Positions 1 to 33,956 of a stretch of 33,956 bases of DNA are shown here, in pieces. How positions within the stretch are numbered: position 1 is the stretch's first letter; each line of letters opens with the position of its first letter. The DNA lies in the IMG/VR virus record IMGVR_UViG_3300031647_000029, positions 1-33,956 of that record; one strand, written 5' to 3'. Under the pieces are notes generated by a model, which made no database searches, was not told the DNA's origin, and saw only the letters and a program-made list of their open reading frames with translations. The position numbers were made by a program, and so were the translations under genes. Origin of the DNA: a virus. Taxonomy: Duplodnaviria; Caudoviricetes.

Positions 1-510
1 AATACACATTTACGTGCTATTGCTCCCACCGTATCTAATAGCAAGCTTAGCGGCAACGTTTCACCAGGAATTGAACCATGGGCTGCGAATATCTTTACGG
101 AACAGTCTGCGAAAGGTACATTCATTCGTAAAAACCCAACCTTGGAGAATATTCTCAAAAAACAAAACTTAAATACAAAAGAGATATGGGACAAAATATT
201 GGCAGATGGAGGTTCGGTCCAAGATTTAAAAGAATTAGACGCAGATACCAAAGAAGTATTTAAAACGTTTAAAGAATTAAATCAACTAGAACTAGTTAGA
301 CAAGCTGGCATACGTCAACAGTATATAGATCAAAGCGTAAGTTTAAATTTAGCTTTTCCTAACGAAGCAACGCCTAAATGGATTAATAAGGTTCATATGG
401 ATGCTTGGCGAAAAGGAGTTAAAACTTTATATTATATGCGGACAGAATCAGTCTTACGTGGTGATATTGCAAACCACGCTATGGATGATTGTATTGCTTG
501 TGATGGGTAA
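1..510 (+). CDS. nrdA: Ribonucleotide reductase class I alpha subunit, 3' part (gene starts upstream of window)
   Basis: Frame 1 is open from base 1 and reads NTHLRAIAPTVSNSKLSGNVSPGIEP. It also has QQYIDQSVSLN, GVKTLYY and a C-terminal redox pair CIACDG, all typical RNR alpha motifs. Confidence 0.95.
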   Translation, partial: NTHLRAIAPTVSNSKLSGNVSPGIEPWAANIFTEQSAKGTFIRKNPTLENILKKQNLNTKEIWDKILADGGSVQDLKELDADTKEVFKTFKELNQLELVRQAGIRQQYIDQSVSLNLAFPNEATPKWINKVHMDAWRKGVKTLYYMRTESVLRGDIANHAMDDCIACDG

Positions 511-512
511 TT

Positions 513-546
513 AAAAAAGGGGACCACGTAAGTGATCCCCTTTTTT
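513..546. terminator. Bidirectional intrinsic terminator between convergent nrdA and the late region
   Basis: AAAAAAGGGGA-C-CAC-GTAA-GTG-A-TCCCCTTTTTT: GC-rich stem with a 4-nt loop and an A6/T6 tract on each side, 2 nt after the nrdA stop. Confidence 0.9.
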
Positions 547-590
547 GTTACAGGAACTATTGGGTATGGTGCCCATTCTAAAAAGGTTCC

Positions 591-971
591 TTATTTCATT
601 TTTGTTTTATTTAATTTCTTAACAGGAGGATTATAATCTTTTGGATCTCTTATAGTAGGTTCTGGTTCACCTAAAAATTTTCTAATTTTACGACCCACTT
701 TAGCTTTAATTTCTTTTACTTTAGGTATTACAGAATTATTTACATAGTTAGTTGCAGTAGTTAATCCATCACTGTATTTTTCATATATTTTCTCGGAGGG
801 AATTAATGTGGCTATTGCAGTTCCAGCCGCCATGGGTCCAAACGGTATTTTGTTAGTTCTTACAGAGCTACTTCTAACTTGTTGATAACCCGGAAAGTCT
901 TTAATGTTTTTTATTTCTCCCTTTTGTGGAATAGGTGATTTTGCCATAAATGGACTTGTAAATTGACTCAT
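591..971 (-). CDS. Hypothetical basic phage protein (N-terminal SPFMAKSP motif)
   Basis: 126-aa ORF, last gene of the late region, A-rich leader; no recognised domain. Confidence 0.7.
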   Translation of the reverse strand: MSQFTSPFMAKSPIPQKGEIKNIKDFPGYQQVRSSSVRTNKIPFGPMAAGTAIATLIPSEKIYEKYSDGLTTATNYVNNSVIPKVKEIKAKVGRKIRKFLGEPEPTIRDPKDYNPPVKKLNKTKMK

Positions 972-998
972 AATATTTGTTTTTTTATTTATAGTTTT

Positions 999-1277
999 TT
1001 ATGATTTTTTATGTTTTTTACAAAAAGCCGATGCAGCTTCAACGCTACTAAAACCCCATTTTTTTAAAGCTAATGCTTTTCTAGTAGGTCTACCTTTAGA
1101 GTCTTTCATAGGTCCTTTCATACCTGCAAATCTACATGCAAATGAAACTCTACGAGATCCAGTTCCAGAAGTTTGTCTAGAACCTAATTCTTTACCTGTT
1201 TCAGATTTATATTTTGAGCGCATTTTTTTGTTAGATGCTTCGTACGCTGCGTTAGTAATTTTAAGTGGTCCATTCAT
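999..1277 (-). CDS. Small basic conserved phage protein (resembles DUF6321-type RRxSFxxR...ALxxW proteins)
   Basis: 92 aa, Lys/Arg-rich, motif RRVSFACRFAGMKG...RKALALKKWG. Family name is recalled, not verified. Confidence 0.65.
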   Translation of the reverse strand: MNGPLKITNAAYEASNKKMRSKYKSETGKELGSRQTSGTGSRRVSFACRFAGMKGPMKDSKGRPTRKALALKKWGFSSVEAASAFCKKHKKS

Positions 1278-1279
1278 AA

Positions 1280-1621
1280 TTATTTCTTTTTACACGGGTC
1301 TGATCCGTCTGCTGGTATTGGTCTACAATCGTTAACGGTTTCTCCTGTACCACTTGGCGAAGGCTTTGTGCCACATTTTTTCTTACCTTCCCAACATTTT
1401 GAGTTTTTAGAATTTGCTCCTTTAAAATTCAATGGAGACTTCATCGCAAGAGTTGTGGTTTTATTTTCTTTATGTGATTTTGATTTTTTAATATTCAATG
1501 GAGACCTCATTGGAAGAGCCATATCTTTTACGTGCTCACTAATTTCATCTGCTTGACCAGCGTGCATTTTAGAAGCCGCTCTTAGCTCTTTAACTATCTC
1601 TTGTAACCTACCTTTTTTCAT
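1280..1621 (-). CDS. Hypothetical basic protein with two M[K/R]SPLN repeats and a CW.G...G.K....V.DC motif
   Basis: 113-aa ORF; start overlaps the upstream stop (ATGA coupling at 1618-1621). Confidence 0.7.
   Translation of the reverse strand: MKKGRLQEIVKELRAASKMHAGQADEISEHVKDMALPMRSPLNIKKSKSHKENKTTTLAMKSPLNFKGANSKNSKCWEGKKKCGTKPSPSGTGETVNDCRPIPADGSDPCKKK
1427..1510. repeat. 18-bp direct repeat (17/18 identical) encoding the M[K/R]SPLN repeats
   Basis: attcaatggagacttcat at 1427-1444 and attcaatggagacctcat at 1493-1510. Confidence 0.85.
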
Positions 1622-2082
1622 TGTTTTATTATTTTGTATGTTGTCTTGCCAAATTCTTTTTCAGCTAATAATACTCTGTTTCTATTTTTATCTACGCTTT
1701 GATAACTTACATGTATCCATGAAGGATTTTTGTCATTACCAAATTCCCATATCAATTGATCAAAATTACAATGAGTTCTAATCCAATCAAACATCTCTGC
1801 ATTAGTTTTGTGTCCATAGACGTCATCTAAATCAATTGCCATACCTTTACAATGCTGAGAGCTTGATGCTCCTCCTATGGCTTTATTTAATTCTTCTGAA
1901 CGGAACATGCTATTGATCTTTATTGCTCCGCCAACCCATAATCTTAGCGGTTCAAATATCTTCTCCGCTATTTTCTTCATGTTATTAGTTTGTTCTTCAT
2001 TAGGTATATTGTCTATACCATGTCTCTTAGCTGTGTTAGAATGTAACGCTTCAGCTAGAGTGATATGATCACTTATTTTCAT
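1618..2082 (-). CDS. Peptidase M15A-family zinc peptidase, probable endolysin
   Basis: SMFRS..LN.AIGGASSSQHCKGMAID (SxHxxGxAxD) and WIHVS zinc-ligand motifs. Confidence 0.9.
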   Translation of the reverse strand: MKISDHITLAEALHSNTAKRHGIDNIPNEEQTNNMKKIAEKIFEPLRLWVGGAIKINSMFRSEELNKAIGGASSSQHCKGMAIDLDDVYGHKTNAEMFDWIRTHCNFDQLIWEFGNDKNPSWIHVSYQSVDKNRNRVLLAEKEFGKTTYKIIKQ

Positions 2083-2084
2083 AA

Positions 2085-2861
2085 TTAAAGATTAAAGTTA
2101 ATACCTCGTAGGTTAAATTTTTTAGGTGGTTGTGGCCCATTTACTGGTCTAAGACTTTCTCTAGCTTCATTTTGCAAATCAGCAAGAGTTGGAGAATTAT
2201 AATCTGGCGCGTCTCCCTTGTAAATATCTGTACTAGAGTCAGCTCTATTCATGTGACCATCTGGAAGCATTTCACTAATTTCTTGATTATAAAAACCAAT
2301 TTTTAGATTCTTAGCATATGAACCTTTTATCGGGTCAATTCTTTCGGTTTGTGTATTAAAGTTTCCTGTAGGTGGAACATAGCTTTCAACTGGATCAATA
2401 AGATTACTATCTCCAAATCCTCCTACCATTGTTCCTCTAAAATTATTTATCATATCTTCCTTACTTGCTTCATCCCATCCTGCTTTATATTCATGAGCAA
2501 AACCAAGTATATTAGCTCCAGCAACAGCTGCTATTCTTCCAGGAAAAGTATTACCTAATATCCCTAGTTTTCTTCTTAAACTTTCTGTAGTAAACTGAGA
2601 ACCTTGAGTGTGTCTAGCTTGATCTCTGTCATTAAAAGGATAAGGACCTTTGTAGTCTTCAGATTCATTAAGAAGTGACATTTCTGCTCCTTTAAATTTA
2701 GGCGAACCAAACCAACTATCTACTGCTTCTTCACTTACATTATCATCATCATTTAAAAATGTTTTTTGGATGTAAGGAACTTTTTTTAATAATTTTTCTA
2801 CAATATTTGTGTCTGATTTTTTTAATTCAGCAGCTTTAGCTTTTAAATTTTGTTTTCCCAT
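2085..2861 (-). CDS. Hypothetical protein with D..RH...G.AHE...D..NN..G motif (DUF6973-like, tentative)
   Basis: 258 aa; DQARHTQGS...ANILGFAHEY...EDMINNFRG. Confidence 0.6.
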   Translation of the reverse strand: MGKQNLKAKAAELKKSDTNIVEKLLKKVPYIQKTFLNDDDNVSEEAVDSWFGSPKFKGAEMSLLNESEDYKGPYPFNDRDQARHTQGSQFTTESLRRKLGILGNTFPGRIAAVAGANILGFAHEYKAGWDEASKEDMINNFRGTMVGGFGDSNLIDPVESYVPPTGNFNTQTERIDPIKGSYAKNLKIGFYNQEISEMLPDGHMNRADSSTDIYKGDAPDYNSPTLADLQNEARESLRPVNGPQPPKKFNLRGINFNL

Positions 2862-2862
2862 T

Positions 2863-3144
2863 TTAAAAAATGCTTTTATGTTTCTTTTCTAGTCTTTCAA
2901 GTCTTTTTACTAATTGTCTTTCTATTCTAACATCAGTAGCCTCAAGTTGTTCTTGCTTTTCCTTAACAAGATCATAGTTAATTTCCTGAGCAACTGGCAA
3001 TTGTTTAGCTATTTCAATTTCCGCTTTAAGCGTTGCGTAAGTTAAAGTTAAAGAAATTATACCACCTATTACCATTATTAGAGTTTTCATGTCTACAACA
3101 ATATCATTGCCGTTTAAATCAATCTTTAATTTATTTTTTCCCAT
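2863..3144 (-). CDS. Small single-TM protein with coiled-coil tail; candidate holin/lysis accessory protein
   Basis: Hydrophobic stretch TLIMVIGGIISLTLTYATL followed by a charged helical C-terminus; lies two genes upstream of the M15 peptidase. Confidence 0.55.
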   Translation of the reverse strand: MGKNKLKIDLNGNDIVVDMKTLIMVIGGIISLTLTYATLKAEIEIAKQLPVAQEINYDLVKEKQEQLEATDVRIERQLVKRLERLEKKHKSIF

Positions 3145-6100
3145 TTATGGATTATTTATTATTAGTTTGCGTTTCTTTTTCTTAGAAGGTTTACCTTCAT
3201 TTTTCTCTTCTTTTAACTTGTCTTTATAGTCTTGTACTATTTGTTTTTTAGCTTCTGGTAACTCATATTTATTAATATCTAAACTGTATTGATCCCAACC
3301 AGCCATTAAAAATATACTCTGCCAGGTTTTAGTGTCTTCTTCTAAAGCTGTTCTTACGTTATCAACTTTAGTTATAATTCTATCAATAGGAAAGTTTGTT
3401 ACTGCAGATATAACTTGACCTGTTGCTAGTATAGCTGGATTGTCTATATCTAATCCTAAAGCCATCATTTCTTCTTTGTTGTAATCTACTGCTAAACCAG
3501 CTCCTTTTAATCTTTGATATTTAGAAGATATTGGAGGTGAAATACTTAATGCTTTTTCAGCAACCTTAACATATTTAGGTCTATCTTTTTTAGATTGTTT
3601 TCTTGCTTCCCACATCATATTTTTAATAGTAGCACCAACCGCACCATATACACCTGAACCACGTAGTATTGAATCTAACATGCTATTAGCAATGCTAAGA
3701 TTCTTTTCAAGCATACTTTCTTGTGCCTTTTGACATTTTTCTAGTTCTTTACCAACTTTACCCTCGCAAGGATCTTCATCATCAAACAACACAGCGAATA
3801 AAGCCTGCTGTAAAGCGTTAAATATATAATTTTGAGCTAATCCATAGTAAGCTATTTTAGATAGATTTGTTTTTAAATCACCTCTACCGTTTTTAGCATC
3901 TAAGTAAGCTTTTTTCATTAACCTATTGTATTGCATTGGTGTATTAGCAAAAGCTAAAACTAAACGACCTAAGCTACCAGCTTGTTGACTACTAATTTTA
4001 TCAGGTCTACTAGATTGCTGTGATTTTTCAGCGTTTTCTTGCATATCAAAAAATGCTTTTTCTTCTGCCTCTAATAAGCTAAAACCTTCTGCTTGATAAG
4101 TTTGTGTTCTATTTCTAAAAAACGCAGCGCCACCTGAAGCTATAGCCCAACTATCTACCATTTGAGTTAATACAAAACCATTTCTCATAAACCAGTTAAA
4201 CATAGCTTTAACTTTATTTCCTTTGCCTTTAACATAAGCAGCGATTTCGTCAGCACTTACATCAAACTTATTACCTGATCTTCTAGATTTTAAAAAATCA
4301 CTATTAAATATTCTAACAAAGTCACTTAAGAATTGTGGAAAATTAGCAACTGCTAAAGCAGCCTTAGCTGGATTGTTGTCTGTCCAGTTTAAAAAATTTA
4401 AATTTGAAATTGATTGTAGTATAGCACTTCTACCATTAACAAACATAACTACAGCTATAGAGTTATTTATCCAATTCATAAAGCCATTAACAATTTTGCT
4501 AGTTCCCATAGCTCTGTGTCTACCTGTTCTCATTCTGTAGATACTATCACTTAAAGCTTCTAAAAAATCCATACCAAATATAGCGGATATTTTATTAGCA
4601 GTAGGTCCTGTCAATAAACCAATACCATTTATAGGTCCAAATATAGAGTCAGAGTTTTCTAAAAATTCTTTTAAATACAAGTTTCTATTAGTAGTAGTAG
4701 CTGCGTTCTGTATGTCAGAATCTATATTACCTACTTCCCATGTCTCATCAGGTTTAACATATCCTTCAGCAAAAAGATTAAACGTCTGATCCGCGTAGTC
4801 TTTTAGCTCTTGATTGTCTTCAACAATTCCAATTAATTTTTTAATATCTGTATCACTTAATCCTGGTATTTCATAACCAGCTTTATTCCACATGTATACT
4901 CTAGTAGCATCACCATATGTAAATCCTGAGTAATCTGTCTCTTTGTTCAATAAAGAGTTTCTGTAGAAAGGAACTTTTGCTATTTTAGTATATCCACTTA
5001 TTAAAGGATGTTTAGCTTTTATAGCTTCGTATTGATTTTTAACGCGCATTCTAGCTACATTCATAGCATTTATGCCTCTACCAAATGGTTTCATTAAATT
5101 ATCTTCAAACCAAGCCATTTGTTCTTCACCTATTTTACCTTTACCTAAAAATTGATATATTAAACCTTCAAAATCTTCAGCCGCTGGAGGTAGAAAGAAT
5201 TTATTTTGTTTAATTATTACATCAGTTCTTTTAGCTCTTTGTTCTGAGAACACTTCGTCAGTTGGTATTTTAGATACGTCAAACAATATTTGATTAAAGT
5301 TTTGATTTAAAGTTTCACTGTTTCTTAACTTAGCTAATTGAGTAGTGCCTTTTACATCATACTTATCTAGTAGATCTTTTACAGCAGCAACGTTTTTAAT
5401 AGCATCATCTGCAAAGTAAAAATCATTATAACCTTCTGCTATTTTACCTTCTATCCAGCTTGCTTTAGCTTCTGGTTTACCGTCTTCTAAGCCTGTTATG
5501 TTCTCTATAGGTATATTTAATCCAACACCATCTAAAAAATCTTTAATAGCTGTAGCTGCCGCTTGCGGTCGAGCTGTTAAAACAAATACGTTTTCTGTTC
5601 CTCTTTTTTCTTGTATAGCCTCTGCAACTTCAAACAAAGGTCCTTTTTTACCTTTGATTACTTTGTTAAATTCAGAAAAATCAAACTTAGCTCCTTGAGC
5701 CTCAAGGTCTGCTGATTGCTTAGCAAATTCTGTAGCGTTTATTTTATATGTTTTTCCTTTGCTTTTACCTCTTAAACTAAACTCTAAATTATAATCTCCT
5801 TCTCCAATAAAATCTAAACTAACATCATAAGTTTTTCCGTTTATATTAAAAGAACTTTTTAAGTTGTCTGCAATGTCTTTTTTAAATTTTATAGCGTTTT
5901 TATTGCTTTTTATTTTTTTAGCATCTTTGCCTTTATTTAAAGTAAAGTCTTCGGATGTAATTACATCAGTACTTCCAGTGCTATCTACTGTTTCAAAAAC
6001 CTCTAATTTCCAACCTAAGTCTTTTGAAAGCTTATTAGCTAATGAGTTATATAATTTAACCCTGCTTTTTTCGCTAAACTCTGAGCTAAAACTTATTGTT

Positions 6101-9100
6101 TTTATATTATTATTATTTGCAACAGAATTTATAACGCTTTCGTAAACAGTATTAATTACTTTTTTAGCATCACCAGTATTAGTTACGCTTTGCACTGATT
6201 CAGGCATAGTAACAGTAACTTTGCTTTTAGATCTAGCTAAAGTGTCATCAAAATCAAATATTCTTATTTTGCCATCACCAATAGTTTCTGAATTACGTAA
6301 AGAAGATTCATTGCTTAAAGTAACTTCATAACCTGTTTCTATTTTGAGTCTTTGTGAAAACTCTTCCATAGCAACCTCATACATGTTTTTACCAGTTATT
6401 AAATCATACACTGTTTTTCCAATTTTACCACCATCTAATAAAAACCTTAAATTACCTAAAGGACTATTTCTTCCACCTAGTTTATCTAATGTGTCAGCCA
6501 TTTTATTTAACAAGAAAGACTGTTCAAAGCCACTTAAAATGCCATCAATATCTTGTATGTATGTGTCTTGTAAATAAGACTTAATTATAGATGACGTAAC
6601 AGTAGAAGAATCGTCTACGTGTTCACCTTTCCATCCTGTGAATTTATCATCAATGTTTTGCTTGCCATCTACAAAATGAAAAGAACTAAAAGCAGCATAA
6701 GCTCTAGCAGAAAAAACTGCGTTGGTAGTCTTTTGTAAATTATTAATAGCGTTGTTAACAGCCTCTGCTCTTGACATACCAGCTTTGACTTGAGAATCAA
6801 TCATGTCGTTTAAACTAGAATGATAAGCCTTCATAAATATTTTACCCATTTTTATAGCTGCAATACCTTTAGTTCCTATTGTTCTTCTTAGTTCTGCTAT
6901 TTTTTCTATAGCTGATAAATCTTTATTAGCTATATCTTTAGCAATACTTAATATGTGGCCTAACTTGCCGGCACTCTTATTACCTAATATAATTTTATTT
7001 ATATTAAATTTATCCCAAAGAGCTATAGTTTCTGGACTTGCTTTTGTTTTATTGTTTAATGCTTTATTTATAGCAGACTTTCTTTTTTCTTTGTAAACTT
7101 TCTTGCTATGTTCTACGAGTTCTGCATGTTGCTCTTGACTTAAAGCCATTTGCAGTTCTTCAGTTAATAATTCACCGTTAAAATCGTACATAGCAACATT
7201 AGTAGCATAAATGCCACTTCTAATGCTACCAACGTTGTGTTCTAATACTTGTTTTATAAAATTACTTTGTTGGTTTGCAACATTTTCAGAAGCATTAATT
7301 TGATCGTGAGGTATAAAACCTATAGCTTTAAAAACAAATTTATCTACGTAGTTTTCCATAGCCTCAGACTTAACTATATATCTATAACTGTATTCTGGTA
7401 CCAACTTACCGTTTGTCCAATTTAAATCTCCATTTTTTTCAGGTACTATTTTTTCTCCAATCTGTATTCTTTTACCTTTACTGTCAAGCCAGTATTCTTT
7501 GTAAATTAAATTATACCCTTTTTCTTTTAAATAATTTTCTGTAATAATATCAAGATTTTCCATTGACCCAATGTTGTCAACAAAGCCTGTATTGTTTAAT
7601 TCTACATCGCCAATAAATTCTTGCAGTTCATTTCTTAATAAATCTTGCACAGTCTCTGGCATAAGAGAAAAGTCTTGATCAAAAACAGAAGGATTATAAC
7701 CTAGATCTTGTAATTTACCTAGCACTTCAGAATCTCTAAAACTAGGAGTTGGTCTATTTATAGCTTTAGCCAATACTGCAGCGTAAATTTCTAATTGATC
7801 GTCATTTGTTATTTCTTGTATGCCTTCAAATCTATTTCTTGCTTCTGGATTATTTTGCATTACATCTATAGTTGCGTCAAATCCAAATTCTGCAGCTAAA
7901 GTTTTAGCTAAAGATTCTTTTCTAGTTTGGCTTTTTGTAAAGTACTCAATAAATTCCGTTTGATCGTAAGGTTTTCTAGTGTTTACCTGATTACCAGCTG
8001 TTCTGTTTTTTACACTTGGGCTTAAGTCAGATTGTTTAGTAGAAGCTCTTTCTGATATTAATACTTTAAATTGATTATATCTTCTGTTTATAATAGATTG
8101 ATCAAGTTTTTCGTAAATAGCCTCACCATGTTTTTTCAAAGCATTAGTAAATCTTGTAAGATTTCCCTTGCCTTTCTCATTGTCAACATGTCCAAAGAAA
8201 TCAGAAAACACAACGTCATATAAACTATTTTCAAAACTTGCTTGTAATTGTTTTTTAAATTCGTTTTGACTTATCATTGGAAGCCTAGAACCTAGAGCGG
8301 TTATCGTAGATTCAATAGCTTTTTTATATACAGGATTGTCTTCTTTTATATCTAGTAATTCAAACCAAGTCTTTTGTTGTTCTTCAGTATAAACATCATC
8401 ATCTATTAATGTGCCTACGTTTTTATCATTTAATTCACCACTAAAAACTTTACTTGTAGTGTTTCCAGAGTTTAAAGCGTTTTTACCTTTGTTAACAGCT
8501 TGTGATTTAATCCAAGCAGCTAGATTATCATTTTCAGAAGGATCAAAGTTTCTTATATGAGGTATTAATTCTATTTTTGTTTCAGAAATAAAGTCTTGCC
8601 TGCTAAAATCAGGTGTTCTTGTCATTTTTTCTGTTATTCTTGCTCCGACTATTTTATCTAACATAGGGTATATTTCACCTATAACATCATTAGATATTTT
8701 TTTCCATTCAGCCTTAGACATTGACTTGTTTTTCATAACATTAACACCACCCATTATACCGCTGGCTACTGCATTGATTTCACTATCTCTAAGTGAAGTA
8801 TTACTAGAAAAAGTACCACCATCTGTATTAAGATTAGTTCCTCTTCCTCCTCTTAAAAAAGAATTATTGTAATCTTTTAAAAAATCAAAAGCTTGTTTTC
8901 CAGTAGATATATTTGCGCCATTTATAACGTCAGGAGTCATTCCTAAAGTATACTTATAAAAATCAGTTATTTTATCAGCAAAATCTTGATAAAACTTTTT
9001 GTCAGCTCTTTCCCATGTTATATTTTTAAGCTGCATTTCATCACTTATTGATGTGAATAATTCTTGATAATAATTAGCACTTCCTTTGCCGTATTTTTTT

Positions 9101-12100
9101 GCAGCATTATCCATTCTGCCTTTAATTCTTTGCAAAGTTCCTTCGCTTATAGTTCTAGTATTAACATCTCCTAAACCTTCTGTTAAATAAGTCTCTAACA
9201 TAGCACCTACTTCTATCATTTTTTCGTCACTAAAAGATCTATCCATTATAGCGTGTAGTATCTCATGACTTAAAGCAACAGAACCAGTTGTATAATCTTG
9301 GTCATACATAACCTTTTGAGCCGCGCCCATAATGTTTTGATTACTAGTAACAACCCATTGTTTTTCTCCTTTTGTGTAACTAGTAATAAAAGCAGAAACG
9401 CTGCCGTCATTTTTATTTAAATAATCTTGAATAAATTGACTAGCTTCTTCTTCGGTTGCAAAACCTTCGTTTTTCATAACCCACGTTAACAAACCTTTAT
9501 TAGTTATTTTATCTGAGTTTTCGTTAAGCTCTATTATTTCAATATCTGAATCTAAGCCTAGTGTTTTTAAGAAATTAACACCTTTAGTTAAACCTCCCAT
9601 AGTTTCAGACATGTAATCTGCAAAAGTAGTAAACTGATCACCTTTAGACTCAGGAACTATTCCTAGGTTAAGTATAGTATCTATTTCTAATTGTATAATA
9701 TCAAGGTTTTTCTTAGCGTTTGTTGCTCCGCTAGTCGCTCCTTGTTCCATTATCATGTTTCTTGATTGAAAAAGATCTTGAAGTCTTTTCCTAACGCTAA
9801 CATTTGATTTTAATCTTCTTTTAGCGCTATTACTTATAGATGTATTTTGATCAATACCTGCATTGATTTGATCTACAATTAAATTATTTTTTAAAATTCT
9901 ACTGAGATCTTGTTTTGTTATTTTTTTAGCATTAAACAATTTAGTAGCAAATTTTTTAACTTTTTCAGTGCTAAAACCTTGTCTAACTGCATAGTTTAAA
10001 TTTTTTAGTTTTTCAGCATTTTTAACAGCTGTATTATAATATTGTCCTGTTGAAACTTCTACAGCAACATTACTACTAGTACTACCAAGACCACCTAATA
10101 TTTCGTTATTAGTATCAATCCAAAACTTATCATCACTAAATCCTAAACCTTCTCCCCAAGCTAAAGCACCCATTTCTCCTAGTCCTTCTGTTGCGGCATC
10201 AGTACCTATAACACCTACTGTTGTTACTAATTTTTGAGAACCTGTTTTTAATGCTAAGTTTCTAACCTGCATTTGAGTTAACTTAACGCCAGCTATTGAC
10301 ATAGCAGCTATAGGTATACCTCTTTTTGTTCCTAGCTCAAAAGCTTTTTCTTGAACTTTTTCGTCAGATAATATTTCTAATATTTGATCTTTATTTGTCC
10401 AAAATGTTGATTCATCAAATCCTCTTTTTTTAGCTTCTTCTGTAGCTGTTATATTAAAAGCATTACCCATCTCCATGTTGAAGCCAGTTATAGCCTGCCA
10501 AGTTAATAAAGCATCTGCTGTACCAGAAAACGCTCCACCTCTTATAACACTACTAGTAACTCCTACGGCTGCGGCAGGCGCAATAGACTCACTAGACCAT
10601 CCAGTTGTAGAAAACTGACCCAAGGAAGCTATAACTAAATCAGCTATTATCTCAACAGGGTTTTGCCCTAGTAAAGCAAACTGTTGTTGTGGAGTTTTAG
10701 CTTTTTTATATCTAGACATGTTCTCAGTTGTCATAAGACCTCTAGAAGCTGCTTGATTTACTATTATTTTTTCTATAGCTTCAGGCATTTCACTGTCATC
10801 TGTTACGCCATATATAATTCTATAAAACTCTCGGTTATTTCTACCAGTAGCTCTAGTCATTGTCCAGTCGTTAAGTAAACCTCTAACTACGCTATCAACG
10901 TATTGCCCTTCGTAATTAGCAACTTCTGAATCATCTAAAGCTAAAGATAAATTTAAACCTTGTGAAGCTATTTTGTTAGACTTAGTTGATATAAGATCAA
11001 ACTCGCTTAAAACATCGTTAACTTCATTAACTTGTGTTTGTATAGCGTTGTATTGGTCGAATAAAGCGTTTACTTCATCTAATTCTTTTTGATTTTTAGC
11101 AACAAATTTACCATTTGTGAATACAGAAAGATCATCAGTATACTTAAACATTTGATCGGTTATTTCTTTAAACTGCTCATCAAAACCTGCTTCAAGTGCT
11201 TCTAGTTTTTCAGCGCTCCAACCCGTGTTAGTTAGTTCTGTAAACTTAGTAACCACTCTATCGTGAGCGTTTTGAAGCTTTTCATAATCAGCATTTAAAT
11301 TAGCTGTTTTGTATTTAGCAAAATCTTGTATAATTTTTTTGCTTTTATCCATCATGTCCATGTAGATAGGACTACTAAGTGATTCAGCTATTTTTTGTTG
11401 TCTAGCATTAACTTCTCCTTGTCTCGCGTCGTCTACTCCAAATATTCCTGTAAAATTTCCAGGTCTATAAGCAGTTCCTGCGCCTGTTCTAGTTCCAGTA
11501 TAATCAATACGACCGTCTTCAAATTCTTCAAAGTAATCTTCAAAATAAGGATTATCTTTTATTTCTTTTAGTTTTTCTTTATTTGAAACATCACGACCTA
11601 TACCATAAATTGGCTCGTTAATTGAACTACCTTTGCTGTCTAACATAGGTTTAGTAGGTATAGATAGTTCGTCTTCGTTTCTTAAACTATTCCAAACGGA
11701 AAGTATAGCATCTCTTTGTTCAAACTCAATAGCTAACTTAGCGTTTTCTACTTCTAACTCGTTAAACTTGTTCCAATCGTAACCTTGTTGAGTAAATATA
11801 ACCTGTTCTACAAAATCTGTAAAACTACTTTTACCGTCTTTAGCATTAAAATCAATATCAATTTCATTACCTAAAAAATTATATAAATTCTTTTTATTTT
11901 TTTTCTTATAATCTATAGCTTTGTTGTATTCAGCCATAATTCTGTTCATATCCCAAGTATTAATATCTTCTGGAATATTATAAGGAGTTTCTACATCTGT
12001 ATTTAAACCAGTAACATTGTCAAGTCCTTGTATTTTGTTAATATCAATTTCAACAGGAGGGGCTAAAGCGAAATCGCTTATATCTCTAACGTTTCTAGCA

Positions 12101-12375
12101 ATTTCTACGTCTTTTGGATAATCAATCGTGCCAAATTCATCACCTCTTGGTACACCTACAGAAGTCGGCGTGTTGGAGTCCAAAGAAATATCCAGCGAAG
12201 GTAACTCCCCAACTTCGCTGTCTAGCTTTCCCACTTCATCTAACCCTAAGTTAGTTGATTTAAAGCTATCTTTAAGTGCTTTTATTTGAATGTCCATGTC
12301 AACAGCTTTAGTTTCTTTTAACTTAGCTCTAAGGGCACTTATTTGTTTTAATTGTGAAAATGTATAATCTGCCAT
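3145..12375 (-). CDS. Giant (3076 aa) multidomain virion cargo/ejection protein: membrane-like region, zincin HExxH, sigma region-2-like, HAD phosphatase, C-terminal helical domain
   Basis: Lies after the muzzle and two smaller cargo genes. Motifs: HEILH (aa 1037-1041), DFISE...NFDPSENDNLAAWI, and the HAD set IFDFDDTL / LTARP / K / FADD. Confidence 0.85.
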   Translation of the reverse strand: MADYTFSQLKQISALRAKLKETKAVDMDIQIKALKDSFKSTNLGLDEVGKLDSEVGELPSLDISLDSNTPTSVGVPRGDEFGTIDYPKDVEIARNVRDISDFALAPPVEIDINKIQGLDNVTGLNTDVETPYNIPEDINTWDMNRIMAEYNKAIDYKKKNKKNLYNFLGNEIDIDFNAKDGKSSFTDFVEQVIFTQQGYDWNKFNELEVENAKLAIEFEQRDAILSVWNSLRNEDELSIPTKPMLDSKGSSINEPIYGIGRDVSNKEKLKEIKDNPYFEDYFEEFEDGRIDYTGTRTGAGTAYRPGNFTGIFGVDDARQGEVNARQQKIAESLSSPIYMDMMDKSKKIIQDFAKYKTANLNADYEKLQNAHDRVVTKFTELTNTGWSAEKLEALEAGFDEQFKEITDQMFKYTDDLSVFTNGKFVAKNQKELDEVNALFDQYNAIQTQVNEVNDVLSEFDLISTKSNKIASQGLNLSLALDDSEVANYEGQYVDSVVRGLLNDWTMTRATGRNNREFYRIIYGVTDDSEMPEAIEKIIVNQAASRGLMTTENMSRYKKAKTPQQQFALLGQNPVEIIADLVIASLGQFSTTGWSSESIAPAAAVGVTSSVIRGGAFSGTADALLTWQAITGFNMEMGNAFNITATEEAKKRGFDESTFWTNKDQILEILSDEKVQEKAFELGTKRGIPIAAMSIAGVKLTQMQVRNLALKTGSQKLVTTVGVIGTDAATEGLGEMGALAWGEGLGFSDDKFWIDTNNEILGGLGSTSSNVAVEVSTGQYYNTAVKNAEKLKNLNYAVRQGFSTEKVKKFATKLFNAKKITKQDLSRILKNNLIVDQINAGIDQNTSISNSAKRRLKSNVSVRKRLQDLFQSRNMIMEQGATSGATNAKKNLDIIQLEIDTILNLGIVPESKGDQFTTFADYMSETMGGLTKGVNFLKTLGLDSDIEIIELNENSDKITNKGLLTWVMKNEGFATEEEASQFIQDYLNKNDGSVSAFITSYTKGEKQWVVTSNQNIMGAAQKVMYDQDYTTGSVALSHEILHAIMDRSFSDEKMIEVGAMLETYLTEGLGDVNTRTISEGTLQRIKGRMDNAAKKYGKGSANYYQELFTSISDEMQLKNITWERADKKFYQDFADKITDFYKYTLGMTPDVINGANISTGKQAFDFLKDYNNSFLRGGRGTNLNTDGGTFSSNTSLRDSEINAVASGIMGGVNVMKNKSMSKAEWKKISNDVIGEIYPMLDKIVGARITEKMTRTPDFSRQDFISETKIELIPHIRNFDPSENDNLAAWIKSQAVNKGKNALNSGNTTSKVFSGELNDKNVGTLIDDDVYTEEQQKTWFELLDIKEDNPVYKKAIESTITALGSRLPMISQNEFKKQLQASFENSLYDVVFSDFFGHVDNEKGKGNLTRFTNALKKHGEAIYEKLDQSIINRRYNQFKVLISERASTKQSDLSPSVKNRTAGNQVNTRKPYDQTEFIEYFTKSQTRKESLAKTLAAEFGFDATIDVMQNNPEARNRFEGIQEITNDDQLEIYAAVLAKAINRPTPSFRDSEVLGKLQDLGYNPSVFDQDFSLMPETVQDLLRNELQEFIGDVELNNTGFVDNIGSMENLDIITENYLKEKGYNLIYKEYWLDSKGKRIQIGEKIVPEKNGDLNWTNGKLVPEYSYRYIVKSEAMENYVDKFVFKAIGFIPHDQINASENVANQQSNFIKQVLEHNVGSIRSGIYATNVAMYDFNGELLTEELQMALSQEQHAELVEHSKKVYKEKRKSAINKALNNKTKASPETIALWDKFNINKIILGNKSAGKLGHILSIAKDIANKDLSAIEKIAELRRTIGTKGIAAIKMGKIFMKAYHSSLNDMIDSQVKAGMSRAEAVNNAINNLQKTTNAVFSARAYAAFSSFHFVDGKQNIDDKFTGWKGEHVDDSSTVTSSIIKSYLQDTYIQDIDGILSGFEQSFLLNKMADTLDKLGGRNSPLGNLRFLLDGGKIGKTVYDLITGKNMYEVAMEEFSQRLKIETGYEVTLSNESSLRNSETIGDGKIRIFDFDDTLARSKSKVTVTMPESVQSVTNTGDAKKVINTVYESVINSVANNNNIKTISFSSEFSEKSRVKLYNSLANKLSKDLGWKLEVFETVDSTGSTDVITSEDFTLNKGKDAKKIKSNKNAIKFKKDIADNLKSSFNINGKTYDVSLDFIGEGDYNLEFSLRGKSKGKTYKINATEFAKQSADLEAQGAKFDFSEFNKVIKGKKGPLFEVAEAIQEKRGTENVFVLTARPQAAATAIKDFLDGVGLNIPIENITGLEDGKPEAKASWIEGKIAEGYNDFYFADDAIKNVAAVKDLLDKYDVKGTTQLAKLRNSETLNQNFNQILFDVSKIPTDEVFSEQRAKRTDVIIKQNKFFLPPAAEDFEGLIYQFLGKGKIGEEQMAWFEDNLMKPFGRGINAMNVARMRVKNQYEAIKAKHPLISGYTKIAKVPFYRNSLLNKETDYSGFTYGDATRVYMWNKAGYEIPGLSDTDIKKLIGIVEDNQELKDYADQTFNLFAEGYVKPDETWEVGNIDSDIQNAATTTNRNLYLKEFLENSDSIFGPINGIGLLTGPTANKISAIFGMDFLEALSDSIYRMRTGRHRAMGTSKIVNGFMNWINNSIAVVMFVNGRSAILQSISNLNFLNWTDNNPAKAALAVANFPQFLSDFVRIFNSDFLKSRRSGNKFDVSADEIAAYVKGKGNKVKAMFNWFMRNGFVLTQMVDSWAIASGGAAFFRNRTQTYQAEGFSLLEAEEKAFFDMQENAEKSQQSSRPDKISSQQAGSLGRLVLAFANTPMQYNRLMKKAYLDAKNGRGDLKTNLSKIAYYGLAQNYIFNALQQALFAVLFDDEDPCEGKVGKELEKCQKAQESMLEKNLSIANSMLDSILRGSGVYGAVGATIKNMMWEARKQSKKDRPKYVKVAEKALSISPPISSKYQRLKGAGLAVDYNKEEMMALGLDIDNPAILATGQVISAVTNFPIDRIITKVDNVRTALEEDTKTWQSIFLMAGWDQYSLDINKYELPEAKKQIVQDYKDKLKEEKNEGKPSKKKKRKLIINNP
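12140..12232 (-). other. Candidate programmed -1 ribosomal frameshift cassette
   Basis: In-frame G GGA AAG (12232-12226), 5-nt spacer, perfect 8-bp stem CAGCGAAG/CTTCGCTG, loop able to pair with downstream GACTCC, and a -1 frame stop at 12142-12140. Confidence 0.65.
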
Positions 12376-12386
12376 TTTATTTTTAT

Positions 12387-14039
12387 TTAGTTACCTGCTG
12401 CAACGTTTCTAACTCGTTTCATTTTTTTGTTGTAATCTTCTTGAGTTATATCTCCTTCTTTTAAACTTATATCATATTGATCTTTATATGTACTAATAAA
12501 CTTATCTATGTATACTTGAGCTTGTTGCTTGAATTTTTTTCTTTCTCCTACTCCGCTTTGTTTGTCACCTAACCAATCTAATAATGAAAACACGTTTGTA
12601 GCCCTATTAGTCTTAATAGTCTCCCAGTTTGGATCACCTGGTTCTTTTTGAAAGAAAAATTTATCCTTTAAATCAGCACCTAATTTGTTAGCTTCTTCAA
12701 TACCATCATTGTTTGTAATATATCTTTTATATTCCTCAAAACTATACACCGTTTGCTTATCGCTCTGTGGATTTAAATTGTTTAACATATTAGCAACAGG
12801 CGTTCGGTCATTCTTATCTATTGTACCCATTGTATCTAAATCAAAATCTACTTCTGGATCAATAAAAAAGTCAACTAAATTACCCATGTTTATGAAATCA
12901 GGATTATTAACATCAGGCGTGAAAACCTCTTCTGTTTCTATTTTAAACTTAGTATTATCTTTATCCCAGTTAGATTGCTCAGGATAAGATGGTGTCCATT
13001 TACCATCCTTCATTTGTATCATATTACTTTTTTCAAAATAACTATCAATAACATATCCTACTAAAAAGTCTTTAGCATTTTCATATTGTTCGCTTGATTT
13101 ACCGTCTTTACCTATAATGCTCCAGTTTTTAAACCTAGGATCATCTATAGCTATGTCTCTCATTCCACCTCCAATAACAGTTGTACCATCAGTATCGAAT
13201 TGTGTAGGCATCCAATCAGCAAATACAGAACTCATTAAAGGATTCTTCATAAACTCATTCATTCCTTGTCCTGTTAATTCGCTTTTTAAATACTTAGTTA
13301 AAGCATCTACATCGTAATATTTTATATCTTTGTTTTCATTAGGTTCAACTACAAAGCTACCGTCTTTAGTAAGAGGCTTTGCAAAAGCATCTATGTTTAA
13401 ATCTTGAATTGTTGCCGCTGGAATAACCACTGTATTCATCTTGGATCTTAGTATTTCATATTCATCTAAGCCTAGTTGATAATCCCAGTTTTCCGTTTTA
13501 CCAGTTGCTTCATCGCGTAATAAACCTGCTCCTACTAAAGCTAGTTTACCGTTTACGTCTTTTAAAGTTACAGCACCTGAATCTTTCCAAAGCTCATTAA
13601 AAAGCATTCTTATATCAGGATCATTAAGTTTAGATAATTTATTAGAACCATTAGGGCCTAAATCTTTAAAATATAAAGCATCAGTTGCTAGCATGTTTTT
13701 TACTCTACCGTATTGACTTAAACCTTTTTCTTTAGCCATAATTAATTGAGCTCCTAAAGAAGGATCTAGTTCACCTGAGTCAATTTGATTTTTTAAATCA
13801 TATATATCATTAGCATCTCCCATAAAATAATCTTTAACGTTTCCATCAAAAGTTTTTTTATCTATATCAAACTTACTTAATTCTCTGTACTGCTCATATT
13901 GATTTCTGGCTTCGCTAGCATCTACTAATCTTTGTCTTTCAGTCAAAGCAGAAGCTCCATAGTTTATTAAACTATTAGCTATTTTTTCTGCAGCAGCAGG
14001 ATCAAAAGGTTTTATTGATTTGTATTGTGGATATTCCAT
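12387..14039 (-). CDS. Putative internal virion/ejection protein (550 aa)
   Basis: Middle gene of a small-medium-giant trio after the nozzle genes, as in podovirus ejectosome clusters; no recognised motif. Confidence 0.6.
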   Translation of the reverse strand: MEYPQYKSIKPFDPAAAEKIANSLINYGASALTERQRLVDASEARNQYEQYRELSKFDIDKKTFDGNVKDYFMGDANDIYDLKNQIDSGELDPSLGAQLIMAKEKGLSQYGRVKNMLATDALYFKDLGPNGSNKLSKLNDPDIRMLFNELWKDSGAVTLKDVNGKLALVGAGLLRDEATGKTENWDYQLGLDEYEILRSKMNTVVIPAATIQDLNIDAFAKPLTKDGSFVVEPNENKDIKYYDVDALTKYLKSELTGQGMNEFMKNPLMSSVFADWMPTQFDTDGTTVIGGGMRDIAIDDPRFKNWSIIGKDGKSSEQYENAKDFLVGYVIDSYFEKSNMIQMKDGKWTPSYPEQSNWDKDNTKFKIETEEVFTPDVNNPDFINMGNLVDFFIDPEVDFDLDTMGTIDKNDRTPVANMLNNLNPQSDKQTVYSFEEYKRYITNNDGIEEANKLGADLKDKFFFQKEPGDPNWETIKTNRATNVFSLLDWLGDKQSGVGERKKFKQQAQVYIDKFISTYKDQYDISLKEGDITQEDYNKKMKRVRNVAAGN

Positions 14040-14054
14040 ATTTTGTATTTTATT

Positions 14055-14735
14055 TTATAATAAGCTTCCTAAACCTTGCATGAATCCCATTGCTGAACCT
14101 AGTCCTTGCGACTCTGCCATTTGCGAGTTTTGATTAGCTTGCGACAATTGGCCTAATGCTACTTGCATATCTGAATTTGCTCTGTTCTCTAATAGTTCAG
14201 TTTCAAACGCTATACCAGCAGCTTCCGCTTGTTGTACTCTTTGACCTTCTCCTATATCTATTGATTGTATTCTTGATTTTTCTGAAACTTTAGCTCTTTG
14301 TAGCTCTTGTTCTCCTTGTGCTTTTAGTTTTTCATTTTGAGCTTCTTGCTGTTCTAAGTTAGCTGATACTCCTTTTTTACTTCTAAGTGCTGCTTGTGCT
14401 AAAGCAGTTGCTCCACCGGCACTTGCGCCACTTGATCTTAATGTATCTAAAGTATTTGCTAAAGCTAAGTCTGCTTCTTCAGCTTGCATCTCAGCTGCTT
14501 GAGTAGCAACGCCAATGCTTTGAAAAGGATTTGACATCATAGCCGAAAGATCTGTAGCTAAGCCTGATAAATTTGTAGTATTTATGTACGGATTTGTAGC
14601 GGTAGGTCTACTAGCTTTAGCGCTGTCGATAGCTGCTTGAGCTACTCTAGCGTCTTGCTCGTATTGAGCTTGTTTTCTTTTAGCGCCTATCATTCCGACT
14701 CCCGCCGCTGCTACACTCATTATTTGTCCCCACAT
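14055..14735 (-). CDS. Putative small ejection (pilot-like) protein (226 aa)
   Basis: Gly/Ala-rich hydrophobic termini (MWGQIMSVAAAGVGMIG; GLGSAMGFMQGLGSLL), Gln/Ala-rich coiled coil, central GASAGGATALAQAA. Confidence 0.65.
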   Translation of the reverse strand: MWGQIMSVAAAGVGMIGAKRKQAQYEQDARVAQAAIDSAKASRPTATNPYINTTNLSGLATDLSAMMSNPFQSIGVATQAAEMQAEEADLALANTLDTLRSSGASAGGATALAQAALRSKKGVSANLEQQEAQNEKLKAQGEQELQRAKVSEKSRIQSIDIGEGQRVQQAEAAGIAFETELLENRANSDMQVALGQLSQANQNSQMAESQGLGSAMGFMQGLGSLL

Positions 14736-14750
14736 ATTTTATGTTTTATA

Positions 14751-16130
14751 TTATCTTAAATTGTATGTTGCCCCTACTGAAAATATTCTTTTAATAGAAG
14801 TTGTATTTGTGTTTCCGTCTGTTCTCATTGTTACATCTATATAATAACCTTTCGTACCCATTAATGAATCACCAAAAAGTACTTCTCCTATTTGAGGAGG
14901 TGTGTTGTTTTTTATACTTGCAACATATTTGTTTTGTTTTCTATCAAAACCTTCGTAATACTGTATTCCACCATCTTCATAACCACCGTCATTGTAACTT
15001 AATATACCTGATGCAGTGTCTTGATAACTACTCCATCCGCCGTCAAAAAAGTTTTGACCAGTAGATTCAGAAGCTAAATTAATTACTTCCCATCCATTAG
15101 TCCCTTCGTAATTTATAGTATTAAAAGTTTTCATTCTAGTTGGTTCAGGGTTTACAACTAATTTTAAAGTTGAAAGTCTGCTACCACCTGCATAAAATTT
15201 ATTAGGTTGAGCTGGGTTTTGATAATGTAAAAATAATTTATCATTTCTTATAGAATAAAAATCTCCTTGCACACTGAATATAAAATAAGGATCAAACGTG
15301 AAAAAGCTAGTCCAACCTAAAACTCTTTCGTCAAAAGATAAAGTCCTATAAGGAAGTGATTCAGGTTGTAAAGATATAACATAATTTTGGTTGTATATAT
15401 CAAATCCACCTATCACTTTACCAGTTCCTGTGTTTCTTTGAACAAGTCTCAACTGGTCTCTAAAAAAGTCTGACATACCATAATTAGATATTTCAGTTAT
15501 ACCATCGTTAGATAGCCTTAAAACAGCGTTCCTATCAGCGTCAGCAAAGTATTTTCTAGTACCGTAAACCGCAAAAGACTCTGGGTTCCTACTAATACCA
15601 TACTCACCTCTGTAAGCTATGATTTGACCTATCACTAGGTTAGCTGTAGTTGTTATAGATGCGCCTTCTGCAGAGTATATAGCATCTTTATCTATCAATG
15701 CTCTGTTTACTTTGCGCTCTTGAAAAATTATTAAATTTGTATCTTCAGAATATAATTTCTGTATAGAACCATTTATAGGATCTACGCTTCTTGTTATTTC
15801 TTCTGCTACACTAAATTGATTGGTTTGATTTATACCTGTTCTAGAATTAAAAACTCCAGAATATATAAGACTACTAGCTCTTCTTGACTGAGCCGCTGTG
15901 TCTTCTACTATGTAAGCTTTAACTCCAAAATCAACAGTAGTATTATTGTAACCACCTCTAATTCTAGATTCTTCAATATACCAGTCGCTTTCTATCCTTA
16001 ATCCAACAGGTACTGTAGCAGAAGGATCAACAGCATAGGCAGCAGATGAAGAAATCTGAGGCATAGCTTCACTTGCTAATCTCTTTACTGTAAAGGTGTT
16101 AAAATAACTTAATTCTATCGTTGCTCCCAT
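14751..16130 (-). CDS. Tail muzzle/nozzle protein, C-terminal beta-propeller part (crAss-like)
   Basis: LIYSGVFNSRTGINQTNQF, GSIQKL, YGISRNPESFA, YFAD...VLRLSNDGITEISNYGM and GWTSFF propeller-type motifs. Confidence 0.7.
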   Translation of the reverse strand: MGATIELSYFNTFTVKRLASEAMPQISSSAAYAVDPSATVPVGLRIESDWYIEESRIRGGYNNTTVDFGVKAYIVEDTAAQSRRASSLIYSGVFNSRTGINQTNQFSVAEEITRSVDPINGSIQKLYSEDTNLIIFQERKVNRALIDKDAIYSAEGASITTTANLVIGQIIAYRGEYGISRNPESFAVYGTRKYFADADRNAVLRLSNDGITEISNYGMSDFFRDQLRLVQRNTGTGKVIGGFDIYNQNYVISLQPESLPYRTLSFDERVLGWTSFFTFDPYFIFSVQGDFYSIRNDKLFLHYQNPAQPNKFYAGGSRLSTLKLVVNPEPTRMKTFNTINYEGTNGWEVINLASESTGQNFFDGGWSSYQDTASGILSYNDGGYEDGGIQYYEGFDRKQNKYVASIKNNTPPQIGEVLFGDSLMGTKGYYIDVTMRTDGNTNTTSIKRIFSVGATYNLR

Positions 16131-16159
16131 ATTATATTATCACTTGTTTTTACTTATTA

Positions 16160-19100
16160 TTACACCGGTCCTAGATTACATTCGCCACCATAACCAGGTG
16201 TTGCATCTCCAAACTGTATAAAAAACTTAGCATCGTTTGCGCAAGCAGGCGTACTACATCTAGGTCCTGTTAAAGGTGTTGTTAGTACTCTGTATTCCCC
16301 AGCAACGTCAAATTCAAAAGTTAGAAATGCACTTACGCCATTAGTAGGCGTAACGCTATTAAAAGAAGTTATAGGCACTACTAAATTAGCTCCAAACTGG
16401 CCGGTTCCAGCGGTGACTGTTTGTGCGGTAGTTGCGTTTACCCAGGTTGATCCTGATTTATATTGTATTACAAATGTACCTGAAACTTCATTGTTGGTAG
16501 AGCATGCTCCGTTAATTGGGTTTTCTATTTTAACAATTATATACATTTGAGCTCCGTCATTTAACCCACCGTTACCTGTGGTTGATCCTATGTTTGCTAA
16601 ATTATATTGATAAGCTACATTGTAATAAAAAGTTGTACCCCATATTGCGCCGCTAGGTAAATTACCAGTGGTAGTGTTAACTGCGCTATTTCTAAAATGA
16701 AACTCTCCTCCGCCTGGCGAACAACTGTAATCAAAATTATTAGAACCTGTTGCTCCACCGTTTGATCGGTAATTGTTACACACAGCTTGATTCACATGCT
16801 GTGCTCCAGTTGTCCATGATAAGCTACTAGTTTGTGTTAAAAAACCAACTCCAGTACCATTGCAATCAGAGGCTAAAGCTATTACAGTATATGTAGTATT
16901 TAAAACCATAGACTTACCAGCTTTTACAGCTAGTAAACCTGGAACAATAACATTATCTTTAGTCGCATTGATCTCAAAAATATCTACATCCGCGCCGTTT
17001 GTATCAACTTGACTTTGTATTGAGTAAACTATTTGGTTAGGTCTGTTAGTTGCGTTAGCAGATCCATTGTAGGCTTCAAAACTAGTTGTTTGTATTACAT
17101 CTCCATCATCATTTGTTTCCCATAGTATGTAAGTATCGTTTATTTGTATTAATCTATCGGCGTTTAAAACAGGATTACCTATTGTTTTAGTAGCGGGAAA
17201 CCTTGGTGTGTTAGTATTTGGTGGTTCAATGTTTGTTAGTGAAGCTGTTATACTAATGTTACTGGTATAAACTACACTAGTTACTTGTTCTGTGTAAACT
17301 ACTACCATGTTTATTTGATAGACGTCGTCTTGAGTAGATGTTGTACTATACCAAAAAGTTTTATCTGGTCCTGTTTTTAATGACCAACTGCCATCAGTGT
17401 TGTCTTCAGTTATAGCAAAAGGAACTTCGCTTGTAACATTAACAGATCCGTTATTAGAAAATACACTCAATATAGTAGCGCTGTCTACGTTTCTTTCTGT
17501 ACCACCTCCATCTAAAAACTTCCAAGAAGCATCTATGACTGTATTAACAGCAGCGCTTTCTGGAAATGTAAAGTTATCTTCATCCGTTCCAACTATTCCT
17601 GGGTCTTGAGCGTCAATTAATGCGTTTAAACCAGGTAAATAGCCTGTTGAAGATGTTTCCCAGAATATTTCTAGTAAAGATTCTATAGGATTTGTTTCTG
17701 CTACAGTTAATATACTTCCAAAAGAATACGGCGTACCGTTTACTGGAGTTTGAGGACTAACAACATGACCTGTAGTAGTGCATATAGCGCCTAAAGGATT
17801 AGTTGATAGATTTCCTACAGATATTTGAGCAGTTAAAGGATTGTTTTCTAAATTATAAAAAGGAGCTGCTTGAGGAGACGGAGGATTAGTAGCTCCAGGT
17901 GTAGTTCCCCAAGGAATTTTACCACTACCTTCTCTTGTAAATTGATTAGTTCCTGCTACTCCAGTTTGAACAACATCATTATAGGTGCCTTTGTTTACTC
18001 CTGAAATAAAAGGAATTGTTGCGAGCTCTCCATCTATGACACTTTGTATGTTTACTATAGTGTCATCAAGGTTTCCAGGAAAATACTGAACATTAAAAGG
18101 AGTGTAATTATATTTACCTGCATCGGTTTTATATTCCATGCTAGGATTATTAACTCTAGTATAAAGTCTAACACTACTTCTGTACTGTGTTTGATTAGGT
18201 CCAACTTCATTTAAATCTCTAGGAACCTTGTTAACATTGTCCCCAAACAATGGTGTAAAAGCTGTTATATTTCTTTCTTTATCAGTAGTAATAGGATAAC
18301 CATTAACAAAACCAGGTAAATAAACATTGTAGTAATCTTGCTCTTGTTGTTTTATTACTATTTTATAAGAATACCAACCTAAAGGATTTGTAGAAGAGTA
18401 CCAACCTGGTTCACCAGTTTCAGGGTTAGGGTTTTGCACTGCTATAGATCGCTCAAAAGTAATTCTTAAAGCGTCACCTATCCATGAAAAAGTTTGACCA
18501 TTTGCTATCTCGTCTTCATCTCTGTAGGAATGAAATATTGTAGAACCAGAAGCGCCTAGTATGTCATCTTGACTAGATAATATAACGTCAGATTGTCTAC
18601 CATATTGATCTGATAAAACAACCCCGACTTGATAAGTTCTGTTTTGTTTTAAAGAACTGTTAGGAAATTGAGTGTAGTTATCATACACAACGTCTTTTTC
18701 TTGAACTGATGTTATGTAATCAATATTTTCAGGCGCAGTGTGTTTGTCTATGTAGTTACCGTATACAATTCTACTACCTATAACTTCTTGAGCTAAGGCT
18801 TTTATTGGAACTTTATCATAAACTCTTACTGTTTGAGCTTCTGGTAAAGTTTTATAAGGTTTTATTGATTCGTAATTGTAGTCATAAAAATAACTAATAC
18901 CACCTGGATGAATTAAATCTTGATACTTAAAGTTGGAAAAACTAATATTAGAACTAGTAGATACGGTGTCTAATACTTTTACAGATAACTGATCTGCTTC
19001 TTTATATAAAATATCTATTTCAGTTATATGAAAATAATCATACAATGCTATTGGTGTTGCTATTTCCGACTGATCACTTTTTCTAGGAATAGGTATTCTT

Positions 19101-20500
19101 AATTTAATACTATCTACGTTGTTTTCAAACCAAGCTAGTATAGTAGACTTATAAGCGTCTTCCATGTCTTTGTCAGAAGAGTTTTGGCCTTTGCCAAATA
19201 TACCTTGTTGTTTAGGTATAAACATTATTTGAGTAAAAGGAGCCATTAAAGAATACTCGTTGTCGTCAAACTTAAATCTATAACTAAACCTTACGTATTC
19301 TCCTTCTAAAAAAGCAGGGTTACCTTTCCATTGTGAGTTGTAATCTGGATTATTACCTATTGTAATTTTTTGGTTTTGGTTAGGAACTTGTATTGTATTA
19401 GCTACATCTAAAGTAAAGTTAAAAGTCTCGTTTACTCCAGTTCCTTCAAACGCAACGGTTTGTATTATACCTGTGTTAGCTGGAACATCACCTAAACCGG
19501 TACTTATCCTTGCAGCCTCTTGACATGTAACAAGCATTCCTATCTCAGGTCTTGCTTCTCCTAATGCGCTTTTAATGATTTTTAAAACACTACCAGCTGC
19601 TCCGCCACCAGTAGCGGTAACTACCGTTGGGCCTACAAAATTAGAAACAAACCTATCATTTTTATTAGTCATAGAAGGTCTACTAAAATCTAATCGACTA
19701 TTAGTTATAGCAGTAAAAGGTTTTGACACGTGTATCTCTAACGTTCCTGCGTTATTAATTATCTTAGTGACAGTTATTAAAGTGTTTATGCTAGGTATTT
19801 CTGAGCTAAAATCTTTGTCAACATTAGTAACTATATCACCTGTTCTTACTGTAGCAGGCATAGTGCCTTGTATTTCTATTATACTACTATTACTATGTGC
19901 ACCATTTATTCTAGCGCTAGATCTTTCCATAGCTATTATAGTCTCATAAGGATAGTATTTAGCTACAGATATTTGTTCTTCTACTGTGTACTTTGTAGGA
20001 GCAGACGAAGCACTTGGATTTGCTAAAGCAATATTTATTTTTCTAGGCTGATTAGTATTGTCTGTAAAAAACAATAAATCTTCAATTAAATTAACGCCAT
20101 ATATAGGAAAATTTTTATCAAAATTTAAAAAGAATCCTTCAACTAGCTTAACAGGACTTACATTAGTAGGCGTGTTTAAGTTTAACCTATGTATAAAGCA
20201 TTTATTAGCGGCAACAGCTCTTGGTATTGTTGACGTACTTGTAAAATCTGTAGAAAAAATATATAAAAAACCTTTGCTATTATCTGCTATTTGCCCTATT
20301 ATACTTACAGCACCGCTTGGATCTAGATTAGTTAGAATTTCACTAGCGCCTGGTATTTGCTCAAACTCTCCAACAGTAGAACCTTCTGATCTACTTATTT
20401 GTAAATTTTCAGCTTCTCTATATTCTCCATTAGGAAGAATTCTAGCGTCTAAGTCTTGATTCATTTTGCCCTTTAAAAAAGCATTTGTAACTTCTGCCAT
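16160..20500 (-). CDS. Tail muzzle/stabilisation protein, N-terminal part with a beta-rich variable C-terminus (1446 aa)
   Basis: N-terminal GKMNQDLDARILPNGEYREAEN, LLFFTDNTNQPRKIN, RFSYRFKFDDNEYS, RIVYGNY and SLKQNRTYQVGVVLSDQYGR, typical of crAss-like tail stabilisation proteins. Confidence 0.75.
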   Translation of the reverse strand: MAEVTNAFLKGKMNQDLDARILPNGEYREAENLQISRSEGSTVGEFEQIPGASEILTNLDPSGAVSIIGQIADNSKGFLYIFSTDFTSTSTIPRAVAANKCFIHRLNLNTPTNVSPVKLVEGFFLNFDKNFPIYGVNLIEDLLFFTDNTNQPRKINIALANPSASSAPTKYTVEEQISVAKYYPYETIIAMERSSARINGAHSNSSIIEIQGTMPATVRTGDIVTNVDKDFSSEIPSINTLITVTKIINNAGTLEIHVSKPFTAITNSRLDFSRPSMTNKNDRFVSNFVGPTVVTATGGGAAGSVLKIIKSALGEARPEIGMLVTCQEAARISTGLGDVPANTGIIQTVAFEGTGVNETFNFTLDVANTIQVPNQNQKITIGNNPDYNSQWKGNPAFLEGEYVRFSYRFKFDDNEYSLMAPFTQIMFIPKQQGIFGKGQNSSDKDMEDAYKSTILAWFENNVDSIKLRIPIPRKSDQSEIATPIALYDYFHITEIDILYKEADQLSVKVLDTVSTSSNISFSNFKYQDLIHPGGISYFYDYNYESIKPYKTLPEAQTVRVYDKVPIKALAQEVIGSRIVYGNYIDKHTAPENIDYITSVQEKDVVYDNYTQFPNSSLKQNRTYQVGVVLSDQYGRQSDVILSSQDDILGASGSTIFHSYRDEDEIANGQTFSWIGDALRITFERSIAVQNPNPETGEPGWYSSTNPLGWYSYKIVIKQQEQDYYNVYLPGFVNGYPITTDKERNITAFTPLFGDNVNKVPRDLNEVGPNQTQYRSSVRLYTRVNNPSMEYKTDAGKYNYTPFNVQYFPGNLDDTIVNIQSVIDGELATIPFISGVNKGTYNDVVQTGVAGTNQFTREGSGKIPWGTTPGATNPPSPQAAPFYNLENNPLTAQISVGNLSTNPLGAICTTTGHVVSPQTPVNGTPYSFGSILTVAETNPIESLLEIFWETSSTGYLPGLNALIDAQDPGIVGTDEDNFTFPESAAVNTVIDASWKFLDGGGTERNVDSATILSVFSNNGSVNVTSEVPFAITEDNTDGSWSLKTGPDKTFWYSTTSTQDDVYQINMVVVYTEQVTSVVYTSNISITASLTNIEPPNTNTPRFPATKTIGNPVLNADRLIQINDTYILWETNDDGDVIQTTSFEAYNGSANATNRPNQIVYSIQSQVDTNGADVDIFEINATKDNVIVPGLLAVKAGKSMVLNTTYTVIALASDCNGTGVGFLTQTSSLSWTTGAQHVNQAVCNNYRSNGGATGSNNFDYSCSPGGGEFHFRNSAVNTTTGNLPSGAIWGTTFYYNVAYQYNLANIGSTTGNGGLNDGAQMYIIVKIENPINGACSTNNEVSGTFVIQYKSGSTWVNATTAQTVTAGTGQFGANLVVPITSFNSVTPTNGVSAFLTFEFDVAGEYRVLTTPLTGPRCSTPACANDAKFFIQFGDATPGYGGECNLGPV

Positions 20501-20505
20501 TTAAT

Positions 20506-21708
20506 TTAGTTTTTAAGCCATTTAGATTTACCTCTCATAACTTGAGTTATTTCTCCTAGTTTAATATTAGATATTCTAATTTTAGCGTTTCTAAGCTTTG
20601 CGCTTCTTTCTCTTTTAAATCTTTGTACTATATATTCTGGTATGTTTAATCTACTACCTAAGACAGCGTGATTAATATGAGCGTACATAGCATCTTCAGC
20701 AAACTTAGGGACTCTAGTATCTAAGTCACTAGCTAAACCATCAGAAACATATTCTATAACAATTAATTGATTAGCTAAATTGCTTGAAAAATTAAACGTT
20801 CCATCTACTTCATTGATAGTAAACCATCCATTCTTTTGAGTTGTTGCTGGATCCATACCATACCTTTGCCCAAGCTGTTCTACTTGCCAGTCAGGATAAT
20901 AAGCTGCTGGAAAAGTGTTAGTATTAAAAGCACTACCAACTGGAAACTCTTGCCAAAGCCCTGTTATTAATTTAGTGTTTCCTTTGCTCCATAAACCTGT
21001 AGTAGTATCTGGAACTTCTGTATTATCACCATTAGCATCTTGTATAGGTTCTCCTAAACTATCTTGAGTTATAGCTCTAGGATTTATTGTTAGATTATTA
21101 GCAGGGTATATAATATGCTTAACGCCTATAGCATCTATATAAGATAGTCTTACATAGTTAACATAATCTTGAGGTATTATTAAAGATAAACTTGGAGGTA
21201 TTTGTAACTCTAAAGCGTTAACACTTTTTAAAGTATCATAGCTAAATTCTTGTAGACCACGTTTAGCGTGGAAGACCACATCGGTTCTTTTTATATTAGG
21301 TATTAATTTGTCGTCTCCAACGTAAGCCATTAAATAGTTATTAACTATATCACTTATTTTTATATATTCATAACCACCGTAGTTATTATCTACAGCCGCA
21401 GACCTAAGCTGTAGCATCAACCATGTTCCTGCAGGTATACCATTAGGTATATTTACTATATTTCCTATACGTAAATTGTAAGTAAACAAAGGATTGACAT
21501 TAGCGTTATAAGGTGTCCATGTAGCTCCTGCGTCAATACTTATGAATAAATCTACGTTGTTTAATGGAAACTGTTGTGCTGTAGGATTATCACTTCTTAT
21601 TATTAAGTCAGTGTTAAAGGTACTTTGAAAAATAGTTGTGTTATTGTTAGTTGTAAACAACTGCGTCCCCGCGTAGTACTGTAAATTAGTTTCTGTTATT
21701 AGTGCCAT
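20506..21708 (-). CDS. Tail ring/tubular structural protein (400 aa)
   Basis: Located between the adaptor and the muzzle; HAKRGLQEFSYD, IPQDYVNYVRLS and IEYVSDGL motifs. Confidence 0.65.
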   Translation of the reverse strand: MALITETNLQYYAGTQLFTTNNNTTIFQSTFNTDLIIRSDNPTAQQFPLNNVDLFISIDAGATWTPYNANVNPLFTYNLRIGNIVNIPNGIPAGTWLMLQLRSAAVDNNYGGYEYIKISDIVNNYLMAYVGDDKLIPNIKRTDVVFHAKRGLQEFSYDTLKSVNALELQIPPSLSLIIPQDYVNYVRLSYIDAIGVKHIIYPANNLTINPRAITQDSLGEPIQDANGDNTEVPDTTTGLWSKGNTKLITGLWQEFPVGSAFNTNTFPAAYYPDWQVEQLGQRYGMDPATTQKNGWFTINEVDGTFNFSSNLANQLIVIEYVSDGLASDLDTRVPKFAEDAMYAHINHAVLGSRLNIPEYIVQRFKRERSAKLRNAKIRISNIKLGEITQVMRGKSKWLKN

Positions 21709-21711
21709 GTC

Positions 21712-22665
21712 TTAACTTTTATCATTCATTTGTTCTTGTTGTACTTGTTGAGCTGCCATTTGCACTATGTTAGGATCTTGCAATATAACACCAGCATAAG
21801 ATAAAACTTGTAGTATAACATTAGTCTGCTCTGAAGGATGCAATTCAAATTGAATAGAATTTGCAGAAGAATACAAGAGTTGACCTACGCTACCTGGTGT
21901 AGAAGACCAAAGTATATTTGCTGGTTTTTTAATGTAAGAAACTTGTATAGGACTAGTGTTGTTTGTAGATAAACCTGGGACTATAGTCGTAGGGTATATG
22001 TATATTTTTTGATCTTCAAACAAACAGGCTGGATACGTAGTTGTTGGAGCTACTAAAGGTGCTTTCTTTATTAAGTACCATTCGTTTCTATCCATTAATT
22101 GAATTTCTGTAACGTCATTATATATAACTGTACCTAACCTATAAAAATCCATAGCATATAAAGATATAGATATCGCAGCCGCGTTAGCAGGTGGCGTTGT
22201 AAATGTTACTGTAAGTGATTGGTTGTCGTAAGTCCAGTTAAAAACTTCAACACCAGCTACGGTTATTTTAACTTGAGAATCTATAGAACCTAGAAGAGTG
22301 GTCCATGGTGCTGCTAAAGCAAAAGCTGTTAACACCCCGTTACCTGTAAAAGCCTGCGGATCTATTAAAGGAGTATCTACAGCAGTAGGTAATTCATAAT
22401 AACCTCCTACATTGTTGTATGTAGCAGTTCTAATCTTTTTAAAAATGTCAATTTTAGTTGCGGTGTTTTTAAACCTATTACCATACTCTGTGTCGTTTTG
22501 AGGAACACGCATTTGTTGGTTTAAGTCGTTAGCATAGTTTTCAAATATTCCTAATTGAACTTGCGTACCTACTCTATTAAACTCATCAGGCGTCATGTAC
22601 CCTCTTTGTTGTTGGTTAAGTATTAATAAAACTGTTTTGTAAACAGTGTCCACGTTTATTGCCAT
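21712..22665 (-). CDS. Tail tubular/adaptor ring protein (P22 gp4 / T7 gp11-like role) with an inserted beta module
   Basis: VYKTVLLILNQQQRGYMTPDEFN, IYIYPTT, SYIKKP..I.W and FELHPSE motifs; gene position after the capsid cluster. Confidence 0.7.
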   Translation of the reverse strand: MAINVDTVYKTVLLILNQQQRGYMTPDEFNRVGTQVQLGIFENYANDLNQQMRVPQNDTEYGNRFKNTATKIDIFKKIRTATYNNVGGYYELPTAVDTPLIDPQAFTGNGVLTAFALAAPWTTLLGSIDSQVKITVAGVEVFNWTYDNQSLTVTFTTPPANAAAISISLYAMDFYRLGTVIYNDVTEIQLMDRNEWYLIKKAPLVAPTTTYPACLFEDQKIYIYPTTIVPGLSTNNTSPIQVSYIKKPANILWSSTPGSVGQLLYSSANSIQFELHPSEQTNVILQVLSYAGVILQDPNIVQMAAQQVQQEQMNDKS

Positions 22666-22688
22666 TTGTATATTTTTATTATAATATT

Positions 22689-22708
22689 GGGCCCGAGTGA
22701 ACGAGCCC
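22689..22708 (-). promoter_or_regulatory. Intergenic GC-rich stem-loop without U-tract
   Basis: mRNA GGGCUCG-UUCACU-CGGGCCC (7 bp including one G-U) in an otherwise nearly all-AT spacer. Confidence 0.6.
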
Positions 22709-22725
22709 TATATTAGTATTACATA

Positions 22726-23556
22726 TTATGATAGCTTTTTATCTATCATTTTGAAAATTTCTACGCCTTCATCTGTTTTAAACCATGCAGCTAAAGCTGA
22801 GTATGGATTTTCTTCGTAAGGTATAGTTAGTAATTTTCTATCATTACTTCCCCATAAAAACTCTCTTTGGTTTTGAGATAGCTTTATTATTCCAGCTTCT
22901 CTAGCTTTAATTCCAAAGTTTCTTAGCTGTACGTTTTCATCGTTAGCTAAATCAATAAATAACTTAGGATTACCTTTAGCAAATAATAGAACATCTCTTC
23001 TTATTTCTTTAGATGTTAAAGAGCTTACATCGCTTCCTTGCTCTACTCTTAGTATTGCTTCCGCGTGCTCTGTGTCTATATCTCTTGCTGCGTTAAGAGC
23101 TATTATTTCTAGTTCTAAATCAACTAGCTCGTCTTTAGCTGCCTCAACAGGTTTCCATTCAGTGTATCTTACGTCTTTACCTGGATGGTATAATGATAAT
23201 AGTTTTTGTAAGTTTTGCATATGTTTAGGAACTACTAAAGCTCCGTCTAAAAATGTAACATGTTGCAAAGTTACTTCTCCTTTTTGTTCTTCTACAAAAG
23301 GTGACGCTTGGTTTGTAGCAAAGCGTATTGTTTTTTGTATTCCAGTAATTGGATCAAAGTACATTAAAGGATATCTTTGAGTATGTTTAGATGGTAAAGT
23401 ATATGTTAGTGGGGTTTTTTGACCTACTAAAAAGTACTGTCTATCTTTTATTTCCCATCCGTCTTCGGGATGTGGATCTTTTTTTACTATGGGTTGATTT
23501 TTAATTACTTGTGGTTCGTCCACTACAACCTCTGTTGTTTTTGCATTTTTTGCCAT
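22726..23556 (-). CDS. Conserved capsid-adjacent protein (276 aa), function unknown
   Basis: Directly downstream of the MCP gene; RFATNQASPFVEEQ and AAWFKTDEG motifs. Confidence 0.7.
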   Translation of the reverse strand: MAKNAKTTEVVVDEPQVIKNQPIVKKDPHPEDGWEIKDRQYFLVGQKTPLTYTLPSKHTQRYPLMYFDPITGIQKTIRFATNQASPFVEEQKGEVTLQHVTFLDGALVVPKHMQNLQKLLSLYHPGKDVRYTEWKPVEAAKDELVDLELEIIALNAARDIDTEHAEAILRVEQGSDVSSLTSKEIRRDVLLFAKGNPKLFIDLANDENVQLRNFGIKAREAGIIKLSQNQREFLWGSNDRKLLTIPYEENPYSALAAWFKTDEGVEIFKMIDKKLS

Positions 23557-23580
23557 GATATAATATAATAAAAGTTAGTT

Positions 23581-23623
23581 AAAAATAAAGAGTATCCCCA
23601 CCGATAAGGCAGGGATAAACTTT
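23581..23623 (-). terminator. Intrinsic terminator/attenuator after the major capsid gene
   Basis: mRNA AAAGUUUAUCCCUGCC-UUAUC-GGUGGGGAUACUCUUU followed by AUUUUU, about 10 nt after the MCP stop. Confidence 0.8.
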
Positions 23624-23632
23624 AAGTAAATA

Positions 23633-25123
23633 TTAAGCAGTAAATAATACGAAATTATTTGCAGCTTGTGTACAAAGACATCTTTCAGATAAGAAAGAAA
23701 CTTGCATACTATCTGAAGTGTTAGTGTAAACACCACCTACAGAACCTGTAATCCAAGATTTCATTCTTCTATCGTCAGCTTGTGAAGCTCTGTATCTTAC
23801 GTGTAGGAATGGTCTACGTATATTTGTACCAAGTAATTGGTCATATACAGTAGAAGTTCCTGCAGGAATCAATACACCATCAATGTTATCACCAGCTGTG
23901 AAGTTCGTAGAACCACCTCTAGTAGAAGCATCATTTAGATATTTCCATGAAGTCTTGTAGAAGTCATAAGAACCTCTTCTGAATCCAGAAAATCCTAAGT
24001 TCAACGCCATTTCTTCAGAGTTTTCAAATACACCGTAAGATGTACCTCCAGCTCCGTAAGAATTTTGTTGTGCTAACATGTTATCAAACTGTAATTCTGT
24101 AGCTCTATCTAAGAAAAGCATGTTTTCTTCAATAGCACCTTGAGAATCTAAGTTCATTAAGATATCATCGAAATCTTGTAAAGATCCACCGAATCCTGCC
24201 ATAACGTTTCCTCTAGTGTTGATAGCAGAGAATAAACCTTGCGTACCTGCACCTTGAACAGCAGCTCCAAATCCTGAAGCAGCAGGTAAAGCACCAGCTA
24301 CAGCTTGACTAAGGAAAGATAAATCACCAGCACCACCTCCAAATGAGATAGCTCTTTCGCCTTCAACCATACTCATTTCTAAGTAGTCTTCGAATCTTAA
24401 TCTAGTTTCTCCTTCAGCTTTTAGATACCATAAGTATCCAGAAGTTCCATCTTCAGCAGCAACTTCAACCCAACCGATTTGAGCAGTATCAGATCCACTA
24501 ACTTGGTAGTTAGATTTGATAATGATCGGAGCGTTAGAATATTGAGTAAATGAAGGTTGGATATTTTCTGTAGATCCTAATGTACCTTTTGCAAATTCAG
24601 AACCGTATACGAATACTTTTAACCCAGTAAGACTTAGTCCTATTAAAGATGTTGCATCGTAAGCGTAGACATCAATTGAATTTACGTTACCACCAGCAGC
24701 AGCTGCACCTACAGCACCAACAAATCCGTGAATAGTAGCTCCTGGTTTAGCAGGATCCATTACCACGATAGTCATGTTTGTAGTTATAACGTTAGTAACA
24801 CCAGCTGTTCCAGCAGGATTAACGTTAATTGTAAAGTTATTCGCTTGACGAGTACATCCGTCGTAAGAGATATGTAATCTATTTTGTTCAGACCAGATTA
24901 CCTGATCAGACGTCATTGGCATTTCAGCACCTACCATTCTTAAGAAACCTCCTAAAGTACGATTTCCGTATCTTTCTATTTCAGCTTCATAAATTTCTGG
25001 TAAATATTGTTGTGCGAACGTCCCACCGCCAGCGGCGTTGTTAAATTGTAGATAATTTGATGATAAAGCCTGCGCCGTAGGCGAAGGAACCAAATTACCA
25101 TATTGTGGAGATAATACACCCAT
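23633..25123 (-). CDS. Major capsid protein (HK97 fold, crAss-like/flavophage type)
   Basis: 496 aa after portal and scaffold; QQYLPEIYEAEIERYGNR, SDQVIWSEQNRLH, YGSEFAKGT, LNLGFSGFRRGSYDFYK and FLSERCL motifs; C-ending codons suggest high expression; followed by a terminator. Confidence 0.88.
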   Translation of the reverse strand: MGVLSPQYGNLVPSPTAQALSSNYLQFNNAAGGGTFAQQYLPEIYEAEIERYGNRTLGGFLRMVGAEMPMTSDQVIWSEQNRLHISYDGCTRQANNFTINVNPAGTAGVTNVITTNMTIVVMDPAKPGATIHGFVGAVGAAAAGGNVNSIDVYAYDATSLIGLSLTGLKVFVYGSEFAKGTLGSTENIQPSFTQYSNAPIIIKSNYQVSGSDTAQIGWVEVAAEDGTSGYLWYLKAEGETRLRFEDYLEMSMVEGERAISFGGGAGDLSFLSQAVAGALPAASGFGAAVQGAGTQGLFSAINTRGNVMAGFGGSLQDFDDILMNLDSQGAIEENMLFLDRATELQFDNMLAQQNSYGAGGTSYGVFENSEEMALNLGFSGFRRGSYDFYKTSWKYLNDASTRGGSTNFTAGDNIDGVLIPAGTSTVYDQLLGTNIRRPFLHVRYRASQADDRRMKSWITGSVGGVYTNTSDSMQVSFLSERCLCTQAANNFVLFTA

Positions 25124-25144
25124 AATTTTTAATTTTTAATTTTT
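25124..25144 (-). repeat. Three tandem copies of AAAAATT forming the MCP leader
   Basis: Plus strand aattttt x3, immediately adjacent to the MCP ATG. Confidence 0.7.
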
Positions 25145-25146
25145 GA

Positions 25147-26277
25147 TTAGTTAAATTTTCTTGTTTTGATTTTTAGTCTAGAAGAATCTTGTCCTGTAAC
25201 TGCTTTAACTTTTAATCCTCCAATAAACACATCACCTTTTGGAGTCTCTCTTACTTCAGTTGTTATGTTTTTAGAATTAGCAACGACACTTTTTACAGCG
25301 TCTGCCTTACCTTGCTCATAAAAATGTTGAGCAATAGTGTCAGCGTTGTCTGCGGCGTACACGGCTTTGTGGTAACCAGCGTGATTAGTTACATTACCTT
25401 TGTCATCCATAAATTTGTTAACTAGGTTTTTTAAACTACTCTGCTTGTTAGCGACATCAGAAGGATTTTTAATACCGTATCTAAACTTTTTGTCTCCTAC
25501 ATTGAAATCAAAACCTTTGAAATCGCTAGCAAATAATTGTTTAGTTTTGGATTTAAAATCAGTATACTGTTTGTCAACCACTTCTTGTTCTTCATTATAT
25601 CGATTAAAAAAATCCACAGCTTTTTTCTGTTCTTGAGTAACGCCCGGTCTCAACTTGATCTCGTCGTAATATTTACCCTTTAGTTCTTCTAAATAGCTAT
25701 GAGCTTTTGCAACCTCTTCTTTAAATGCGAGTTTTTTCTTACGGATGTCTCGTTCACCCTCCTCATCTTCATCATAAGAAAAATTATCTTCCATAATGAA
25801 TTCAATTTCTTCTTTGTCTAAATGAGGTTTTGATTTTTTATAATATTCTACTAGTAAAGATCTGCTATCTACTTTTGAGTAGTCAGCATTTAATCTAGTA
25901 TAGTCTTCTATTGTTCCACCAGTTTCTTTCATGAAGGCAACTAGCTTTTCTACGTTGTCTGGTAAAATTATTTCAGGCTTTGCTTCAACTACAGGTTCTA
26001 TTTTTTCTTTTACTTCTTCTTCTTCATCTGTAATCTCTTGTATTATTGGAGACTCTTCATTCACTTCTCCAATAGTAACAATTTCTTCAATAGCAGCCTC
26101 AGCTACTGGTTCTTCTTTAATAACTACCTTAGTTATTTCTTGTTTCTTTTCTAACCCTTCGTTAATAGGTTCTACAACCGTAACTTTTACAGGTTCTTTT
26201 GATTCTACTTTTTCTACAGGTTCTTTAATAGATTTTTTAATCTTTATAGATCCTTTTGTTTCTTTTTCTGTTGACAT
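25147..26277 (-). CDS. Putative capsid scaffolding protein
   Basis: 376 aa with a Glu/Lys-rich low-complexity N-terminus and helical core, between portal and MCP. Confidence 0.7.
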   Translation of the reverse strand: MSTEKETKGSIKIKKSIKEPVEKVESKEPVKVTVVEPINEGLEKKQEITKVVIKEEPVAEAAIEEIVTIGEVNEESPIIQEITDEEEEVKEKIEPVVEAKPEIILPDNVEKLVAFMKETGGTIEDYTRLNADYSKVDSRSLLVEYYKKSKPHLDKEEIEFIMEDNFSYDEDEEGERDIRKKKLAFKEEVAKAHSYLEELKGKYYDEIKLRPGVTQEQKKAVDFFNRYNEEQEVVDKQYTDFKSKTKQLFASDFKGFDFNVGDKKFRYGIKNPSDVANKQSSLKNLVNKFMDDKGNVTNHAGYHKAVYAADNADTIAQHFYEQGKADAVKSVVANSKNITTEVRETPKGDVFIGGLKVKAVTGQDSSRLKIKTRKFN

Positions 26278-26307
26278 GATAAAATATTATATAATTAATT
26301 AATAAAA

Positions 26308-28722
26308 TTACCTAGGCATAAACTGCTCTAGGTTCATTCCTCCTCCAACAGAATCGTTTCCGTTAGACTCAAAATTCTTAGGCAATAAATCATTTTTTCT
26401 TTGACTTATCATTTCGCTTTGTTGCGTTGCTTGTATTCTAGTTCTTTGATCTTTACGATCTTCGATCTGTGCTTCTTTCTCGTTCATTGTTTTGTTCTGA
26501 GCTTCTGTTAACTTTATATTGTATTGAAACTCTAACTCCATCAACTCTTTCTTTATCACAGCTTCTTGCTGTAATTTGTTTACTTCAAACTGAGACTTAC
26601 CTTGTTCTAATTGAAGCTTAGATTGAGTCATTGCTTCGTTCTTTTGAACTTCAGCCATAGCCGCTCTCTCCGCTGCTTCAGCATTTGCATTGGCTTGTGT
26701 TTGTATCATTAACTGTTGCTGCTCTTGATCTTGTTTAATTTTAGCTTTACGCTTAACTTTAAGCATTTGATTAGCTAGTTTTAAGTTTTTAACCTGACGT
26801 ATATCGATCGCGTCTTCTAAGTTAATACCACCACTCTGTAAAGCTATTTGTATGTTTTGTTCAAGCACAGCTTTTTCTTCTTCGTCAGGTTCTAGTTCTA
26901 AATAGATACCAAATTCAAATAAATTTAAGCTAGACATTTCTTGTAAAGTACCTACGTTAAAAGAACTTAAAGAGTCTTTTAAACTTTGTGCTAGTAAATC
27001 ATACTCTAATACATCTGATATTTTAAGAGCTACATTTTCTGCTGTTTTAACAGTTAAGAAAGAACATGCTTGTAGTATATGCCTAGTTGCTACGTTAGAA
27101 TTTGCTGCTGCTAGTTTTTGTATACCTACTAAAGCATCTTTGTCAGGCATACTAGCGTCTCTAGCTTCGTTAAGTCCTGTTACATCTCTTATCATTTGTA
27201 AGTAATAATTATAAGTACCTATAAGTGATTGTATTTTTCCATTTGCACTAGAAGTTTGTAGTTCTTGAATAGGTACTTTACCTCTATTAGGATCTCCATC
27301 TTGTGTAAGTGATCTACCTACTATAGAACCTGTTTGGAAATACATATTTAATGCTTCTTGAGCATTGTAATTTGTACCGTTACCTAAATCAACCTCTGCT
27401 AAACCATCTACATCTACAAACACACCATCTGGAACCATTCTAGATAAGACTTGTTGTAGTTTTAGATGCGTTAGTTGTATCATATCAGCAAAGCTAACAC
27501 ATTTACTAACTAAAGATTCTATTCTTCCTCTGTACATTCTAGGCGCACAGATATTATAGTTCATGTTAACCTTAGTCATATTAGACATAGGTCTAGTCAT
27601 GTTTTCTGCTAGCTTCCATTCAACCATGTTATCAATACCTAGTATTTTAGCACCGCTATATAGAACTTCTATTGATCTAGCTACTCTTTCAAAATTGTCA
27701 TTAGCCGGTGGGGCAAATGAGTCTGGCTTTTCTAAAGCTTTTTCTAAACCTTGATCTGTTTGTTTTATTTTAAAGACTTGATTGTTGTAAGTTTTATATT
27801 CAAAAAACAACACTTGAACAATATCTGGTCCTTGATTCCAGTTTCTTAAATAATTTTGAGTACCTGGAAACTTTTGTATTTTTTCCATTTCTTCTTCAGA
27901 AAGATAAGGAAATTGTTTTTTTACTTCTGCTATAGTCATAGACTTAACTTCACCAACATAGTATATGTCTTCAAAATTAGGATCTTCTGTATAAGAATAT
28001 ACTAGCGAAGCAGGATCTACATATTCTACTTTTATACCATTAGCTATATTAAAATTAGTTTTAACACAACTAATACCTAAAGTAACTAAATCTAATAATA
28101 GTCTTTTTCTAGTTTCATTAAATTTGTTTTGTGCAAACACATTAGCTATAGCTTCTTCTTCAGCTATTTCAATAGACTGTTTGTAAGTTAACTGCATGTG
28201 AAGATCTAGCTCTTGTCTATTTTCTGGTAAATTCTCAGGATCACTAGTAGTCCATAAATTCATACCAACTTCTTTTTGAGCTTTTTCTAAGAAAGATCTT
28301 GCTTGTATATCTCTTAATAGACCCTCAGCATAATTAGTTCTTTTTTTCTGTGACTCTGGATCTTGAGCATAAGCTTTTATATCGTAGTCTCTATTAGCCA
28401 TTCCGTTAACTACTATGTCTACAAATTTAGAAATAATAGGAACAGGTTTCCAGTCTAAATTAAGATAAGACATATCACCGTTGATAGATAATTCGTCTTT
28501 GTATTTTTGTACTGACTGCTCTCCTCTAGCGTATAGTCTTCTGTTATGAAACTGTGAGTAGTTTGTCATAAATCTATCGCCGCCATTTTGACCACCTCTA
28601 TTCTGTCTAAACCACTCGTTCTCTATAGCTCTTCCTACAAGAAGCCCATATTCCCAACTGTTCTTTTCTTCATCCGGTACTACCTGACTTGGAAACGTGC
28701 TATTGTAATTAGTTGTAATCAT
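26308..28722 (-). CDS. Portal protein (crAss-like type)
   Basis: 804 aa after terL; LNLDWKPVPIISKFVDIVVNG, IRDVTGLNEARD and a long C-terminal Gln/Glu coiled coil (barrel). Confidence 0.88.
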   Translation of the reverse strand: MITTNYNSTFPSQVVPDEEKNSWEYGLLVGRAIENEWFRQNRGGQNGGDRFMTNYSQFHNRRLYARGEQSVQKYKDELSINGDMSYLNLDWKPVPIISKFVDIVVNGMANRDYDIKAYAQDPESQKKRTNYAEGLLRDIQARSFLEKAQKEVGMNLWTTSDPENLPENRQELDLHMQLTYKQSIEIAEEEAIANVFAQNKFNETRKRLLLDLVTLGISCVKTNFNIANGIKVEYVDPASLVYSYTEDPNFEDIYYVGEVKSMTIAEVKKQFPYLSEEEMEKIQKFPGTQNYLRNWNQGPDIVQVLFFEYKTYNNQVFKIKQTDQGLEKALEKPDSFAPPANDNFERVARSIEVLYSGAKILGIDNMVEWKLAENMTRPMSNMTKVNMNYNICAPRMYRGRIESLVSKCVSFADMIQLTHLKLQQVLSRMVPDGVFVDVDGLAEVDLGNGTNYNAQEALNMYFQTGSIVGRSLTQDGDPNRGKVPIQELQTSSANGKIQSLIGTYNYYLQMIRDVTGLNEARDASMPDKDALVGIQKLAAANSNVATRHILQACSFLTVKTAENVALKISDVLEYDLLAQSLKDSLSSFNVGTLQEMSSLNLFEFGIYLELEPDEEEKAVLEQNIQIALQSGGINLEDAIDIRQVKNLKLANQMLKVKRKAKIKQDQEQQQLMIQTQANANAEAAERAAMAEVQKNEAMTQSKLQLEQGKSQFEVNKLQQEAVIKKELMELEFQYNIKLTEAQNKTMNEKEAQIEDRKDQRTRIQATQQSEMISQRKNDLLPKNFESNGNDSVGGGMNLEQFMPR

Positions 28723-30933
28723 CTATTTTATTATTTTTGAAATGTGTCCTTTATTGTCGTACGAGCTAAATCCTAAGGAAACTTTTTCTCTTATTATTTC
28801 ATTAACTGGTCTATATTTATTTTTATTACAAGCCATTAAAGCTAGTCCTGAGCTTATAGAAGCATCATGCTTTGTTCTATTGTTTATATCAAACGCTGCC
28901 CAGTCTTCTAAAGTTCTTTGAAAATACATGTCACCATGAGTATCTCCTAAATGACCCACATAATTTTCTATGTAAGTTTCTATAGCCGCTGCGTGCGCTT
29001 GTTTAATGTCTTCACTAGAATTAGGTATTCCTCCTATTTCTCTTTCTGTTATTGATAGCTTATTATAAATCTTATCAGGTCTATTCATACAAAAATGTCT
29101 ATAACCTCTTCTTCTAAAATGATATAATAACCTAGGCTTATTGTTTTCTATTAATATAGGCATACCATAAAAATGACAAGCCATTAACACGTCTTCAAAA
29201 AATATCTCTGCAGTCTGTGGTCTAGCGATATATTCTAAGAAAAAAGAATTATAAGGTGCGTCTTCCATGCTAAACTTAGTTAAACCATGTAAAGATCCAT
29301 TAGATCCTTTACCGTCAACTGTTCCAGATATATCGTAGCTATCACATCCAAAAGCTCCTATATGTTCATTGCCTGGATATTTTAAACCATTTTTCTTTAC
29401 AACTGTATTCTGCAAGTTAATCGGTGGAACCCATGATACCTTAAACCTACCATTAGAGTTTGGCATAAATATAACACTAGTATCTTTAATACCACCTTCC
29501 CATTGAAAAGAACCTGTTGTAACAAGACCTGAGTACTTCGCTTCTTCATTATAATCTATTTGTTGATATATCTTAGTTAAGTTAAACAAAGACATCTTAG
29601 ACTCATCTCTAAACGCGTGCTTAGTAGTACGTGGAAACTGTCTGTAGAATTCATTTAAACCATCTTGATCATGCTTTAATCCTTCTACTTCATTATCCCA
29701 ATACTCTATTACACCAATTTTTATTATGCCTCCATGAGGTCCATATGTTTTTTTGGTAGGTGTTTCGAAGACAGGAAAGCCATAAGCATCAATGTATCCT
29801 TCGTAGTTCCATTCCATAGGAATGAACAAAGAATAGAGTCCCGAACTAGTCTGTCCGTTGGCGTTTCTTTTTCTAACATCTGAGTCATCATATAATTTTT
29901 TAAAATTTCTACCTCCTTTGTCTAGAGCATTTGATGTTGATCCCATCATGCACTTTCCAATAATTCTTGATCCTAACCTAAGAGTTGTTTTTGTAACTCT
30001 CCAGTTATTAAGTATATTATTAGGTCTTTCCCATTTCCCTGATTCATCGTGGACAAGGAGTTTGAGTTTCTCCCCATCGTAGGCGTTATCCCCGGTGTTC
30101 TTCCAATCAATAGTTGTGTCAAGTCCTGCAAGATCCTCGGGTTTGTCTGTCGAGGTAATACTTCTTCTGGTAAACTTGCTAGCTGGGACTCTGTATGCCA
30201 ATTCGGTTTTAGGCCTATCCATACCGTCCTGGATGGGCTTGAAAAAGAATGGATAATTAACGGATATAGGTACAACTTTATCTGTAAACATCTTCTTAGC
30301 ATCAGCACCAGATTTAGACAAAATTCCAAAACGTGCGTCGGTTGATATAGTCGCAGAGTTAACACACTCTCCTGACGCCATAAACGAGAAACCTGAGCGT
30401 CGATTCTTGAGATAGCACATACCATAACACCTGGAGTCTGCATATACCGCGGCCCAGAATATGAAAAATATACGGTTTGCTTCTCGAAAATCTGGTTGAC
30501 CAACATCAATCTTAGACCATTGTAAATACATATAATGAGTGCCTGTGATATAAGTAGGTATATCTTTATTTATATACCAAAAACCTTCTTCACGGCGTTT
30601 AAACTCATTGTCAATGTAGTCGTAATATTTTTCTTTAAAGTCTTCAGGATATTCTCTCCAATCAAAGACTGTTTTAATTCTTTTTAATTCTTTAGGATAA
30701 TCAAATGGTGTCCATCTATTTTCTTTAAACTTGTGGACATCTTCAGCTTTTGGTAAAGCTATTTTTAAATTTTGTATTTCGTACACTTCTCCAATTTGAC
30801 CAGTCTTAGATATAACAATCATGTCATGATCTTCGTTATATCCATACTCCCATTTATTATACCTATTCATTCGCTTAAGAATTTTAGGTTTAATATGATC
30901 GGGTAATATCTTATATAAATTTTGCTCGTACAT
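28723..30933 (-). CDS. terL: Terminase large subunit
   Basis: Walker A-like LKNRRSGFS, Walker B LLVHDESGKW, motif III GSTSN, nuclease FGCDSYD and HDASISSGLA. Confidence 0.93.
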   Translation of the reverse strand: MYEQNLYKILPDHIKPKILKRMNRYNKWEYGYNEDHDMIVISKTGQIGEVYEIQNLKIALPKAEDVHKFKENRWTPFDYPKELKRIKTVFDWREYPEDFKEKYYDYIDNEFKRREEGFWYINKDIPTYITGTHYMYLQWSKIDVGQPDFREANRIFFIFWAAVYADSRCYGMCYLKNRRSGFSFMASGECVNSATISTDARFGILSKSGADAKKMFTDKVVPISVNYPFFFKPIQDGMDRPKTELAYRVPASKFTRRSITSTDKPEDLAGLDTTIDWKNTGDNAYDGEKLKLLVHDESGKWERPNNILNNWRVTKTTLRLGSRIIGKCMMGSTSNALDKGGRNFKKLYDDSDVRKRNANGQTSSGLYSLFIPMEWNYEGYIDAYGFPVFETPTKKTYGPHGGIIKIGVIEYWDNEVEGLKHDQDGLNEFYRQFPRTTKHAFRDESKMSLFNLTKIYQQIDYNEEAKYSGLVTTGSFQWEGGIKDTSVIFMPNSNGRFKVSWVPPINLQNTVVKKNGLKYPGNEHIGAFGCDSYDISGTVDGKGSNGSLHGLTKFSMEDAPYNSFFLEYIARPQTAEIFFEDVLMACHFYGMPILIENNKPRLLYHFRRRGYRHFCMNRPDKIYNKLSITEREIGGIPNSSEDIKQAHAAAIETYIENYVGHLGDTHGDMYFQRTLEDWAAFDINNRTKHDASISSGLALMACNKNKYRPVNEIIREKVSLGFSSYDNKGHISKIIK

Positions 30934-31208
30934 TACTTAGATCTTCCTTCAGCAAAGCCACGAAACACAACTTCTTTTTTAACTTCTTTAGGTTTTTCCT
31001 CAAGCTTGTTTTTTTCTTCTTCTATTCTATTCAATATTTCAAAAGCATCAAATATAGCTAGCTTCTTTGTAGCTGCTGCGTTTTTTAATCTATCCGCAGT
31101 TATATCATCGCCTGTATCTATTATAGGTTCTTTAGCTACCTTTATAAGTTCTTCAACTGCTACTTGTCCAGCTAGGATTATATTGAGTTTGGTTTTCTTT
31201 ACGCTCAT
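30933..31208 (-). CDS. Small helical protein, candidate terminase small subunit
   Basis: 91 aa, translationally coupled to terL (TAATG); ADRLKNAAATKKLAIFDAFEIL. Assignment is by position only. Confidence 0.5.
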   Translation of the reverse strand: MSVKKTKLNIILAGQVAVEELIKVAKEPIIDTGDDITADRLKNAAATKKLAIFDAFEILNRIEEEKNKLEEKPKEVKKEVVFRGFAEGRSK

Positions 31209-31758
31209 ATTTAATTACAATATCATTAGATTTCATACAGTATAATAGTTCTTCATTTAGATTAAATTCCCATTCTCTACTGGGTCTAAAACCTACAGTG
31301 TCCCCAGGAGTTATTCCTAGTGACTCTAAGCGACTATTACCAATTTTTAATATACCAACTAGTTTTTTAGTTTTAGCGGTGTCAAATTGATCATCATTTT
31401 TAACAGGTGCTATAAAGCATCTATCATTAAATGATAACCATTTGTTATTCTTCTTATATAAATACACTTGATCTGGATAAACAATATACATGTCATCTTT
31501 AAAATAGCCAGAGCCGTTTCTTTCTACACCTTTTATATCGTACCATCTTCTAAATATATTATGATGAACTATAATTTCGTCACCAATTTTTATATCAGAA
31601 CACATAGTTATAGGAGTAGAAACAACTATAGCTTTTCTGCTAATGTGTTTAAAACTTTCTATTTGAGTATTGACTATAAGTTTTTTGTCTCCTATACTTA
31701 TTTCATTGTCATACCTATTATCGATAGGTTTAACAATAAAGTTATAAAATCCATTCAT
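31153..31758 (-). CDS. Tandem GroES (Cpn10)-like co-chaperonin
   Basis: Two GroES-like units: FIVKP...AIVVSTP...IKIGDEIIV and FIAP...GILKIG...ITPGDTVGF...EFNLNEELLYCMKSNDIV. Confidence 0.65.
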   Translation of the reverse strand: MNGFYNFIVKPIDNRYDNEISIGDKKLIVNTQIESFKHISRKAIVVSTPITMCSDIKIGDEIIVHHNIFRRWYDIKGVERNGSGYFKDDMYIVYPDQVYLYKKNNKWLSFNDRCFIAPVKNDDQFDTAKTKKLVGILKIGNSRLESLGITPGDTVGFRPSREWEFNLNEELLYCMKSNDIVIKYERKENQTQYNPSWTSSS

Positions 31759-31988
31759 TAATACTGTAAATCGTATTCTACTGAAATAGACATATTGGAG
31801 TTAAATTTTTTCCAAGGAAGTATTTCATTACTTTTTTTGATAAAAATATTATAAGACTTGTCTTGTTCGTCTAAAAGTATATGAGATATTTCATGACCTC
31901 CGTACACTTGTTGACCAACAGAATAATGCATCGCGTCATTCTTGTAGTCTGACCCGATGCTTATCTTTCTAATATTACTTTTTGTCAT
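31758..31988 (-). CDS. Conserved hypothetical phage protein (76 aa)
   Basis: IRKISIGSDYKNDAMHYSVGQ; overlaps both neighbouring genes. Confidence 0.7.
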   Translation of the reverse strand: MTKSNIRKISIGSDYKNDAMHYSVGQQVYGGHEISHILLDEQDKSYNIFIKKSNEILPWKKFNSNMSISVEYDLQY

Positions 31989-32229
31989 CTACAGGAAGTT
32001 CTGAGATCTCTCCAGTCTTTAAGTCTACCTGTACTTGACCAAACTCGTCTTCAAGTTCTTTTTTAAAATCTTCAACAAGTTTGTTGTTTGTTTTAAATTG
32101 TTCTACTACTGCACTTTTTTGAATTTCAAACGATCCTAGTTGTACTACCATTTCGTTTTGTTTTCCTGTTAGTTCCTGAATAGTTTTTAATTGTTTTTCA
32201 GAAATCATTTGTTTAGCTTCTTCTGCCAT
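31975..32229 (-). CDS. Small coiled-coil protein (84 aa)
   Basis: Helical heptads ending in LEDEFGQVQVDLKTGEI; AT-rich leader. Confidence 0.7.
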   Translation of the reverse strand: MAEEAKQMISEKQLKTIQELTGKQNEMVVQLGSFEIQKSAVVEQFKTNNKLVEDFKKELEDEFGQVQVDLKTGEISELPVDDKK

Positions 32230-32295
32230 GTTGATTTAATTTAAGTTATTAATTAATTGTTAGTTATATAATTACACGTTTTAAGTGCACTTTAC

Positions 32296-32667
32296 CTAAT
32301 CTTCTGCTGGTGGTACTGGTGGTACCGGTGGATTCATCCATGTAAAATACAAGTCCTCGTTTACTGGCGCTATCTCAATAGCTATAACTGCAGCTATGCT
32401 AGCTTGCATTGCAGGTACATCTAATGATCCTTCCAGCCATCCAATAACTATAGCTTCAAAAGCTTCAGTATCTGCGTAAGGTACAAAAGGATCTCCAGCT
32501 ACATAAGTATAACTTTGTGTTCCAATATTAGTACTTGAATAAATTTCGCCTCCAGATTCTTCAGAACCAGTGTATCTGTAATGTACTGTGTATATTACAT
32601 TGTCTTCACCTTCTGCTTCAATGTGAGCGTTCATTTGTGGGATATCCCATTTGTAAGTAATTGCCAT
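32296..32667 (-). CDS. Acidic tail-fibre-associated protein (123 aa)
   Basis: Directly after the tail fibre gene; YKWDI...NVIYTVHY...FVPYAD...IVIGWL and a Pro-rich C-terminus. Confidence 0.6.
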   Translation of the reverse strand: MAITYKWDIPQMNAHIEAEGEDNVIYTVHYRYTGSEESGGEIYSSTNIGTQSYTYVAGDPFVPYADTEAFEAIVIGWLEGSLDVPAMQASIAAVIAIEIAPVNEDLYFTWMNPPVPPVPPAED

Positions 32668-32671
32668 AATT

Positions 32672-33956
32672 TTAGTTTTCTAATTTTGTAATTCTTGTTT
32701 TTAAATCTTCTATTATTTCTTGTTGTTCTTTTATTGCGTTTATTAGTACTGCTGTTAATTCTGAGTAAGCTACAGACTTAAGTCCGTCTTTAGGGTGTTC
32801 TAATATAAGTTCTGGTAAAACCGCTTCAACTTCTTGAGCTATAACACCAACTTTAGTAATTTCTTTATCAACATCATTTCTATTATAATAAACACCTCTC
32901 ATTGCTTGAACTTTGCCAATACAATCATCTATCTCTACTATATTCTCTTTTACTCTTATGTCAGAGTTTTGAGTTAATGTACCGTCAATAGTCATATTAC
33001 CTTGACCTACATCAAACGTCATTTTAATTGAATTTGGATTTCTCCAATATACAAGACCACAACCCATATCAAAGTAAGTGTCCGAGTTGTTCGTATGAAA
33101 TCTTACATATTTATTAGCTGCATAATTTCCTAAATACAAATCTGAAACACCGCTACTACTTTTAACTAATAGTCTTCCAGTAATTTCTAGTTTAACACTA
33201 TTAGTAGTAACAGTATTTCCCATACCAATATTACCGGCTCCATTTATGAAAAAACTAGTATTACTTCCAACGGCTCCATATCCTATTTGGAATGAAGCGC
33301 TGTTACCACCAGCATTTCTTATATAAAATTGATTGTTATTGTTTTGGTTTTGAAATATTATTGAGCCATTACTTGGTAAAAGAGTACGGCCATAAACAGT
33401 AAGACCAGTTGTTTCTATTCCTAGAACATTATATGACGCGTCGTCAGGACAGTTGTATTTTATGTATCTTATACCACAATCACCTACACCTTCACCAAAA
33501 AGTTCAATATTACCACGAACAGATAGTTTTTCACCTGGGGTGGATATATTAATACCAACGTTGCCGTTGTTTTTCATGGTCATTACATTTAATCCATGTC
33601 TACCTACATAAAAGTCTCCTGCGATATTTGTTAATCCCCATTGTCTATTTGTATGAGTGGTATCCGCGGTATCAAACTGAACAGTAGTTCTATTTGAACC
33701 TGCTAAACCTATAAGCACTGAATTAACACCATCAGATACAGTGCTGGTTACTGTTGTGCCTCTTACTTCTAAATTAGCGTCAGGAAAAGTTGTTCCGATT
33801 CCTACTTTTCCTCTGTCTAATACTAAAACATCATCAAAGCCAACACCATTGTTGACCATATTAAAAGAATATTGAACAATTCCTCCAGTTACTCTTTGTT
33901 TTAAATCTAATCTGTAATTTGTGTTACTTTCATTATAACGCCAACTTTGCCATGTA
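32672..33956 (-). CDS. Tail fibre/spike with C-terminal peptidase S74 intramolecular chaperone (5' end outside window)
   Basis: The frame is open to the window edge (TWQSWRYNESNTNYRLDLKQRVTGG...). Repeats GKVGIGT / GNVGIN / GNIGMG; S74 motifs SDIRVKENI, GVIAQEVEAVLPE and LINAIKEQQ. Confidence 0.9.
   Translation of the reverse strand, partial: TWQSWRYNESNTNYRLDLKQRVTGGIVQYSFNMVNNGVGFDDVLVLDRGKVGIGTTFPDANLEVRGTTVTSTVSDGVNSVLIGLAGSNRTTVQFDTADTTHTNRQWGLTNIAGDFYVGRHGLNVMTMKNNGNVGINISTPGEKLSVRGNIELFGEGVGDCGIRYIKYNCPDDASYNVLGIETTGLTVYGRTLLPSNGSIIFQNQNNNNQFYIRNAGGNSASFQIGYGAVGSNTSFFINGAGNIGMGNTVTTNSVKLEITGRLLVKSSSGVSDLYLGNYAANKYVRFHTNNSDTYFDMGCGLVYWRNPNSIKMTFDVGQGNMTIDGTLTQNSDIRVKENIVEIDDCIGKVQAMRGVYYNRNDVDKEITKVGVIAQEVEAVLPELILEHPKDGLKSVAYSELTAVLINAIKEQQEIIEDLKTRITKLEN

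Follow-up and report, generated by a model that had tools for sequence, protein, structure and literature searches.

The window analyzed here, a 33,956-nt stretch of marine phage DNA, represents the virion arm of the genome (CheckV completeness, 57%) and carries terminase, portal, capsid, tail, and muzzle genes, followed by three genes of 226, 550, and 3076 aa. The last and largest of the three, at 3145..12375 on the minus strand, encodes a multidomain "polyvalent" protein; the two smaller cargo-position genes (550 and 226 aa; 12387..14735, minus strand) are syntenic with those of phi38:1, elemo, and phi14:2. The muzzle/tail stabilization gene (14751-20500, minus strand) occupies two ORFs (1446 and 459 aa), each matching the same PHROG family (1474 positions), with the Pfam muzzle match on 14751-16130. 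At the position of the 3076-aa protein, phi38:1 and elemo have genes with structural annotation, and gp66 to gp69 of phi14:2, at the equivalent position, are detected by mass spectrometry; virion location is therefore a gene-order argument here, by which the product of ORF 3145-12375 would be virion cargo. The flavobacterial podoviruses elemo (Elemovirus), phi38:1 (Pervagoviridae), Panino, and MW202828 share the order terminase, portal, scaffold, capsid, tail, and three cargo genes, but no sigma2 match is found in their cargo or genomes, nor the early motif described below. Their terminases are 36 to 63% identical to that of the window (36 to 44% for phi38:1, Panino, and elemo), and that of phi14:2 is 22% identical over 192 aa, so that the term crAss-like, used in the earlier note, applies only loosely.

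The cultured phages nearest by terminase and capsid have Flavobacterium, Cellulophaga, Maribacter, and Tenacibaculum hosts. A Shine-Dalgarno-like word precedes only 1 of the 22 window genes, and A occupies –3 in 16; this combination of scarce Shine-Dalgarno words and A at –3 is a Bacteroidota trait. Phage relatives and start-site pattern together point to a Bacteroidota-type host. Cargo homologs also occur inside metagenome-assembled genomes labeled Flavobacteriaceae, Aureispira, Bacteroidetes, and Woesearchaeota (L168-L171), which are probably binned phage contigs and give a weak host hint. By terminase, the clade is estimated to comprise about 13,000 IMG/VR stretches.

The 3076-aa protein contains a predicted zincin-like metallopeptidase (8938..9432, minus strand) with an HEILH motif (aa 1037-1041, nt 9267-9253) and a downstream Glu at aa 1105. 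The H, E, and H of HEILH are invariant by selection, whereas E124 is invariant in 46/46 sequences without selection. Peptidase family matches are weak (M78 in 2/46, M90 in 1/46), a zincin profile search gave no significant relative of solved structure, and 18% of the members of its ESM Atlas neighbor cluster carry LPD23; we predict that it acts as the processing protease of the cargo. The motif R[DN]SE occurs four times in the protein (aa 1196, 1547, 2027, and 2351; 0.075 expected by composition). RDSE at aa 1196 (8779..8790, minus strand) and RDSE at aa 1547 (7726..7737, minus strand) delimit the start and end of a sigma module and are candidate cleavage sites. The start boundary is weakly conserved, with the strict form in 12/53 relatives; at the module end, [QK]FS or R[NY]S is found in 45/53 relatives versus 0 to 4 in six control windows.

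Beyond the module, domain content varies. The third segment (aa ~1551-2026; 6298..7725, minus strand) has no Pfam match below E 0.1 and is variable, with an "EH" pair (E1918, H1919) kept in 4/4 aligned homologs; it is possibly a nuclease or other effector. RNSE at aa 2027 and the HAD-type phosphatase domain after it lie at 5341..6297 (minus strand); the domain holds a lineage-specific insert (aa ~2058-2207). The HAD domain (DFDDT; 5341-6267) matches a PHROG polynucleotide kinase (E=2.5e-4), resembles polynucleotide kinase/phosphatase, and is found in only some homologs; the ~150-aa insert that splits it (DUF6934-like, E 6e-4) is absent from a 96% identical relative. RNSE at aa 2351 is followed by a conserved C-terminal domain common to the family (3148..5325, minus strand), which is found in 375 IMG/VR stretches and is 55 to 74% identical over aa 2630-2860 in the best 80. 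One lineage, marked by the type-2 promoter motif discussed below (L108, L114, L117, L122, L090, L128, and L238), has a second HExxH, near the C terminus where checked.

The sigma domain, recognized by profile and predicted fold, consists of N-terminal (region 1.2-like) helices and regions 2.1 to 2.4 (8434..8790, minus strand; core, 8473-8673). The minus-strand ORF 3145-12375 encodes its core, IYPMLDKIVGARI...AVNKGKNAL, in frame at aa 1235-1301 (nt 8673-8473). The earlier note had proposed a sigma-70 region-2-like domain within the cargo at about aa 1231-1302, some 30 aa after the first R[D/N]SE; family profiles and predicted fold bear out the domain, and it does follow RDSE at aa 1196, but the numbering was ~4 aa off and the distance to I1235 measures 39 aa. 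Pfam Sigma70_r2 (PF04542) matches a 155-aa piece with E=6.4e-4 and the whole protein with E=0.021. Because the score of 21.2 bits falls below the curated cutoff of 24, the single cargo sequence is subthreshold, and 3/40 family members match Sigma70_r2 at E≤0.05. In family profiles, sigma factors make up seven of the top nine matches and 6/6 PDB matches (best E, 0.003). Foldseek with the two-domain model, a search suggested in the earlier note, returned nothing at E≤1e-3 from PDB or BFVD. By structure comparison, the predicted fold of the cargo domain is the sigma2 helical fold, and the gp55 structural alignment extends to model residue 133. Residues of regions 2.2 to 2.4 are kept across 125 rows (F/Y1277, 97%; W/Y/F1288, 99%; K/R1296, 98%), and the tryptophan pair typical of primary sigmas is absent. 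Searches with tblastn using the module and the C-terminal domain found no match in GenBank phages, and locus scans with the module as a single-protein query gave 0, 2, and 4 loci. Complex prediction for the sigma domain (A4 residues 5-118) with residues 255-345 of F. johnsoniae β′ scored 0.23 and 0.24, below the mark of 0.32, and counts neither for nor against an interaction. We discard a chance match as the source of the Sigma70_r2 signal, since the signal is seen again with family profiles and in fold searches and sits at a fixed position. Profiles and predicted fold thus support a diverged sigma-70 domain 2, comparable to PF04542 and to T4 gp55 (7d7d_F), SigB (8x6g_H), FliA (6pmj_F/9wsf_A), SigE (8b3z_A), and sigma32 (8hkc_E). 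Unlike these, it is embedded in a 3076-aa protein, lies under the Pfam cutoff, and is followed by a 210-aa domain without region 3 or 4 match; gp55 of T4, moreover, is a late, nonvirion protein.

An acidic, low-confidence linker (8386..8460, minus strand; pLDDT <50 at model residues 111-135) follows domain 2, with the pattern F-x-x-D-[VI]-T-E-x-x-K-G across the family and a net charge above 0 in only 2/74 relatives. Its placement is like that of the sigma region 3.2 finger. The subsequent helical domain with a β-hairpin (7747..8379, minus strand) is basic in most relatives and has no fold match; when it was searched alone, sigma region 3 or 4 was absent among the matches listed. The earlier note likewise saw no clear region 4 helix-turn-helix. 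We regard this C-domain as a candidate reader of upstream promoter elements; alternative C-domains occur among homologs.

The early arm lies outside the window, which contains no class I site, so early promoters were sought in relatives (terminase, 67 to 85% identical in ten). Five genomes show a repeated motif ahead of the first small genes, and the class I pattern MCAM-N4-WWTACRA-N8-RGATAAT is present in 26/35 relatives, with 133 matches versus 3 in the backwards control. The sites are clustered, nearly all on the same strand, and found in 0/4 GenBank outgroups, which also lack any sigma2; variants included, all 28 inspected early arms contain them (172 sites). Among positions outside site selection, index 11 is T (61%) and index 12 is a purine (97%), which places GATAAT at –12 to –7, the sigma-70 register. 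A motif-only scan yielded 219 loci; the first 80 come from 45 contigs, of which 43 encode cargo-family homologs. The AATACGA element is, in our estimation, reminiscent of the T7 promoter; T7-type RNA_pol (PF00940) was found in 0/12 genomes, an absence that is unproven because the positive control was silent. No β′-type polymerase scored above the cutoff in 12 complete genomes, and a single PF00623 match was discarded as a polymerase gene since its frame holds 8 stops. The Bacteroidota promoter consensus is of the TAnnTTTG type, for which the early arms of relatives show no enrichment; the host-type pattern gave 8 matches versus 17 in the control, a comparison of low power (phi14:2 itself, 3 versus 3). 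Class I is unlike the TTG...TAnnTTTG sites upstream of phi14:2 g070, g075, g108, and g110, which the preprint text on that phage assigns to the host polymerase (bioRxiv 10.1101/2020.03.07.982082). The same text, apart from its supplements, reports no common motif upstream of phi14:2 early transcripts, whereas the relatives of the window phage do have one.

A second motif, class II [GTAA-N12-AC(A/G)(A/T)GT(A/G)AT], precedes middle/late genes with 5- to 140-fold enrichment in the window and 8/10 relatives; G002/G016 show about 2-fold enrichment, and four outgroup stretches show none. The same data served both to derive the pattern visually and to measure this enrichment. In the window, such promoter-like sites are ACAAGTGATA (16138..16147, minus strand), ahead of the 459-aa muzzle gene, and ACGTGTAATT (32270..32279, minus strand), ahead of an 84-aa gene. 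A separate sigma of 245 to 264 aa is encoded by 27/35 genomes; both sites are likely targets of this predicted regulator. It is group 3-like and conserved, and its gene closes the early cluster (G001:C1:43200-43940 and equivalents), with strongly divergent forms in G002/G016.

Considering that a sigma core domain lies within the protein and that relatives have a promoter-like motif of their own before the first genes, the phage likely packs and injects the sigma-bearing protein. We think it probable that the 3076-aa protein is packed, injected, and self-cut, freeing a module that serves as the early sigma on host core RNA polymerase, with a second sigma for class II. In this mechanism, the metallopeptidase would cut at the R[DN]SE repeats to release a ~350-aa module, no polymerase being brought along. 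Contact with the β′ clamp helices and melting of GATAAT (–12 to –7) would fall to sigma2 and the finger role to the acidic linker; the basic C-terminal domain would stand in for regions 3 and 4, reading TACA near –36 and AATACG at –28 to –23. Core polymerase would thereby be captured for the phage promoter ahead of any phage protein synthesis, and the early transcripts would include one for a conventional phage sigma of about 250 aa, the second in this scheme, which would drive middle/late promoters. Directly observed are the sigma domain with its conservation and placement, the boundary motif, and, in relatives, both motif classes and the stand-alone sigma; packaging, cleavage, core binding, initiation, and the pairing of factors with motifs are deduced from these. 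On balance, we also favor the broader proposition that a very abundant marine clade of Bacteroidota type injects a new kind of sigma (sigma2, finger, and new-fold DNA reader, cut from a virion polyprotein) for a tripartite promoter, followed by a second sigma.

Alternatively, class I could be the target of the stand-alone phage sigma, acting autocatalytically once leaky transcription had produced it, or of an alternative sigma of the host, with the cargo sigma2 in a side role, such as helper or relic; we consider this unlikely. The stand-alone sigma is full length and conserved, as is the class I motif, and its divergence in G002/G016 coincides with a type-2 motif. A Mantel test on 20 genomes (8/28 left out for lacking four sites, a sigma, or a module) likewise showed promoter distance tracking it best (r, 0.47 to 0.54), but this was driven by G002/G016; without them, the correlation falls to 0.08 to 0.15, and promoter distance tracks the cargo C-domain (r, 0.34 to 0.38; p 0.006 to 0.02, uncorrected, 30 tests). 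Furthermore, class I sites precede the stand-alone gene, and no host-type promoter is enriched to start it (by the low-power count above), a second motif class, which also weakens in G002/G016, is available to it, and stand-alone sigmas with identical region 2.4 pair with different –13 bases. The covariation evidence on factor-to-motif assignment is mixed. The type-2 motif occurs in 7/49 records, and the five with printed sequence, probably one lineage, have a C-domain without hairpin. G005, G010, and G026 have lost the ACG element (1/15 sites) and share a C-domain subtype; a G005/G010 clade is rejected for the stand-alone sigma (tree test, p-AU 0.00019), and the stand-alone sigmas of G010 and ACG-positive G003 share 80% identity. 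Against a simple C-domain/ACG rule, G011 has ACG at 9/9 sites with a related subtype, and G007 at 6/6 without a detectable C-domain. Glu1299 of the cargo accompanies G at –13 in 14/16 versus 4/21 cases (p 5e-5), but in 5/7 versus 3/13 after relatives are collapsed (p 0.06), and it is not the best-scoring column.

The earlier suggestion that the factor redirects or blocks host polymerase is better supported in its first half, because something besides the host primary sigma has to recognize the early motif of the relatives. Blocking would make the injected sigma2 a decoy on the sigma-binding site of host core, shutting off host transcription or defence without initiation. That seems improbable given that residues on the promoter-melting side are retained (aromatic 1288, basic 1296), that, with no polymerase of its own, a phage depends on host core from the outset, and that the nonhost early motif would still want a reader; the C-domain, too, is basic in most relatives, unlike Ocr, an acidic protein. 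There is only a slim chance that the domain has another job in an uncut protein, such as single-stranded DNA binding during ejection, or that the protein is not virion cargo. Packaging and cleavage are argued from gene order and boundary motif, peptidase family support is weak, and cultured relatives manage without a sigma domain; against this, the domain keeps a fixed place after the peptidase, the module-end motif recurs in relatives as counted above, and the sigma domain co-occurs with class I.

Early phage transcription is known to be served by the host holoenzyme, an injected polymerase, or injected modifiers of the host enzyme, and N4 vRNAP and the P23-45 tape-measure RNAP are reportedly virion polymerases of comparable role. 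A likeness also exists to phi14:2 gp66 (Crassvirales), a virion RNA polymerase and large protein closing the virion gene block, proposed in the preprint text to start early transcription at entry (bioRxiv 10.1101/2020.03.07.982082). In contrast to virion polymerases, the cargo has no polymerase domain and would deliver a specificity factor only, leaving catalysis to the host; the DFDxD polymerase motif is absent from the 3076-aa protein, whose DFDDT is the HAD motif, and D[FY]D[GIV]D occurs in 2/173 cargo homologs. The protein shares its HExxH peptidase and variable modules with polyvalent phage proteins having a zincin-like MPTase, for which autoproteolysis and a transcription "jump-start" were proposed (Iyer et al. 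2017, PMC5512222); the main text of that paper contains neither "sigma" nor "promoter". Phage sigma factors are covered in PMC7824862, in the consulted part of which none is described as virion cargo. In the accessible literature (subscription journals mostly outside reach; PMC5512222 and the phi14:2 preprint without supplements), we found no virion-delivered sigma factor and no class I motif. If correct, an injected sigma factor would be a further route, distinct from host holoenzyme and virion polymerases, and a new sigma architecture with an unmatched-fold domain in place of regions 3 and 4. With its defined, presumably cognate promoter, the system would reduce in vitro to a single 350-aa protein, a 50-bp template, and core polymerase, and might offer an orthogonal sigma/promoter pair for Bacteroidota.

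Two other features were seen in relatives. GTGACA...TGTCA inverted pairs and a GTGACAA motif lie at the arm junction and ahead of the gene upstream of sigma in G003, G004, and G005, possibly as an origin, operator, or third promoter class. In the early arms of G001, G003, G004, G005, and G006, intergenic regions contain tRNA-like 3' arms (GGTTCGA...CC), some of them recurrent between genomes.

Follow-up and report, generated by a model that had tools for sequence, protein, structure and literature searches.

The slippery heptamer of phage lambda is of the G GGA AAG type. In E. coli, the early −1 frameshift in copA that Meydan et al. 2017 are said to have described reportedly gives a small N-terminal protein, CopA(Z), from a large gene, and CopA(Z) is said to gain almost no new residues. 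Further cases are covered in sections of PMC5009743. There, the tau and gamma forms of dnaX arise by −1 ribosomal frameshifting in E. coli and by RNA-polymerase slippage on a run of nine in Thermus thermophilus, and the carboxysome proteins CsoS2A and CsoS2B by a truncating −1 frameshift in a shell-associated assembly protein (79 of 162 species), with CsoS2A keeping 570 of 869 aa and adding 3 new residues. In phages, lambda gpG/gpGT and the capsid extensions of T7, T3 and A2 are given there as shifts near the 3′ end that lengthen short proteins. The same sections describe G_GGA_AAG as highly shift-prone in E. coli and runs of nine as known polymerase slip sites.

Here we analyze a site near the 5′ end of a giant gene in a 33,956-nt virus record, estimated to be 57% complete (the window, by which we mean this whole stretch of DNA). 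From comparison of sequences we consider it likely that the site is a programmed −1 ribosomal frameshift leading to a selected, hidden microprotein of 78 aa, which would be a short N-terminal isoform of a long 0-frame protein of the dnaX, copA and csoS2 type. Like dnaX as described in those sections, the locus pairs a long 0-frame product with a shorter N-terminal isoform, and lineages appear to reach the short form either by a ribosomal slip or by a homopolymer run. Unlike in dnaX, the exit in the window lies at 2% of the gene and the predicted stimulator is an H-type pseudoknot; and whereas the new frame of dnaX stops almost immediately, that of the window's family encodes a conserved 12-residue motif. 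The early −1 frameshift and the small N-terminal protein from a large gene recall copA, although here the trans-frame tail appears to be selected and the gene is a likely phage virion gene. The frameshift in CsoS2 is likewise truncating and likewise present in only part of its family, but it is non-viral. In contrast to the few new residues of all three, the window would add a 28-aa tail with a selected motif.

As in lambda gpG/gpGT, this is a predicted −1 frameshift in a phage structural module at a G GGA AAG-type site. Unlike the shifts of lambda, T7, T3 and A2, that in the window would truncate a giant protein near its 5′ end, in a crAss-like, muzzle-bearing phage. A lambda-type G/GT tail-chaperone frameshift was considered and ruled out: the site is at codon 50 of 3076, it would truncate, and its neighbors are muzzle-like and cargo-like genes. 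The preliminary description of the window had remarked that its logic is the opposite of tail-chaperone frameshifts; the site lies away from any tail-chaperone position.

The giant gene and its candidate frameshift signal

The window sequence is present in marine and sponge metagenome runs, and its structural module contains a terminase, a portal, a capsid-like protein and a crAss-muzzle-like gene; the nearest isolates to this module are Maribacter phage Panino, Elemovirus, Pervagoviridae and Pachyviridae. The giant gene is the third of three genes (226, 550 and 3076 aa) that follow the muzzle-like genes, an order that matches gp120/gp121/gp123 of phi18:3, annotated from MS/MS. The similarity of the giant to the giant proteins of cultured phages is remote. 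Because the gene order is shared with the MS-annotated phi18:3 proteins, and with the crAss001 cargo arrangement as given in sections of PMC10172136, the 3076-aa product is likely a virion cargo or ejection protein, an assignment based on that order and on remote similarity to MS-detected virion proteins. A family search of the giant gave no cargo or ejection family match, its C-terminal 876 aa had no match among cultured phages, its N-terminal 200 aa found no relative among viral contigs, and residues ~480-1400 matched only unnamed clusters in the ESM Atlas. The gene upstream of it matched a single near-identical truncated locus and nothing else.

Two further observations concern this region. 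Residues 2232-2371 of the giant protein give a weak kinase/HAD-like PHROG match (phrog_415, E 2.5e-4), and a HAD/polynucleotide-kinase-like stretch with a DFDDTL motif lies at about 5260-5680 (−) of the window, inside the conserved C-terminal part of the giant. The adjacent ORFs at 16160-20500 and 14751-16130 (−) correspond to the N- and C-terminal parts, respectively, of a single PHROG family (phrog_14478); crAss muzzle Pfam models also match the second ORF. Three stops lie between them, as does a separate ATG. The pair may represent a split muzzle-like gene; alternatively, the second ORF could be a paralogue.

The frameshift signal had been proposed in the preliminary description, and its components are present on the minus strand at the positions given there (Table 1). 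The heptamer is in phase, falling on codons 48-50 (GTG GGA AAG) of the giant ORF, and is followed by a 5-nt spacer, an 8-bp stem 1 (S1) and a 6-bp stem 2 (S2). The −1 product has 78 aa (50 + 28), ends in the residues foreseen and is closed by a TGA at 12142-12140. The conspicuously GC-rich patch that had been remarked on is also evident: GC3 of codons 48-70 is 0.61, compared with 0.18 in the rest of the giant gene, and tops all 3053 windows of this length along the gene. With a heptamer that is in phase and shift-prone in bacteria, and a short spacer and predicted 3′ structure behind it, the site shows two features of a bacterial −1 frameshift signal.

The site also stands out among comparable ones. 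It ranks first of the 102 in-phase XXXYYYZ heptamers in 24 ORFs of the window by summed S1 and S2 energy (−26.2, compared with −19.6 for the next), first by S1 alone and second by 60-nt MFE. The runner-up at −19.6, a G GGA AAT heptamer with a possible pseudoknot, is located at 33221 (−) in a tail-fibre gene. When the region was synonymously recoded 1500 times, 27 recodings yielded a heptamer and 54 kept the −1 frame open through the motif, and none matched the pseudoknot score or the motif score of the window; a pseudoknot scoring as well was found at one other (codon 1711) of 1013 sampled codon boundaries in the giant gene. Folded as a nested structure, the 93 nt are unremarkable (z −0.64, with 49 of 200 shuffles equally good), and their MFE structure contains S1. 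Rfam returned no match for the site, only three chance hits (E>4). From the RNA runs, a small share of the window and one short contig outside the element were recovered.

Table 1. Positions of the giant gene, the predicted frameshift element and the related annotation breaks (window coordinates unless a locus is named)
Feature	Position	Strand	Basis or remark
Giant gene, 0 frame, 3076 aa	3145..12375	−	ORF 12375..3145
N-terminal module, about codons 1-40	12256..12375	−	Present in both the long product and the predicted short one
Slippery heptamer G GGA AAG, codons 48-50	12226..12232	−	Identical in L003
Spacer CTAGA, 5 nt	12221..12225	−	Pseudoknot scan
Stem 1, 5′ arm CAGCGAAG	12213..12220	−	Fold and two-species comparison
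Stem 2, 5′ arm GGAGTT, in the 12-nt stem 1 loop	12203..12208	−	
Stem 1, 3′ arm CTTCGCTG	12193..12200	−	
Stem 2, 3′ arm GACTCC, 12 nt after stem 1	12175..12180	−	Closes the predicted H-type pseudoknot
−1-frame motif WGVTFAGYFFGL, diverged family motif	12176..12211	−	Profile and alignment; predicted β-hairpin
−1-frame tail, 28 aa and TGA	12140..12226	−	Gives the predicted 78-aa product
A9 annotation breaks (Pachyviridae, Panino)	L242:26119-26382; L244:4310-4621; L245:6056-6364; L246:5119-5427; L243:18700-18900		

A −1-frame peptide across the family and its two probable entry devices

An alignment of seven giant proteins provided two peptide patterns far from the N-terminus, with which 79 loci were collected (best 80 of 444 confirmed); nine were left out as 5′-cut or under 2000 aa, leaving 70 complete genes of more than 2000 aa. 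For about 25 of these 70, a slippery codon pair precedes the best N-terminal pseudoknot, and the −1 frame closes with a common peptide, YG[ILF]x[IF]G[RK]WF[FI]G, and then a stop. This motif scores at least 10 bits in the −1 frame of 26 of 70-71 giant genes and in none in the 0 and +1 frames, the profile having been built from 24 genes, so that 24 of the 26 are its own training rows. A DNA pattern for the peptide alone matched an estimated 300 stretches, of which 120 were fetched. In 119 of these, the motif occupies the −1 frame of an ORF with no stop before the fetched sequence ends (80 matches had long flanks, reaching up to 1010 codons, and for the other 40 the reach was ~110 codons). The motif starts 41-119 codons after the ATG in the 115 matches with an ATG in reach, 119 of the 120 lack their own ATG, and in every case the stop comes 14-26 codons from the start of the motif.

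The substitutions within the motif point to the −1 frame as the one that is conserved. Single differences were silent only in the −1 frame 419 times and only in the 0 frame 41 times, as counted in 24 genes found regardless of motif DNA, with pairwise counts that are not independent and a motif that had been located in the −1 frame. Tyr1, Gly2 and Gly11 are invariant yet use all their synonymous codons, and the third positions of the −1 codons vary most. These patterns indicate that the −1-frame peptide itself is under purifying selection. The motif is absent in about 60% of homologues and patchy on a quick version of the tree, and we therefore suggest an accessory role, not one that is essential family-wide. 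Loci without the motif at the start of the giant gene did not have it elsewhere (at least 13 bits, six frames), with the exception of L071, whose giant gene is broken downstream. The alignment of −1 peptides matched no Pfam family and no solved structure. In the open-access article texts searched, no publication on the element was found; the words "frameshift" and "slippage" are absent from the available sections of PMC8776804, and those of PMC10885494 do not mention Cellulophaga, Flavobacter or Bacteroid.

We also considered whether the short form exists as a stand-alone gene. Of 38 profile matches, 34 are called proteins of 58-105 aa with module and motif in one frame; among 20 checked further, 16 form clusters with a single member, mostly on short single contigs, and we therefore take these one-frame proteins to be indel variants or assembly errors, not a fixed gene.

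Two devices would give entry to the −1 frame. Among 112 element clusters (<85% identity), 56 have a slip site and pseudoknot and 39 an A9-A10 run; 2 combine the two and 15 show neither, the last being mostly slip sites with imperfect stems; these class counts are biased, as the cut-off was set after the data had been seen and 27 loci were chosen by stem pattern. G GGA AAG is the commonest heptamer of the pseudoknot class (20 of 58), and the spacers, searched over 5-7 nt, measure 6 nt in 43, 5 nt in 9 and 7 nt in 6 of the 58. Across 22 related sequences chosen for equal geometry, 95.2% of pseudoknot cells are paired and 7 of 15 pairs have changed on both sides; none of 500 shuffles reaches this score and slid controls reach 53% or less, which indicates covariation of the stimulator in the common pseudoknot form of the family. 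The lysine codon of the slip site is AAG in 20 of 20 genes (L036 left out), compared with 13-37% of lysine codons elsewhere. In the 16 nt upstream of 21 sites, where a Shine-Dalgarno-like stimulator is an optional feature, no shared motif was seen by eye.

Runs of nine or more A precede 41 of the 112 elements, and there are none in 223,518 nt downstream. This class has the motif without a pseudoknot, in many cases with a −1-frame stop 2-4 codons ahead of it that fixes where entry would occur. It comprises mostly MW202828/Elemo-like giants, the pseudoknot class mostly the window's own family, and 55 of 69 downstream ORFs fall in one similarity component. In the A-run elements L138, L159, L166, L197, L206 and L227, an extra F[FI]G strand precedes the motif (near 2944-3048 or 280-390), which suggests a three-stranded version of the tail.

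The compact form of the window and the cultured relatives

The motif starts 14 nt after the slip site in the window and 17 nt after it in one relative, L003, compared with 35-71 nt in 56 others. The pseudoknot of the window therefore sits on peptide-coding bases and is not of the common family form. This compact form is seen in two species, the window and L003; scans for further species returned L003 and its strains and no third species. The two form their own branch on the quick tree, and their N-termini (L003/P0011) share 53% identity over the first 80 aa, while relatives have varied small modules at the position of the N-terminal module. The two share the same heptamer; in S1 they differ by one compensatory pair and by a mismatch in L003, and in S2 by two one-sided changes. 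With two species the compact pseudoknot is not significant alone (260 of 500 shuffles reach its score; 3 of 30 cells are unpaired). The heptamer, both stems, the open −1 frame and G-x-x-x-x-G-Y-x-F-G are nevertheless kept across these two species of ~50% protein identity.

By a profile built without it, the window motif scores 9.4 bits and that of L003 0.0, compared with 26-44 for the family, and ranks second of 31,218 twelve-mers in six frames. The top match, at 186 (+) with 13.7 bits, is off-frame in the 3′ end of the unrelated first gene and was taken as chance. In a MAFFT alignment of 81 sequences, the G, F and G of the window motif fall on the sole three invariant columns. The motif is thus diverged but in place, in the −1 frame, within the first ~120 codons and before a stop. 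The preliminary description had named conservation of the heptamer and structure in relatives as the test of its −1 frameshift reading, and the slip site, spacer and covarying pseudoknot conserved in relatives support that reading. The family motif in the tail, and the status of the window's pseudoknot as a compact variant at a shifted position, go beyond that description.

In contigs from runs X11, X16 and X17, the sequence is retained up to and including S2 and differs right after 12173. From this change just 3′ of S2 we infer a variable segment whose edge respects the element, and which strains may exchange.

Among cultured phages, an A10 run occupies the place of the element in phi38:1, Calle_1 and Elemo, an A11 run in MW202828, and an A9 run in phi13:2, phi18:3, phi19:3, phi46:3 and Panino. 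In each of eight examined loci that hold the site, the run is the only one of its kind on the coding strand. The A9 run puts the giant in the −1 frame and the motif-like tail in the −2 frame; the giant genes of four Pachyviridae and of Panino are annotated as split or shortened at this point (Table 1). The A9 may be a sequencing under-call or may reflect a true dependence on slippage. In phi46:3 the giant gene has a second break further downstream (L246:9758-10078), where there is no A-run. The tails of the cultured phages resemble the motif by eye only, with low profile scores, and the element DNA had no match among cultured phages; in MW202828, cysteine occupies both facing glycine positions of the hairpin.

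A proposed role for the short product and its alternatives

In the proposed mechanism, the predicted pseudoknot would make ribosomes pause on G GGA AAG; some of them would then move back by one base and terminate after 28 new residues, leaving a 78-aa protein beside the 3076-aa likely cargo. In the window the pseudoknot is built from peptide-coding bases, and ~36 nt would therefore be read in two frames and also fold. The short product, with a predicted length of 62-135 aa in 55 relatives, would consist of the N-terminal module, a basic linker and a hairpin; the net charge of the tail is +1 to +8 in 56 of 56. AlphaFold, run on the family alignment and modelled on the peptide of L110, not that of the window, returned a hairpin of two strands joined by a Gly-Arg turn (pLDDT 89 over residues 21-30), from which we infer that the tail folds as a cationic, aromatic, Gly-Gly-paired β-hairpin. 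One face of the predicted hairpin is wholly hydrophobic and its flanks are basic, and we therefore favor an anchor role, in which it would hold the short form on a membrane face or inside the virion. The short form could then act as an accessory docking or escort protein for the giant, its amount tied to that of the giant by the slip rate. Given the frameshift, this role and slip-rate-set ratio are put forward tentatively, with doubt slightly outweighing confidence.

Two uses of the shift had been proposed in the preliminary description, a short N-terminal isoform and a limit on the copy number of the giant. We favor the first over a pure copy-number brake because the −1 peptide appears to be under purifying selection and is reached by two unrelated devices. 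A real frameshift could still serve mainly to lower the output of the giant, each slip taking a ribosome off a 3000-codon gene, with the aromatic tail as a protease tag that clears the truncated N-terminal module. Aromatic clusters are degradation tags for Lon-type proteases, and the motif always comes just before the stop. Attenuation, however, needs no more than an immediate stop, and the fixed Gly/Tyr positions, the hairpin periodicity, the Gly-Gly to Cys-Cys swap and the further strand in some relatives suggest a folded binding element, so that we regard this explanation as unlikely. A real frameshift might instead yield a short product that works as a free, cationic and amphipathic hairpin, perturbing the host envelope during entry or lysis or preventing superinfection. 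The charge and hydrophobic face of the tail would fit, the predicted family hairpin resembles antimicrobial hairpins, and the patchy distribution suits an accessory role in host interaction. Strands of 6-7 residues are nonetheless short for crossing a membrane, Pfam and solved structures gave no match to back it, and the lasting fusion of the hairpin to the N-terminal module of the giant would be left unexplained; we think it distinctly unlikely.

Doubts of another kind concern the window's copy or the protein itself. The family element could be real while the copy in the window has lost its ability to slip, being a relic in decay or a GC-rich patch of unrelated origin, as the low motif scores, the different placement of the pseudoknot, the restriction to two species and the S1 mismatch in L003 would allow. 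It is difficult to reconcile such decay with an element retained in both species at their level of divergence, with the extreme GC3 of the gene, or with the failure of every recoding to reach the pseudoknot score, and we judge it very improbable. That the conserved bases act only at the RNA or DNA level, as a stability, transcription or recombination signal with no −1 protein, would agree with the strain contigs that change sequence at the 3′ edge of the structure and with stems that constrain part of the motif. But the differences are silent in the −1 frame, and in the A-run class the motif occurs without a pseudoknot and often just behind a −1-frame stop that fixes where the frame would be entered, which leaves this explanation scarcely credible.

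A more far-reaching reading is an unannotated, hidden microprotein gene at the start of the giant cargo gene, in which selection would keep the −1-frame β-hairpin constant while the entry device is swapped freely (a slip site with an upstream pseudoknot, an A9-A11 run or a new internal pseudoknot). Under it, slippage would be needed even for the giants of Pachyviridae and Panino, where the deposited run is A9, the short isoform would serve to anchor the cargo to a membrane or the virion, and the hosts of the element would be podophages of marine and freshwater Bacteroidota. Taken as a whole, with all of these parts, we hold this reading to be evenly balanced between right and wrong.

Known phage frameshifts lengthen tail chaperones or capsid proteins, whereas that of the window would cut a giant virion protein short at 2% of its length. 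Its product would be a conserved hidden microprotein that has escaped annotation both in cultured model phages and in hundreds of contigs from aquatic phages. The family would also offer an extensive natural collection of bacterial frameshift pseudoknots, rich in covariation, and an example, on the scale of phages, of homopolymer slippage and ribosomal slippage standing in for one another. For the biology of these phages, it would give a handle on the dosing and packing of cargo proteins in crAss-like virions.
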